In this document: positions 1 to 64,000 of the stretch, in pieces
How positions within the stretch are numbered: position 1 is the first letter of the stretch
How the letters are laid out: each line of letters starts with the position of its first letter
Sequence record: PX915676.1
Source of the DNA: a phage
Reading direction: 5' to 3' (one strand)
Length of the DNA: 64,000 nucleotides
Program-made: the position numbers and the translations under genes
The notes under the pieces: model-generated
Databases searched by the model: none
Told to the model about the DNA's origin: nothing
Seen by the model: the letters and a program-made list of their open reading frames with translations, nothing else

Positions 1-3
1 GTA

Positions 4-201
4 ATGATGACTGTTCCTCTGAACACTCGTTACATTGCAATTGACAAGATGGGTTATGTATGGGCTTGGAAGATTAAGCCTAGCTATAACGCACTGTTTG
101 ATGAGTTTGTTTGTACTGGTACGTATAGTCCTACATTCTTAGGCTTATTTGGAGAGTTTGAAGGTCAGTATAAAATCATAACTCTCCCTGCTTGTGCTTG
201 A
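4..201 (+). CDS. hypothetical protein (possibly 5' partial)
   Basis: 65-aa ORF starting at ATG 4 next to window edge; no recognisable motif. Confidence 0.35.
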   Translation: MMTVPLNTRYIAIDKMGYVWAWKIKPSYNALFDEFVCTGTYSPTFLGLFGEFEGQYKIITLPACA

Positions 202-208
202 GGTTATT

Positions 209-373
209 ATGTTCAAGTGGTTTAAATATCTCTTCCATCTCCATGAATGGGAAACTGTAAAAGAGATTCGTTTAAATGTGTATGATGAGTTCGGTAAACT
301 AGAAGACACAGGGACTCGTTATATACTTCGATGTAAAACATGTGGTCATATCACCAAACGAGATATGATCTAA
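209..373 (+). CDS. small hypothetical protein with C-terminal CxxC
   Basis: 54-codon ORF; GAGG Shine-Dalgarno in TTGAGGTTATTATG context; ends ...CKTCGH. Confidence 0.4.
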   Translation: MFKWFKYLFHLHEWETVKEIRLNVYDEFGKLEDTGTRYILRCKTCGHITKRDMI

Positions 374-381
374 ATAATTCT

Positions 382-457
382 GCGCTCTTAGCTCAATGGA
401 TAGAGCAGTAGCCTTCTAAGCTATTGGTTACAGGTTCGAGTCCTGTAGGGCGCACCA
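382..457 (+). tRNA. tRNA-Arg (anticodon UCU)
   Basis: Cloverleaf folds by hand: acceptor GCGCTCT/AGGGCGC, D-arm GCTC-AATGGATA-GAGC, anticodon stem GTAGC/GCTAT with loop CTTCTAA (anticodon TCT), T-arm ACAGG-TTCGAGT-CCTGT, discriminator A and encoded CCA. Confidence 0.85.
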
Positions 458-463
458 CATTTA

Positions 464-578
464 GGGCTAGTATGGGTGCGGCACCAGAGTTAGTGTATCC
501 CTGTTGAGGCAAGTGCTTTTATAACAGTGGGAATTGCTTTCTTAGTGAGCTTCTGGTTCGATTCCAGATAGTCCACCA
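464..578 (+). ncRNA. tRNA-like element (non-canonical; possible degenerate tRNA or structured RNA)
   Basis: Canonical T-arm TCTGG-TTCGATT-CCAGA followed by ATAGTCC-A-CCA that pairs 6/7 with GGGCTAG at 464-470, but 115 nt long and no canonical D or anticodon arm could be folded. Confidence 0.3.
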
Positions 579-597
579 AATCAAATAGGAGGTAGTT

Positions 598-879
598 ATG
601 AGTTGGGGTGGTGTAATATCCTTAATCTGTATCTTCCTTGTCTGCATAGCCCTTACAGGCTGCGTACAGAGCCGTCCTGATGGATGGTGTGCAGTAGCAG
701 TGGAAGGTGTTTGTGTTTCTCGCTGGCATAAAGGTGAGAAGGTTCCTTCTGGTGAAATTGATATGCGTTACAGTGGTATCTCATGTCTGAATGGTGCAGC
801 AGTAGATGAGGAGACTAAAACCTTATCCGATGCGCAGTGGTGTGGTGGCTCTACAGTTACCACTGGTAAGGAGTGGTAA
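598..879 (+). CDS. predicted lipoprotein (Cys-rich), early gene
   Basis: AGGAGG SD 5 nt before ATG; N-terminal hydrophobic signal VISLICIFLVCIALTGC with lipobox L-T-G-C; mature part has 6 further Cys. Confidence 0.6.
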   Translation: MSWGGVISLICIFLVCIALTGCVQSRPDGWCAVAVEGVCVSRWHKGEKVPSGEIDMRYSGISCLNGAAVDEETKTLSDAQWCGGSTVTTGKEW

Positions 880-880
880 T

Positions 881-1042
881 GTGACTATTGAAGAACTCAT
901 TAGAACTCTTGAAAACTTATCTGTTACTTGTGGTCCAGATGCTATCGTCTACATCGAAGAACCTTCAGGGAATGAATACCCTGTGAAAGAGGTTCTTGAG
1001 TACTCAGTAGGAGATCTTTCATCAGTAACCCTAAGACATTGA
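881..1042 (+). CDS. hypothetical protein
   Basis: GTG start 7 nt after AAGGAG SD, overlapping the upstream stop; 53 aa. Confidence 0.4.
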   Translation: MTIEELIRTLENLSVTCGPDAIVYIEEPSGNEYPVKEVLEYSVGDLSSVTLRH

Positions 1043-1049
1043 GGTGTAT

Positions 1050-1298
1050 ATGACAGCTCATTATTGGAATACAAAGAAGCTTCTTGAAGAGATGGCTGGG
1101 GGTAGTAGGTTCCAGTTAAACTCCATGCTTCGAATGGATGCCCGCTCTTTACGTTTCCAAGTAAAGATTGGTAACTTCAGTGATGGCCTTTATTATACCT
1201 TGAAAGAAAGGATTAAGAAGACTCACTTCATCATATATGGACTCAAACCGAGAACATATGTTAACTACATGTATTGGGATACATGCTACGATAATTGA
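1050..1298 (+). CDS. hypothetical protein
   Basis: ATG after TGAGGTG SD; 82 aa. Confidence 0.45.
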   Translation: MTAHYWNTKKLLEEMAGGSRFQLNSMLRMDARSLRFQVKIGNFSDGLYYTLKERIKKTHFIIYGLKPRTYVNYMYWDTCYDN

Positions 1299-1305
1299 GG
1301 TTATT

Positions 1306-1527
1306 ATGTTATTTGAAGCTAAGCAAACATTACCAGTAGTTCCTTTGTCTACACTTCTTAGTGGGAGTGCTTTTAGACATGATAATGGTTTTTGGATTAA
1401 GGGCGACCAAGAGGTTGGAGGGTATATTACCTGCATCAACATCTGCAACGGCGTTGTTGACGGATTTCGTCCAGCCGCTGAAGTCACCCCTCAATCCAAC
1501 GCAAAGGTTGTAGGTTTAGTTTACTAA
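1306..1527 (+). CDS. hypothetical protein
   Basis: ATG in repeated TTGAGGTTATTATG initiation context; 73 aa. Confidence 0.45.
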   Translation: MLFEAKQTLPVVPLSTLLSGSAFRHDNGFWIKGDQEVGGYITCINICNGVVDGFRPAAEVTPQSNAKVVGLVY

Positions 1528-1735
1528 GGAGCCTGTATTAGTTGTTTTGGTGGCGGTGAAGTAGATGACGATGATGACATGGAATCCAACGGTACATGTC
1601 CTGATTGTGGATGTGAGACATGGGATGGGGTGTCTGTATACCCTGCCTGTAGTTACTCACCAGTGATCTGTAAAACATGTGGAGATCAACCTTGTGATCA
1701 GTCCTGTTAGTATCTTGATTGTCTACTTGACAGGT

Positions 1736-1927
1736 ATGGTGATAGTTTCAGCTCTGATAAAATTCCTTGACGTAAAAGGTAGTGTGGAGTTCAGAGGGTG
1801 GAACAACGAACCAAACCTATCAAAGATAGCAATTATAGTTTTTCTATGGCCTATCGTTGCTGTGGTTTTTATATCCCTTGTCTTGTGGGCTGCCCTGTGG
1901 GATTTTATACTCCCTAACAAGAACTAA
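1736..1927 (+). CDS. small membrane protein (2 predicted TM helices)
   Basis: ORF frame open from GTG 1679; first ATG at 1736; hydrophobic segments MVIVSALIKF and IAIIVFLWPIVAVVFISLVLWAALW. Confidence 0.4.
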   Translation: MVIVSALIKFLDVKGSVEFRGWNNEPNLSKIAIIVFLWPIVAVVFISLVLWAALWDFILPNKN

Positions 1928-2143
1928 GAACTTATCGTGAAGGATTCTTACGAGAGTCCTTTGAGATAGGACTTCAGATCTCCTATCAAACTAACATTCA
2001 CGTAACTAGCCCATAAGGGCGTTACCCTTTAATAACCCAGCCCACTAAGGGGGCGGGAGTTTAGTGCTGGATTGGCTTTACGCTTATTCCTACAAAGGCA
2101 ACCGATTGTTAGATCTTACATGCAATATTAATTAATAGGATAA

Positions 2144-2174
2144 GGGAGGATTCGTCCCCTCCCCCTATTTTATT
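2144..2174 (+). terminator. rho-independent terminator-like hairpin
   Basis: GGGAGG-ATTCGTCC-CCTCCC stem-loop followed by CCTATTTTATT. Confidence 0.5.
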
Positions 2175-2222
2175 GAATCTTTATCTAAGCAAGTCTTATA
2201 TAAACGTTTAATTGGAGGATGT

Positions 2223-2534
2223 ATGAAAGCACGAAGAACTATATGGACTCCGATGCAGATTGAAAATCTTCGGAGACTAATCAAAGAGTACTCAGTTCAA
2301 GAAGTTGCTCAGATTATGAATGTAACGGAGAATGCTGTTAACACAGCTTGCACTAAATTCGGAATATCAAGAGCTTCAATCCGAGTTAAATGGTCTGAAG
2401 AAGAAGACCAGTTCCTTATCCGTAACGCTGGGTTCATGTCTATTCAGAGAATGGCTGACATGCTCGGTAGAAGTTATGCTGCTGTACAGAACAGGGCATG
2501 TATGCACCTTAATATTAGCCTCAAACTTAAATAG
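2223..2534 (+). CDS. putative DNA-binding protein with two helix-turn-helix (Myb/SANT-like) repeats
   Basis: Two repeats of W-x...L...IA/MA...R pattern (WTPMQIENLRRL..VAQIMNVTENAV and WSEEEDQFLIRN..MADMLGRSYAAVQNR); GGAGGA SD. Confidence 0.45.
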   Translation: MKARRTIWTPMQIENLRRLIKEYSVQEVAQIMNVTENAVNTACTKFGISRASIRVKWSEEEDQFLIRNAGFMSIQRMADMLGRSYAAVQNRACMHLNISLKLK

Positions 2535-2542
2535 GAATCAAT

Positions 2543-2791
2543 ATGAAAATCACATATAAGAAAGAGGAAGTAGAAGCAGTAGAGCTAAGCTCTCTAGCTA
2601 ATGGTTCTGTGTTTAAATTCCCACACAATAAAGATCTTTATGTGAAAGGGGTTGTTACCTTAAGTCCTAACATCAAAATCCCAGATAACCGGATACCTAC
2701 TCTCCGGCTAGGTGATGGGGTTGTTTCAGCCCCTCTTGGTCGTTGTCAGGTTATCCCTGTGTCAGCTGAACTTTTAGTGAGTGGTTGCTAA
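2543..2791 (+). CDS. hypothetical protein, paralog family A copy 1
   Basis: 82 aa; shares length and spaced hydrophobic/Gly pattern with the next two ORFs. Confidence 0.5.
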   Translation: MKITYKKEEVEAVELSSLANGSVFKFPHNKDLYVKGVVTLSPNIKIPDNRIPTLRLGDGVVSAPLGRCQVIPVSAELLVSGC

Positions 2792-3036
2792 TGAAAATCA
2801 TCCCAAAGAAAAAGGATAATACGGTACGATTGGAAACAATCATTCCCGGAAACCCCTTCGTGGTTCAGCACGGAAGTGCCTCTCCTCAGTATTATATGAG
2901 GGTTGAAAATGCTTCTTGTAACATCCGTATAGCCAGTGGCTGGGTTCCTGTAGTGAATCTATCCACAGGTGTACTATCTGTTAAAGGTCTTGATGATCAG
3001 GTAGAAATGATTCGTATGTCTGTGGTTCAGGAGTGA
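2791..3036 (+). CDS. hypothetical protein, paralog family A copy 2
   Basis: ATG overlaps upstream stop (TAATG); about 81 aa. Confidence 0.5.
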   Translation: MKIIPKKKDNTVRLETIIPGNPFVVQHGSASPQYYMRVENASCNIRIASGWVPVVNLSTGVLSVKGLDDQVEMIRMSVVQE

Positions 3037-3038
3037 GA

Positions 3039-3284
3039 ATGAGCACGATACATATTAAGGTTCACAACAAAAAAGAAAAGAAACTCTTTGTTAAAGATCT
3101 GTCAACCGCTGACATCTTTACTTTAAAAGATGATGACAGTCAGGTCATTTATTTGATGATGCCTCTATCTGGTGGATATCGCAGAGCAGTTAATTTAGGT
3201 ACAGGCGAACCTCGTCCTGTTTCTGACACTCTTGAAGTTGGCGAGAAGTTTGCCAAAGCAGAGATCATCTTAACTCCGATGTAA
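3039..3284 (+). CDS. hypothetical protein, paralog family A copy 3
   Basis: ATG after CAGGAGTGAGA; about 81 aa. Confidence 0.5.
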   Translation: MSTIHIKVHNKKEKKLFVKDLSTADIFTLKDDDSQVIYLMMPLSGGYRRAVNLGTGEPRPVSDTLEVGEKFAKAEIILTPM

Positions 3285-3517
3285 GGGTAAGTAAGTGAAA
3301 ACAAAAGCATATTCTTATGATGATATGATTAACCAGAAAGGCTTCGGTCAACGACAGCCTGACGGTTCGATTATCTGGTTTGTAAACGGACAGAAAAAGG
3401 TAGCTAAATAAGCCCTCTTCTCTCCTCCTTTTAGTACTATGACGCCTCTCTGTGGGCGGCCCAATTTGCGTAGGGAATTCCCTCTACGCAGCCATGACTT
3501 TTTAAGGAATTTCCCCT

Positions 3518-3751
3518 ATGTCTAAAGTAAGCGCAATCGATGCAATCCGTCAACCGTTCCAGTTCCAATCCAAATCAACCCAAACCTTCAGCGAACCTAA
3601 GCAAATTCGCTTGGGTGGCACGGAGAAAACTGTGTTTGATCTGGCTAAAAACAAGAGCGTTACCGTAGTTGATGGCGGTACTCTGGTTAACGTTTCACAC
3701 CGCATTCGCACTGGCAAAACTGCCAAAGATCGTGCTAAGAAAGGTGAGTAA
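3518..3751 (+). CDS. hypothetical basic protein
   Basis: AAGGAA SD; 77 aa, Lys/Arg-rich C-terminus. Confidence 0.5.
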   Translation: MSKVSAIDAIRQPFQFQSKSTQTFSEPKQIRLGGTEKTVFDLAKNKSVTVVDGGTLVNVSHRIRTGKTAKDRAKKGE

Positions 3752-3993
3752 TGAAAATAGGGCAACCAGCTAAGGATGTTCTAGCGAAGATTAGTGATAT
3801 CTCTATTGGGGAAGTTTTCTCAGCAGAGCACTTTTCAAGTTACTACATGAAAATCCCTGACACTAAAGTAGAGGGTTGCATCATCCCTGCCAACGCAGTT
3901 AACCTGAACACAGGACATCTATCTGCATTCAAACCTGATTCACAGGTTACTGAGATCAAGGATGCTTATCTCGCATTTGGTGGGAATAAATAG
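3751..3993 (+). CDS. hypothetical protein
   Basis: ATG overlaps upstream stop (TAATGA); 80 aa. Confidence 0.5.
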   Translation: MKIGQPAKDVLAKISDISIGEVFSAEHFSSYYMKIPDTKVEGCIIPANAVNLNTGHLSAFKPDSQVTEIKDAYLAFGGNK

Positions 3994-4181
3994 AGTAACA
4001 TCTATAGCCTTCTTCGGAGGGCTATATGAGTTATTCTGACTCAACTAACCTAATCTTAATATATTTCCCGTATGGGGCCGATGCTAGGGAGAGGAACATT
4101 CCTCGAACATCCGTCGGATAGATATTTTAAGAGCAGGTTATCCACAGATATTGGGTAATATCTTTTTTGGATTTAAAGCTT

Positions 4182-4206
4182 GGCTCTTTTCGGAGAGTCC
4201 TTTTTT
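4182..4206 (+). terminator. terminator-like hairpin with T-run
   Basis: GGCTCT-TTTCGG-AGAGTCC imperfect stem followed by TTTTTT. Confidence 0.3.
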
Positions 4207-4225
4207 AAATTCAACGAGAGGAAAT

Positions 4226-4378
4226 ATGTCTAAATTAGATTTAAAACTGCTAGCAGCAGCGGTAGTGATTTGTGCACTAGCACTGGTAACGCAGAGAACA
4301 TCTGGATTTATTCAGTGTTTCTTTTCTGGACAATCCACTTATCAGTGGGTTATTGACGAGTGTAAACAACAGGAGTAA
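4226..4378 (+). CDS. small membrane/secreted protein
   Basis: ATG after GAGAGG SD; N-terminal hydrophobic stretch LLAAAVVICALALV; 50 aa. Confidence 0.4.
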   Translation: MSKLDLKLLAAAVVICALALVTQRTSGFIQCFFSGQSTYQWVIDECKQQE

Positions 4379-4380
4379 GT

Positions 4381-4743
4381 ATGAATACACGTCCCATCAA
4401 GGGCAACGTTAATATTGAAACTCTGAACAAGGTTGCATCAAACCTCGGTGGAATGTCCAACGATGAGCTTGAGCAAGAACTTGCTTGGATTGCAAATGGT
4501 ATCAAAGTTGCTAAAGGTAAGATTGCTCGTGAGCAAAGTAATATGAAAGCTCACAAGTATATCATCCGTCGTGCAAATATGTTACCGGAGCGGGTTGTAC
4601 ATCTTGCCCGTAAGAACTACGAAAGTGCTAAAGAAGCCCTGCTTGAAGCAGAATTTCAGAAGCATCAATTTATGAACAACTATCGAAACTTCCGAGATAT
4701 TCTCTATATCCGTAAATCGATTGAGTTGATTAAAAACCAATAG
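4381..4743 (+). CDS. hypothetical protein
   Basis: AGGAG SD; 120 aa. Confidence 0.5.
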   Translation: MNTRPIKGNVNIETLNKVASNLGGMSNDELEQELAWIANGIKVAKGKIAREQSNMKAHKYIIRRANMLPERVVHLARKNYESAKEALLEAEFQKHQFMNNYRNFRDILYIRKSIELIKNQ

Positions 4744-4754
4744 AGGTTGGTATA

Positions 4755-5954
4755 ATGTTTCCAGTAACATTAGAAGATACTGAAGGTAATGTTTTAACGG
4801 TCAACCCCCCTTGTTATGGGTTCCTTCAACTTCGCAACTATAATGGCGGCGTTGATGAAAATGATGACGAAGATGATGACTACTTCGACCCTAACATGTA
4901 TGAGGCAACTCATGGATGGAATATGCACGTTCGAGTGTGGCATGAAGAAGCTAACGTTCGTAGTGCTGATGGGGAAGAGTTCCTGTTAAGCCGAGAGATG
5001 GATATGTGTAAAATCAAACATATCTGGAACTCTGGAACTCACATGAAGATGTTAGGTTTTAGACGTTGGCGTGATGAAAAGCATGTAGCTGAAGCTTTAA
5101 GTTGGTGTTCGTATGAAGATGAAGACACACCTCCCAAGAATAACATCGAACGTTGGAACGACAAAAACCCTGAACATCGAACCACACCTCGTGCTGTACT
5201 GGAAGCTATGGAAGCATTTGTGGACAAAGATCGTCCCTCCTGTTTACGCTGGCACGATAAAGGTTTTATGGGGGTAGCAACTGAGAATATCCCTGCTGAT
5301 CGTTGTCTGTTCTATTTGATGTTAGACCGAACCTTCTATTGTGAAGATGAAGAGAGTCAAGTTGAAACCTTCCTCCATAAATGGTTGGTTGAAGGCTGGA
5401 CAATCCTTCAGGCTTATGTTTACTCACGAATGGTTAGCACTTACACTAACCTCTTGGGTGAAACGAAAGCAACTCTGGTTGGTAACGATTGGGATGCTTG
5501 TATTTTCCCAGCGTCACTATTTACGGTTGGCATGGCTGATAAATACGCTGAAGCATTTCAAGTGCCTTGGCGTCAACAGTCATATAGAGATGGATGCGGT
5601 CACTTTCGTGATGAAGACTTTAAGTGGATTCATTATGAGAACGACGAAACAGCAGAATTGCGAGTTAACAACTCAATGTTCTTGCCAGTGATGCACCCCG
5701 ATCTAGTAAAAGATGGGTCAGAGATACTTAAAGGTGATAATCTTTTGGTTAACTTTACCCGTCGCGTGTCTAAAAATGAGAGAACAGCTAACAGGTTAAT
5801 CTACGGCATTCGTGCCGAGGCTAAAGACCTGTTCAACATCTACAACATTGTTCAGCGATTTAGTAGTGGAACTCTGGACCAAAGTTCGGAGTATTCAGTG
5901 ATTCCGTCCTCTGAGTGGGATGGTGTTATGAGCGGATTATTTTTAGGAAAATAA
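4755..5954 (+). CDS. hypothetical protein (first gene of ligase cluster)
   Basis: 399 aa; AGAGGT SD; acidic patch DENDDEDDDYFDP; no motif recognised. Confidence 0.55.
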   Translation: MFPVTLEDTEGNVLTVNPPCYGFLQLRNYNGGVDENDDEDDDYFDPNMYEATHGWNMHVRVWHEEANVRSADGEEFLLSREMDMCKIKHIWNSGTHMKMLGFRRWRDEKHVAEALSWCSYEDEDTPPKNNIERWNDKNPEHRTTPRAVLEAMEAFVDKDRPSCLRWHDKGFMGVATENIPADRCLFYLMLDRTFYCEDEESQVETFLHKWLVEGWTILQAYVYSRMVSTYTNLLGETKATLVGNDWDACIFPASLFTVGMADKYAEAFQVPWRQQSYRDGCGHFRDEDFKWIHYENDETAELRVNNSMFLPVMHPDLVKDGSEILKGDNLLVNFTRRVSKNERTANRLIYGIRAEAKDLFNIYNIVQRFSSGTLDQSSEYSVIPSSEWDGVMSGLFLGK

Positions 5955-5964
5955 AAGGTTAGTT

Positions 5965-6936
5965 ATGTCAATCTCCACAACGATCGTACCTCTTAACCTT
6001 CAACAGGATTTAGGGGAACAGAAGTTCTTAGGTCGTGGGTGCTTCGGTATCCACAACTACATGCAAGGTCAAGTCGTATATGATGTTAATGACGAATGTG
6101 TAATGGAAGATGGGCGCCATAAACGCTTCAACCGTGACATTAACTTGCAATTGGAGATGTTGAATTACTGGACCCACTCTTTTCATGGTCATGTTCCATC
6201 TGATATTGAAAAGAACTTGATTGAAACAGCAGACATTATGAATTCTATGTCTTGCTATCGTGATGTATTTACTATCACTTCAGCGAACAGTGTTGCTGTC
6301 AATCTTCGTGAGCATCCAGCAGATCAGATCTTCACAGGACTTATGCTCTTCCGTAGTATTCTGGAAGGGCAATATCGTGGAATGGATTTCCTAGCAGAAG
6401 GAATTGAAGACAGGGAAGAGTGGCTGAAGCGTAAACGCATCGGCATCGCTCTAGTGTTAGCTGGGTTAGGTCGTGACTTCTTCGGTGGGTGGTCTCAACG
6501 AGGAAGAGCCAATGGTAGTAGCGAGAGCACCTCTATTGTTATTAACAACAATATGTCAGCAGCAGCATTCCTTCCTTTGGTTGTAGACTCTGATGAATAT
6601 ACGAAGCAAGTATGGGTTCAAAACCCCTTCGGTGTTGGCGACAATGAGAATGGTTATGTTCGTAACCACAACCAAGATGCCTTACGAAGATTTGCTCGTG
6701 CTAAAGATCAAGACCCAGACGAGTATGAAACAATGTCAGAGTGGTTAAGACTCTGGTCCAACTGTTATGGTCACAAACGTGAAGCAATAGACGACAAGTT
6801 GGGAAACATTACGGTACAAAACTTTACAGCCCGACTGATTCAAAGAACTGGAGCAGATTCCGGTCTTACTCTTGAAGAAGTTGGTAACACAATCTCATCT
6901 CTCTTTTCTGAACTAGTGGAGTATTACAATGACTAA
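5965..6936 (+). CDS. hypothetical protein (ligase cluster)
   Basis: 323 aa; AAAGG SD; no motif recognised. Confidence 0.55.
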   Translation: MSISTTIVPLNLQQDLGEQKFLGRGCFGIHNYMQGQVVYDVNDECVMEDGRHKRFNRDINLQLEMLNYWTHSFHGHVPSDIEKNLIETADIMNSMSCYRDVFTITSANSVAVNLREHPADQIFTGLMLFRSILEGQYRGMDFLAEGIEDREEWLKRKRIGIALVLAGLGRDFFGGWSQRGRANGSSESTSIVINNNMSAAAFLPLVVDSDEYTKQVWVQNPFGVGDNENGYVRNHNQDALRRFARAKDQDPDEYETMSEWLRLWSNCYGHKREAIDDKLGNITVQNFTARLIQRTGADSGLTLEEVGNTISSLFSELVEYYND

Positions 6937-7735
6937 GCGCAAATTCCTCATCGGCTCTGACCCTGAAATGTTCGTTCGTACTAGCAACGGTATCATCACC
7001 TCTGTAGCTGGTCTATTAGGATGTTCTAAGGACGATAAGATCGCTCTGGCTAAGGATGTTCGTCTTCAAGAGGACAACGTACTGGCTGAGTTTGACATTG
7101 ACCCACAGAGCGGTTTTGAAGCGTTTAACGATAACATGCAACGTGGTATTGATCTTACTAACAATGTCCTGAACAAACTGGATATGGAAACAGCTCCGGG
7201 TGTCAGCTCTCACATCTTCACCGAAGAAGAGATGAAAACCTTTAATGAATCAGCGTTCATCTTTGGATGCACTCCTGACTTCAACGCTTTCACTGGTCAG
7301 AAAAACCCATCCCCAACTTCTCAGAATAAGGGACTTCGTACTGCCGGTGGTCACGTACATCTTGGCGTAGTTGGTGCTTTGGATATCACTCTGCAAACTC
7401 AGATGATGCTGGGTGTGTTGTGTGACTACTTCCTGTCTCTCCCAGCAGTAATTATGGACAAAGATACTCGCCGTAAAGAACTCTACGGTAAAGCATCTGC
7501 AATCCGTTATAAAGACTATGGTATTGAATACCGTTCTCTGTCTAACTTCTGGATTAGTGATCGTGAAAACCGTAAGTTTGTTTACGATCAGGTTGACAAG
7601 GTTGTTCAGCAGTGTGATATGTCCACTCTGATGGCATTGCACTCTCGCCTTCCGATTGAGAAGCTTCATGAAATCATTAACGGGAACAACGTTAAAGAAG
7701 CTGACCAGCAGATCAAACTCCTTCAGGTAGCATAA
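6929..7735 (+). CDS. putative amidoligase (glutamine synthetase-like COOH-NH2 ligase), copy 1
   Basis: Motifs GSDPEMF, GGHVHLG and GIEYRSL resemble the E-x-E / HxH / E-[FY]-R signatures of that fold; assigned by eye. Confidence 0.45.
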   Translation: MTKRKFLIGSDPEMFVRTSNGIITSVAGLLGCSKDDKIALAKDVRLQEDNVLAEFDIDPQSGFEAFNDNMQRGIDLTNNVLNKLDMETAPGVSSHIFTEEEMKTFNESAFIFGCTPDFNAFTGQKNPSPTSQNKGLRTAGGHVHLGVVGALDITLQTQMMLGVLCDYFLSLPAVIMDKDTRRKELYGKASAIRYKDYGIEYRSLSNFWISDRENRKFVYDQVDKVVQQCDMSTLMALHSRLPIEKLHEIINGNNVKEADQQIKLLQVA

Positions 7736-7744
7736 GAGGTTATC

Positions 7745-8362
7745 GTGAGCTTAGTAGCTGATTTTTCTCATTACTATAATGGTACATGGATTGCTAAACG
7801 AGCAGGCAATATCAACCTTCCGTGTTTTGTGATTGGTGTTGAGCAGAGCGGTAACTTCCGCAGTGATGACTTCTCGCATGAAGCAGAACAGGCTCTGTAT
7901 TTTGTTGTAGAGCAGTGGTACAAGAACGAGCATGGGAATCTCCGAAACACTACGATGAATATTCCAGTGTTTGACCCAACCTTGATTCTTGAATCACCTG
8001 ATGTTGGTTATCTGTTCCATAACGGTAACACTGTAAGCTGGACTCATATCAATCCTGTTCGTCAGAGAGCGAAGGGTTTGATGGGTAACAAGATTCGAAA
8101 CGCTCCGGGGATTGGTCGTTCGATCTCTGGTGAAATGGTTTACAGTCTGTTCAATCCTGAATTTGATGGATTGGTTACTCGTTATATTTACATCAATCCT
8201 ACAGATGGTAAAGTGCATTATAAAGGTGCACTGGTAGGTCAGGTAGATCTGGAAGCGCCTCGTGACTCTTACGGTCAACAACCGATGCGACTTCTGGAAC
8301 ATTTTCATCACATCTCTGAAAACCTTAGCAATTATAATATTACGTTGGTGGATTCGTTATGA
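7745..8362 (+). CDS. hypothetical protein (ligase cluster)
   Basis: GTG start after AAGAGGT; 205 aa. Confidence 0.45.
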   Translation: MSLVADFSHYYNGTWIAKRAGNINLPCFVIGVEQSGNFRSDDFSHEAEQALYFVVEQWYKNEHGNLRNTTMNIPVFDPTLILESPDVGYLFHNGNTVSWTHINPVRQRAKGLMGNKIRNAPGIGRSISGEMVYSLFNPEFDGLVTRYIYINPTDGKVHYKGALVGQVDLEAPRDSYGQQPMRLLEHFHHISENLSNYNITLVDSL

Positions 8363-18020: not shown

Positions 18021-18554
18021 ATGAGTTTACTAGGAAGTATTGAACTGCATGATGTAATTGACAATGGCTATCTGGATGCGGAGCATAAGTATGTTAACGC
18101 TGCTAGTGTGGATATCCGTATTGGTGATACTATCCTTGTTGAAGAACAGGCTGATGGCATCGTTGATATTGATGCGAAAGAGAATCTTCAGTGGAAGGAA
18201 GTAAAGATTCCTGAAGAGGGTTTGGTTATCACTCCGGGTCAGTTCTTCTTGGCTCACTCTATGGAGGAGTTTAACCTTCCAGATAACATCTCAAGTCTGT
18301 TTGTTCTGCGTTCGTCTATGGCTCGTTGTGGTTTGAACCACCTTCACGCCGGTTGGGCAGATGCAGGATTTAATAGCAGTAAGCTGACATTTGAATTCCA
18401 TAACGTAACCAAGCACCACAGCTTACGAGTTCGTGCTGGTATGCGTGTTGGTCAGATGGTTATGTTTGAGCACTCTCATGCAGGGGAACACTCCTATGCA
18501 GTGAAGGGTCGTTATAATAACTCTGAAGGTGTGGTTGCATCTAAAGGTGTGTAA
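18021..18554 (+). CDS. dcd: dCTP deaminase/dUTPase-superfamily protein
   Basis: ASVDIRIGD and RSSMARCGL motifs typical of dCTP deaminase; AAGGA SD. Confidence 0.6.
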   Translation: MSLLGSIELHDVIDNGYLDAEHKYVNAASVDIRIGDTILVEEQADGIVDIDAKENLQWKEVKIPEEGLVITPGQFFLAHSMEEFNLPDNISSLFVLRSSMARCGLNHLHAGWADAGFNSSKLTFEFHNVTKHHSLRVRAGMRVGQMVMFEHSHAGEHSYAVKGRYNNSEGVVASKGV

Positions 18555-18752
18555 ATGAAAAAGTGGATTGTTCGTGTACATGATAACACGACTGGAGAGT
18601 TAGTAGCTGTAGATTTTGTTAAGACTCGAGAACACGCACGTAGGGTCAAAAATCAATACAAGTCTACTTTTAGACTTAACAAGGTTACAATTGGAAAAGC
18701 TATTGTGAATAGCGAAGGTGCTTTTATTGCCAACAGTAAGGTTTATTATTAA
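18555..18752 (+). CDS. small protein, paralog family B copy 1
   Basis: 65 aa; W-x-[VI]-R, TRE-x-AR and C-terminal SKV-[YH]-Y shared with next two ORFs. Confidence 0.5.
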   Translation: MKKWIVRVHDNTTGELVAVDFVKTREHARRVKNQYKSTFRLNKVTIGKAIVNSEGAFIANSKVYY

Positions 18753-18961
18753 TGAGACCGATCACTATGAGACAATTTTGGTTAGCAAAGATTAAGTGGG
18801 TATCAGGTGGCATGACTATGACTGCACTACCCACTCGCCAACAAGCTCGAGATTTTAAAAAGACTATGCTTACTGGTGACGTGGTCAATAGTATCAGTAT
18901 CCATAAGGCCAAGGAATATTCCTCTGGTCGTGTTTATATCAGCGGAAAGGTACACTACTAA
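18752..18961 (+). CDS. small protein, paralog family B copy 2
   Basis: 69 aa; start overlaps upstream stop (TAATG). Confidence 0.5.
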   Translation: MRPITMRQFWLAKIKWVSGGMTMTALPTRQQARDFKKTMLTGDVVNSISIHKAKEYSSGRVYISGKVHY

Positions 18962-19170
18962 TGAAAAAGATGTGGGCTATTAGAATTGTTTGGGAACGTG
19001 AGCAACACCTAGGCAAAGATAATATCAAACTGTTTGAAACTCGTGAAGAGGCTCGTATTGCTAAGAAGGAGTTGAAGACTCTGATCGGAACTATTAAAAG
19101 TGTTGACATTCATCGCTGGTACGAAGACCCTAGCTCGGGTTCTTTTATGTCTAAAGTAATTTATTACTGA
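18961..19170 (+). CDS. small protein, paralog family B copy 3
   Basis: 69 aa; start overlaps upstream stop (TAATG). Confidence 0.5.
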   Translation: MKKMWAIRIVWEREQHLGKDNIKLFETREEARIAKKELKTLIGTIKSVDIHRWYEDPSSGSFMSKVIYY

Positions 19171-19242
19171 TTGGTAGTAGATATGGTAACTCTCAAATGT
19201 ATATAGAGTACAATAAGAATTTGTATTTTACAGGAGAGAGTT

Positions 19243-19572
19243 ATGTTAGATTTGAGTAAAGTGGCCCCGCCCACTGAAGAGATTACAAAATCCAAGGTGA
19301 TGCAACAGTTTTATCATCGTGATATGCTTGGTCGCTTTATCAAGAATCGTGATGTTGTTGCTTGGTCTATTGGTAATCAGGGATATCTGTTGAAGGTTCT
19401 TCAGGTTACAGGTTCAACTGCTAAGCGAGTTAAGGTGTATGACCCTGAAATGGGGCGTTCTAAGTCAGTAGACCCACAGAACTGCATCGTAATTACCCAG
19501 CAGGTAATGGATAATATTGCACGTAATGTTGCTAACTCAGTTGAACTTGATGGAGAAAACCCAAATGCATAA
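19243..19572 (+). CDS. hypothetical protein
   Basis: GGAGAGAG SD; 109 aa. Confidence 0.45.
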   Translation: MLDLSKVAPPTEEITKSKVMQQFYHRDMLGRFIKNRDVVAWSIGNQGYLLKVLQVTGSTAKRVKVYDPEMGRSKSVDPQNCIVITQQVMDNIARNVANSVELDGENPNA

Positions 19573-20128
19573 GAATGTCTTTGATTTACCTGAGATTGGT
19601 CGTGACAGTTATAGTATGTTAGACCGGTCCGACCTATCAATCTCTCGCCTTGAAACGATGCAAGGTATGATTAGTGGAAACAGCCTAGAACACATCCTGA
19701 GCTGCTTACAAGCTAACATGGAACTCTTGCATATCAAAGCTAAAAACTACCACTGGAACGTCTCTGGTGCAGGATTTCAGGGTGTTCATGGTATGTTTGA
19801 TGAGCTGGAAGATTACGCACGACAGGTAGGAGATCGTATTGCTGAACGTATGCGTTACCACTGTGTTAAAGTGGATGCTACAGCAGCTAACTACCTCTCT
19901 CATTCTTGGTTCTCAGAGGGTAATGCTGATCTAGACATGGACGGTATGCTCTCTGATATGTGCATGACCTTGATGTGTATTATTGAGAAGATGGATGAGT
20001 TTGATGGTGATTTAGCCACCTACCCTGTCGATCAGAGTATGCTTCAAGAAATTAATGAAGGTCTTGGCAAGTATTGCTACTTCGTCAAGAGCAACATGTC
20101 CCATTCAAGTGGTGACGTGTCTTACTAA
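19565..20128 (+). CDS. Dps-like ferritin-fold protein
   Basis: KNYHWNVSGAGFQGVHGMFDELEDYARQVGDRIAER matches the Dps ferroxidase-site region; ATG overlaps upstream stop (ATGCATAA). Confidence 0.65.
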   Translation: MHKNVFDLPEIGRDSYSMLDRSDLSISRLETMQGMISGNSLEHILSCLQANMELLHIKAKNYHWNVSGAGFQGVHGMFDELEDYARQVGDRIAERMRYHCVKVDATAANYLSHSWFSEGNADLDMDGMLSDMCMTLMCIIEKMDEFDGDLATYPVDQSMLQEINEGLGKYCYFVKSNMSHSSGDVSY

Positions 20129-20189
20129 AAACCTCCGCCCTGTCTCCTAACCCGAGGTGGGGCGAACTTATTTATAAGGATATAGATAT

Positions 20190-20369
20190 ATGTTATCAGC
20201 AATCGTATGGGGTATTTGGGCTATCTTTATTGGTGGTGGTATTTATTGGGCTTCTGGTAAGCTTATTGAAGAAACTCCTGATAAGAAAGGTGAGATTCAA
20301 ACAGCATCAACCATCATGGTTATCGTAGCTGTTGTTATCCCATTCCTGCTTCACCTCCTGACTGCATAA
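20190..20369 (+). CDS. small 2-TM membrane protein (holin-like topology, function unknown)
   Basis: 59-aa ORF below the ORF-track length cutoff; AAGGA SD; two hydrophobic helices. Confidence 0.35.
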   Translation: MLSAIVWGIWAIFIGGGIYWASGKLIEETPDKKGEIQTASTIMVIVAVVIPFLLHLLTA

Positions 20370-20377
20370 GGATTTAC

Positions 20378-20653
20378 ATGTCTAAAGTAATTAAGTTTTA
20401 TAGTGATCAGTGTGCTCCATGTAAAGCAATGGCTCCTACCTTTGAGAAGGTTGTTAAGGAGTTTGATGTAGAAGTGGAAGAGATTAACATCCTTGAAGGT
20501 GATGGTCGTGAACAAGCTGTTAAGTATGGTATACGAAGCATCCCTGCTTTTGTTGTGCCTGACCGTAACAGTGGTGCACACTACAGCCTCTCCGGTATGC
20601 AGACTGAAGCAAACCTGAAAGCATTTTTGGACACAGCCCTGAGAAATAAGTAA
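20378..20653 (+). CDS. thioredoxin
   Basis: FYSDQCAPCKAMAP active-site region and GIRSIPAFVV cis-Pro region; 91 aa. Confidence 0.75.
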   Translation: MSKVIKFYSDQCAPCKAMAPTFEKVVKEFDVEVEEINILEGDGREQAVKYGIRSIPAFVVPDRNSGAHYSLSGMQTEANLKAFLDTALRNK

Positions 20654-20668
20654 TAAGGATATTCACGG

Positions 20669-21325
20669 ATGAATGAACAACTACAAGCAACATTAATCGA
20701 AGCTATGGGAAGTGATCGTAGCGTAGTAAACGCAGCTCGAGTTTCCTTTGGCGTAACCCGTGAAGGTGATTTAAATGAACGTGATGAACGTCTCATCAAC
20801 TTCCTCGCACGGGAAAAACACTGTACCCCATTCCGACACCCGCAAGTCAGCTTCCGATGCAAAGCACCTATTGCAATTGCGAGACAGCTGGGCAAGCATC
20901 AGGTTGGATTCTCGTGGAACGAAATGTCCCGGCGGTATAAAGATGGAGCAGTTGAAGTCTTCATCCCTAAAGAGATTTTTGCGAGACCTTCGGACCTCCA
21001 TGCAGGTTCAGGGATTCAACTCATCGACGGAGAGCGAGCTGAAGCATTAATGCTGATTAACGATGCATATGAAGCTTCTCTAGCAGCATATGACAAGTTG
21101 ATTGAATTTATTGCACCAGAGCAAGCTCGATTTGTTCTTCCTCAGGGGATGATCACTGAGTGGGTGTGGACCGGTTCTTTGTATGGCTGGTTTGAGTTGT
21201 GTCGTCAGCGACTCTCCTCTCACGCTCAATATGAAGTTCGAGTGTTTGCTAAATCTGTAGACGAAGAGATGGCTAAGATCTACCCAATCTCGTGGGCAGC
21301 CCTGAAGAAAACTTTGGAGAGTTAA
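20669..21325 (+). CDS. ThyX-like (flavin-dependent thymidylate synthase family) protein, divergent
   Basis: HCTPFRHPQVSFRC...LGKHQVGFSWNEMSRRY aligns to the ThyX core but has KHQ where the RHR of the RHR-x7-8-S motif is expected. Confidence 0.45.
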   Translation: MNEQLQATLIEAMGSDRSVVNAARVSFGVTREGDLNERDERLINFLAREKHCTPFRHPQVSFRCKAPIAIARQLGKHQVGFSWNEMSRRYKDGAVEVFIPKEIFARPSDLHAGSGIQLIDGERAEALMLINDAYEASLAAYDKLIEFIAPEQARFVLPQGMITEWVWTGSLYGWFELCRQRLSSHAQYEVRVFAKSVDEEMAKIYPISWAALKKTLES

Positions 21326-21474
21326 TATTGGAAGAAGATGATGATGATGTGTTCTGCACCAAGTGCGGAATGACAGTGGATGATGCATATGACCCAAGTG
21401 TAGAAATTTGTCCATGTTGCGGGGTATGTGAGTATTGCTGTTCTCATAATCCAGAGGATTAGCAGGAATTTCTG

Positions 21475-21708
21475 ATGAAAATCAAACATATTACAGATAT
21501 TCAGGAGGCATTTAGGATGCTTCCTCGAAGAGAGAAGGATAAGATTAAAAAGCTTATTCAAGTTTATGGTCATACATCTAAAGATGATGTAGACTATATG
21601 CCTTCTACTTTCGTAGAGTGTGGGATTGCTCGCGGTTTCACATTCGACCATAAAGTGTTTCAGCAATTCGTTGACCACTGGAGAAAAGATGGAAAAGAAA
21701 GTCTGTAG
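21475..21708 (+). CDS. hypothetical protein
   Basis: AGGAA SD; 77 aa. Confidence 0.4.
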   Translation: MKIKHITDIQEAFRMLPRREKDKIKKLIQVYGHTSKDDVDYMPSTFVECGIARGFTFDHKVFQQFVDHWRKDGKESL

Positions 21709-21874
21709 CTTCTGTAAGAAAGAGAAACCTATCGCCAACTTCAAACCTAACCCTGTAACTGGTCTGACCCATGTCATGTGCCACTCTTGCAGGATATATC
21801 TTGAAACAAAGCACACTATCAATAGGTTGCACTATTATCACCCAACAACATTCAAATTTAAGGTTGTGAAATGA
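21688..21874 (+). CDS. small zinc-ribbon protein
   Basis: MEKKVCSFCKK...MCHSC, two CxxC pairs; start inside upstream ORF end. Confidence 0.35.
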
Positions 21875-22194
21875 TTGACAGTAATACATTTAGGACTTCA
21901 AATGGAAGTGAAATAAGTCCCGCTGAAGTAATCAATCGGCATAGAAGGCAATTGATCATCCATTCCTACTTGTATTACTGGTTGGATGACCCTATCTGGT
22001 CTGATGATAAATGGCAACAAGTTGCTAATGATCTAGCGGAGCTGCAAGCTCTGTATCCAGAACCTACTGGAGTCTTTGACAACGAGTTTAAAGATTGGGA
22101 TGGTTCTACAGGTATGCATCTCCCACATAACGAAGCTGTTGCTTGTATGGCGACAGCTGTTTACAGACTTCATAAAGAGGTTAACGTCGCATGA
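21871..22194 (+). CDS. hypothetical protein
   Basis: 107 aa ORF, start overlaps upstream stop. Confidence 0.45.
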   Translation: MIDSNTFRTSNGSEISPAEVINRHRRQLIIHSYLYYWLDDPIWSDDKWQQVANDLAELQALYPEPTGVFDNEFKDWDGSTGMHLPHNEAVACMATAVYRLHKEVNVA

Positions 22195-22391
22195 GCGTAG
22201 TTTATGTTCTAGAAAGATACGCTGAAGATCACAGCAGTATTGTTGCCATATTTAAATATGCCCCGGATGTTGAGGATATTTTGAATGTGACTCACTTAAC
22301 TGATGTTGATAAAATCAAAGACCTCATCAGGAATGACAATGCCCACATAGGTGACTCTCTGTGGTCTCTTACTGAATGGACATTGTGGTGA
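22191..22391 (+). CDS. hypothetical protein
   Basis: 66 aa ORF. Confidence 0.4.
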   Translation: MSVVYVLERYAEDHSSIVAIFKYAPDVEDILNVTHLTDVDKIKDLIRNDNAHIGDSLWSLTEWTLW

Positions 22392-22573
22392 AGTGCTCTA
22401 AATGTGAAGGAACAAACCTTCATTTAAGTAACAAGGTTATCAGAGAGCTTGCTAAAGGCTCTCCAACCAAAGGGAAGAACAAACGATTTACTAACGTCAG
22501 GGTTTATACAGCAATCTGTAAAGACTGCTTAACTACTGAGTGTCATTACGAAGAAATTGGAGAGCGTAAATGA
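22376..22573 (+). CDS. small zinc-ribbon protein
   Basis: CSKCEG...CKDCLTTEC. Confidence 0.4.
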   Translation: MDIVVKCSKCEGTNLHLSNKVIRELAKGSPTKGKNKRFTNVRVYTAICKDCLTTECHYEEIGERK

Positions 22574-23307
22574 GTCGTCGTCAATCACGGAAAGAATCAC
22601 GGAAAGACCTTCGTCGGGAAGCACTTGTTACTCGTAAAGGTAAGCGAGAGTATGAAGAGGTTATTTTAGCAAAGCCTGTAGTCCCTCAGAACCAGTTTCA
22701 GTCTGAGCTACTCAATGCTATTAAGACTAAACAAGTTGTGTTCACAGACGCTCCTGCGGGCTGTGGTAAGACCTTTGTAATCACTTCCACGGTTATCGAT
22801 GCACTGAAGAGTGGTAAGATTCAGAAGATCATTCTGAGTCGCCCTTCGGTTGGCATGGGAAACTCTCTTGGGTTACTTCCGGGAGGAATGCGTGAGAAGT
22901 TTGAACCTTACCTGATGCCTATCATTGATGTTATTACTCAGCGATATGGTAAGGGATTCTATGAATGCCAAATCGGAAATGGTAACATTGAATTTGTACC
23001 TCTGGAATATCTCCGTGGTCGTTCTTTCAATGATGCTATTGTTATTGTTGATGAGTTCCAGAACACCACTAAAGATGAAGCCTTCTCGATCATGACTCGA
23101 TTGGGAGAAACCTCTCAGCTGTTCTGCATGGGCGATACTAACCAGCATGATATGCGTGGTCGTGAGAGTGGTCTTACTTGGGCTACTAACTTTATTGATG
23201 AACATGATCTGTATGAGTTTGCTGAGATTGTAGATGGTGAATCAGATGATATTGTTCGTTCTGGTTTCTGTAAGGCGATTGTTAAAGCAATGGAAAAGAA
23301 AGCTTAA
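22570..23307 (+). CDS. phoH: PhoH-like ATPase
   Basis: Walker A DAPAGCGKTF, conserved PhoH block ILSRPSVGMGNSLGLLPGGMREKFEPYLMP, Walker B IVIVDEFQN. Confidence 0.8.
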   Translation: MSRRQSRKESRKDLRREALVTRKGKREYEEVILAKPVVPQNQFQSELLNAIKTKQVVFTDAPAGCGKTFVITSTVIDALKSGKIQKIILSRPSVGMGNSLGLLPGGMREKFEPYLMPIIDVITQRYGKGFYECQIGNGNIEFVPLEYLRGRSFNDAIVIVDEFQNTTKDEAFSIMTRLGETSQLFCMGDTNQHDMRGRESGLTWATNFIDEHDLYEFAEIVDGESDDIVRSGFCKAIVKAMEKKA

Positions 23308-23318
23308 ACAGTAACTTA

Positions 23319-23327
23319 TAATGTATA
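23319..23327 (+). promoter_or_regulatory. TAATGTATA promoter-like motif
   Basis: Exact 9-mer 37 nt upstream of ATG 23364, one of several same-orientation copies. Confidence 0.4.
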
Positions 23328-23363
23328 CTCCTTAGTGTACACTGATATATTAAGGAGTTTTAA

Positions 23364-23678
23364 ATGGCAGATCATGTAGGAAAGAGAGATTATGCACAAG
23401 AAAGACGTACCGCAATTGCCCGTGGTGAGACAGGCGTTGGGAGCAAGAGCGGAGATGCTCAGCGCCACCGTGCACGTCGCATCGTTGAAAAGCGCGATGG
23501 AAAAGCTGCTGTCAGAGGTAAAGATGTTGGACACAAACGAGCTGTCAAGTCTGGAGGCTCTAATGCGTCAAGCAACTTACGTGTTGAATCAGTCAGCTCA
23601 AACCGTTCAAACGGCGGCAAAAGTGGTGATCGAGCTGGAAAAGCAGCTGGAGCACGCAAAGGAGCTTTAAGCTCATAA
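23364..23678 (+). CDS. hypothetical basic Arg/Gly-rich protein (frame ambiguous)
   Basis: TAAGGAG SD 7 nt before ATG; a second long ORF (23392-23670) is open in another frame over the same DNA. Confidence 0.35.
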   Translation: MADHVGKRDYAQERRTAIARGETGVGSKSGDAQRHRARRIVEKRDGKAAVRGKDVGHKRAVKSGGSNASSNLRVESVSSNRSNGGKSGDRAGKAAGARKGALSS

Positions 23679-23688
23679 AGAGGTTATA

Positions 23689-23982
23689 GTGTCAGCAGAA
23701 ACAAAAAGATGTACAATTCACACTTATTGTAAATTCTGTAAAGCAGAGGGTGTAAAAAGAGTTGCAACTTTAATGACCAAGTATTCTCCAAGTAGAGGAT
23801 ATAGGGACCACTATAAGCACTACTCTTGTAGTGATCACTCCCATCTATTAGAAGATACAGACCCGAATAGAACAAGGAGAGAGCATAACATCGACCTGAG
23901 AGCCACTCTCAAGGAAATGAAAAACAACTCTCGAAACAATCATTACACTGAAGCTGACTATCAAACTTGGCTTCGTCTATAG
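23689..23982 (+). CDS. hypothetical Cys/His-rich protein
   Basis: GTG start after AAGAGGT; CTIHTYCKFCK...CSDHSH. Confidence 0.4.
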   Translation: MSAETKRCTIHTYCKFCKAEGVKRVATLMTKYSPSRGYRDHYKHYSCSDHSHLLEDTDPNRTRREHNIDLRATLKEMKNNSRNNHYTEADYQTWLRL

Positions 23983-23986
23983 AACA

Positions 23987-24017
23987 AAGGCTGCCTAATC
24001 GGGTGGCCTTTTCTTTT
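23987..24017 (+). terminator. rho-independent terminator
   Basis: AAGGCTGCC-TAATCG-GGTGGCCTT stem with G-U pairs, followed by TTTTCTTTT. Confidence 0.55.
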
Positions 24018-24052
24018 ATATAAACCAAATTAAAACTTCTTAGGTAATAAAT

Positions 24053-24307
24053 ATGTCTATTGTAAAAATCGTAAATATTTTTGATGTAACCAGAGATGGC
24101 AAGATTGTTAAGTGGACTTTCACTAACCACCACAACAAATCAAACAAGATCATCGAACGGATGATTGAGATTAACCCAAAAACAGCTCGCACTAATGTAA
24201 TCCTTCGTGGTGCTGATGGTAAATTCATTTCTTATAAAAACAAAGACGTAGAAAAATCTTTCCGTGTTGCAGTAGAAAATCTCATCCCATTCCCTAAAGG
24301 AGTTTAA
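24053..24307 (+). CDS. hypothetical protein, paralog family C copy 1
   Basis: 84 aa; shares KTART-V-LR...GKFISY...PFPKG with next ORF. Confidence 0.5.
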   Translation: MSIVKIVNIFDVTRDGKIVKWTFTNHHNKSNKIIERMIEINPKTARTNVILRGADGKFISYKNKDVEKSFRVAVENLIPFPKGV

Positions 24308-24308
24308 T

Positions 24309-24593
24309 ATGAATAAGTTAGCTATGGTTCAAATTCGGGACACATACCCTAACCGCCCGGAGCAGAAACCGCGTACTTGGTCTTATCTGTTGGCTGAAAG
24401 TAAGACTATTGACAAATACGCTGTAGGGGTTGATGCTATTCCAACTAGTATCACATTGCTCCCTCACAAAACAGCCAGAACCCATGTGATGTTACGTGAT
24501 AGCAAAGGTAAGTTTATCTCTTATCGTGATTCACGAATCAATAATGAGATTAAATCTGCTATGGAATTTTTGATGCCATTCCCAAAAGGTTGA
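24309..24593 (+). CDS. hypothetical protein, paralog family C copy 2
   Basis: 94 aa; AGGAG SD. Confidence 0.5.
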   Translation: MNKLAMVQIRDTYPNRPEQKPRTWSYLLAESKTIDKYAVGVDAIPTSITLLPHKTARTHVMLRDSKGKFISYRDSRINNEIKSAMEFLMPFPKG

Positions 24594-24596
24594 GTA

Positions 24597-24755
24597 ATGA
24601 AAGAATATATTTACGTAGGACAGCGCTGGTTCGGTGATGAATGGGAAGGTGGTTACAGCGTTGTGAAAGCTTTTAAGTCTGAAGAAGATGCCAAGTCATG
24701 GGTCTTAAAAGATGACGTCGGTGAGAGAACTTACATTGAAGTAGAGGTGGAGTAG
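24597..24755 (+). CDS. small hypothetical protein
   Basis: 52-aa ORF below track cutoff; ATG overlaps upstream stop. Confidence 0.3.
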   Translation: MKEYIYVGQRWFGDEWEGGYSVVKAFKSEEDAKSWVLKDDVGERTYIEVEVE

Positions 24756-24756
24756 G

Positions 24757-25179
24757 ATGCCATTACCAGCTAGACACCAAAACCGTTTCTTAGTTCTCAA
24801 GTGGGATGATATCGAAATGAATCTCACTGAACATGAACTAGATTTGTTCCATGAATTATTATCAGAGATTCGCTCTGGTATTCCTGAACGTCAGTATGTG
24901 GTTATCAGTGATAAACACCCTCAAGAGTTTGAAGAAGCTTGGGGTATGAAGCTGGCCTACATTCAGAGAGCTATTAGAGAAAGAGAAGAAGTTGCTAATC
25001 AGAGGGTTGTGGCTCATCTGGTACGAGAACAGCCTCGTGAAGCCAGAGCTACACATACACCACCTCCGCCCCCTCCTTGGACAGTTGTCAACGGGACAGT
25101 TAGGGCTTATAGTGATGAAGCAACCATGCTGAATGTAGTAGAAGATAACCAAGCATTTACAGATTTACTTTACCAATAA
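24757..25179 (+). CDS. hypothetical protein
   Basis: GGTGGAG SD; 140 aa; proline run PPPPPPW. Confidence 0.45.
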   Translation: MPLPARHQNRFLVLKWDDIEMNLTEHELDLFHELLSEIRSGIPERQYVVISDKHPQEFEEAWGMKLAYIQRAIREREEVANQRVVAHLVREQPREARATHTPPPPPPWTVVNGTVRAYSDEATMLNVVEDNQAFTDLLYQ

Positions 25180-25195
25180 TTTAAAGGAGTATAAA

Positions 25196-27040
25196 GTGAG
25201 CAACCCGGACGCTCTTCCATTTTTGACAGAGATGACTGTCGCTGATATAATCTCTAAGCAAGCAAAGCACGGAGTGAGTTTCAACCGAAGAAATGCTCGG
25301 TGGTATGTTCACCTCCTTAAAGAGATTATTGTTAATATTGACAGAGAGTTGATTCCTCTCTTACCTAAGATGAGATTAGACGGCTCTACTTATATGAAGC
25401 CGTTTAAGAAGTCTGGAGCTTTGCAGAAATGGCCTCAAGCTTATTGTGATAGGGTTGGGCTGAAGAGAGAAGACATTGGCGGAGCTTTCACCTGTGTCGA
25501 ATACGTAGACTTTGACCCATCGAAAGATGCACGAGTTAAAGAAGCTCTTATGGATGAGGGCTTTCTTCCTCCAGAGTTTAACGTATCTAAGAAGCCTTGG
25601 AATACTTTCGAAATTAAGAAAGATATGAGAAAGTATGGAACATACCAAGCATGGTATACTGCTTGGATGCGAGGCAATGCTAAGCAAAAGCAGACAGCCG
25701 AGATGGTTGACGCTGATATTAAGAAGTTCTTAGAAAAGCATTTCAGGTTTAAGACTAAGAATTACATGAAGGCTTACGTATTTGGTTTGGGGTTGAACCC
25801 TAATCGCCGTAATCCTGTAACGTTTGATGAGATTAAGAAAGCGCTAGCCACATCAAACAAGTGGCCTACAGCTCCTACAAATCTCGAGGAGACTCTCGAA
25901 GAAGGGTTAGGAGGTGAGCTAGGGAGTGTCGGAAGTTTGCTTAAGAGACGCGTTGTAGCAGCTCACAGGCTAGGTCTTATCAATGGACTCATAGCAAAGG
26001 AACGCGAAGATGGTAAACTTTCGGCAGAAGCTAACAGCTGCGCTACGCCGACTTTTCGATTCAAACATCGTATCGTGGTTAATATTCCCTCCCGTGGTTT
26101 GTTTGGTCACGAGTGTCGCAGTTTGTTTGAGTCTGACTATAACTCAGACAGTGATCATTCTCGTCCTTTCATTATTACTAACGTTGTTCCTGATGGTTGT
26201 TATATACGAAAAGGTACTAACGTAATTTACGAGAAGGGTAAGCCGGGGAAGAAAGACAAACCTGTAGGTGCTTACAAATATTACATACCCGCTGGTAAAG
26301 AAGTATTCTTAGGGTATGATGGTTCTGGGCTTGAACTTCGCATGCTCGCTCACTACCTCATTAAAGAGTGTAGGGACATGCTTGCTGAAGCAATAGAAGA
26401 GAATAATCCAGCTAAGAAAGCTCTGGCAGAACGTGGTTTAGCTTCTGCTATTATGTATCGTGACATCCTCCTTGAAGGGGATATCCACTCCCACAACCAG
26501 AAACTTGCTGGTCTTCCTACTCGTGACAACGCTAAGACCTTTATCTACGCATTCAACTATGGTGCTGGTGATGCTAAGCTCGGTTCAATTGTAGGTGGTG
26601 GGGCTGACGAAGGTTCAGTGATGCGAGCACGTTTCTTAGCAGAGAACCCATGTATTGCAATCCTCATTGATCGTATGACAGAGAAAGCTGCTCAAGGATA
26701 CTTGATTGGTGTCGATGGTCGTAAGATTACAATGAGACGGGATGCCACTGGTAAGGTTATGGTTCATAAAGCCCTTAACACACTCCTGCAATGTGCTGGT
26801 GCTGTTGTTATGAAATATGCTATGATGTTCCTTAACAAGTGGATTGAGAAAGATAAGGTTCGTTGTGCTAAGGTAATTGATATGCACGATGAAGGTCAAT
26901 TCTCAGTAAACCGTAATGATGTACAGAAACTCAAAGAGCACACTGAGCTTTGTGTTAAGAAAGCTGGCGAGTATCTGAACATGGAATGTCCTCTGGCATC
27001 TGATTGTCAGATTGGACTTAACTGGATGCATACACACTAA
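25196..27040 (+). CDS. DNA polymerase, family A, polymerase domain only
   Basis: Motif A DGSGLELRMLAHY, motif B RDNAKTFIYAFNYGAG, motif C VIDMHDEGQF; AAGGAG SD before GTG; no exonuclease motifs in this ORF. Confidence 0.85.
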   Translation: MSNPDALPFLTEMTVADIISKQAKHGVSFNRRNARWYVHLLKEIIVNIDRELIPLLPKMRLDGSTYMKPFKKSGALQKWPQAYCDRVGLKREDIGGAFTCVEYVDFDPSKDARVKEALMDEGFLPPEFNVSKKPWNTFEIKKDMRKYGTYQAWYTAWMRGNAKQKQTAEMVDADIKKFLEKHFRFKTKNYMKAYVFGLGLNPNRRNPVTFDEIKKALATSNKWPTAPTNLEETLEEGLGGELGSVGSLLKRRVVAAHRLGLINGLIAKEREDGKLSAEANSCATPTFRFKHRIVVNIPSRGLFGHECRSLFESDYNSDSDHSRPFIITNVVPDGCYIRKGTNVIYEKGKPGKKDKPVGAYKYYIPAGKEVFLGYDGSGLELRMLAHYLIKECRDMLAEAIEENNPAKKALAERGLASAIMYRDILLEGDIHSHNQKLAGLPTRDNAKTFIYAFNYGAGDAKLGSIVGGGADEGSVMRARFLAENPCIAILIDRMTEKAAQGYLIGVDGRKITMRRDATGKVMVHKALNTLLQCAGAVVMKYAMMFLNKWIEKDKVRCAKVIDMHDEGQFSVNRNDVQKLKEHTELCVKKAGEYLNMECPLASDCQIGLNWMHTH

Positions 27041-27048
27041 GGTGAGTG

Positions 27049-27414
27049 ATGAAAGAAACCAATATCATCTACAGAACATTGAGATGTTTAGCTAAAGAGA
27101 GGGGGATGGAGGATTTCCTCCTCCAATATTATGAAATAGCTAAGACTGGAATTTATCCAAAATGGTTTAGTGAAGATCACGGATTATGCTTCAACTTTCG
27201 CTGTTATAAGAGGTATTACTATTTCACAAAGCATTTAGATATTGACGACATGAAGGATATGTTTAATCAAGAAAAGTTTTTGGACCCAACATACCCATTC
27301 GGATGTGATCAATATTTTAGAGATAGGGAAAACGGGGCACATCATAAGAATCCAAAACGACGGGCTTGGATTAAAGATACACTGAAAACTCTATATAGTA
27401 TTGAGGTTGAGTGA
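27049..27414 (+). CDS. hypothetical protein
   Basis: AAGGTGAG SD; 121 aa. Confidence 0.45.
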   Translation: MKETNIIYRTLRCLAKERGMEDFLLQYYEIAKTGIYPKWFSEDHGLCFNFRCYKRYYYFTKHLDIDDMKDMFNQEKFLDPTYPFGCDQYFRDRENGAHHKNPKRRAWIKDTLKTLYSIEVE

Positions 27415-27605
27415 TGAGTGTTCGTGGTTATTATGAATCTTGGGCCGTCTTTAGTGGTGGCTCCACTCTCGTAGCATTAAATGGTCAACTGTGTATCTTT
27501 GAGACAGAGAACTTAGCAATAACCAAAGCAGCAGAGCTAGTTCGAAAGTTTCCAAACAAGACATTCACAGTTAAAAGGATAGAAGTACCTGCATTGGTAG
27601 AGTGA
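27414..27605 (+). CDS. hypothetical protein
   Basis: 63 aa; ATG overlaps upstream stop. Confidence 0.4.
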   Translation: MSVRGYYESWAVFSGGSTLVALNGQLCIFETENLAITKAAELVRKFPNKTFTVKRIEVPALVE

Positions 27606-27788
27606 ATAAATAAGACGAATGAACTATTCTTATTGATTGGTTCGTAACAAGGAGATTGAAGTGGAAGAGATGCCATCGGATTGGTGTTATCGTCAGAGCG
27701 CCATCTGTAATGAACAAGGTCGTCCTGATGAGGCTGAGTTCTATCTAGAGCTAGCCGAACTGTGGAAAGAACGAGAGGAGAAAGAGTG

Positions 27789-27956
27789 ATGGAAGGTATT
27801 TACCGTAAACCGCCTCCAAAATATAACATCCTTTATACTGATGCAACAGGCGAGTTTAGGAGTGTGTTAGTTTACACGGATGAAGAACGAAACCAAATGG
27901 TTGCTGCTATTGAAGCCAATGGTGGTACAATCATGCGAATTTATAACATAACATAA
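27789..27956 (+). CDS. hypothetical protein
   Basis: GAGAGGAGAAAGAG SD before ATG; 55 aa. Confidence 0.35.
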   Translation: MEGIYRKPPPKYNILYTDATGEFRSVLVYTDEERNQMVAAIEANGGTIMRIYNIT

Positions 27957-27965
27957 GGAATATCA

Positions 27966-28142
27966 ATGACTGCTTCTGAATTAAAAGAAACCCTATCCAC
28001 TGAAGAAGGTAAAGCTTTCTTCTTATCTCAAGTACACTCTATGGGTAAAGATGCCCTTCGCCAAGCAGTCGTTGAGCTTACTGGTGTAGTGATTGACTTG
28101 AGTATTGAAAACGAAACACTTGAAGCTAAAGTGAACAGTTAA
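27966..28142 (+). CDS. small hypothetical protein
   Basis: 58-aa ORF below track cutoff; AAGGAA SD; followed by terminator. Confidence 0.35.
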   Translation: MTASELKETLSTEEGKAFFLSQVHSMGKDALRQAVVELTGVVIDLSIENETLEAKVNS

Positions 28143-28148
28143 ATAAGA

Positions 28149-28172
28149 AGCTGCCTTCGGGCGGCTTTTCTT
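28149..28172 (+). terminator. rho-independent terminator
   Basis: AGCTGCC-TTCG-GGCGGCT 7-bp stem with tetraloop, then TTTTCTT. Confidence 0.55.
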
Positions 28173-28188
28173 GTCTAAAGGATTTGAC

Positions 28189-28581
28189 ATGAATATTGGT
28201 TTAGATTATGATGACACTTACACAGCAGACAGACGACTGTGGAGAGATGTGATAGGCTTGATGAAAGAATACGGACATGATGTAAGATTCGTGACTTTCC
28301 GTTTCTCAGAGCCTAACGGTTATGATAACGTGGATATCCTCTACGATGCAGAGACCTTGCAGATTCCTATCATCTTTTGTAATGGTGTCCAGAAGGATGA
28401 GGTGTGTCGACAGTTAGGTTTCTTCGTAGATATCTGGATTGATGACTTCCCTGTTGGAATCCCCAAAAAGGACCACCTAGACGGTATGCTGAAGGGCGTA
28501 AGACTTAATGACCTTAGGGCAGCACCTCCTGTAGAAATAGCCGCTCCTGTGTACTCTGAAGAGCCTTTGGTGATTCGATGA
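28189..28581 (+). CDS. putative HAD-like phosphatase/nucleotidase
   Basis: N-terminal GLDYDDT (DxD-type nucleophile motif) and later VDIWIDD; assignment tentative. Confidence 0.35.
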   Translation: MNIGLDYDDTYTADRRLWRDVIGLMKEYGHDVRFVTFRFSEPNGYDNVDILYDAETLQIPIIFCNGVQKDEVCRQLGFFVDIWIDDFPVGIPKKDHLDGMLKGVRLNDLRAAPPVEIAAPVYSEEPLVIR

Positions 28582-28754
28582 AAAAGATAATTCTTTGGGC
28601 TTTAGGTATAGCTCTATTCCTATATCTTATCGATATCGGAGGGGATGCCAGTAGAGAAGACTGTGAAGTGAGGTTGTCTCAAGAGTTTAAGTCAGAGACA
28701 AAGTGGGTTAATGGTCGATGCTATGTAAAAGATTGGGGAAGAACTTCTCGATGA
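28578..28754 (+). CDS. small membrane/secreted protein
   Basis: 58-aa ORF below cutoff; hydrophobic N-terminus IILWALGIALFLYLI. Confidence 0.3.
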   Translation: MKKIILWALGIALFLYLIDIGGDASREDCEVRLSQEFKSETKWVNGRCYVKDWGRTSR

Positions 28755-28912
28755 AAAAGTATAGTGTATGGTTTAACGAGGTAGAAGAGGGTTTTGATGA
28801 AGTCGGAGGATGGGTAAATATCCTAAACACTGACGATATAGAAGAGGCCGAGAAGTGCGCCCTAAACTACAACTCTGGGTATTATGAAAGAAATTGGGAA
28901 TATGAGGAATAA
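28751..28912 (+). CDS. small hypothetical protein
   Basis: ATG overlaps upstream stop (ATGA); 53 aa. Confidence 0.3.
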   Translation: MKKYSVWFNEVEEGFDEVGGWVNILNTDDIEEAEKCALNYNSGYYERNWEYEE

Positions 28913-28914
28913 GA

Positions 28915-29136
28915 ATGATTTGGGTTCACACTTATAGAATTGGGAAGAAAGGGCTTACTACTATTCACACATCTGAAGATAGTGCTAAAGCATCTCAGGC
29001 TGTACTGAAAGGAAAGATCACACCTTATGTAGTTGCTGAAGAAAAGAAGAGTCCTCCAGTTCTGGAATACTTAGGAACAGGTAAAGCTTATACAGCACTG
29101 GATGTTATTAACAACAAACAAGGAGATATGGCATAA
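28915..29136 (+). CDS. hypothetical protein
   Basis: GAGGAA SD; 73 aa. Confidence 0.4.
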   Translation: MIWVHTYRIGKKGLTTIHTSEDSAKASQAVLKGKITPYVVAEEKKSPPVLEYLGTGKAYTALDVINNKQGDMA

Positions 29137-29138
29137 AA

Positions 29139-29354
29139 ATGGAATACATTGATAAATACTCAAGTGAAGATTCAACAGACGCTGAAGTTTTATTTATACT
29201 AAAAACAGACTGTCTTGAACATGGTCAACTTATCAATTTCATTGAGTTGGCAAAACTTAAAGAAGAGATTGATCAACTATATAGTGATGAGCAATCCAGA
29301 TTACTTTCTCTATCCCTTCTAGGTGATTTAACTTGCGATGGGTGCACTATCTAA
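29139..29354 (+). CDS. hypothetical protein
   Basis: 71 aa ORF. Confidence 0.4.
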   Translation: MEYIDKYSSEDSTDAEVLFILKTDCLEHGQLINFIELAKLKEEIDQLYSDEQSRLLSLSLLGDLTCDGCTI

Positions 29355-29363
29355 GAGGTCTTT

Positions 29364-29867
29364 ATGGCTGAAGTTTATTTTGCAGGGGATGGTCACTTAG
29401 GTCATCGCAACATCTGTAGTTTTCGTAAGCAATTTAAAACCATCGAAGAACATGACAAAGCAATTCTAGCTGCATTTGATCATGTAACTAAGCGAGATAA
29501 GATCTTCTTTACTGGTGATTGGGTGTTTGAAAAATATGCCCTTGATATCATCGCTGAAGTAAAAGGAGAGAAACATCTGGTCTTGGGGAATCATGACAAA
29601 TTAGAACTTCTCCCTGATATGATGAAAGTCTTCCGTAGAATCTCTGGTGATTATAAATATAAAGAGTTTTGGGTAACTCATATTCCTATTCACGCTGATG
29701 AAATGAGAGGGAAGTTTAATATTTATGCTCATACCCATAATCATGTAATTGATGATTGGAGATATTTCTGTACATCAATGGAGCAAATTAACTATAAAGC
29801 TGTTTCTCTGCAAGAGATTAGGAAGGTCTTTGATGAAAGAAGAAAAGAACAAGATCTCATTATTTAA
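29364..29867 (+). CDS. calcineurin-like metallophosphoesterase
   Basis: Motifs GDGHLGH, GDWV, GNHD and HTHNH; AAGAGG SD. Confidence 0.65.
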   Translation: MAEVYFAGDGHLGHRNICSFRKQFKTIEEHDKAILAAFDHVTKRDKIFFTGDWVFEKYALDIIAEVKGEKHLVLGNHDKLELLPDMMKVFRRISGDYKYKEFWVTHIPIHADEMRGKFNIYAHTHNHVIDDWRYFCTSMEQINYKAVSLQEIRKVFDERRKEQDLII

Positions 29868-29997
29868 AGAACCTGTAGTTTATAAAGACTCTATCAGAGA
29901 TCAATATAATGAGATGTTAAAGAAACAAGCTGATTCTAATCTTCGTTATCAGAGGATAGTAGAAAAATCTAATTTTAAAGGTTTACTTGAATGGTAA
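29833..29997 (+). CDS. small hypothetical protein
   Basis: GGAAGG SD; overlaps phosphoesterase 3' end out of frame; 54 aa. Confidence 0.3.
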   Translation: MKEEKNKISLFKEPVVYKDSIRDQYNEMLKKQADSNLRYQRIVEKSNFKGLLEW

Positions 29998-30098
29998 CTT
30001 ATATTCTTTACTTTTTAGCTTTCTTAGGAATAATCTTTTTATCTATTATTCTTGAATTTGGTTTAAGTAAGTTAGTTAATTATTTAGGTAATAAGTAA
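29991..30098 (+). CDS. small hydrophobic peptide
   Basis: 35-aa ORF MVTYILYFLAFLGIIFLSIILEFG...; below cutoff; weak support. Confidence 0.25.
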   Translation: MVTYILYFLAFLGIIFLSIILEFGLSKLVNYLGNK

Positions 30099-30345
30099 TT
30101 AATATTCTTTTAAATAGAGAATCAAAGTCCCTAGGAGTCCCTACAACCTAAATCAAGGATTCCTTAATTCTCTATTTTTATCTCGCAGGTGGCTCCTGCC
30201 CTTCGGTACTTGCAAGGGATTCTGTGAATTGCCCAATATACAAGCCTGCAATAACTTTATCAGCTATACAATATATACATTACTAGTGTGTTATATCTAC
30301 TACCAAAGATACTTATATTATATAGTACTCTTATCGGTATAAGCG

Positions 30346-30354
30346 TAATGTATA
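30346..30354 (+). promoter_or_regulatory. TAATGTATA promoter-like motif
   Basis: Exact 9-mer 60 nt upstream of ATG 30414 within a 315-bp AT-rich intergenic region. Confidence 0.4.
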
Positions 30355-30413
30355 CTATACATAACCGCTCAAAGAGAGCAACAATCTTTCAAATTAAATA
30401 AGGAAATTAAAAT

Positions 30414-31160
30414 ATGTCTATGATTCCAACTATCGCAACTGCTTCTCGTAAATCCAACTACGATGTAATCCCTGATGGTGAATACGAAGCACGTATCGTT
30501 CGTGTAGTAGGTTTAGGTGTTCACAATCGTGACCCTTGGATTGACCCGAAGACCAAAGCAGTAACCCCTAAGAATCCGGCTTTCCGTATGGATTTAGCTT
30601 TCGAGCTGATTGGTGTTGATGCTACTGGTAAAGATTCCGATGGTAAGGCATTAGAACCACGTCCGGCTTGCCAGTTCAAGAGCTATGATGTAAACCCACG
30701 AGCTAAGAACTCTGGTATTCTTGATCTTTGCAAGATGATTGACCCAAGTATTCAAGCACTGAAAGGTGATCTGTCTTGGTTCAAGGATGTTCTGTTAGGT
30801 CAGCCTGTTAACATTCTAGTTAACTCTTACACTAACAAAGCTGGTGAAATTAAAAACTCCATCAAGACCATTTCTCCAATCCCAACCAAATATCGTGCAG
30901 CAGTTGGTGAAGCTCGTAGTCCTCTGGTATTCTTCGAACCGTATGCTGAAACCGATGAGAACGTAGCATCCTATCAACTGATGTTTCCGTTCCAGCGCAA
31001 CCTGCTTACTCAAGCTAATGACGCTAAGAACATGCCTCTGGCTGGTCGTGAAATTACTCGTGCTTCTGAAACAGAGCAGAAAGAAGCTACTCCTTCAATC
31101 CCTACGATTGATAAAGAGCCTGCTTCTACTTACGAAGACGACAACGATAGCCCATTCTAA
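30414..31160 (+). CDS. putative single-stranded DNA-binding protein
   Basis: Acidic C-terminal tail ending YEDDNDSPF as in many SSBs; gene bracketed by promoter-like motif and strong terminator; inference only. Confidence 0.4.
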   Translation: MSMIPTIATASRKSNYDVIPDGEYEARIVRVVGLGVHNRDPWIDPKTKAVTPKNPAFRMDLAFELIGVDATGKDSDGKALEPRPACQFKSYDVNPRAKNSGILDLCKMIDPSIQALKGDLSWFKDVLLGQPVNILVNSYTNKAGEIKNSIKTISPIPTKYRAAVGEARSPLVFFEPYAETDENVASYQLMFPFQRNLLTQANDAKNMPLAGREITRASETEQKEATPSIPTIDKEPASTYEDDNDSPF

Positions 31161-31181
31161 TAACTCTCCTTGTTATAGCTT

Positions 31182-31206
31182 AGCCACCTCCGGGTGGCTT
31201 TTTTCG
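31182..31206 (+). terminator. rho-independent terminator
   Basis: AGCCACC-TCCG-GGTGGCT perfect 7-bp stem followed by TTTTTTCG. Confidence 0.7.
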
Positions 31207-31452
31207 TTGGAGACAACATGCAAAACACATTAAGTGATAACTTAGGGTTTATCGTTTTCTCAGCTCTTGTATTCTTTGGTGGTATGAAGTTTAACGAGTA
31301 CCAAACAGACAGTAGTAATCTGGATAAAGAGAAACATCAACAAGAGTTAGAGATTGAAAGAAATAGAGCAGCTGATGAAGTTGCTCAGAGGGTTCTTGCC
31401 GGTTTATCTAACTGGAAGAAGAACACGGAAACCGTTTATAAAGAGATGCATT

Positions 31453-32742
<1,290 letters not shown>

Positions 32743-32746
<4 letters not shown>

Positions 32747-33636
32747 GTGAAGAGGTAAAAGCTTTAAAGAAAGCTCTTGCAATTAAAATCAAACATTTAA
32801 ATTTCGTCAGAGATGAGTTGGAGGAGCTATCCAACTTATCAGGGTATGAATTACAGAATGAACTTGTAGAGTTTCAAATCAATGTTGATGGCGGTAGATA
32901 CGTAGAAACAACTAGAGCGATTTTACCTAAAGTTACTGGTAACAAAACTTCTCCAGTAGATTACTCACATGACCACACGGAGCAATTAGAAATGGAATCT
33001 CAAGGCAATCCAGCACTGACCAATATGGTGGGAGATTCCCACTATAAGCCTTTAGTAGTAATTCTTAATGGGCCTCCGGGTTGTGGTAAAGATACGATAG
33101 CCAATGCTTGGGTCAATGCCCATTCATACCACCACGGATATTCAACCAAATCCTTCAAGGAGCCAATGTACAGAGTAGCTGCTGCTGCACTAGGAATACC
33201 TCTAGAAAATTTTCTAGCACGCTATGAAGATCGTGAATGGAAAGAAAAACCTAGACCAGAATGGGGAGGGAAGTCTGTAAGAGATTTGATGATTTCTACA
33301 AGTGAAGACTTCTTAAAACCTATGTTTGGCAACAATCATATGGGGAATCTTGCTGTAAAAAGTATCAAACAAGAAGGGCTAGGTCAGGATGATATTGTCG
33401 TGTTTACTGACGGAGGTTTTGATGCAGAGGTACGAGAACTAGAAAAGAATTTCCATGTCCAAGTTGTCCAAGTTCTTAGAGATGGTTGCTCTTTTGATGG
33501 AGACTCTCGTTCATATATTGAAGGCGAACAGAGAAAAACATATCTACTGTTTAATGACTCAACCATCGAATCAGCAGTCTCAGATCTAGATTGGATTATT
33601 GCTCAAGCTCAGGATGATATTTATGGAAGAAGTTAA
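32743..33636 (+). CDS. P-loop kinase, dNMP-kinase-like
   Basis: Walker A LNGPPGCGKDT resembling the GxxxxGKDT of phage deoxynucleotide kinases; N-terminal coiled-coil. Confidence 0.5.
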
Positions 33637-34441
33637 GCTCCCTGAAGTTGCTATAGTGGATGCTGACGTTCTTCGATATGAAGTGGGTGCTCTTACTCAG
33701 GAGCATCCCTTTCTTGACACAGGACGTGTTCCAGTTGATTACAATTTCATGATTGAACGACTTCAGTACAAGATTGATACTATCATTGCTCGCTCAGGTT
33801 GTAATAAGGTTGTATTCTACTTCAGCGAAGGTGGTAACTTCCGTTTCGATGTTGCCAAGCAACAAGGTTACAAAGCAAACAGACCTCCAGGAGAAAGACC
33901 TTTTCACTGGCAAAACGTTGGCGATTACATTAAAGGTAAGTACGAATATATTGATGTATTTGGAAGAGAGGCTGATGACGCTCTAGCTGAGAGACAGCGT
34001 AGAGATAAGAACACTATCATCTGTACCAGAGACAAAGATTTATTAATAACCCCCGGATGGCACTATCGTTGGGCCTGTGGAGAGAAACAAAGAGAAGTAC
34101 CTCCTCATTATGTATCTGACTTGGTATCATGGCAAAACTTCTTCTATCAAATGTTGATTGGGGATGGGACAGATAACATTCCCGGATGCGGTGAACGTAA
34201 AGAAGTTATGTGGGGCGGTAAGCTCCAGCTACGACGTCAAGGTGTCGGGAAGAAAGCAGCAGCTAGTCTGTTGGCTGGTGTTACAGATAAGTGGACCATG
34301 TATCATATAGTACGAATGGAGTATTATAAGAAGTTCGATACTGAAGATGAAGAGAAGATGCTCGAGAATGCTCGGCTTCTTTTTGTTGGTCAGACTCCGG
34401 AAGACCTGTTCGACTGGACATGGTTAGATAAATCTTGGTAA
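33623..34441 (+). CDS. 5'-3' exonuclease / flap endonuclease (FEN family)
   Basis: IVDADVLRY, GREADDALAER and TRDKDLL motifs typical of 5' nucleases; AGGATGA SD. Confidence 0.6.
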   Translation: MEEVKLPEVAIVDADVLRYEVGALTQEHPFLDTGRVPVDYNFMIERLQYKIDTIIARSGCNKVVFYFSEGGNFRFDVAKQQGYKANRPPGERPFHWQNVGDYIKGKYEYIDVFGREADDALAERQRRDKNTIICTRDKDLLITPGWHYRWACGEKQREVPPHYVSDLVSWQNFFYQMLIGDGTDNIPGCGERKEVMWGGKLQLRRQGVGKKAAASLLAGVTDKWTMYHIVRMEYYKKFDTEDEEKMLENARLLFVGQTPEDLFDWTWLDKSW

Positions 34442-34454
34442 TAAGGATATTATA

Positions 34455-34634
34455 ATGGGTAAATTTGATTATCGTTCATATGATGAAAACTCCTCCAACC
34501 GTGAATCTCGTAAAGACCAAAAGATTAAACATCAGCTGTTTGATCAGAGAACTGGTCGTATTCCTCGTGAGGGTAAGGTGAGTCATCGTGTAAACAAACG
34601 AGTTTGGGAAGAAGCTGATTATGGCGAAGTCTGA
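34455..34634 (+). CDS. small hypothetical protein
   Basis: 59-aa ORF below cutoff; AAGGA SD. Confidence 0.3.
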   Translation: MGKFDYRSYDENSSNRESRKDQKIKHQLFDQRTGRIPREGKVSHRVNKRVWEEADYGEV

Positions 34635-35022
34635 GAAGACTCGCTGTAGTGGAATGTGGACTGAAGCTCGTTACAACTCTTTCATCAAGTCAGGGATTCG
34701 TTCTCTGACTAGAAAGTGGAAGCCCATGTTCGATGCACTAGCAGACGCCAAGACAGAGAAGAAGATTAATCCAAAGACAGGAAGACTGGCAATGCACTTT
34801 AAGTGTGCCATGTGTGGTTCTGACCACCCTGTAAAAGATATGGCTATTGACCACATAGAGCCTATAGTTCCCTTAGATCATGAAGCAACTTGGGATGAAA
34901 TCATCTCTCGTGCTCTGTGTGAGAAAGAAGGTTTTCAGGTTCTATGTAAAGACCCTTGTCATAAGATTAAAACAAAAGAAGAGAATGATGCAAGAAAACA
35001 ATTCAAAAAAGGAAATGAGTGA
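34621..35022 (+). CDS. HNH endonuclease
   Basis: CAMCGSDHPVKDMAIDHIEPI...LCKDPCHKIK (HNH with zinc-binding Cys pairs). Confidence 0.6.
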   Translation: MAKSEKTRCSGMWTEARYNSFIKSGIRSLTRKWKPMFDALADAKTEKKINPKTGRLAMHFKCAMCGSDHPVKDMAIDHIEPIVPLDHEATWDEIISRALCEKEGFQVLCKDPCHKIKTKEENDARKQFKKGNE

Positions 35023-35242
35023 TGATCAAAAATCTACGCAACAAGTGCTTCGCTTTCGCTATCGCAATTGGAGAGGCGAGGTTGCTGACCGGTCCGTTAT
35101 TCCACTCCGAACCTCCGTTGCTAGCTCCCGTTTTCATAACGGTGGCAAACCTTGTTGGATTATGACAGCGATAGATGTAGAGAAAGATGAGATTCGAGAG
35201 TTCAAACTCTCTGACATTATTCAGTATTACGATTTAATCTAG
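35015..35242 (+). CDS. hypothetical protein
   Basis: ATG overlaps HNH stop; weak RBS; 75 aa. Confidence 0.3.
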   Translation: MSDDQKSTQQVLRFRYRNWRGEVADRSVIPLRTSVASSRFHNGGKPCWIMTAIDVEKDEIREFKLSDIIQYYDLI

Positions 35243-35250
35243 GAACTGAC

Positions 35251-35412
35251 ATGATCACACAAGCAGATAAAAATAAACTCTTCGACTTAATCCACGACCT
35301 ATTAGAAGCTCAGAGCTTTATTGACAATGCCCATACTTGGGAGATGGAAGCAGCTGGAAAAGCTTTTGATGAAAGCGAAGAGAAGCTTATTAATTTTATA
35401 AACACAATCTAA
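35251..35412 (+). CDS. small hypothetical protein
   Basis: 53-aa ORF; AGGAA SD. Confidence 0.3.
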   Translation: MITQADKNKLFDLIHDLLEAQSFIDNAHTWEMEAAGKAFDESEEKLINFINTI

Positions 35413-35421
35413 GGGGGTTAT

Positions 35422-35514
35422 ATGAGTGAAGAAGTTGTAATTCTTGGTAGTAAAGCAGATTGGTTCACTGGTGGTATCTCAGGGTGCTTTGAAGATGAAC
35501 GCCCAGACCCCTGA
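35422..35514 (+). CDS. small hypothetical peptide
   Basis: 30-aa ORF after AAGGGGG SD; weak. Confidence 0.2.
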   Translation: MSEEVVILGSKADWFTGGISGCFEDERPDP

Positions 35515-35567
35515 AGAAAATTGGGATGTATGACGAATTTGATGGTTTTTAAAACTTAGAAATAATA

Positions 35568-35600
35568 AAGCCCCCTTCCTTTCGGTTGGGGGCTTTTCTT
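35568..35600. terminator. bidirectional rho-independent terminator at convergence of the two gene blocks
   Basis: AAAG-GCCCCC-12 nt loop-GGGGGC-TTTTCTT; A-run upstream and T-run downstream allow function on both strands. Confidence 0.6.
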
Positions 35601-35603
35601 TTA

Positions 35604-38600
35604 TCACTCCTTAGGTCGAACTCTTACACGGAGTCTCGATTGACGCTTACTGCGTTCAAGCTTCTCTGACAATGAGCCACGTTTAATCTTCGGCTTCCCT
35701 TCGTCATTAAACTTCTCCAAGAACTGCAAGTACTCAGTACGATTCGTTGTCTTGTAAGAAGGAATCTTGATATCAGGGTTCTCTTCAATCACACGTCTCA
35801 TCTTCGCTACATCATCCCTACCAAGCAACTTACTCTTAGCCTGTTCAGCTGTAGAACCAAAGATCTTCTCCAGTGCTCTAGATTTGTTACCGCCTGCGGA
35901 AGAAGCACCAAGTTTAGCAATAGCAGAGTAATCATCAGCACTAAACCAAGCTACTGGATTATCACCATACTTCTTCTTGTTTTCAGCAGCGGTCTGCAAT
36001 GCACGCACAAAGCGACGGTTGTTACCAGCCTTATCTGCACCATGAACCCTGTCTAAAACTTCAGCCACACTAGCCAACTCATCCAAGCTCTTCCCACTCA
36101 AGAAAGCTTTCTCTACTTTATCAGCAAAGACCTCTTCCTGTTGTTTAATGCTTTCCAAGATATCAGAATTTGCTTGAGATCTTTCATCATCAGGCAGAGC
36201 AGAACGAATCTTCTCCATCTCCAACTCTTCCTCTTGCAGTTTCTTAATATCAGAGTCAACCTTCTGAGCCTCCTCAATAGCCTTCCTAGTATCCGCATCC
36301 AAGTTATCAAGCTTACCTTCAGTATCTCCAGTAACCTTAACAATCTCTTTCTCGATAGGAGTCATTGATTCGTACTTCTTAGCAAACTTCTCAACATCAG
36401 CTTCGATACGAGAACGAGCATTCTGATGTTCAGTAGGAGTCATAGGTTTCTCAAGAAGTGCATAACGGTTGTCCATATAGGAACCAGCAAACGCTTCAGC
36501 ATCCTCTCTAGATATGCCCTTATCTTCCATAGTACGCATCAGGCGGCGATGAATGTCATCACGTTGACGTTGTACTGCCATAAGGTCATTCTCACGCTCT
36601 TGGGCCGCTTTAAGTTCTTCACTGCGCTTAACTCTCTTGTCCACATCAAACTTACGGTTCATCTCTTCCGCTTGCTCATACATCTTGTTCCACTTGGCCT
36701 GACGAGCATCTTCCTCTGCATCAGTTAAACGACGCTGACGATCAAGGTAATCTGACTCGGCGTTATGGATACGTTCGATATAACTACGGAACTTCTCTGG
36801 AGGAACTGGAGAGTTCTTGTCATGGTGAGCAGCCAACTGTTTCAATGTACGAGATTCCTGAGCCTCACGAACGGGTTTAGGTAAACCTTCCATCATCTTC
36901 TCAATCTCGCTCTTCTGAGCTGCAATAGCCTCTAGAGTTTTACGTTCATTCTCAACAACAGCCTTAGCATCCGAACGAGCCTGAGCCTTTTTCCTGAGTG
37001 TAGCAAGACGTTCTTCACGAGCCTGTAAATGCTTAGCAGCAGCTTCGTACTGAGAGTTCTTGTTAGCTTTGTTGAAGGCATTCACTTCTCTGTTATAGGT
37101 GTTAATAAACCCATCCCAAATATCCTTCATCTGACCAACTTCCAAAGCCTCTTCCCTACCAGCCTTCTCTGAAGATTTAAACTTCCCATCTACAAAGTCA
37201 TTCATCAGCTTACGCATAGCATCTTTCTGAGCAGGACGTAAAGGTTCTGAATCAATCAAAGCATCAATCTCAGACTGAAGCTCTTTCTTCTGGTCAACCA
37301 GCTTAGGAGCATTCTTGTTATCGAAAGCTTTATTCTCTTCTAGAGCTTGTTGGTACAGTCTATCAAACTCATCTTCACGCTGCTTCTGATACAACCTTTC
37401 AGCACGACGTTTCAGACTATCCAAGTTAGTTACGTTCCCACCTAAACCTTTCTCTTCAGCACGTAATGCCTTAGTAGCAATGTCTTCTGGCAGACCACGT
37501 TCCTTAACCCATTCAGCAAAATTAGTTCGTACAGTGTTGTTCTTAGCAGTAGCAATACCTTGCTGAGAAGCCAGCTGGTTACGAGCCATTTCTTCATGAC
37601 GTTCAGTGTTGATAGCATTGTCTTCCTGACGAATACGACGCATCAATTCCTTAGGATCACCTTTATAAGCCAAGAAGTTTTCAGCAGTAGCTTTAGCCTT
37701 AGCAGCCTTAGAGTACAGAGAACGAGCAAAACGTTCTGCACGATCTTTAGTAGCCTGACGAGCAGCACTTGACATAGCAGCTAAACGCTCTACACCACTT
37801 GCCGGTTTAACGTCCTGTACAGCTTCCTTAGGAGCTTTAGGAGCACGAGCAGGTAATGGCTCAGCTTTGACTGTTGGTTCCTCTACGGTTGGTTCTGGAG
37901 CCTGTGCGGCCTCTTCTTGAGCACGTTGCTGTTCCATTGCACGACGCTCCTCTAGAGGGTTACGAGCAGGGAGAGGTTCAGCCTGTGGAGCTTGTTCGAC
38001 TGGAGCTTCTTGAGCAGCAGCTGCCTCTTCTTCAGCGCGACGCTGTTCAGCCTGACGGATAGCACGTCTTTGCGCAACTAAATCACGAGCTGTAAGAGGG
38101 GTTTCTTGAGGAGCAGAAGAAGGAAGATTTTCTTCCGTCATAGTACTAGAAGAAGGCTCCCGAACCGGTTCGGTTTCCACGTCATTTTGCGTCTTAAATT
38201 TAATGTCATCAACAACTGGTTCTTCTTCCATTTTAGCACGAGCTTCATCAGCAGTAGATTTAGCACGAGCAACTTCCAAATCACCACGAGCCAGAGAGCG
38301 GATAGCTTCACTGTTAGATTCTTGTTGCTTAACACGTTGAGAACGGGCACGCTGAGAAGAGAAGCGATTCAGAGCATATTTAGCAGCACCGAGAGTGTTC
38401 ATTACCAGACTGGGTGAAGAAGCCTCACGGAATCCATCATCAGTCAGGGAAGTCCAACCACGATCTTGGTTGCTCATGAATTTAGCTGTATTGTTCAGAG
38501 TATAAGCATCTTGAATAGGATTAAAACCTTCAGGCATACCTTTCAGTTTCTTCAACCCACCAATAGCTTTCTTCATCTCTGGAGAAACATTATCAGCCAT

Positions 38601-40025
38601 CTTCTGTAGTTCAGCAGCTTTCTCTACAAAGTTATTAAAGTCTTCACCATCACGAGCTTTGAATCGATTTGCTTCATTGTAGAAAGTCTTGTAAGCATCA
38701 ATGAAATCACGGTCAGCTTGTGTACGGTTCTTAATATCAATCGGACTACCAGTAAAATCACCAGAAGCTCGGAGAGAGGTTAATTCACGGTCTAGATTAT
38801 CTAGAACATCTGTAAGAGCTTTCGTGTTGTCTTTGGTGTAGTCAGCCATTGCGTCCTTCATAGCAACAGCCTGCTTCTGGTTGTGCTCGTTATCAGCGAA
38901 TGCTTTACCACGAGTCTTAGCAGGAGAAGCTAAAGGGTTGAGGCCCGGAATGTTGGAATGTTCTTTCTGAACGGAAGCAGCTTTCTCAGCACGAGCTTGG
39001 TCAGTATTAAGAATACGCTGAGCGGCAGGAGAATCTACAGCAACAGCATCTGTAATACGGAATCCATTCTCATCCAGAAGGTTCAGAGCAGAAGCAGCGT
39101 TAGCAGTTTCAGCTTTAGAGTAAGCTTCTTTCAATTCATCAACATTCTTAGCACTACGAATCAGTTCATCATCAGCAGCAATATCGGTCTTCGCATACTC
39201 TGGAGTATTCTTGAAGACAGCAGAATCCGGACGGCTAATCAAACCATGAACCCCACCAACTGCACCACCGAATGCAGCACCCATAGCACCTTCTTCGATA
39301 GCACCTTCTAATACATTAGCAAAGGTTGTATCATCTCCATGCTTGTTCTGAGCTTCAGCAGCACCTACAAGAGCACCACCTTTAGCACCAGCCACTGCGT
39401 TAGTAGCAACGTTCTGACCAATACGTCCAAGTGTGGATTCAGCTGTACCGACAGCACCCGGAAGGATTCTCTGAGCCGCATAGTTAGCACCACCAACTAA
39501 GGCTGCATCTAGAATAGACTTATCTTCTCCCTCTTCAGGGGTTTGGTCTGCATATGCACGACCTGTCTCACGACCTGCGATGATAGCAGCAGCAGCCAAT
39601 GGGTTAGCAACTGTCAAACCGATATCACCAGCAACACCAGCATACTGACCGACAGTTTTACCAATCCCATCCTCAATCTTATCCATACGTTCTTTCAGAA
39701 GGTTCTGAGAGTTCTCTTGGATACGCTTACCATAACTAGTTTGTGCTCCAGCTAGATTCTCACCAATCTCAACTAAACCACCAATACCTTTAGCAGCACT
39801 AGCTGCAATATTTGCACCACCAGATTGAAGAGCATTTGACACACCTTGAGCAAACTCACCTATAGCACCACGTTCTTCTTGTTGTGGTTGTGCTATTGGT
39901 TGTTCCTCAGGAATAGAGCCACCTGCTGCCTTATATTGTTCTCTCATTTGAGCTTGTTGCTCCGGAGAGGCATTCAGATACGCAGGAGCTTTGGAAGCTT
40001 CTTCCCACGGTTTAATGTTAGCCAT
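35604..40025 (-). CDS. large virion-associated protein (1473 aa), repeat-rich
   Basis: Start taken at ATG with AAGGAG SD (track start 40070 is an upstream in-frame ATG); Gly/Ala-rich N-terminal region, long charged coiled-coil-like stretches, tandem EPLPAR-containing repeats; last gene of structural block. Confidence 0.5.
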   Translation of the reverse strand: MANIKPWEEASKAPAYLNASPEQQAQMREQYKAAGGSIPEEQPIAQPQQEERGAIGEFAQGVSNALQSGGANIAASAAKGIGGLVEIGENLAGAQTSYGKRIQENSQNLLKERMDKIEDGIGKTVGQYAGVAGDIGLTVANPLAAAAIIAGRETGRAYADQTPEEGEDKSILDAALVGGANYAAQRILPGAVGTAESTLGRIGQNVATNAVAGAKGGALVGAAEAQNKHGDDTTFANVLEGAIEEGAMGAAFGGAVGGVHGLISRPDSAVFKNTPEYAKTDIAADDELIRSAKNVDELKEAYSKAETANAASALNLLDENGFRITDAVAVDSPAAQRILNTDQARAEKAASVQKEHSNIPGLNPLASPAKTRGKAFADNEHNQKQAVAMKDAMADYTKDNTKALTDVLDNLDRELTSLRASGDFTGSPIDIKNRTQADRDFIDAYKTFYNEANRFKARDGEDFNNFVEKAAELQKMADNVSPEMKKAIGGLKKLKGMPEGFNPIQDAYTLNNTAKFMSNQDRGWTSLTDDGFREASSPSLVMNTLGAAKYALNRFSSQRARSQRVKQQESNSEAIRSLARGDLEVARAKSTADEARAKMEEEPVVDDIKFKTQNDVETEPVREPSSSTMTEENLPSSAPQETPLTARDLVAQRRAIRQAEQRRAEEEAAAAQEAPVEQAPQAEPLPARNPLEERRAMEQQRAQEEAAQAPEPTVEEPTVKAEPLPARAPKAPKEAVQDVKPASGVERLAAMSSAARQATKDRAERFARSLYSKAAKAKATAENFLAYKGDPKELMRRIRQEDNAINTERHEEMARNQLASQQGIATAKNNTVRTNFAEWVKERGLPEDIATKALRAEEKGLGGNVTNLDSLKRRAERLYQKQREDEFDRLYQQALEENKAFDNKNAPKLVDQKKELQSEIDALIDSEPLRPAQKDAMRKLMNDFVDGKFKSSEKAGREEALEVGQMKDIWDGFINTYNREVNAFNKANKNSQYEAAAKHLQAREERLATLRKKAQARSDAKAVVENERKTLEAIAAQKSEIEKMMEGLPKPVREAQESRTLKQLAAHHDKNSPVPPEKFRSYIERIHNAESDYLDRQRRLTDAEEDARQAKWNKMYEQAEEMNRKFDVDKRVKRSEELKAAQERENDLMAVQRQRDDIHRRLMRTMEDKGISREDAEAFAGSYMDNRYALLEKPMTPTEHQNARSRIEADVEKFAKKYESMTPIEKEIVKVTGDTEGKLDNLDADTRKAIEEAQKVDSDIKKLQEEELEMEKIRSALPDDERSQANSDILESIKQQEEVFADKVEKAFLSGKSLDELASVAEVLDRVHGADKAGNNRRFVRALQTAAENKKKYGDNPVAWFSADDYSAIAKLGASSAGGNKSRALEKIFGSTAEQAKSKLLGRDDVAKMRRVIEENPDIKIPSYKTTNRTEYLQFLEKFNDEGKPKIKRGSLSEKLERSKRQSRLRVRVRPKE

Positions 40026-40063
40026 AACGTCTCCTTTTATAAATAAAAATGTCCTACCCCCTA

Positions 40064-40072
40064 TATACATTA
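40064..40072 (-). promoter_or_regulatory. TAATGTATA promoter-like motif (minus strand)
   Basis: Minus-strand TATAATGTATATAGG 39 nt upstream of ATG 40025. Confidence 0.4.
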
Positions 40073-40092
40073 TAGAAGGCAGGACTTAGGTC

Positions 40093-41748
40093 TTATTGAG
40101 TAAACCAGCTAGTGTCTTCGACAGCTGATAAAGCACCATTAAGCTTAGGATTGGTTGCTGCACCACCAACTGCTTCTTCTGCTTGTTCAGAGAAAACACC
40201 TAGAGGGTCATAGAAACCACCAGAAGGGATTGCACGGTTAACCAATGCAGTAGCTCTCTTCTTATCCATACCAGAACCGATGTAAGCTTCAATCGTAGCT
40301 CTCTTAGCATCAGCAACACCTTTCATTGCAGAGGTGTGACCAACATTAGCTTGCTTACGAGCATAAGCAAGAGCAGAATCAGTAGGACGCCATCCAGATT
40401 TCAGCGCAAACTTGTTGCCAACACGAACGAAGATTGATGGGTCTTCTGCAAAGTGCCCCAAGTCTTCTTCGGTAAGAGAACGAGTAGCACCGATTTCAGC
40501 CCTTGCGGAGTTCATGATAGCCTGCATGTAAGCAGAACGAGCTGTCTGATAGTCTTTATCCTTAACAGCCTTATCAGCCAAATCCAAGTCTTTGTTAGAC
40601 TGGTTAAACAGGCCACCTTTCTCTGCCCACTGCTTAGCAACCGTACCTTCAGCTGTATTCTGAGCAAGACGAACTTCTTTCGGGTTAAAGTTAAAACTCT
40701 GAGCAGCTTGTTCAGCACGTTCAGCCTTAACTTTATCACGATAACCAATCAACTCTTTCTGACGTTCAAAGTTCATGTTAGCCCTTTCTTCAGCGGCACG
40801 ACGAGTTTCATCAGCACGCTCACGCATAGTTTGCTCTTGAATCTGTTGACGTCTATCCCATTCAGCATTTTGTCGTTCTTCACGAGCAGCATACAACGCT
40901 TCTTTCTGAGCAGGGTCTACAGCTCTCATCTTCAGTAGAGACGGGTCTCCGTTAGCAATAGCAGCTGCGATCGAGTCTTGAGAGAAGCCTTGTTCAATCA
41001 GAGCATCACGGTTAGCTTCCAGTTGCTTCTTAGTCTCATCTTGATTAGCCATTCCCTGACCAATCTGGAAAGCTTCGATAGGAGACTTACCTGACATGAT
41101 TGAAAGACCTACACCCATCAAACCTGTGTAGAAACTAGAGTTCTGATAGAATGGTTCTTTCTGTAATTTGTTCCAAGCTTCTGAAGGGTCTTTAGCTTTC
41201 GCAACTTGCAAGATATCGTTGTTAACACGTTCCTGATCTTTAGCACGAGTAGCAGCAGCCATTCCATCACCAGTGTCTTGTCCTTGAGCAAGAGTGTTAA
41301 TCACACCCTGTGCCTGTTCCACCTGAGAAGGAGTAAACTCCATAGGACCAGCTTCTAGTGGTTTAGGAGGAGGTGTTACCGGAAGAGGGTCACTAGGCAT
41401 AAGCCCAGCATCCTGTAAACCTTGATCAGTGGATAGGTTAGGATTAGCTGCTACAGGGGCCGGTGCTCCAATATCAATACCCTGAAGACTAGTAGGAGTT
41501 CCTTGATTCTGCTGTTCCATAAGACGTTGCTGGAATCCCGGATTAACCATAGCATTCTGATCTTCTTCTGCCTGAGAGACAAGACCTGCAAGAGATGAAG
41601 GTACAGCAGGACGTTGATACATAGAAATATCTGCTGTCTGAGTAGGTCTAGCCATATAAGGAGAGGCCGAAGCCGCTCCCGGATTAACACCATAGAAAGT
41701 ATTTCTCGGGTCACGACTTCTGACCTGAGCGTAAGTTGTCTGTTGCAT
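40093..41748 (-). CDS. virion structural/internal protein
   Basis: 551 aa; AGGAG SD; position in structural block. Confidence 0.5.
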   Translation of the reverse strand: MQQTTYAQVRSRDPRNTFYGVNPGAASASPYMARPTQTADISMYQRPAVPSSLAGLVSQAEEDQNAMVNPGFQQRLMEQQNQGTPTSLQGIDIGAPAPVAANPNLSTDQGLQDAGLMPSDPLPVTPPPKPLEAGPMEFTPSQVEQAQGVINTLAQGQDTGDGMAAATRAKDQERVNNDILQVAKAKDPSEAWNKLQKEPFYQNSSFYTGLMGVGLSIMSGKSPIEAFQIGQGMANQDETKKQLEANRDALIEQGFSQDSIAAAIANGDPSLLKMRAVDPAQKEALYAAREERQNAEWDRRQQIQEQTMRERADETRRAAEERANMNFERQKELIGYRDKVKAERAEQAAQSFNFNPKEVRLAQNTAEGTVAKQWAEKGGLFNQSNKDLDLADKAVKDKDYQTARSAYMQAIMNSARAEIGATRSLTEEDLGHFAEDPSIFVRVGNKFALKSGWRPTDSALAYARKQANVGHTSAMKGVADAKRATIEAYIGSGMDKKRATALVNRAIPSGGFYDPLGVFSEQAEEAVGGAATNPKLNGALSAVEDTSWFTQ

Positions 41749-41761
41749 ATTTATCTCCTAA

Positions 41762-42730
41762 TTAAGTACTAGCCAACCCACCGATTACACCCCCAGCTAA
41801 TGCACCCCAAGGTCCAAAGGAAGAGCCAGCTGCTGCACCACTCATAGCTCCACCAAGGAAACCACCTTTGCCACCAGATGTTTTAGTAGTTGTAGTTTGT
41901 CCGAGAGCACCATTAAGTACACCTGCTGCACCGAGTTGGTTATTGATATCTTGCCATCCCCAATTAGCTGCGTTCTGAGCATTCTGGTAGGCATTATCAT
42001 ATTCATTCTGTTGTTGCTGTTGTTGCTGCAACCCTGCATTCCATTGATTCATTATTTGCTGTTGAGACAAATTAGCACCCTGCTGACCTAGGTTAGAAAG
42101 GTTAGAACCAATATTAGAAAGACCAGAGAGAGCAGCTGCCTGATTCTGTCTATTACCAGAGAGGATGCTTTCAGCTTGGCTGATAGCCGAGTTATAGGCA
42201 CTGTTGGTAATATCTGTTGCTTGACCTTGCATCTGATTCAGAGCATCACCTTGGGCAAAAGATTTAGCCATACGAGCACCTGAACCTTGCTGACCCGCAT
42301 ATTGTTGAGCTAACTGAGGAAGAGCATTACGTGCTAGATTCTGTTGAACCTGTTCATTGTTAGCTGTAATGGCTGCTTGCACAGCGTCATCATCATACAG
42401 TTGACCAGCGAGAGCACCAATCTGTTCTCCAGTAATCCCACCTTGTCCAGAAAGGCTCTGATAGCCTTTATAGGCATTATCCAGATACCCTAACCCTTGA
42501 CCTGCTGCATCCATGTATTGCTGTGAGAGAGTGCCCAAAGCGCCAGATTGTGCTAGGTTATTAAGTGCCTCTGTCTGATTATTATTAAACCCTACATTGT
42601 CACGATAGACATAATCCCCTGAACTAGTATTACCAATCTGTTGGTTAAGCTGGTCAATATACTGTTGAATGTATTCAGGGCGAATCATTTGGGAAGTAGT
42701 TTTACTACCCCCGCCTCCGAAAAGTCCCAT
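41762..42730 (-). CDS. Gln/Asn/Gly-rich virion protein with C-terminal glycine-zipper
   Basis: AAGGAG SD; QQQQQQQN run; C-terminus GGAMSGAAAGSSFGPWGALAGGVIGGLAST. Confidence 0.45.
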   Translation of the reverse strand: MGLFGGGGSKTTSQMIRPEYIQQYIDQLNQQIGNTSSGDYVYRDNVGFNNNQTEALNNLAQSGALGTLSQQYMDAAGQGLGYLDNAYKGYQSLSGQGGITGEQIGALAGQLYDDDAVQAAITANNEQVQQNLARNALPQLAQQYAGQQGSGARMAKSFAQGDALNQMQGQATDITNSAYNSAISQAESILSGNRQNQAAALSGLSNIGSNLSNLGQQGANLSQQQIMNQWNAGLQQQQQQQNEYDNAYQNAQNAANWGWQDINNQLGAAGVLNGALGQTTTTKTSGGKGGFLGGAMSGAAAGSSFGPWGALAGGVIGGLAST

Positions 42731-42742
42731 ATCAAATCTCCT

Positions 42743-43795
42743 TTAGTTTGCTCCAAATGCCCCTAAGACACCACCTAAGATATTACTACCTGCTGTGGAT
42801 AACCAGTTAGACTGACCTTTCTGTTGAGAAAGATTAGAACCTCCAATCATAGGACCAGCCATTCCAGATTGCCCACCTGAGTTGTTATAGGAACTCCAAG
42901 CATTCTGAGTCTGTTGGTTAGGAGAGAAAGCACCCATACGACCTGCAATACCTAAACCAGTGATACCAGCACCTAGGAGCTGTTGTCCAGTATTAACCCC
43001 CGGAGCAGCATTCTTAATTGTATACCCAGCCATTGGGCTTACACTATTTAATACATTAAGTTGGTTGTTAAGCTGATTCCACCCATACTGCTGAGAGCCA
43101 ATAGCGTTCTGCCAATTAATATCAGCTTGAGCTTGAGCTTGTTGCTGTTGCAGATTACCAGCCATCAGCTGATTCTGAATAGCTTGTTGAGTTGCCTGAA
43201 CGCCTTGAGCACCAAGATTGAGGTTCTGTCCAGCTAAACCAGACTGAGCACCAAGCAACCCTCTCTGGAAGTTCTGATCTTGTTGCAGAGCACTTACACC
43301 CATATTCTTACCACTGATAGTACGAGACAGGTTAGTGTTAGCGTCATTCAAAGCAGCCCCTTGAGCCGCAGCCCTACGGAGAGAGCCAGAGTCAGAGCCA
43401 TTGCCAAGAGAGACATTAGAAGCTGCTTTGCTAGTAGCTTGTGCAAGGGCTGAGTTATTCAAACCTTTACTAAAGTTATTAACCCCTTCAGCTGTTACTC
43501 CACCACCATTAACAATATTCTGATACTGCTGGGCAAGAGCGTTTAATTGGTCCAACCCTTGCTGTGTACGTGGTGTATACATATCAGCTAGTTTCTTCTG
43601 AGTAGTAGAAGCTGCTAAGTTGTTCAGAGCACCTTGTTGGTTGCCATTAAACCCAGCCAGCTGTTGGGAGATGAATCCCGGATCGTTGTTCTGCATATTC
43701 TGAGCATTAGCAACAATCTGCTTCAGCAGGGCATCAACCTGAGAGGAAGGGGCCACTGTGGTTTTGCTAGAAGCTGATTTTCCAAATAAAGACAT
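42743..43795 (-). CDS. Gln/Asn/Gly-rich virion protein
   Basis: AAGGAGG SD; low-complexity Q/N/G composition like neighbour. Confidence 0.45.
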   Translation of the reverse strand: MSLFGKSASSKTTVAPSSQVDALLKQIVANAQNMQNNDPGFISQQLAGFNGNQQGALNNLAASTTQKKLADMYTPRTQQGLDQLNALAQQYQNIVNGGGVTAEGVNNFSKGLNNSALAQATSKAASNVSLGNGSDSGSLRRAAAQGAALNDANTNLSRTISGKNMGVSALQQDQNFQRGLLGAQSGLAGQNLNLGAQGVQATQQAIQNQLMAGNLQQQQAQAQADINWQNAIGSQQYGWNQLNNQLNVLNSVSPMAGYTIKNAAPGVNTGQQLLGAGITGLGIAGRMGAFSPNQQTQNAWSSYNNSGGQSGMAGPMIGGSNLSQQKGQSNWLSTAGSNILGGVLGAFGAN

Positions 43796-43814
43796 AAGTC
43801 CTCCTTAAAGATTA

Positions 43815-44597
43815 TTACTTTACACCAATGCTAGCCAAACGTCTGAGCACTGCTTGTGTTTGTGGACTGTACTGAGAACCTGCTGCATGTGGTGCACTTG
43901 CCCTCTGAACTGTTTGAGAAGTCGGAGGTTTACCAGCAAGCATAGCAGCTACACCTAATACTGCATTACCAAAGTTCTGTTGAGGCTTCTGATCTTCCCC
44001 TTCTTGTGCTTCATCAGAGTAAAACTCTACTGGATTTCCGCCTAAAGCACCTGTCTTAGAAGCAGTAATGTCTGCCTGAGTTGGAGCTTGTGCGGCCTTC
44101 TCTCTATCTAACAAGTCAGGACTAAACTGATTGACTGGTTGAACAGCTTGTAAAGCTCCAACAGGGTTAGCAATCTGAGAAGCTGCATCACCATAGAAAG
44201 GAAGAAAGTGTTTGTTGTTCATTGAGTCAAGGGCTTGAGGTGTAAATCCCTTTTTACCAGCGAACATTTGCTTAGCACCACCAATGCCTTCTGAGTAACC
44301 AACCATCGCCTTCTTAACATCACCATTAAAAGCTTTTAAATTATCTCTAATATAACGAGCACCCATATCAATGTTCTTTGCTGGGTCAAGTCTGTCTTCT
44401 AGTTTGTAACCGTAGTCTTTAGCCAATCCTTTACTGATCTGCATTAAACCTACAGGACCAGTTCCAGAAGCCACTGTAGGACGACCACTAGACTCCCTTT
44501 GGATTACAGCATGAATCAAAGCAGCAGGAATCCCATACTTCTTTGAAGCCTGTTGAACCATTGGGTCTAGTTCTTCAATACCCATTTTAATTGCCAT
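43815..44597 (-). CDS. lytic transglycosylase (SLT domain) virion protein
   Basis: VIQRESSGRPTVASGTGPVGLMQI (catalytic E-S and GLMQ). Confidence 0.7.
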   Translation of the reverse strand: MAIKMGIEELDPMVQQASKKYGIPAALIHAVIQRESSGRPTVASGTGPVGLMQISKGLAKDYGYKLEDRLDPAKNIDMGARYIRDNLKAFNGDVKKAMVGYSEGIGGAKQMFAGKKGFTPQALDSMNNKHFLPFYGDAASQIANPVGALQAVQPVNQFSPDLLDREKAAQAPTQADITASKTGALGGNPVEFYSDEAQEGEDQKPQQNFGNAVLGVAAMLAGKPPTSQTVQRASAPHAAGSQYSPQTQAVLRRLASIGVK

Positions 44598-44609
44598 AAT
44601 ATCTCCTTG

Positions 44610-45641
44610 TTATAGTCCAGCAAAAACCTTAGCTGCATTTATTACAGGAACTGACAAATTAACTACAGTATCAGCCCCTAGGTCGTAATTTTGATCCCAC
44701 TGAAATAGATACCTTCCATAGCCAGTTCCTATGCTAGAGCCACTCATTGTGTGAGATCTCATTTGCTGATATCTCCATCCACTGCCTTGGCCTTTTATCG
44801 CACCTATTCCAGAGGTAAGAGGTATCATAGGGTATGCCATTCCTGTGTTACCACCTCCTGAGCCTATAAAAGTATCAACAGTGAAAGGTGTTCTGTTAGT
44901 AGAGAAGACACATTGCGTGGTACCCGGAGAATAAATATTCAAACCTCCATTATGTTCCGGAACTCCTGCTCCATTGCAGAATACTGCAACTCTAGCAAAC
45001 ACAGAACCACCCTCATTAGTGTTGCCGTTTATGTAAGGTCTGTTCTGATAAACACGAATAACCCTGTCATCAGAGGTATAAGATAGTCCTATCCCTCCAT
45101 CAGACCAATTAGCAAACACAACAGCATTGGTCATATTGAACCCACCGATATTTGGTATCTGGAGTGCATTGTTTATGGTCCCCTGCCAAGCCCAAATACA
45201 TTGACCGACGACCCCACTATCAGATATCGAGAAGTAGTCTGCTGTATTAGAAAAGGTAATTCCGTAATTCCTATCCGCTCTAGGCCATATTTGATATACG
45301 TTGAACCCACAGTCAAATAAGGGGTTACTGCCGGGGTTCTGATTCAGAGTAACTCTAAAAGAGGAACTGTTTTCTACGTAGATGTTATTCACACAATAAA
45401 CATCAGGAACTAGGTTAGGAGGGACTTCCCATTGCCAGCATAAAGAACCGGTAGGAACAATAACTATCTGACCGCTGCCATCCCATCCACTAATAGGGAA
45501 AGATCTCCCAGCCCCATTAAAGTTAAAACTCCCTCTTATACTATTCTTGAACTGAGGGAAAGTGCTTCCGCTATCAATAAATAAGGGAGCGGGGGTTGCT
45601 GGCCCCGGCCCTACTGGTTGTGTCCATATTCCATATGCCAT
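44610..45641 (-). CDS. virion structural protein (possible receptor-binding protein)
   Basis: 343 aa, Gly/Asn/Ser-rich; GGGAG SD. Confidence 0.4.
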   Translation of the reverse strand: MAYGIWTQPVGPGPATPAPLFIDSGSTFPQFKNSIRGSFNFNGAGRSFPISGWDGSGQIVIVPTGSLCWQWEVPPNLVPDVYCVNNIYVENSSSFRVTLNQNPGSNPLFDCGFNVYQIWPRADRNYGITFSNTADYFSISDSGVVGQCIWAWQGTINNALQIPNIGGFNMTNAVVFANWSDGGIGLSYTSDDRVIRVYQNRPYINGNTNEGGSVFARVAVFCNGAGVPEHNGGLNIYSPGTTQCVFSTNRTPFTVDTFIGSGGGNTGMAYPMIPLTSGIGAIKGQGSGWRYQQMRSHTMSGSSIGTGYGRYLFQWDQNYDLGADTVVNLSVPVINAAKVFAGL

Positions 45642-45642
45642 A

Positions 45643-46611
45643 TTACCAACTCCCTATCCTGATTCTCAGAGCACCGCTTCCATCGTAGAAGTCTATTCTG
45701 TTACCATTCATCCACAATTGTGCCCCACCTGTGCCACCCATAACAAAGTCCCCACCAACAGTAAGTCTCCAGTTAGAACCCCACATAGAGCCAGCAGTAA
45801 TCTTATCCGCTGACAAGTTCTGAATCTGAGCATTGGAGATAGATACGTTATCAATCTGTGCCCATTGGATCCTAGCGTTGGCAATCTGAGCTGTTGTGAT
45901 GTTGACGTTCTTTATGTCAGCGAACTCCATCCTAGCCCTACCACCCTCAAACACAAAAGGTGTGTTACCAGAGCTGCCATCACCAACAATAAACTTGTTA
46001 GCTGTTACTTGGAATTGACTGTTTGTTCCGTTGTTAGTTAACTTGACCCCAGCATATCTTCCGTTTACTGTAGAGTTAATACCCCACGTAGCTTCATATT
46101 CAGAGAGCTTCATATACTGAGATAGGCTTCCATTAATATTTTGAATCTCTGTCTGAACCAAAGCAATCTCTTGACCTTGGTCGTTGACGATACCTTCTAC
46201 AGTTTGAATCTTGGTTGTGTTACCTTCAATACTTGTTTTAAAGCCAGATACAGTGCTTTCTAATTTTACAGGAGGTTGAACAGAATTATCCCAAATATCT
46301 TCAGTGGAGAGGTTCCCCATCTGTGTTTGGATATCGGCAATAGCTGTCTCTATCTCTGTAGTAATTCTATTCTCAAGCTCATCGAATTGTAGATTCATTG
46401 CATTAAGAGCTTTAATACGAACATCAATCTCTTCGTGAATTTCATCTATAGCTTGGAACATTTGGTTAGTAGCTGTGCTAACTTTTTGTAATTCATCATA
46501 CACGGCTACGTTATATGTTTCTGTGTCCTGTACATTATTGAGAAACCCAACGTTGTACGGGAGTGTGGTGTTATTGCGACCAGTGTTCTTACGAAAACCA
46601 CCTGCACCCAT
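45643..46611 (-). CDS. tail fibre-like protein
   Basis: Start taken at ATG after GGAGG SD (track start 46677 is TTG inside the upstream gene end); central coiled-coil-like region. Confidence 0.45.
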   Translation of the reverse strand: MGAGGFRKNTGRNNTTLPYNVGFLNNVQDTETYNVAVYDELQKVSTATNQMFQAIDEIHEEIDVRIKALNAMNLQFDELENRITTEIETAIADIQTQMGNLSTEDIWDNSVQPPVKLESTVSGFKTSIEGNTTKIQTVEGIVNDQGQEIALVQTEIQNINGSLSQYMKLSEYEATWGINSTVNGRYAGVKLTNNGTNSQFQVTANKFIVGDGSSGNTPFVFEGGRARMEFADIKNVNITTAQIANARIQWAQIDNVSISNAQIQNLSADKITAGSMWGSNWRLTVGGDFVMGGTGGAQLWMNGNRIDFYDGSGALRIRIGSW

Positions 46612-46620
46612 AAGTTCCTC

Positions 46621-46650
46621 CAAAACAATAAAAGGGGCACGAAGCCCCTT
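46621..46650 (-). terminator. terminator-like hairpin inside structural block (minus strand)
   Basis: Minus-strand GGGGC-TTCGT-GCCCC then TTTTATTGTTTTGG, between the stop at 46655 and the next RBS. Confidence 0.45.
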
Positions 46651-46654
46651 GTTG

Positions 46655-49600
46655 TTATCTCCGCCCGCCAACAGCAAACTCTATCGTTAAACCATTGATA
46701 GCAGCATTACTGTTAACATCATTATCTATAACATTATAGAAAAGGTATGGATGGTTCAGTCTCACAGAGACATGCCTGTCAACACCGATCGTGTATGTCT
46801 TAGATGTGTGTGGGTGTCCATATTCATTTGAGAATTGACTACCACCAGCTTCAAATATGTAAGTACCTGAACCAGTTGTCTGAGGTCGGAACCTGTTAAT
46901 ATGCTTCTGATTCCACTCATTTGTCACATTATCAAAATCTATACCAGTCCTCTCTAACCTCATTTCCAGAGGCTTCTCTATAATAACATCGTTTAGCCTG
47001 TCATAGAAATAGTCAAGAGCACCTACATCCACCTGATAGAATCCCCTCAAGAACGAACCTACTATAGTAACCCTCTGTCTGAAGTTTGTTGCATCCTTTC
47101 TCCAAACAAGTTCTTTAATAGATGGGTCATCCCAAGTGATTTCTTGGAAGTCAGACCAGATTGGACCTCTTTCTAAAACAGGAGGATCAACAAGACCAAT
47201 ACACTGAGCATATGGTATAGTACGGAAAGACCAAGTATCAAACTCGTAGTTCCATACAGCAGCTTTAGTACAAGCGAAGCTTTCTTTTGGTTCTCCCGGA
47301 CCTACGTACAGAACCCAAACTTCTTTCTTATCCTGATGCAAGTGTACTCGAGTTGCTAGAGGGTTAACCAGACACACCTCGTTAATCAACATGTTCTTGA
47401 CACGGTTAGATGCAATTGACTTCTTGGTTGCACCATTGTGTAAGATTACATCGTTCTGAGTAACTACGAAGTGACTACCTTCTACTTCAACCACACACTC
47501 AGGAGCAAGGATACCAGAGTCATTAAAGAGCTTCTTGAACATTAGAGGTTGGTACGTGTTATTAGTCGGAGAACCAATATACGTTTCAAACTCTGTGTAA
47601 ACGAACAAGTAATCTTTAAGAGGTAGGATATCAATCAAGCTACCATTAGAGTCAGCTAAATCAATGTAACCAGCATATCCATTCTCTAGAGCCTGAGTCT
47701 GCCCTACAATGTTAGAAGCTAAGTCCGAAGACACAACTCGATCATAGGCAAAGTCATCCCACAGCGTAGGAGCCTTGTTCTCATTGGCAAAGTTAGACCA
47801 ACGAAGACGAAGCGGATAGTTAGTGGTAACACCAGAAGCATTAGCTTCTCTCATATTCAGAGCAAAAAGACGGTTGTTAAAAGATCTTACTCTTTCACAT
47901 TTCCAGTTAAACTTCTTGACTGAAGGGTTTCCATCGTTATCAACAACTGTTTGCTCACCCCACCCCGGAAGGTCTACAAAGTATTCTGATTCGAATTCTT
48001 TTACCTGAGGAGTTTCATAGTGAGTTGTAGCAACTGCACAGTTAGAGATAACAGCGTGATACCAAGGATAGTCATCAAAAGCATCGTAGTCCTTCTGAGT
48101 CATCTGACTGACAGTACATGTTACGTTAATCTCTCCTTTACGAAGAGCAACCAGTTTGATAGATTTACCAGTAACTGAGGTTGTAGAAACATAACCAGTT
48201 TTATCAACAGACCACTGATAAGAGTACTCACCTTCTGGAGAAGCTGTGGCTGTAATGACAATCTCTTCACCAACATCAAGAGAAGCACTGACAATATCTA
48301 AGGTTACAGACGACAAAGGGGTTGCCAGTAAAGAAGCTCTTGCAAAACCTTCAATATCATTCACGTTAGAGTAGTCGTAGAAGTTGTTACCTTCATACAT
48401 CCCTGACGTATCAATACCGGATGTAGGCTCAGCAAAATAAATTGTCTCTTCACTTTCAGGAGGAGTTACTACTTCTTCCTCTTGAGTTTCTACTGACGCT
48501 GACACAGGAGCGGCAAATGCCATAGCACTTGTCATCATTGTCCTTCCAGCTAAATCCACACGTACAGTACAGACAGCAACTCTGTTACCTTCTTCAGTGG
48601 TAGCTGTAATCTCAGTAAAACCAGCAAGTAGAGCGTTGATCGTCCCTTGTGTGCTAGTCCCTGATACTGTTGCAATATTTGGATTAGAAGAGGTCCAAGT
48701 AATATTTTGATTAGGGGCGTTAGCAGGAGAAAGGGTAGCAGTTAAGATATACTGAGAACCTCTACTCACAGTAACATCTGACTGGCTTAAAGAGATACTA
48801 TCAATCTGAGGGATAGAAACAATCTCACAAGAAGCAGTCTTAGTCCCGTTATCAGCAGTGATTGTTACATTACCTTCTCCATTCGCTGTAATGACAGCAG
48901 TTAAAGAGTTGGCGTTAGGGGTTACGGATACAATAGAAGCATTATTGCTTGACCAAGTTACAGGGGTCTTGCCAGTAACAGCCGTGAGAGTAGTAGTCCC
49001 CCCTTTACGAATTGTAACAGTGTCTTGACTCAAGAAGATGCCTGAATCACCGTCGATAATATTAACAGCAATCTGAGCCACCACGGATTCATTGGCAGTA
49101 GAGATAGTTACTACAAGATTACCCTCTTTCTCAAAAGATGTTAGAGTAGCAAGTTTAGAGTCACTAGGGTCTACCGTAATACTTCCATAGGATGAGTTAC
49201 TAACCTCCCAAATAAGATCAGTATTGTTAGCATCAGCAGGGAGAAGAGAAACCTCTAGATTCTTGGTCTGATTGAAGTTCATTGAGATAGTTGATTCTTT
49301 AGGAACGATCTGAGAAACAACTGGATAAATCTTAATTGAGGCAGAAGCCTTCTTAGTGACTGTAGCAACCTTACGGCTAATATCAGTCAAGCTTTCATCT
49401 GTCAGTTTGTATAACTTCTTATCCGTACCTACAACAAGAAAGCTATTACCTGCGCTATAATAATCGAAAGGCATAGAAACGAAAGACAGAGGGGTTAAAT
49501 CCTTATCTTCATCTACATAAGAAAGAGGGGCATTGCCCCCCGTCTTAAATACTCTCTGCTCAACAAATCGAGCATTTATAGCATTAGTGAAAGCATTAGG

Positions 49601-49672
49601 AGCTAAGTCTGTCGGAGCCTGATCAGCGATAACGCCTACAGCACCTAATGACTTTATTGGATACAGCGCCAT
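46655..49672 (-). CDS. large virion protein with bacterial Ig-like (Big_2-type) domains
   Basis: 1005 aa; segments such as VSRGSQYILTATLSPANAPNQNITWTSSNPNIATV...VCTVRV. Confidence 0.55.
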   Translation of the reverse strand: MALYPIKSLGAVGVIADQAPTDLAPNAFTNAINARFVEQRVFKTGGNAPLSYVDEDKDLTPLSFVSMPFDYYSAGNSFLVVGTDKKLYKLTDESLTDISRKVATVTKKASASIKIYPVVSQIVPKESTISMNFNQTKNLEVSLLPADANNTDLIWEVSNSSYGSITVDPSDSKLATLTSFEKEGNLVVTISTANESVVAQIAVNIIDGDSGIFLSQDTVTIRKGGTTTLTAVTGKTPVTWSSNNASIVSVTPNANSLTAVITANGEGNVTITADNGTKTASCEIVSIPQIDSISLSQSDVTVSRGSQYILTATLSPANAPNQNITWTSSNPNIATVSGTSTQGTINALLAGFTEITATTEEGNRVAVCTVRVDLAGRTMMTSAMAFAAPVSASVETQEEEVVTPPESEETIYFAEPTSGIDTSGMYEGNNFYDYSNVNDIEGFARASLLATPLSSVTLDIVSASLDVGEEIVITATASPEGEYSYQWSVDKTGYVSTTSVTGKSIKLVALRKGEINVTCTVSQMTQKDYDAFDDYPWYHAVISNCAVATTHYETPQVKEFESEYFVDLPGWGEQTVVDNDGNPSVKKFNWKCERVRSFNNRLFALNMREANASGVTTNYPLRLRWSNFANENKAPTLWDDFAYDRVVSSDLASNIVGQTQALENGYAGYIDLADSNGSLIDILPLKDYLFVYTEFETYIGSPTNNTYQPLMFKKLFNDSGILAPECVVEVEGSHFVVTQNDVILHNGATKKSIASNRVKNMLINEVCLVNPLATRVHLHQDKKEVWVLYVGPGEPKESFACTKAAVWNYEFDTWSFRTIPYAQCIGLVDPPVLERGPIWSDFQEITWDDPSIKELVWRKDATNFRQRVTIVGSFLRGFYQVDVGALDYFYDRLNDVIIEKPLEMRLERTGIDFDNVTNEWNQKHINRFRPQTTGSGTYIFEAGGSQFSNEYGHPHTSKTYTIGVDRHVSVRLNHPYLFYNVIDNDVNSNAAINGLTIEFAVGGRR

Positions 49673-49681
49673 AATTCCTCC

Positions 49682-50485
49682 TTAGCTAATACGTCTCCAA
49701 ATGTGAGCTGCTCTGAATGGTGGCAAAGTGTTAATAGGTTGACGAGAAATATCATCACGACCAAGACTTACACTACCAGAGATTGTATGAGTATGTGTGT
49801 CATTATCAGTTCTCTGGCTGTAACCACCACCCGGACTATACCAGTTTGGCGAGCTGTTATGACCACTAGCATCTCCACGACCAAATACCATGTTGTGACT
49901 GTGAGTATTACTGGATAGAGAGAAGCTGGAGCCATTAACTGTCATCAAAGGTACGTTCTCAGTTCGAATAGTATTGAAGACACGACCACCAGTACCACCT
50001 GCTTGGAACTCAACTCTTTGAGCGTTAGGAACAGAACCATCAGGGTTTACTACACCAGTACCCATGATAACACCAGTCACTTTAGCCCAAGAGCCAAACC
50101 CTAAGGAGATTGAATCACCGGGGTTAATATCTTCTTCAGTGATGTAGTAAGAACCAATTCGATAGAGCTTATTCTCCATCCAGTTCTTCATGAACGCTTC
50201 CATCTGACCTTTAGTAACAACATCCTTGTCACCAGTTCCCGGAGTAACGTTCTTGATCATAAGACCACCAACATCCATTGCATCACCAGTAAACTTGAGC
50301 TTCTCTGACATAATCTTAAAGGTGTCAGAATCTATATCAACTGGCTCTGTAACATTGGGGAATGTGTTCTGTAACGTTTGTTTAATGAGGCGGATTTGAG
50401 CCGCCCCTTCGTAGATATAATCCCTGTCTCTAGGATAGAGTGGGTTTAAGTCGGTAATAACTACCGCATTAGTTTCGATAGCCAA
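49682..50485 (-). CDS. tail-associated protein
   Basis: 267 aa; Gly/Ser/Thr-rich C-terminal half; position between endolysin and tail genes. Confidence 0.4.
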   Translation of the reverse strand: MAIETNAVVITDLNPLYPRDRDYIYEGAAQIRLIKQTLQNTFPNVTEPVDIDSDTFKIMSEKLKFTGDAMDVGGLMIKNVTPGTGDKDVVTKGQMEAFMKNWMENKLYRIGSYYITEEDINPGDSISLGFGSWAKVTGVIMGTGVVNPDGSVPNAQRVEFQAGGTGGRVFNTIRTENVPLMTVNGSSFSLSSNTHSHNMVFGRGDASGHNSSPNWYSPGGGYSQRTDNDTHTHTISGSVSLGRDDISRQPINTLPPFRAAHIWRRIS

Positions 50486-50497
50486 AAGGCACCTCCA

Positions 50498-50989
50498 TTA
50501 ATATTTACCTTCGGTGTAAAGATCAGCTTCTGCAACCCTTCTGTTATGAAGACCCTGACTTCTCTGCTTCTCTCCCCTTACCGTTATTTTATCCCAACGA
50601 AGAAATTCGGAATAAACATCCCCTTTAACCTCTCCATTGATAACCTTCCTTAACTTAGATGTGCTCAAAGCCCCACTGCCAACATTGAAGTTGAAAGAAG
50701 TGAGTGCATCAAACTCATGAACTAGTAAAGGAACCTTTATATTCTTCTGAGTAGCACGAACAGAGTCTTGTGTGTCTCTATCTAGCAGAGCTAGACAATC
50801 CTCTATAGAATACGTTAATCCTTGTCTAACCGGATAACCATTCATATCGCGCGTAGCCCCTACACATATCGTCCAGATACCTGCGGAATCTTTATAAGCC
50901 TTTGTTCTCATACCCTCATGCTTCATGATGAATTCCATTCCAGCTGGGCTTAAGTTTAGTTGTACAGGTGGCAATGCGACGTTATCCAT
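50498..50989 (-). CDS. endolysin, GH24 lysozyme (T4 E / lambda R type)
   Basis: HEGMRTKAYKDSAGIWTICVGAT catalytic region and C-terminal FNVGSGAL...GLHNRRVAE block. Confidence 0.8.
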   Translation of the reverse strand: MDNVALPPVQLNLSPAGMEFIMKHEGMRTKAYKDSAGIWTICVGATRDMNGYPVRQGLTYSIEDCLALLDRDTQDSVRATQKNIKVPLLVHEFDALTSFNFNVGSGALSTSKLRKVINGEVKGDVYSEFLRWDKITVRGEKQRSQGLHNRRVAEADLYTEGKY

Positions 50990-51018
50990 TTCTAACCTCC
51001 TTTTGTAGTCCCTTTAAA

Positions 51019-51237
51019 TTAAGGTAGTATCTTTCTCAGAGCGTTAGATTCAGCATCAGGACAAATAACAACTAGGTTATTTTGAATTGTTCTCTGCTTA
51101 CATTGAGAGCTAAGTTTCTCTACTGGAGCAGGGACAGTTACTAATGGATGAACTGCGCTTACAGGAACTGCGGTTGATACCACAACGCCCGCACCTAAAC
51201 AGATTAAACCATATGCAGCTTGTTTCATCATTTTCAT
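51019..51237 (-). CDS. small exported/membrane protein adjacent to endolysin
   Basis: 72 aa; N-terminal hydrophobic segment AAYGLICLGAGVVVSTAV. Confidence 0.35.
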   Translation of the reverse strand: MKMMKQAAYGLICLGAGVVVSTAVPVSAVHPLVTVPAPVEKLSSQCKQRTIQNNLVVICPDAESNALRKILP

Positions 51238-51301
51238 TTGAGTGTCTCCTATAAATTAACCTCTTGGGATATATTAGTTTCATTACCTATTCACTAGTTT
51301 A

Positions 51302-51326
51302 ACTTCTAAAAGCCCCCGAAGGGGCA
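51302..51326 (-). terminator. rho-independent terminator (minus strand)
   Basis: Minus-strand GCCCC-TTCG-GGGGC followed by TTTTAGAAGTT. Confidence 0.5.
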
Positions 51327-51331
51327 ATCCT

Positions 51332-53524
51332 TTACTTAGCAGCCAGTTGAGCTTCTAACTCTTCTACACGCTTCAGCAAATTCTGAACAACCTGCATAGT
51401 GTCAAGTAGCATAGGAGTTGTGTCTAACTCTTTCTGCTCTTTCATAGAATCGCCGTTTCCAGTTCCGGGATACTTACGAGTCTTGACATACAGAGGTTCT
51501 ACCGTCTCTGCCTGCTGTGCAATGATACCACGACGAGATCGATTCTTCTCATCATCGTTGTAAACAAAGGATTTGAACTTCAGTCCTTTTATTACTTCAA
51601 TAGCTCTTTCTGCATCAATATCAACAATGTTATGTTTCAGGTTTTCATCCGAGACACCACTCTTTGTATAGCTAAAGTTTCCATAATCAGTTGAGCCATA
51701 CATCTGCCCGTCTATGTCGTAAAAATATCGACAGAACCTTCCGTTGTCTCCTCCAATAGTTGTACAGGCGATACCGAAGGCGTCATTTCCCGGCAAATAC
51801 ATATGATACCCAACCTTGGTTGGATAACCATTAGGTTTAGATCCTCCAATAGAATACCCACGCACCACTGTGTCAGAGCCACTAGAAATCGCCACCCTGT
51901 CCATTCCATCGGTGGTTAAATTGTTTGGCCCCGCATCCGTCAGTCCAGACCAAATTCCAGTTGGTGTGTACATGCGGAATGGGTTTGTCTTACCAGACTG
52001 CCTAAAATCAACAGTGCCATCCTCATAAAACTTATAAGCGTGAGTACTTGCACCTTGTGCTTCAATCACGGCAGAACAAACACTCCCCCAAGAAGAGGAA
52101 ATATACATACGAGCATATTGAGAGGAGGTTGGGTTAGTATATTTAGATTCTACCTTACCACCAACCACAGAAGTATTTAGAGCCGGAGCTGCGCTATCAC
52201 TATTAATGACACTCCAAGAAGTGTTAGCAGCGACAAACCCACCATGAGCACGAATAGTCCAAACACCAACAAAGTTACGACCCATAATCTCATCAGAACT
52301 TGCACCATAAATAGCATTAGATCTAGAAGCATCAATATTCAACGTGTTGAAACGACCTTCAATAGTTATCTGGTTATCGGGAATAGAATCACCTCTGCCA
52401 TCAGGGAAGAGGTTGTTGTTAGTTACAAAAGCACCGGTAGTAACGCCAAAAGTTTGAGCATAGCTACTGCCAGAGTAACCTGCTACAGCACCTGTTATGT
52501 TTGGAGCAGCTGATTCAAAAATATCCCCATTAGCAGAAGAAGAACCACCATCACCTCTACCATATAAAGCCCGAACAGACCCTTCCTGAATACCATTCCT
52601 ATCCGGAACACGAAATGTAGTAGAACCATCACCAGTAGAGTATCTACCACGCTTAAATTTATCAGATAGCCACAAAGAGTCTTCAATAGGAGACAATAGT
52701 TGAGCGTAAGCCCACAAGTCTGGGTAATCAGCACGATTTAGAAGCTGACCATCAGAAAATATTTCAAAAGCTGGAATGAAAGCTCGACTGTCTCGGAGGT
52801 GGAAATCACCAATACCGAAGTTAGAGATACCGCTCATTGTAGGACCACCAGAGCCACCACCACTGTTACGAAGTTGTCTCAAAGTGACGGCATCATAATC
52901 ACCAACCGCATCAGGAACAGTTACTGGTTGAGTGAAAGTAACTTTCTGTGTGAGCTGTTTGATATCAGAGTTAATCCCTGTACGAGTAACACCAACAGTC
53001 CGACCCTTGGAGTCTTTAACATAAGAGCCAATAGCAGCAAAAGGTAGGTCATCAATCTCAGGACGATAGCGTTTAGAATAAACAGGGTACTTAGTTTCTA
53101 CCCCAGAGTCATTCTGGTCAACAACCTGAAGACGACCAGCAGAATGAATCTCTACACCTTGAACTGAAGAGGCATAACTACCAATCTTGATTGAGTTATC
53201 AGTAGTAACTTTCATCATATCAACTGATTCTACACCATTAGCTCCAGTAGAACGGAATGGGGTGTCATTAACAACCCAAGGGTCTTCTCGGAACAGAGCA
53301 CCAGACATGATAGGTTGAATCGAATCCAGCACAAAATCTTTAGACGCGCCCTCTGTTTTAGTTTGATAGGTAGCAGCTGCGTCGGTTTTCTGTAAATATT
53401 TTCCGGTGAGGTTAATAGCTCCAGCCTGTCCATCTACAGTAGAAACCCCAACAACAGCCGCGTCTCTGGTTACAACCACATGAGGCATCATTATACCAGA
53501 TTTGGGCATTAATTCTCTAGACAT
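51332..53524 (-). CDS. tail fibre/spike with C-terminal S74-type intramolecular chaperone domain
   Basis: C-terminal DENLKHNIVDIDAERAIEVIKGLKFKSF...RRGIIAQQAE...LEAQLAAK; AAGGAG SD. Confidence 0.6.
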   Translation of the reverse strand: MSRELMPKSGIMMPHVVVTRDAAVVGVSTVDGQAGAINLTGKYLQKTDAAATYQTKTEGASKDFVLDSIQPIMSGALFREDPWVVNDTPFRSTGANGVESVDMMKVTTDNSIKIGSYASSVQGVEIHSAGRLQVVDQNDSGVETKYPVYSKRYRPEIDDLPFAAIGSYVKDSKGRTVGVTRTGINSDIKQLTQKVTFTQPVTVPDAVGDYDAVTLRQLRNSGGGSGGPTMSGISNFGIGDFHLRDSRAFIPAFEIFSDGQLLNRADYPDLWAYAQLLSPIEDSLWLSDKFKRGRYSTGDGSTTFRVPDRNGIQEGSVRALYGRGDGGSSSANGDIFESAAPNITGAVAGYSGSSYAQTFGVTTGAFVTNNNLFPDGRGDSIPDNQITIEGRFNTLNIDASRSNAIYGASSDEIMGRNFVGVWTIRAHGGFVAANTSWSVINSDSAAPALNTSVVGGKVESKYTNPTSSQYARMYISSSWGSVCSAVIEAQGASTHAYKFYEDGTVDFRQSGKTNPFRMYTPTGIWSGLTDAGPNNLTTDGMDRVAISSGSDTVVRGYSIGGSKPNGYPTKVGYHMYLPGNDAFGIACTTIGGDNGRFCRYFYDIDGQMYGSTDYGNFSYTKSGVSDENLKHNIVDIDAERAIEVIKGLKFKSFVYNDDEKNRSRRGIIAQQAETVEPLYVKTRKYPGTGNGDSMKEQKELDTTPMLLDTMQVVQNLLKRVEELEAQLAAK

Positions 53525-53564
53525 TTAAATCTCCTTAAAGCTCCCCGAAGGGAGCATTGTTAAA

Positions 53565-56123
53565 TTACTCAGAAGGCATTTCAACACGAACTGAAATAAA
53601 AGCATCACTCGGGATATCAATAGGATCGCCGTCAGAGAAACCTTCTATCTCATTTCTAGCAAAAACCGGAGAGGTTGGATGGGTTCTGTGATAGGTTTTA
53701 ACTAAAATAGAACCATCTTCTTTAATCTCATAGTCCAGCCAAATCCTAGGTTGTTTGTTGCGGTCAGTAGGAATTTCAAAGCCGCCGTCAATGCCTCCCC
53801 ATTTTGCATCTGCGTTTAAGCCAAGGCAACCGGTAATCAAGTACTCACCAACATTTTGCCGAATGACATTAACCCCCTCAGATTCCTCGTTCGTCTCATA
53901 TCGACCGTTGGAGTAAATATGAACTACCGGAGATGCCGCTTTGATAAATCCGTTTACATCAACAGTGGTGTTTTTGTTTGTAAGACAATGGACATATTTT
54001 GTTGTTCCGTCTGCAATCCTTATTGCGTAAGATATACGACCATATTGTGAGGCTTCTCCACCAGATCCTGCATATGACACACCGTGGGCAACCCAGAAGT
54101 TAGTGTCCTCTGGCTGCATATACCAGTAGCAGTTAAACATGTCTAAAGTAAACAGGCCGTTCCCGGAGGCATGTTGAACACGATCACCAATACCACCTAC
54201 GCCTGAATTTGCTGGGGTGTTACTTAGCGCTCCAATATTGAACCTTGCACCAGCAGCATCTCCAGCCCCTGTCCCACCACTAGCAATAGGTACATTATCC
54301 AGAGTAGAAACACTTCCCAACCCTAGATTAGAACGAGCACTAGCAGCATCTTTAGCTCCAGTGCCTCCTCTTTCAACACCTAGAGCCAAATCGCCAACTC
54401 TTCCAGGCGAGGTACTGTAACATCCCCACCCATTATTATCCACAAAGAGGTAGGTTTCTTTGTTAGGAGACAGTAATCTACTCTCCCCAGAGGCTTGATC
54501 AACTCTATCTATAGATAAATTGGAACGAGCAGCATCAACAGTAGTTGCTCCTGTACCACCATTAGCTATAGGAATTGTGTTGAGTGTAGCTATGGAGCTT
54601 AGACCTAGATTAGAACGAGCACTAGCAGCGTCTTTAGCTCCAGTGCCTCCTTGTGTGACAGACAGTGCTGTAGTGAGTCCCGTGAGGGATGTTATATCAG
54701 AGTTTGTACCAGAAGCGGCAGCACCTAAAATTGATCTGGAGATGTTCACATTACCAGTAATCTCATCAGGAGCTTGGTTATTTACAGTAACAACATAAGG
54801 TTTCTGAGCCTGTACAGACCCATTGTACTGAGAGTCTTTATCAGAATCTGGTGCTCTTATTGCCTCCCCTCCAGTCCAATCAGGAAGTCGAATGTTGATA
54901 AAATTAGTAGAATCTGCATCGGTAATACCATCTGCCAATTTACCCCAAGAGAAGTATTGTTTAGCCCCTGCTTGCCATTCAGTTTCAGAAACAACAGGAA
55001 GTTGTCCACTGACAAGGGATGGGCCTAAATCTGAAGCAGACTCTTTAGACACTAGACGACCATCGGCTGGAAGAACGCCCGGATAGGAGATATTCTTCGT
55101 TGGGTCATAAGGGAACATTACCATCTCACCAAGATATAGAGAAGGGTTTCCTGTTGGAATGGTAATGTCAATATTACCACTGGAGTCTGGAGAACGGAAG
55201 TTAACGGTAAGGATTCTACCTTCAGTCTTAACAGGAGTTAACGTCTTGTCAGCAGCAACAGTGTAAAACTCATACTTAGTAGCTTCCCAAACTAAGACTT
55301 TCTCTCCAACTTGACGATATTGAGCGTCAGCGTCAGCTTCTGCTTTTGATTGGTACGTCTTGGTAGTTTTATCAAACTTGTCATTAATCTCTTGACGACT
55401 ATACTGAGCAACGTTCAGAACATTTCCTAAACCTACCGTCTCTTTGTCGATTGTTAGAGCAACCTCCCCATCAAGAGCTGGACCGCCGTTAACAGAGACA
55501 GAACGAACAGATGGGATTAAGTTAGCAATGTTATCTAGAGTAGTTTTGTGAACAGTGTTGTCATCTTTGTCAACATAGAAACCCAAGTCACCTAACTCTG
55601 GAACACCAGTAGGAGCTGTGTCCAAATCCTTAACAGAACCATCCTTTCCGGGTTCGCCTTCTGGGATACCTAAAGAAATTACACCAGTGTTAGGGTTAAA
55701 AGAACCAGTAGCTGAGGTTCCCGGAGGAAGTGTGGTTACATCGACAGACATTCCTAACAGAACGTCAAGCTGATTTTGGACTTCAATAAGTTTCTGGTTA
55801 ATCAGAGCGACTGCGTTATTTGCATCAGAGACTGCTGCGTTAGTTTGAGCAATCAAGTTCATCAGACGAGCATCTTGATCTTTAAAGTCCTGCTTAAGAG
55901 CTTCGATATCCTGCTTCATCAGAACACCTTGCTGATACAAACGTTCTACTTCAGCGATCAGGTCATCAATTGTACCAAACTTAGACTCTGCTAACAGTGC
56001 CCAATATTTGGAGTCAGCTGCATATTCTGCTGCTTGCTTGTAAGCTCCAATAGAGCCTTCAGTAGCACCAAACTGCCCAACGTTATTCACTGCATCAGGT
56101 GCTTGGTTATTATAAACGATCAT
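53565..56123 (-). CDS. tail fibre protein with internal tandem repeats
   Basis: 852 aa; motif GGTGA-x-DAA-x-AR-x-N[LI] present four times. Confidence 0.6.
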   Translation of the reverse strand: MIVYNNQAPDAVNNVGQFGATEGSIGAYKQAAEYAADSKYWALLAESKFGTIDDLIAEVERLYQQGVLMKQDIEALKQDFKDQDARLMNLIAQTNAAVSDANNAVALINQKLIEVQNQLDVLLGMSVDVTTLPPGTSATGSFNPNTGVISLGIPEGEPGKDGSVKDLDTAPTGVPELGDLGFYVDKDDNTVHKTTLDNIANLIPSVRSVSVNGGPALDGEVALTIDKETVGLGNVLNVAQYSRQEINDKFDKTTKTYQSKAEADADAQYRQVGEKVLVWEATKYEFYTVAADKTLTPVKTEGRILTVNFRSPDSSGNIDITIPTGNPSLYLGEMVMFPYDPTKNISYPGVLPADGRLVSKESASDLGPSLVSGQLPVVSETEWQAGAKQYFSWGKLADGITDADSTNFINIRLPDWTGGEAIRAPDSDKDSQYNGSVQAQKPYVVTVNNQAPDEITGNVNISRSILGAAASGTNSDITSLTGLTTALSVTQGGTGAKDAASARSNLGLSSIATLNTIPIANGGTGATTVDAARSNLSIDRVDQASGESRLLSPNKETYLFVDNNGWGCYSTSPGRVGDLALGVERGGTGAKDAASARSNLGLGSVSTLDNVPIASGGTGAGDAAGARFNIGALSNTPANSGVGGIGDRVQHASGNGLFTLDMFNCYWYMQPEDTNFWVAHGVSYAGSGGEASQYGRISYAIRIADGTTKYVHCLTNKNTTVDVNGFIKAASPVVHIYSNGRYETNEESEGVNVIRQNVGEYLITGCLGLNADAKWGGIDGGFEIPTDRNKQPRIWLDYEIKEDGSILVKTYHRTHPTSPVFARNEIEGFSDGDPIDIPSDAFISVRVEMPSE
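54323..54650. repeat. 46-bp near-identical direct repeats inside tail fibre gene
   Basis: CTAGATTAGAACGAGCACTAGCAGC[A/G]TCTTTAGCTCCAGTGCCTCC at 54323-54368 and 54605-54650. Confidence 0.7.
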
Positions 56124-56132
56124 ATTATCTCC

Positions 56133-56885
56133 TTATACACGAGAAGTACGAATACCATAAATATCAGGCAAGCTGCTCTGAAGTCGAGTCATGTTATTCG
56201 GAATTGCGATAGGTGAACCTGAGTACTCTTGTTTCTTATTCTGCTCTACTATTTCATCAAGGATAGCTTTTCCTAATGCTGACCATTTCTGAACTCCATT
56301 ATCATCTTGAACAAACAGACAAGCATGACGTAGGGTGAAATACAGAAGAAGCTCTGGTGCGATAGTAAGAATAGCACTCGTATCTGTATCTTCGTGGAAT
56401 TCCGGTGGGTCTGCATAATAACTAAGAATTACTGAGTTTTCTGCTGGAATCAAAGGACTTCCATCATCAGGGTAAACAGGAGTATCTGCTTCAATACTAG
56501 GGTAGAAAATAAAACGACTCCCGAAACGAGCAAAGTTAACAGGCTGGTTGTTCCAGTGAGATGGGTTAACTGTTCCATGCTGTCTACGATAGCTAATCTC
56601 TTCAGGAGATGTTACTTGGAAGATTGTACCATCTTTGGCTCTCATCATCCACTGAGCTTCTAAGTAATCAGGAGGAATATAAGCCACTCCATCTTTGATA
56701 TCTAAATAGACTTCTTTTTCCAGAGGAGGAATACGTAAGTTACGATAAATCTCTTTCTCTGCAAAGTTAATAAAGTTTGGAATTTGATTAACAAATTCGT
56801 CATCGTCCCTATCTGCCCAGAGGGCCACGGCCTTCTTTAGCCACCCATAGGTATTGATGGGGTATTGAACATCTGGCATTGCCAT
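56133..56885 (-). CDS. virion structural protein
   Basis: 250 aa; AAGGAGG SD; preceded by promoter-like motif. Confidence 0.45.
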   Translation of the reverse strand: MAMPDVQYPINTYGWLKKAVALWADRDDDEFVNQIPNFINFAEKEIYRNLRIPPLEKEVYLDIKDGVAYIPPDYLEAQWMMRAKDGTIFQVTSPEEISYRRQHGTVNPSHWNNQPVNFARFGSRFIFYPSIEADTPVYPDDGSPLIPAENSVILSYYADPPEFHEDTDTSAILTIAPELLLYFTLRHACLFVQDDNGVQKWSALGKAILDEIVEQNKKQEYSGSPIAIPNNMTRLQSSLPDIYGIRTSRV

Positions 56886-56918
56886 AGGTTGTCCTCCTTG
56901 TTATATGTAGACAAAGAA

Positions 56919-56927
56919 TATACATTA
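56919..56927 (-). promoter_or_regulatory. TAATGTATA promoter-like motif (minus strand)
   Basis: Minus-strand TAATGTATA 34 nt upstream of ATG 56885, just downstream of a terminator. Confidence 0.4.
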
Positions 56928-56950
56928 CACACTAGCTTGTATAGGTCTTA

Positions 56951-56978
56951 AAACAAGAAAAGCCACCCGAAGGCGGCT
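56951..56978 (-). terminator. rho-independent terminator (minus strand)
   Basis: Minus-strand AGCCGCC-TTCG-GGTGGCT then TTTTCTTGTTTT. Confidence 0.55.
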
Positions 56979-56984
56979 TTATTC

Positions 56985-58259
56985 TTATGCACCAGATTTA
57001 ACAATATAAGTACGGAATATCGTAGAAGCTGGGTCAGTTCTCATTGTTACTTTAGTATCTTCACTGGTAATAGGAGCTGACAGTGTGATTGTCAATACCT
57101 GACCAGAAAGAGACAATTCCATCAAACCTGCATCAGTACCTTCTACATCATACATCAGTTTGCCGGTAAGAGCACCCTGAGGTACACCATCAAACCGAAC
57201 AACACCCGGTTGAGCCGAGTCAGTGATCGTGATAGTATCAGTAGCAAGTGGGTTTTCTGGAGCGCCTACAACAGTTGTGTTAGTTACCTGTGATGCAACT
57301 AATCCCATCAGTTTAGGAGTCGCAGTAAAACTGCACGTTGCTTGAACAGAAGGTATAGTTTTATGAACAGCTTTAACTGAAATCATTTCATCACCCGGAT
57401 CAAGAGCAAGTGTCACATCACCATCAGCTGGGTCAATAGTACCTGCTTCTGCTGGAGTAATTGTGACAGTGTAATCACTAGGAGAGGAATTACCAAAGAG
57501 GAACATAACACCGAAGTTTAACAGAGAACCACCAACCTGAGGTGGTAGCTCACTAGCCCTAATGTCAGGCTTAGGAACCACACCATTAACGTTAGCTGTT
57601 GCTGTAACAGAAGTTTGAACCTTATGAGTTGCTTTAACTGCATAATCACCGCTCGCGTTGTTAGTCAGAGTGAGCAGTCCAGTGTTAACGTCTATAGAGG
57701 CGTTAGTGTTAGGGGTTACGACATAACTAAACTCAGAAGCTGGTTTGTTACTAGTGAACATTTCAGCAAATGTTACCGTATCTTCTCCCATTTTACCAGT
57801 AACTGTTTTACCAGTAACGGTAGCTTTAGCAGTAACTCCCGTAAAGGTTACAGTGGCCTCTACACCAAGCTGAGTTTTGTGAGTAGCTTTAACAGTTACT
57901 GTCCCAGATGCGTTATTACTTAGAGTCAATACACCCGCTGTACTTACAGATCCTGCTGAAGTTGGGGAAACAACAAAAGAATAATCTTCTGCTACTGAGT
58001 TAGTTGCTGTAAACATTGTAGTGAAAGCTGTGGTGCTGCCACCCACTTTCCCTGTGATATTAGCTTTAGCTTCAATAGTGGCTGGCTCAAAAACAGACTG
58101 AACTGTAGCTGTCCCTGTCTTACCACCTTTAGTAGCCGTAATAGTTGCTGGGGTTTCTTGCGACGCACTCGGTGCAGTATACAACCCAGAAACAGAAACA
58201 GCCCCACCGCCTTCAACGGACCAGTTAAATCCAGTTGTGCTAGTGGAGCCATCACTCAT
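56985..58259 (-). CDS. virion protein with repeated Ig-like beta-rich segments (possible capsid decoration protein)
   Basis: 424 aa, Thr/Val/Ser/Gly-rich repeated segments; directly downstream of capsid gene. Confidence 0.4.
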   Translation of the reverse strand: MSDGSTSTTGFNWSVEGGGAVSVSGLYTAPSASQETPATITATKGGKTGTATVQSVFEPATIEAKANITGKVGGSTTAFTTMFTATNSVAEDYSFVVSPTSAGSVSTAGVLTLSNNASGTVTVKATHKTQLGVEATVTFTGVTAKATVTGKTVTGKMGEDTVTFAEMFTSNKPASEFSYVVTPNTNASIDVNTGLLTLTNNASGDYAVKATHKVQTSVTATANVNGVVPKPDIRASELPPQVGGSLLNFGVMFLFGNSSPSDYTVTITPAEAGTIDPADGDVTLALDPGDEMISVKAVHKTIPSVQATCSFTATPKLMGLVASQVTNTTVVGAPENPLATDTITITDSAQPGVVRFDGVPQGALTGKLMYDVEGTDAGLMELSLSGQVLTITLSAPITSEDTKVTMRTDPASTIFRTYIVKSGA

Positions 58260-58342
58260 CTCTGCTGTAGCTGTAAACTGCTGAGTAGCCCCCGTCAGAA
58301 GACTTGCAACTGACGAAGGACTAACAGTTACGGTATCTACTG

Positions 58343-59404
58343 TTACGCCGCCGCTACCTTTCCCGCAGCAGTGAACAGAACGCCGGAAGCATACGGGTTG
58401 CGGTGACGCAGACCAACTTCCATTTCAATCATCCACTTCTCGTAAGAACCGTCTTTAGCCAGTTCAGTACGTTTCGGAGCACGCAGAACCATCTGAGTCC
58501 AGTCAGCGCTACGGAAGAAGTAAACTGCATCGGTAGGCATCCAACGGTTAACGATGATTTTGTAGCTCTGGCCCAGCGGGTCAGTGATGCTGTTAACTTC
58601 GTAGATGAACTGCTTGGTGTTCTCAAAGATACGCTTACGTGAACCCTGAGTATTTTCTTGCAGACCAGCGAAGATCTTAGCATGAGCCGGGTTAATCATG
58701 ATGATATCTGCTTCAGAACCAGCGGTATACAGTTGCAGAGTCATATCAAAGATATCAGCTTCGTCGAAACCAATGTTAGTGGTCGGGTTAGAAGCATTCT
58801 GTGCAACTTTAACAGTTACTGCACCAGTATCCGGGTCAGCAGGACCATTCTTGGTCTTGTCAACAACGCCACCAGCCAGACCACCGTGAGCACACAGGAA
58901 CTGGAATGCACCAGTCTTACGAGCTGCATGGGTGTCATTCAGACCAACGACAGCAGGATCAGTTGCAGAGTTAGTCAGGTACTGGTCAGCCAGAACGTCG
59001 GTACGAGCCTGACCGGACAGAAGGATTTTCTCGAGGTCACGCTTGATCTCTTTACCTTTCTTCTCCAGCTGATACATCAGTTCACGACCACGACCGTAGT
59101 TAGCGGTGGTGTTAGCAGTATCAGAAACACGAACAACCTTACGCAGAATCTGAGTAACGTTGGATTTGATAACGGTCGGTTTCATTTCACCGTCTTCAGC
59201 ACGAGAGCCTTCGACGTGTGCGTTATTACCGTCAACGCTTGCCAGTGCATCGGTCTGCCAGCTAAAGATAGTCTGGTTGATAGACTCTTTACCGGTCATA
59301 GATACGAATGGGGTATCCTGAGGGGACAGAACAGAAATCCAGTTAGCAAAAGAAAGTTTTTTACCATTCTGGTCATACGATACAAATAAAGTTGGATTAG
59401 CCAT
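58343..59404 (-). CDS. major capsid protein (by position and size)
   Basis: 353 aa; TAGGAG SD; lies between acidic scaffold-like gene and a terminator-bounded unit. Confidence 0.55.
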   Translation of the reverse strand: MANPTLFVSYDQNGKKLSFANWISVLSPQDTPFVSMTGKESINQTIFSWQTDALASVDGNNAHVEGSRAEDGEMKPTVIKSNVTQILRKVVRVSDTANTTANYGRGRELMYQLEKKGKEIKRDLEKILLSGQARTDVLADQYLTNSATDPAVVGLNDTHAARKTGAFQFLCAHGGLAGGVVDKTKNGPADPDTGAVTVKVAQNASNPTTNIGFDEADIFDMTLQLYTAGSEADIIMINPAHAKIFAGLQENTQGSRKRIFENTKQFIYEVNSITDPLGQSYKIIVNRWMPTDAVYFFRSADWTQMVLRAPKRTELAKDGSYEKWMIEMEVGLRHRNPYASGVLFTAAGKVAAA

Positions 59405-59444
59405 GTTATGTTAGCTCCTATACTATTAATAATTAATTTGTCGA

Positions 59445-60521
59445 TTAATCTACGAGGAATTTGAATGCGTCTTCGTGACTAACGCGACCCTCTGCGAATG
59501 CCTTGGCAACCTTAGCGTTGTCGGGCTTATTGGAAGTGCGAGACTTTGCAGCATCAGACTTCACAACCTTGCGTGGAGCACCGGGACGTTTAATCTTAGC
59601 CATCACCTGTTGCTTACCTTTATCAAATTGGTATGCTTTATGGAGAGCTAGGAAAATAGACGGACGGTTTTCCTTCAATACTTCTTCTTCAGTAGCACCT
59701 AAGTCAATTGCGTATTGCATTAAGTTTTGATATAAGTTTTCATCCCAATTTGGAATCTCACGTTTCAGAATATTAACACATTCAATGCTCTTGGCTTGGA
59801 AAGCTTCCTGCTCTTTAGCTGCTGCTTCCTGCTTAACACGCATCTGAGCCTGTTCAAGCTGTTGACGGCGAGCTGTGTACTTCTCTAGGAAACGTTTGTT
59901 TTCAACATACGCTTGAGGATCTTCTACTGCAAGCTTGTCCCAATCAAAACCGTTATAATCTTCAATTACTCGGTCTGCTTCTAAAGACGCTAGTTCTAAT
60001 ACATCCTTCAAACCTACTACACGTTCCTCAAATGCTTCCATATGACGCTGAAGAGTTGATTCTCGTTCTGTCATATCAGCACCAGTAAGATAGCCATTAG
60101 AAAGTTCTTCAATAGTCATCTCACGTCCATCAGGAAGGGTGATAACGGTTTCGTAGTCTACATCAAAGACTTCACCTTCACCGTCAGCAGAATCATCTTC
60201 ATATTCTGCATCGCTTGAATCTTCTTCCTCTTGTTCTTCTGCTTCAGAGGATTCATCTTCATCTTCTTCGACTTCGCCTTCCTCTTCATGATCTTCCCAA
60301 CCATCTTCATCTTCGAACTTAAGCTCATCGCTTTCACCGAGAAGGTCGGTATCAAAGTCGAAATCGTCACCGTCTTTTTCCGGGAACTCATCGTCAATGT
60401 CCACTTCTGGTTCTTGTTCAGATTCTAATCGACCGAGTTCTTCTTTGAAAGAACCTTTCAGGTCATCCAGTTGGAGGAAAGATTTAAAATCGTTCGGGTC
60501 AATATAATTATCTTGTGGCAT
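59445..60521 (-). CDS. scaffolding protein (acidic)
   Basis: 358 aa with long Asp/Glu run (EEEGEVEEDEDESSEAEEQEEEDSSDAEYEDD) and helical C-terminal half. Confidence 0.5.
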   Translation of the reverse strand: MPQDNYIDPNDFKSFLQLDDLKGSFKEELGRLESEQEPEVDIDDEFPEKDGDDFDFDTDLLGESDELKFEDEDGWEDHEEEGEVEEDEDESSEAEEQEEEDSSDAEYEDDSADGEGEVFDVDYETVITLPDGREMTIEELSNGYLTGADMTERESTLQRHMEAFEERVVGLKDVLELASLEADRVIEDYNGFDWDKLAVEDPQAYVENKRFLEKYTARRQQLEQAQMRVKQEAAAKEQEAFQAKSIECVNILKREIPNWDENLYQNLMQYAIDLGATEEEVLKENRPSIFLALHKAYQFDKGKQQVMAKIKRPGAPRKVVKSDAAKSRTSNKPDNAKVAKAFAEGRVSHEDAFKFLVD

Positions 60522-60757
60522 TATGAAACATCTCCTGCACTATTGATAGCAGCTTTTATGACCTCTTTTAAGCTACCAACCATTTTATACTTTTGATAAC
60601 AATCTTCGCGTTTCTTATTCTCATGAGGTTCTGTTTGAACTATCTCTGTCATGAGTCTTTCTTTCAATGCCTCTAATGCTGCGTCAAGACTGCCGTTAAG
60701 GTTGAGAGCCGCCAAAGCGGCGGCGTGCTCTTTATTAAATTGATGTCTAATGTTCAT
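60521..60757 (-). CDS. small hypothetical protein
   Basis: 78 aa between portal and scaffold genes. Confidence 0.35.
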   Translation of the reverse strand: MNIRHQFNKEHAAALAALNLNGSLDAALEALKERLMTEIVQTEPHENKKREDCYQKYKMVGSLKEVIKAAINSAGDVS

Positions 60758-60766
60758 TCGACGTCC

Positions 60767-63010
60767 TTAGTTTTTACTTCCAAGACGTTTGCCTGGAATC
60801 CGTGAATCTTTGAGAGAAGCTTGTTGCTCTTTCTTAGTTACATTAGCTTCTTTCTTTTGGAGTTCCAAAGTTTTATCCTGAACACGAGCTTGCTGAACAA
60901 TCTTCTCTTGGTCTACCTGATGAGACATAACCATCTGCAATTCTTTCAGTATAGATTCATACTGACGGACCTGCTGTTGCATAAGAGCTAACTTGTGCTT
61001 AGCTTGTTCCAGAGTAGCATTGTTATCTTCTTTACGGTTTTCCAGAGTCATTGCATCTGCTGCATTTTCTTGCTTGAATTGCAACTCTTCCTGACGTAGA
61101 CTTAATTCATCCGCAGCTTTCTGCTGTTCGAATGTAGTACGTTCACGTTGGTCGAATGCATCAGCAATCATCTTCTGAGAAGAAGCCTGTACGTTCTCAA
61201 CCTGTGCTTTAGTCATCTCGAGCTGGAGGATTTCCATCGGAGAAGGTTCTGGAGGCTGATACTGTTCCAGAGGCAGAAGGTATTTATGTGTATCTTTAAT
61301 ACCCATCAACTCAAAGATCTGTGCAGTCATGTAACGATCTTGCTCCAAACCAAAGAGAGGCGCTAACTGTGCATCTGCTGCAATCAGCTGTTTCAAGCTA
61401 ATCAGTTTCTGTGCACGTTCTGCTTTCTCATTAGGAGAGATAGCTACAACAACTTGGAGGTTGTGACGAGCTGGTAATTGTTTTGGGTTTACCTGAATCA
61501 TACCACGAGGGGTTTGTACCTCGATAGGAACTTCACCATTTTCTCTGATAAGGTTGTAAATACCACGCATCAATTCAACCATACCATTGTGAGCAATGTT
61601 ACGACATACCATACGGAGGCGGTTCTGTGCAGCATTCATCATCAAGCCGACGGTTGCATAAGCGTTATCATTCTTAAACACATCAGGGTTGATGCCCATG
61701 CCTAGTTTGGTTACACCTGTACGTGTCTCTTTAAGCTCCTCAGACATGCCTAGGAGGCCGTCAATACCTTGAGGTAGGTTATGGTATGGGAACAGGTCAA
61801 TAGCGTCCTGACGTTCCATTTCAACCACTCCACCGGGACGGTTATCAAGCAGAGAGCGACGATCGTATGCACCAACAAGAGCTTTGTATCGACCATAGTT
61901 AGCATTGTTGACGTTATCAATATAACCACGAACTAACGCGGTACGTAAATCCTGAATATCTTTCGTAATGTCATAAACTGATTGACCATAGAAGGAACCC
62001 GGAATCGGATACGGACAGAAGGTTACAAACGGAATGTGAGTTACTTCTTCAGTGTGAAGGATATGCTCACCAGCTTGAATAACCTGATAGAGTTTAGACT
62101 CTTTATTCTTATCTAGAACACCAGTACGAATGTAGTGCTCGTAAACCCAAACCATAGAAGCAATATCTTCGGTATCTGTACCAATATCAGCATCAATATC
62201 CTGACGCCAGTCAGTACGAGACCAAGCAACTGTAGATTGAGTAGTATCCATCGTGTCTGTCCAGTCGTTGAATGCTTCAATCTCGTCTTTAGGGAAGCCC
62301 ATAGCAACCAGATCTTCTTTAGAACGACGAACACGATGACAGAAGTATTGTGCATCTGCAAAAGAGGTAGCATGTTCGTCAACAAAGATTTGCTCTGAAG
62401 GGACATATTCAACTTTCACACGTTTAACAGTTTGTTCGTAAGTAACTTTAACATCCACTGTACCATCTTCATTTTCTTCAGTGAAGATTTCCAGATTCTT
62501 GAGTCCACCAGCTTCTAATCCCTGAACATATGCAGCCAATGCTTCCGGTGGTACACCTTCAGCTTCTTCAGTTTGAGTAGAAGTTTGTTCATCCCAATAA
62601 TACTTGATAAAAGAGTTACGAGTAACTAGACATTCTTGTGCAGCAGAAGAGATAATATTGTATCCCGGATTATCACGCAGAAGAATTTGGTTAACTAGTT
62701 TAGTTGCTACATCAGCAGCATCAGAATCCTGTTGGTTGTCAGCTACGAAAGTAACTGCTTCATCACCAGAACAGAATACGTTAATAATATCTTGCAATGT
62801 ACCGTTAACAGATTCCCAAACAGTACGATCTACCCAACTAGAGCTGCCAGCAGTTACTGGTGCAGGTAAGTTACCATAGAAATATTCCCAAGCTTCACGA
62901 GCATAGCCCTTAACAGCCATGTCCACGTAACCTTGAGCGTAATTAAAACGACGTTGAAGGTCAACACGTAACTCGTCCAACACCTCTTCACTATATTTTT
63001 GCTTAGCCAT
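60767..63010 (-). CDS. portal protein
   Basis: 747 aa; directly downstream of terminase gene; C-terminal coiled-coil/charged tail. Confidence 0.65.
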   Translation of the reverse strand: MAKQKYSEEVLDELRVDLQRRFNYAQGYVDMAVKGYAREAWEYFYGNLPAPVTAGSSSWVDRTVWESVNGTLQDIINVFCSGDEAVTFVADNQQDSDAADVATKLVNQILLRDNPGYNIISSAAQECLVTRNSFIKYYWDEQTSTQTEEAEGVPPEALAAYVQGLEAGGLKNLEIFTEENEDGTVDVKVTYEQTVKRVKVEYVPSEQIFVDEHATSFADAQYFCHRVRRSKEDLVAMGFPKDEIEAFNDWTDTMDTTQSTVAWSRTDWRQDIDADIGTDTEDIASMVWVYEHYIRTGVLDKNKESKLYQVIQAGEHILHTEEVTHIPFVTFCPYPIPGSFYGQSVYDITKDIQDLRTALVRGYIDNVNNANYGRYKALVGAYDRRSLLDNRPGGVVEMERQDAIDLFPYHNLPQGIDGLLGMSEELKETRTGVTKLGMGINPDVFKNDNAYATVGLMMNAAQNRLRMVCRNIAHNGMVELMRGIYNLIRENGEVPIEVQTPRGMIQVNPKQLPARHNLQVVVAISPNEKAERAQKLISLKQLIAADAQLAPLFGLEQDRYMTAQIFELMGIKDTHKYLLPLEQYQPPEPSPMEILQLEMTKAQVENVQASSQKMIADAFDQRERTTFEQQKAADELSLRQEELQFKQENAADAMTLENRKEDNNATLEQAKHKLALMQQQVRQYESILKELQMVMSHQVDQEKIVQQARVQDKTLELQKKEANVTKKEQQASLKDSRIPGKRLGSKN

Positions 63011-63036
63011 CTATTCTCTCCCTCGGTTGATAGCTT

Positions 63037-63064
63037 AAATAAAAGAAGGGAGGACAAACCTCCC
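63037..63064 (-). terminator. terminator-like hairpin between terminase and portal genes (minus strand)
   Basis: Minus-strand GGGAGG-TTTGT-CCTCCC followed by TTCTTTTATTT. Confidence 0.4.
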
Positions 63065-63071
63065 CCTTACT

Positions 63072-64000
63072 TTAGTAACTCTGATTCCATCTGCTTACGT
63101 TTGCCTCATACAAAGAAGCACTTCCGTAGCTAACGTCATGCTTAGAGCGACCACGATGTGTAACAGAGCACGCTGAATAGCGCATTGCATCCATTAAGTC
63201 ATCATGTTCTTTAATAATCTTACCAACCTTACGGTGATATCTAGCTTTCTCTTCGAATAGCTTAGCGTTAGCGGCTGTGTTAAAGACTTTAAAGCGTCCA
63301 CTCATCATTCTTTCTCGGATATCTGTGATTCCCGGTTCTACAAAGAAGTTCTTTTTACCATCCATTCCAATTTTGTTGTAGAAGGTCTCACTCTGTACGT
63401 TAACTCCTGCATTCTTATAGAATTGAGCAACAGATGAACCACTACCTTTCTCAATATTGTCCGCATCGTGCGGCAGGATGACAGGAATCCACTGACCACG
63501 ACCATTAATAGCTGGAGCATGATACACTGGAGTAAAGCCACCTTCTTTATATGAGTCGTAAACATAGATAGTATCCGTGTTTGCATCGTAAGCTGTCCAA
63601 ACAGCAGCAGTTGGGTGATCAATACCAATATCAATTGCACAGACACGTTTCCACGTATCAGGAATTTCGAATGGTTCACATTTAATTGTGTCATCCGATA
63701 CATCATATATCAAACCACTTCCTAACAATGGCATACCTTTCGAACGCATCTCTAACTGCCACGCTGGAATACCTTCAGTCATATCTTTTATATCTTGGTC
63801 AGTGATATGTCCACCTAGGTCTGCATGAGCATCCCACCAAGAAGCATTCTGGAAATATAGAGAACCTGTGTTCTCATCTCCTTCACCTTTCATAAATTTA
63901 TCTACCAGTTCAGTTAAACCGTTCTCTGGTGTAGCTGTAATTGTAACTAGACCTTTAGTTGTGAGTGTACGTGTGACGCACTGTGCGAATATAGCCATAG
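63072..64000 (-). CDS. terminase large subunit, C-terminal (nuclease) part; 5' end outside window
   Basis: Asp-containing blocks VCAIDIGIDHPTAAVW and IYVYDSY plus C-terminal HDDLMDAMRY; ORF runs to window edge. Confidence 0.7.
   Translation of the reverse strand, partial: MAIFAQCVTRTLTTKGLVTITATPENGLTELVDKFMKGEGDENTGSLYFQNASWWDAHADLGGHITDQDIKDMTEGIPAWQLEMRSKGMPLLGSGLIYDVSDDTIKCEPFEIPDTWKRVCAIDIGIDHPTAAVWTAYDANTDTIYVYDSYKEGGFTPVYHAPAINGRGQWIPVILPHDADNIEKGSGSSVAQFYKNAGVNVQSETFYNKIGMDGKKNFFVEPGITDIRERMMSGRFKVFNTAANAKLFEEKARYHRKVGKIIKEHDDLMDAMRYSACSVTHRGRSKHDVSYGSASLYEANVSRWNQSY

Follow-up and report, generated by a model that had tools for sequence, protein, structure and literature searches.

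A Dps-family gene in the replication module of a Kuravirus

At stake at this locus is a functional question: do lytic phages have to keep Fenton chemistry in check while they replicate? The window (the whole stretch of DNA that was analyzed, 64,000 nucleotides of sequence record PX915676.1) is from a phiEco32-like Kuravirus (Gordonclarkvirinae), with about 96-98% nucleotide identity. Its single tRNA is tRNA-Arg(TCT), at 382..457 (+). An earlier note on this DNA had described one of its open reading frames as a phage-encoded Dps-like ferritin. If that is what the gene encodes, what might the protein do for the phage?

We found that the open reading frame and the motif that had drawn attention to it are real. 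The features at the start of the gene are as follows.

19565..20128 (+): coding sequence of a Dps-family mini-ferritin, from the open reading frame and its translation, PF00210, PHROG 3636 and PDB matches; orthologue of phiEco32 phi32_67 and SU10 CDS67
19552..19555 (+): GGAG ribosome-binding site, 9 nt before the ATG of the Dps gene, read from the sequence
19243..19572 (+): gp68 (phi32_68, phrog_10984), 109 aa, function not assigned; its stop overlaps the start of the Dps gene, and it is co-distributed with Dps in prolate podophages

The coding sequence runs from an ATG to a TAA and encodes 187 amino acids with a predicted mass of 21.2 kDa, the same as the figure given for the SU10 protein found in lysates. 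The longer version of the reading frame, 19517..20128 with a TTG start, is merely its mechanical maximum. The start codon at 19565 overlaps the stop codon of the open reading frame before it (19243..19572; ATGCATAA), an arrangement typical of translationally coupled genes. The peptide quoted in the earlier note, KNYHWNVSGAGFQGVHGMFDELEDYARQVGDRIAER, corresponds to residues 60-95 of the protein. The first 44 residues, discussed below, are translated; homologues with as little as ~50% identity keep motifs of this stretch in their protein sequences.

The gene is the same as that in other isolates. The products of phiEco32 gp67 and SU10 CDS67 are 99.5% and ~96% identical in amino acid sequence to the protein encoded in the window, and both are 187 aa. 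Their genes are in the same place, between phi32_68 and the genes for thioredoxin and ThyX, and are followed by the same hairpin. Nothing material differs between them and the gene in the window.

We scanned for promoters. No sigma-70 promoter was found on the + strand upstream of the Dps gene. The published late-promoter motif of Kuravirus is tAATGTAt. In the window there are 7 matches to TAATGTAT, compared to 2.3 expected (at 23319, 30275, 30346, 39311, 40065, 43051 and 56920). Most of these sites are on the - strand, within the structural module, and none of the seven is near the Dps gene.

The product has the sequence signature and fold of Dps proteins

Several comparisons indicate that the product of 19565..20128 almost certainly belongs to the Dps family. 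The Pfam model PF00210 (Ferritin) matched with 31.1 bits (cut-off 24.5; E 2.6e-7), covering residues 55-108 only, and PHROG 3636 matched across the whole core at 2.7e-55. In a phmmer search of the PDB nearly all matches were Dps proteins, the best being Dps2 of Mycobacterium smegmatis (2e-9). We also compared a profile of 15 sequences of the phage clade to the PDB. All 53 of its matches were Dps-family proteins, with Bacillus anthracis Dlp-2 the best (5.5e-15), and with the same profile E. coli Dps was matched over residues 47-177 (2.7e-7). The similarity to Dps proteins is far beyond chance.

The modeled structure agrees with the sequence matches. The AlphaFold2 model has a mean pLDDT of 80.8, and values of 82-96 per 10-residue block in the core.

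19685..20095 (+): four-helix-bundle core of the Dps protein, residues 41-177, from AlphaFold2; helices A (41-65), B (72-98), BC (107-112), C (125-150) and D (154-177)

The short BC helix, which is diagnostic, lies in the long crossover loop of the modeled four-helix bundle. All of the top 50 Foldseek matches in the PDB were Dps or Dps-like proteins, with target-normalized TM scores of 0.72-0.92. Dlp-2 (1jig) superposed with an rmsd of 1.1 Å and a target-normalized TM of 0.88, and E. coli Dps (6gcm) with an rmsd of 1.4 Å. That is, the Pfam, PHROG and PDB matches, the fold model and the metal ligands (below) fully support the proposal in the earlier note of a Dps-like ferritin encoded by the phage, and the ferroxidase site is intact.

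Two related assignments were considered and rejected. A classical ferritin or bacterioferritin, or a Bfr-type 'Dps-like' protein, has an intra-subunit di-iron site, with E, ExxH, E and ExxH ligands inside a single four-helix bundle. The only ExxH in the phage protein is E53-H56 in helix A, the histidine of which is not conserved in the clade (Y or R in some members), and there were no ferritin or Bfr chains among the 53 PDB matches to the phage-clade profile. The model for the E. coli-type Dps equivalog (NCBIfam NF006975) gave 34.5 bits, far below its cut-off of 114, and matched residues 52-96 alone. The phage protein represents a distinct branch of the family rather than an orthologue of the host Dps.

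The protein is unusually rich in methionine (15 of 187 residues) and also contains five cysteines. Helix C contains a near-invariant D131-M-C-M-T-L-x-C138 (DMCMTLxC; 19961..19984 in the window), and helix D contains KYCYF.

Dps folds were also found in viral proteins of other sizes. Several BFVD matches to the model, from uncultured Caudovirales and 290-763 aa in length, are named either 'prohead protease' or 'DNA-binding protein Dps' (examples are A0A6J7XDU5, A0A6J7WPK9 and A0A6J7WIS1). If these names are right, then Dps domains have been fused to head-maturation proteins, reminiscent of the ferritin-like cargo of encapsulins. A Pfam scan of eight representatives with Dps domains (204-777 aa) found Ferritin domains only, and no fusions to other domains.

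The ferroxidase centre is intact

We found that the residues expected to bind iron are all in place. The residues to which the earlier note had pointed are the ferroxidase ligands H63, H75, D79, D90 and E94, and on careful alignment none of these has been lost.

19751..19846 (+): ferroxidase-centre segment, with the ligand codons for H63 (19751-53), H75 (19787-89), D79 (19799-801), D90 (19832-34) and E94 (19844-46), plus W64

These five residues and W64 are invariant across the 15 sequences of the phage clade, which extend down to 48% identity. We also made a broad alignment of 140 sequences, consisting of the phage protein, 137 diverse representatives, and two reference Dps sequences (those of E. 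coli and Listeria, as we take them to be). H63, H75 and D90 were present in all 140 sequences, E94 in 139 and W64 in 137. In the sequence that we take to be that of E. coli Dps, the residues aligned with H63, W64, H75, D79, D90 and E94 are H51, W52, H63, D67, D78 and E82, respectively. An alignment to PDB entry 1dps made with HMMER (residues 56-95 of the phage protein to 44-83) independently supports the same register.

The ends of the protein are acidic

At its N-terminus the phage protein carries an acidic, lysine-poor extension.

19565..19696 (+): N-terminal extension, residues 1-44, from alignment, charge, low pLDDT and gene lengths in relatives

In the phage-clade alignment, residues 1-44 carry two conserved islands, MH(K/N)NxFDLP and SxxRLExM. 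The AlphaFold2 model of this region has low pLDDT and a tentative helix at residues 19-37. The extension is absent from the Dps proteins of phages Privateer (154 aa) and SE131 (146 aa) and is specific to Kuravirus-type proteins. We considered the possibility that F[DE]LP is a shared N-terminal docking motif, and dropped it: in the six frames of the window there were only unrelated, internal matches.

DNA binding by Dps-family proteins has been ascribed to an N-terminus that is mobile and positively charged, or to a positive surface, and Dps proteins with neither do not bind DNA (PMC1874666). The phage protein is strongly acidic, with a pI of 4.71 and a net charge of -15. Residues 1-44 contain one lysine, three arginines, four aspartates and three glutamates (net -3), and the C-terminal tail (177-187) contains no lysine and no arginine. 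Thus, the basic tail, which is a feature of the DNA-binding subset of Dps proteins and not of all of them, is missing from both ends of the phage protein.

Dlp-1 (1ji5) and Dlp-2 (1jig) of B. anthracis are mini-ferritins reported not to bind DNA (PMC1874666). Like the phage protein, they have the same ferroxidase ligands and no basic tail; the superposition on Dlp-2 extends over 135 columns, with 27% identity. The phage protein differs from both in its 44-residue acidic N-terminal extension, its 11-residue C-terminal tail and its high content of methionine and cysteine. M. smegmatis Dps2 (2z90, 4m35), which binds and compacts DNA, is the best single-sequence match and also has the best Foldseek E-value. 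Its alignment spans phage residues 51-176 and includes HWNV...H...DEL.D.A....D.IAERMR. In contrast to this DNA binder, the tail of the phage protein is acidic. E. coli Dps (1dps, 1f30, 6gcm) has the same fold but is only ~21% identical to the phage protein, and has a lysine-rich N-terminal tail that the phage protein does not have.

Based on its charge and its tails, the phage protein is unlikely to bind or condense DNA. Non-canonical modes of DNA binding occur in some Dps proteins, and we infer the behavior of the phage protein from its sequence. Dlp-2, a reported non-binder, is both the best profile match and the tightest superposition, in line with the non-binding reading. The earlier note had mentioned DNA condensation as a property of Dps proteins and a possible effect on the host nucleoid; the sequence, with its low pI, negative charge and tails devoid of a basic stretch, gives no support to this idea.

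The gene is a conserved and constrained part of the lineage

Among Kuravirus and the related prolate podophages, the Dps gene belongs to the core set and is one of the middle genes. The 4-kb neighborhood of the gene is 95-98% identical to that in dozens of phages of E. coli and Shigella. A full-length copy (at least 80% identical) is present in 98 phage records, compared to 99 that match the region at the nucleotide level. Globally, homologues are rare, and were found in 168 of 50,697 phage records. The statement in the earlier note that Dps proteins are unusual in lytic phages therefore holds for phages as a whole and fails within this lineage, where the gene is part of the core.

More distant copies, with 28-45% identity, are present in the other prolate C3 podophages (Salmonella 7-11/SE131, Proteus Privateer, and Cronobacter and Aeromonas phages) and likewise in Streptomyces and Synechococcus phages. 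Dps genes of other lytic phages (Grimontviridae, Aeromonas LAh, Streptomyces, Synechococcus, Lactobacillus plantarum myophages and the gut 'Gratiaviridae') are usually in regions for DNA metabolism. Those of the Lactobacillus phages and the 'Gratiaviridae' have been noted in the literature with the same oxidative-stress rationale, and the authors who described such genes proposed that they limit oxidative and iron damage. In a representative library of 1.84 billion proteins, only 13 clusters had E-values under 1e-10, and the sole annotated name among the nearest representatives from outside Kuravirus was 'putative DPS protein', from a Salmonella phage. The phage clade is well separated from cellular Dps proteins.

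The gene is under strong purifying selection. Compared to ECBP2, dN/dS is ~0.05, with dS saturated. The constraint is not uniform along the protein: in the same comparison dN was 0.078 for the core and 0.33 for the N-terminal extension. Phages of the lineage that retains the gene under this selection are under development as therapeutics against pathogenic E. coli.

We considered recent acquisition from the host and rejected it. In a single-sequence comparison the match to E. coli Dps was weak (E ~0.1), and the GC content of the gene (0.431) is that of the phage background (0.426 for the window). Based on its broad retention in the lineage, its constraint, its background GC content and its marginal similarity to host Dps, the gene is an old lineage gene and not a recent moron. 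By its low identity to E. coli Dps, its equivalog score far below the cut-off, and its lack of a lysine-rich tail, it is likewise not a recent copy of the host gene.

The neighborhood of the gene and a conserved hairpin

The Dps gene is in a module for replication and nucleotide metabolism. The order on the + strand is primase/helicase, exonuclease, dCTP deaminase, three small paralogues, gp68, Dps, a 59-aa membrane open reading frame, thioredoxin and ThyX. The structural genes are on the opposite strand. In Privateer and SE131 (Grimontviridae), Dps is in the same dCTP deaminase/thioredoxin/ThyX module. We searched the literature for the NADPH-oxidase activity of ThyX, and the H2O2 that goes with it, as a reason for the linkage of Dps and ThyX and found nothing usable.

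The gene that precedes Dps is nearly always found where Dps is found. By tblastn, gp68 was detected in phages of Escherichia (92, compared to 93 for Dps), Aeromonas (11), Proteus (8), Salmonella (7), Cronobacter (6) and Shigella (3), a distribution across prolate podophages nearly identical to that of Dps and covering the same host groups. It immediately precedes Dps in Kuravirus, Privateer, Cronobacter A24 and the Aeromonas phages, and in Salmonella SE131 the two are 1.4 kb apart. This co-distribution may reflect a partnership or merely conserved synteny. Pfam gave no match to gp68, and an AlphaFold model based on 14 homologues was uninformative (mean pLDDT 46.9). PADLOC models of defense and anti-defense systems had no matches to Dps, gp68 or the downstream 59-aa open reading frame.

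Upstream of gp68 are three abutting open reading frames in tandem (18555..18752, 18752..18961 and 18961..19170, all +), encoding 65, 69 and 69 aa. They correspond to phi32_71, phi32_70 and phi32_69, and each matches phrog_4939 (~2e-27). They represent a local gene triplication between the dCTP deaminase gene and gp68.

Downstream of Dps there are two features in the window.

20136..20164 (+): G+C-rich hairpin with an 11-bp stem, a 7-nt loop and a weak T-tract, 8 nt past the Dps stop, from a terminator scan and RNA folding
20190..20369 (+): 59-aa membrane open reading frame, phrog_9296, downstream of Dps

The hairpin has a folding energy of -15.9 kcal/mol (z -1.7). Comparison of phiEco32 and ECBP2 (Kuravirus and Suseptimavirus, respectively) revealed that the stem is invariant and the loop divergent. 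Because the stem is invariant even though synonymous sites in the adjacent coding sequence are saturated, the hairpin is probably functional. It is probably a terminator or a 3' element that stabilizes mRNA, and because the T-tract is weak it may stabilize mRNA rather than terminate strongly.

The position directly downstream of Dps is occupied differently in other phages. In Privateer (4398..4694) and SE131 (4411..4710) there is a gene of ~98 aa whose similarity to profiles of NrdD-like anaerobic ribonucleotide reductases is confined to their first ~100 positions (positions 4-99 of phrog_487; phrog_36488). It is a stand-alone N-terminal fragment. In contrast, the window has the unrelated 59-aa membrane open reading frame in its place.

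Published evidence for expression and for association with virions

The presence of Dps in Kuravirus was already known. The phiEco32 protein phi32_67 (ABY52868.1) has been in GenBank since 2008 as a 'DNA-binding protein' and 'member of the Dps family', and the papers on SU10 and Privateer note that the gene is conserved and expressed. In the SU10 paper, CDS67 'contains a DPS domain', is among the few genes common to all five C3 phages then known, and is placed with the middle genes. [quoted passage not shown] The sample had been precipitated with PEG only, and DNA polymerase and thioredoxin were also present in it. Because of this preparation, the detection shows expression and not association with the virion.

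The evidence from virions is divided. The Privateer paper reports that mass spectrometry of CsCl-purified virions detected about ten proteins, Dps among them, and its authors call the function of Dps unverified. In the cryo-EM study of SU10 the internal ejection proteins are gp20-24, and the Kuravirus Dps is not among them. The terms 'gp67' and 'DNA-binding' do not occur in the main text of that study, and neither these nor 'Dps' occur in its supplements. Both lines of evidence are from the literature. In the literature searched we found no biochemical or genetic study of a Dps protein from any phage, Kuravirus included.

A proposed role in chemical protection during replication

The explanation that we favor, with a probability of roughly two in three, is that the product of this middle gene is a Dps ferroxidase cage that protects by chemistry, clearing Fe(II) and H2O2 while phage DNA replicates. 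By homology, the protein is predicted to form a hollow cage of 12 subunits with 23 symmetry. The fold and the conservation of the ligands point to a 12-mer, since the ferroxidase site exists only at the dimer interface. Each inter-subunit centre would be made of H63 and H75/D79 from one subunit and D90 and E94 from its two-fold partner. Fe(II) would be oxidized there, preferentially with H2O2, and Fe(III) would be stored inside the cage. This is the mechanism described for the Dps family, in which oxidation of Fe(II) and storage of Fe(III) suppress the formation of hydroxyl radicals (PMC1874666). Both Fenton reagents would in this way be cleared from the cytoplasm, and replicating phage DNA and the neighboring enzymes of nucleotide metabolism would be protected. 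The action would be timed to the middle phase, when phage DNA replicates. The cage would matter because the host is presumably no longer able to induce its own OxyR/Dps response. Protection by the ferroxidase activity of Dps is independent of DNA binding (PMC1874666), and because the tails and surface of the phage protein are acidic, protection would be chemical and not a physical coating of DNA.

Two observations count against this model. The 44-residue N-terminal extension with its conserved motifs has no place in it, and a purely cytoplasmic role does not predict the orthologue found in purified Privateer virions.

The name under which the gene is often recorded suggests a different role, that of a protein that binds and condenses DNA, coats phage or host DNA and either shields the phage genome or compacts the host nucleoid. 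The GenBank name is 'DNA-binding protein', PHROG 3636 carries the description 'DNA binding protein', the top sequence match is a DNA-binding Dps, and the gene sits in the replication module. However, the annotation comes from homology, so that the reading rests on the name, and binding in the family needs a positive N-terminus or surface (PMC1874666), in place of which the phage protein has seven acidic residues against one lysine and three arginines at its N-terminus and no basic residue in its C-terminal tail. We consider this role unlikely. An alternative in which the protein does not stay in the cytoplasm places it in or on the prolate head, where it would be delivered with the packaged genome or protect it, with the N-terminal extension as a possible docking peptide. 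The Privateer virions, the presence of the gene in all prolate C3 podophages, the BFVD 'prohead protease' entries with a Dps fold, and the otherwise unaccounted-for N-terminal motifs are all consistent with this. On the other hand, the SU10 ejection proteins are others and its cryo-EM study does not mention gp67, the SU10 mass spectrometry was done on a sample precipitated with PEG only, and the Privateer protein, the one found in virions, does not have the extension. In addition, the gene is in the middle (replication) module on the strand opposite to the structural genes, and a cage of ~250 kDa could merely co-purify with virions. A place in the virion is improbable.

The cage might instead serve to manipulate iron, either as a transient store for metalloenzymes of dNTP synthesis or as a sink that alters iron signaling through Fur in the host, an effect on host iron of the kind that the earlier note had mentioned. 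The intact ferroxidase site would suit such a role, as would the conserved synteny with dCTP deaminase, thioredoxin and ThyX and the small gene resembling the N-terminus of NrdD directly downstream of Dps in Privateer and SE131. But no iron-dependent enzyme was identified beside Dps in the window (ThyX is a flavoenzyme, and dCTP deaminase does not need iron), no partner for iron release, such as a Bfd-like ferredoxin, was found, gp68 has no cysteine-rich motif, and the proposal is purely inferential. We regard it as highly improbable. There is also the notion, which we consider a long shot, that Dps is a component by which the prolate podophage lineage is defined and that it does more than detoxify iron, with the acidic, lysine-poor N-terminal extension docking the cage on a phage or host partner. 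The partner could be gp68, which is translationally coupled to Dps and co-distributed with it, or else the machinery of the head or of DNA packaging; docking to the latter would account for the Dps in CsCl-purified Privateer virions. The N-terminal extension and the coupled gp68 are small leads.

Names given to the gene in sequence records

The orthologue of this gene is labelled 'integrase' in many Kuravirus records in GenBank (for example EK5 H21, KM01 H26 and IME267 P0003). Other records call it 'ferric iron binding protein', 'DNA-binding protein' or 'hypothetical protein'. We considered 'integrase' and rejected it: there is no tyrosine or serine recombinase domain, and Ferritin is the sole Pfam match. 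The label is a propagated annotation error, and it could wrongly imply a temperate lifestyle for phages that are candidates for therapy. Both 'integrase' and 'DNA-binding protein' are probably wrong or misleading, and 'Dps-family ferroxidase / mini-ferritin' is probably more accurate. The IME267 protein recorded as an integrase, P0003, is an 82%-identical PF00210 protein of 188 aa.

Follow-up and report, generated by a model that had tools for sequence, protein, structure and literature searches.

Among short-tailed phages, the conduit that leads the DNA across two membranes has, to our knowledge, been worked out in detail at the structural level for T7-like, P22-like and N4-like phages alone. 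For the nozzle-tailed Kuravirus, knowledge of the five ejection proteins amounts to a list. Mass spectrometry of a PEG-concentrated phage preparation identified gp24 of phage SU10 (163 kDa, 73% coverage, 116 peptides; PMC4281155, Table 2). SU10 gp20-24 are present in virions and absent from genome-release intermediates (PMC9509320), hence their designation as ejection proteins. Cryo-EM of SU10 displayed no density for gp24, and its authors propose that the ejection proteins extend the nozzle (PMC9509320). The YF01 counterpart has been annotated likewise as an ejection protein (PMC9965538). In phiEco32, gene 26 is among six genes located downstream of promoters dependent on the phage sigma factor gp36, whose consensus is tAATGTAtA (PMC8948821).

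The stretch of DNA analysed here (the window, 64,000 nucleotides of record PX915676.1) is a Kuravirus (phiEco32-like) genome. It encodes the orthologue of SU10 gp24 and phiEco32 gp26, a 1473-residue protein which is the largest and the last encoded of the five ejection proteins gp20-24 of phiEco32/SU10-type E. coli phages. An earlier reading made from the sequence alone had taken it for an ejected internal or tape-measure-like protein rather than an enzyme. This observation and its main interpretation are supported but were already known, the virion location of the orthologue having been shown experimentally before, and the accepted view of what this protein is remains unchanged. What we add is the description of an all-alpha, Cys-free protein with invariant glycine zippers, variable repeats of 38-41 residues, long C-terminal helices and a basic tail, belonging to a small family. 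The resulting map (glycine-zipper N-module, dispensable linker of variable length, long-helix C-module with basic tail) offers concrete targets for mutagenesis and for cryo-ET of SU10 in the act of infection.

The gene, its family and the ejection module

On the minus strand, positions 35604-40070 form a single open reading frame, and translation from the ATG at 40025 gives 1473 amino acids plus stop (35604..40025; 162.8 kDa, pI 5.7). A ribosome-binding site read from the sequence, AAGGAG (40031..40036, minus), lies 5 nt upstream of this ATG; it was graded strong. The alternative ATG at 40070 (1488 aa) falls within the promoter and hairpin described below and is unlikely to serve as the start. 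The protein matches PHROG 14629 from end to end (1-1473/1473, E = 0), and the ORF noted in the earlier reading is real. It is 98.4% identical in amino acids to SU10 gp24 (SU10_024) and about 99% identical to phiEco32 gp26 (phi32_26); by these sequence matches it is a member of the Kuravirus gp24 / phi32_26 ejection-protein family, PHROG 14629. SU10 gp24, phi32_26 and YF01 gp22 all measure 1473 aa, are 98-99% identical to it and share the position, promoter motif and terminator of the gene, without material difference. The experimental data concern those phages; the gene described here is known from sequence. Given the 98.4% identity to SU10 gp24, its product is expected to be present in virions and lost upon genome release. 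At least 80% of the gene is present in 97 phage records, at 80-98% nucleotide identity. The family is nonetheless small, and the total length of relatives ranges from 1435 to 1754 aa.

The gene closes the late block, where it follows four ejection genes spanning 40093..44597 (minus) and extends up to a convergent terminator. According to PHROGs, Pfam and the SU10 annotation, these are gp20, an SLT transglycosylase (43815-44597), the phrog_4287 paralogues gp21 (42743-43795) and gp22 (41762-42730), and gp23 (551 aa, 40093-41748), all on the minus strand. The order SLT, paralogue pair, protein of ~570 aa and protein of ~1350-1470 aa is kept in Kuravirus and in a 90-kb metagenomic phage contig. 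Aeromonas phage BUCT695 shares the order of the last two genes of the module; the genes before them are different and include no annotated SLT. LUZ24 gp53 matches the same PHROG as gp21/22. This context is that of a podovirus ejection module, not that of a long-tailed-phage gene. Cysteine is absent from the whole of gp20-24 (2956 aa; P about 2e-8 compared with other late genes) and from 21/21 family members; T7 gp15/16 and LUZ24 gp50-53 are likewise Cys-free.

No enzyme domain was found in the 1473-aa protein by Pfam, NCBIfam, PHROGs or PDB searches, in agreement with the proposal that it is not an enzyme. The name TolA, given to the protein in the GenBank entry of phage ES17, is rejected: no TolA or other named domain appeared in Pfam at E up to 1, nor any match in NCBIfam, and the likeness to TolA is limited to an Ala/Glu/Lys-rich helical composition. 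The sole sub-threshold Pfam line was Gly-zipper_YMGG (E 0.24). The deposited names ‘erythrocyte binding protein 1’, ‘liver stage antigen’ and ‘type 3 domain protein precursor’ are also artefacts of composition. These misleading database names, TolA and erythrocyte-binding protein among them, are thereby corrected.

Expression signals

A putative promoter of the single-element type recognised by the phage sigma factor (phiEco32 gp36), TAATGTATA, is located at 40064..40072 (minus), as judged from motif counts and the literature. The motif occurs five times in the window, where chance predicts 0.83 copies, and the copy upstream of the gene is conserved in ES17, SU10 and SU7. By sequence, this copy is the counterpart of the promoter that precedes phiEco32 gene 26, and the promoter-like motif attributed to the gene thus agrees with the published list (PMC8948821). 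A terminator scan detected, between gp23 and the 1473-aa gene, a 15-bp hairpin followed by a T-run (40051..40085, minus; dG -22.8 kcal/mol, z -5.2). In SU7 all 15 pairs are kept despite 5 one-sided changes. The hairpin carries TAATGTATA in its loop and stem and so resembles a terminator in which a promoter is nested; none of the remaining four TAATGTATA sites of the window lies in a hairpin.

Downstream, the gene indeed ends at a bidirectional intrinsic terminator, as had been noticed. It is a hairpin at 35567..35596, 8 nt past the stop codon, predicted to act in both orientations according to its folding (about -20 kcal/mol on both strands, z -4.5 and -5.2) and to the T-run that follows it on each strand. 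It is common to the converging plus-strand gene block, and a terminator is annotated at this site in SU10 and SU7.

Organisation of the protein

All features below are on the minus strand. Family alignments define a conserved N-terminal motif, MAxxKxWE..SP.Y..AS..Q...QY..AGG.IP (aa 1-40, 39906..40025; AF2 pLDDT 66-83), which is also found in gp107 of BUCT695. It is followed by a Gly/Ala-rich amphipathic helical region (aa 51-270, 39216..39875), delimited by composition, hydropathy and alignment, with 42% G+A in aa 51-100 and again in aa 201-250. This Gly/Ala-rich N-terminal region, pointed out in the sequence-only reading, is the best-conserved part of the family and not a product of low-complexity drift. 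Two glycine zippers, G213xxxG217xxxG221 and G249xxxG253xxxG257, are invariant columns across 21 sequences. AF2 models the region as helical, but with pLDDT under 50, and no classical transmembrane segment is present in it. The maximal Kyte-Doolittle value of the protein, 1.59, is borderline, which fits a protein soluble in the head and inserted into a membrane later. We consider aa 51-270 a candidate membrane-inserting part. The helical core of the N-module (aa 271-600, 38226..39215), defined by AF2 and alignment and homologous to gp24 of Salmonella phage 7-11, reaches pLDDT 73-95 in aa 275-350 and 380-520. It carries a GFNP motif, F501 and P503 being invariant in the family. The N-module model as a whole is all-alpha (mean pLDDT 62, pTM 0.49).

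The two modules are separated by a linker rich in Pro, Glu, Ala and Gln (aa 601-737, 37815..38225), recognised by its composition and by its lengths in relatives, which differ by more than 300 aa; two members have no linker. Internal BLASTP revealed tandem repeats (aa 643-729, 37839..38099): a first unit of 41 aa starting PLTARDLVAQRRA (aa 643-683), a second of 39 aa starting PLPARNPLEERRA (aa 684-722) and a truncated third start, PLPARAP (aa 723-729). The two units align with E 0.006, with AEPLPAR.P matched at 8/9 positions. The tandem repeats reported earlier therefore stand in a modest form, as two imperfect units and a truncated start, but not at the DNA level, where TRF found none. That the repeat is real follows from P0145, a 98%-identical relative with a clean deletion of aa 663-700, exactly one 38-aa repeat length. 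Relatives carry from 1 to about 7 units of 38-41 aa. The linker repeats are Arg-rich helix repeats. Extra segments are inserted in the linker of some relatives; the protein described here has no inserted domain.

The C-module (aa 738-1473, 35607..37814), all-alpha in AF2 and homologous to 7-11 gp27, is highly charged, D/E/K/R making up 30-50% of aa 750-1300, and its model (mean pLDDT 71, pTM 0.31) contains helices of up to 85-86 residues, corresponding to the long charged helical stretches of the sequence-only reading. It includes an internal duplication (aa 883-946 and 1108-1168). The protein terminates with a basic tail, ...SKRQSRLRVRVRPKE (aa 1455-1473, 35607..35663), found in 21/21 family members examined, where basic (Arg/Lys-rich) and hydrophobic residues alternate.

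Proposed role and known systems

We lean towards the view that gp24 is an ejected protein whose N-module inserts into the inner membrane as a component of the ejection channel, the linker being a spacer. All-alpha models, the lack of cysteine, the invariant zippers and the borderline hydrophobicity are what one would expect of a membrane-active protein that is ejected. Elongated, all-helical and Cys-free, gp24 would leave through the tail nozzle before the DNA. After its exit, the Gly/Ala-rich N-module with its two GxxxGxxxG zippers would oligomerise and insert into the inner membrane, where it would constitute the distal part of a trans-envelope DNA channel. Its turn would come once gp20 had cut the peptidoglycan, and its partners would be gp23 and gp21/22, the latter pair being related to the outer-membrane component proposed for Bruynogheviruses. 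The Pro/Glu-rich linker may serve as a flexible spacer tolerant of length changes, and the long C-terminal helices and basic tail could lie on the periplasmic or cytoplasmic side, possibly in contact with other ejection proteins or with the leading DNA end. The attribution of each of gp21-24 to an envelope layer is drawn by analogy of size and gene order and stays provisional. A more ambitious proposal would see in gp24 the first representative of a class of giant ejection proteins of podoviruses that is structurally unclassified and has no relation to T7 gp16, with the zippers forming the inner-membrane channel and the hypervariable linker offering a tolerated slot for free changes in repeat number and, in relatives, for inserted domains delivered into the host with the DNA; we regard it as speculative.

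Alternatively, helices and linker of gp24 could form a periplasm-spanning tube, a tail extension of the nozzle, the inner-membrane part being played by another protein such as gp23. Such a tube is favoured by the helices of 85-86 residues, each some 12-13 nm long, by an extended Pro/Glu-rich linker, by the nozzle extension proposed for SU10 (PMC9509320) and by the presence of tape-measure proteins among weak BFVD matches. These matches are however not significant (E 0.1-1.7, probability 0.16 or less, TM-scores 0.09-0.12), and Pfam and PHROGs gave none to a tape-measure family. Moreover, a linker that varies by more than 300 aa and is absent in two members misfits a ruler of fixed span, and by size and order the analogue of the periplasmic tunnel is rather gp23 (551 aa versus 505 aa for Pa223 gp54). 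We hold the tube to be unlikely. Quite improbable, in our opinion, is a pilot or effector accompanying the leading DNA end into the cytoplasm, so as to protect or pull the DNA or bring in anti-defence cargo, without building a channel. The Arg/Lys-rich tail conserved in all members, the Arg-rich helix repeats of the linker and the insertions of relatives, one of which, in 7-11, aligns with a portion of a 2789-position PHROG for a giant multi-domain protein (E 4.5e-26), would suit such a function, but no inserted, enzymatic or DNA-binding domain was recognised in the 1473-aa protein itself, and the best-conserved part is the glycine-zipper region, pointing to membrane or oligomer packing. Finally, a very long helical protein inside the head, in a family whose named phages include the prolate, C3-morphotype Kuravirus and 7-11, might be purely head-internal, as a core, a DNA-spooling axis or a determinant of head length, its loss at ejection being a by-product. 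We give this very little credit: lengths range from 1435 to 1754 aa among phages with contigs of similar size, and the gene belongs to the ejection module instead of lying beside scaffold or capsid genes.

How does such a proposed channel component compare with described proteins? Tail tape-measure proteins are long, alpha-helical, carry Gly/Ala-rich hydrophobic stretches and leave the virion at infection. The term ‘tape-measure-like’ thus holds as an analogy (long, helical, Gly/Ala-rich, ejected), but homology to tape-measure families was not found; the present phage is short-tailed and has no tail tube whose length would need measuring, and close relatives differ freely in the length of the protein. 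T7 gp16 (internal virion protein D) shares with gp24 a helical structure free of Cys, storage in the head and ejection ahead of the DNA, and each is the product of the last and largest gene of its ejection set. It differs in carrying a transglycosylase domain, whereas SLT here is the separate gene gp20 (43815-44597) and Pfam found no SLT domain in the 1473-aa protein. By sequence, gp24 is no demonstrable homologue of T7 gp16: for gp16 or gp15 HMMER was not significant and hhalign gave a probability of 0.4%, hmmsearch scored gp16 at E 0.9 and -2.7 bits, and PHROG 342 was not matched. Foldseek searches of the PDB with both modules returned nothing below E = 1, with models of mean pLDDT only 62 and 71 (pTM 0.49 and 0.31) and for a type of protein that changes conformation.

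Bruynoghevirus LUZ24 gp50 and Pa223 gp53, proposed as the ‘gp16-like’ inner-membrane complex, are encoded by the largest gene of their ejection module, which lies close to where the late block ends, behind the ~505-aa gene of the periplasmic tunnel. The order outer-membrane channel, periplasmic tunnel, inner-membrane complex is analogous, a promoter immediately precedes the large gene, and these proteins are Cys-free as well. The gp50 family (PHROG 6958) gave with hhalign a weak co-linear match (probability 69% with a single sequence, 65% with a 12-sequence profile, E about 5e-5), sub-threshold, confined to the G/A-rich region (aa ~40-330) and possibly driven by Gly/Ala composition. HMMER was not significant (1.1 bits), and neither protein matches the PHROG of the other. 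LUZ24 gp50 is moreover shorter (1055 aa), without Pro/Glu repeat linker or related C-module. On these analogies, gp24 may be a functional counterpart of T7 gp16 or Pa223 gp53.

Homology extends to both modules in the Grimontviridae proteins of PHROG 32895, BUCT695 gp107 and gp24 + gp26 + gp27 of Salmonella phage 7-11 (HMM E 4e-15 and 2.4e-11, BLASTP 7e-5; Foldseek probability 0.99 for the N-module versus 7-11 gp24). They are only 17-25% identical to gp24 and have a different repeat motif, PRGNPEDVAAMSRKPR, and the 7-11 version is split over three annotated ORFs, the middle one of which holds an additional domain. These proteins too follow a gp23 homologue and have a Pro/Glu-rich linker with short repeats.

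Identity and published record of the 1473-aa protein

The window contains one long minus-strand ORF (35604-40070), in which a start at 40025, with AAGGAG 5 nt upstream, gives the 1473-aa product (gp24) matching all 1473 profile positions of PHROG 14629. A few GenBank records (FS2B, CHD5UKE1) choose an alternative ATG at 40070, resulting in 1488 aa; this is unlikely to be the true start since it is located within the promoter and hairpin discussed below. The protein (162.8 kDa, pI 5.7, Ala 14.5%, Glu 10.5%, Cys 0) contains 42% Gly+Ala at aa 51-100 and likewise at aa 201-250, is rich in Pro/Glu/Ala/Gln at aa 600-740 and carries 30-50% charged residues at aa 750-1300. The ORF, its Gly/Ala-rich N-terminal segment and, together with the all-alpha models described later, the charged helical stretches proposed by an earlier sequence-only reading are thus all present. 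The window also encodes a tRNA-Arg (anticodon TCT) at 382-457 (+).

The gene is carried by 97 phage records at 80-98% nucleotide identity, all from Escherichia/Shigella phages belonging to Kuravirus and its sister genera (the phiEco32 group), and tblastn against 50,697 phage records gave matches limited to Kuravirus-like phages, with at least 80% identity. The encoded protein shares 98.4% identity with SU10_024, in agreement with the SU10 annotation, and about 99% with phiEco32 phi32_26. In SU10, gp24 has been detected in a PEG-concentrated preparation (163 kDa, 73.2% coverage, 116 peptides; PMC4281155). SU10 gp20-24 are found in virions and are missing from particles once genome release has been triggered; the study could attribute no density to these proteins (PMC9509320). 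The same five genes are labelled ejection proteins in the YF01 genome paper (PMC9965538). The window protein is therefore almost certainly a virion-borne ejection protein. The sequence-only reading, which had staked its proposal of an ejected internal protein on presence in virions, was correct as judged on the orthologues, and its overall finding is real.

Several database names are misleading. ‘TolA protein’ (ES17) is rejected, as a Pfam search at E up to 1 returned a sub-threshold Gly-zipper as its sole line and no TolA domain. ‘Erythrocyte binding protein 1’ (172-1) and ‘putative liver stage antigen’ (ECBP2) are, like the TolA name, artefacts of composition and equally rejected, as is ‘type 3 domain protein precursor’, the name in the MLP3 record.

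As the nature of the gene has been published for orthologues 98-99% identical, the finding is already known. Its residual interest lies in a structurally unclassified family with no demonstrable kinship with T7 gp16, in the polymorphism of linker repeat number together with domain insertions, and in the apparent nesting of a promoter within a terminator upstream of the gene.

A probable promoter nested in a hairpin

The sequence-only reading had proposed that the gene possesses its own promoter-like motif. This is borne out by TAATGTATA at 40064-40072 on the coding strand of the gene, an element present in five copies in the window against 0.83 expected by chance. Judging by its sequence, it is a single-element promoter read by the phage sigma factor gp36. 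Six gp36-dependent promoters have been identified by experiment in phiEco32, gene 26 being among the six genes downstream, and transcription begins 6-8 bp past the element (PMC8948821).

Between gp23 and the big gene, this element sits within a hairpin of 15 bp that leads into a T-run (40051-40085, -; dG -22.8 kcal/mol, z -5.2). All 15 pairs are kept in phage SU7 despite five one-sided substitutions. Burial in a hairpin is unique to this site, the remaining four of the five TAATGTATA sites of the window lying outside hairpins, so the idea that gp36 promoters are generally hairpins is rejected. The structure resembles a terminator that would stop transcripts arriving from gp23 and has the following promoter embedded in it; the 5' hairpin arm would be absent from RNA initiated at this promoter. 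In Aeromonas phage BUCT695, a GC-rich hairpin (GGCCCTTCGGGGCC) then a T-run are found at ~12190-12225, before the homologous 1385-aa gene. Given this equivalent position, the placement of a terminator ahead of the big gene may be conserved.

At the other end of the gene, a hairpin with T-runs on both sides (35567-35596) folds as well on one strand as on the other and is annotated as terminator in SU10 and SU7, in line with the bidirectional terminator read there from the sequence. Elsewhere in the window, two TAATGTATA elements stand back to back in a single intergenic region, separated by 64 bp (30274-30282, -; 30346-30354, +), and presumably form a divergent pair of phage-sigma promoters.

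Domain layout, linker and relatives

The family is small: phmmer with aa 1-603 retrieved only 12 relatives among 1.84 billion cluster representatives. Profile searching added about 14, mostly on phage-sized contigs, several of 80-90 kb. One of these contigs displays the window gene order: an SLT gene is followed by a pair of paralogues of ~330 aa, a gene of ~570 aa, the big gene and a convergent DNA-polymerase block. In BUCT695 (Grimontviridae), the 1385-aa protein occupies the equivalent slot, following a gp23 homologue.

Alignments distinguish six parts: (i) an N-terminal motif of 40 aa, which is conserved; (ii) the Gly/Ala-rich region, which is the best conserved and carries the invariant zippers G213xxxG217xxxG221 and G249xxxG253xxxG257; (iii) a helical core bearing a GFNP motif; (iv) a linker rich in Pro and Glu whose length varies greatly; (v) a C-module of charged helices, enlarged in the Kuravirus version by an internal duplication; and (vi) a basic tail in which basic and hydrophobic residues alternate, found in 21/21 members examined.

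The tandem repeats reported from the sequence do exist in the linker but are modest, consisting of two imperfect units of 41 aa (aa 643-683) and 39 aa (aa 684-722), then the truncated start of a third. They were revealed by windowed, self-masked BLAST; plain self-BLAST of the protein found no repeat, and TRF detected no tandem repeat in the linker at the DNA level. Insertions and deletions concentrate in the linker, and natural linker variants of the protein measure 1435, 1473 and 1754 aa. One relative, 98% identical, is missing precisely aa 663-700, one 38-aa repeat length. Another (P0144) has 53 additional residues (aa 720-772), and P0142 an unrelated inserted segment of ~80 aa (aa ~780-860), neither insert having a Pfam match. 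In more distant relatives, the helix motif P-x-(L/G)-(T/S)-A-x-E-L-x(3)-R-R is present 3 to about 7 times, or else whole segments have been inserted, and the repeat linker is missing altogether from two members.

In Salmonella phage 7-11, the corresponding slot (24208-29208) is annotated as gp24, gp26 and gp27 plus the 41-aa gp25. The three larger products correspond to consecutive stretches of the 1723-position PHROG 32895 and to the N- and C-modules of the window protein, the halves before and after the linker; the gene is either genuinely split or only looks so because the 2011 sequence contains frameshift errors. A globular segment of 7-11 gp26 (26397-27863; aa 76-289), with no Pfam match, matches positions 144-355 of PHROG 15406 (E 4.5e-26), a 2789-position profile labelled ‘DNA methyltransferase’ that represents giant multi-domain phage proteins. 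This segment may be a cargo domain placed in the linker.

Possible membrane role and kinship with other ejection systems

AF2 models of both halves, run with a 21-sequence alignment, are wholly alpha-helical. The N-module (mean pLDDT 61.8) is confident at aa 1-40, 275-350 and 380-520 and falls below 50 over the Gly/Ala-rich region; the C-module (mean pLDDT 71.3, pTM 0.31) forms helices of up to 85-86 residues without a compact fold. With Foldseek, neither model had a PDB match below E = 1, and in BFVD the significant matches were limited to 7-11 gp24 and one Kuravirus orthologue, tape-measure matches remaining below significance. NCBIfam gave no match to the protein, and the family profile found chance-level matches only among PDB sequences.

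An all-helical protein with few long-range contacts would be easy to thread and refold. According to the mechanism we propose, it would exit via the nozzle before the DNA and help to form a trans-envelope conduit. Its most conserved segment is the glycine-zipper pair, located in amphipathic helices of merely borderline hydrophobicity, a combination typical of soluble proteins whose helices later pack into membrane pores. From this analysis we give an even chance to the protein forming an inner-membrane channel, and its size and gene order would make it the counterpart of the inner-membrane component in the T7/Pa223 scheme.

Other roles have to be weighed against such a channel. A tube spanning the periplasm, the form that the tape-measure-like label of the sequence-only reading would take, is weakened by the freely variable length of the linker. 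The basic tail and the inserts found in relatives suggest instead a pilot or cargo carrier entering the cytoplasm. A role purely inside the head is a further rival. The proposed exit through the nozzle into a trans-envelope conduit also fits the composition of the five proteins gp20-24 (35604-44597, -), which contain no Cys in 2956 aa, whereas the remaining late proteins have 0.6% (P about 2e-8) and + strand genes of the window reach 1.6%. Cys is likewise absent from 21/21 family members, T7 gp15/16, LUZ24 gp50-53 and 7-11 gp20-27, which makes sense for proteins crossing into the oxidising periplasm.

At the level of sequence profiles, homology with T7 gp16 is rejected (hhalign probability 0.4%, HMMER negative). 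The Gly/Ala-rich regions of LUZ24 gp50 (Pa223 gp53), the largest Bruynoghevirus ejection protein, give a weak, tentative co-linear match to those of the window protein, with hhalign probabilities of 69% (single sequence) and 65% (12-sequence profile) and no HMMER match. LUZ24 also has an annotated promoter directly 5' of this gene. Independent support for a relationship between the Kuravirus and Bruynoghevirus ejection modules comes from the tandem paralogues gp22 (41762-42730, -) and gp21 (42743-43795, -), Gln/Asn/Gly-rich proteins with Gly-rich C-termini. They are members of phrog_4287 (‘DNA ejection protein’), a PHROG also matched, at 2e-10, by LUZ24 gp53, which has been proposed as the outer-membrane component of Bruynoghevirus ejection.
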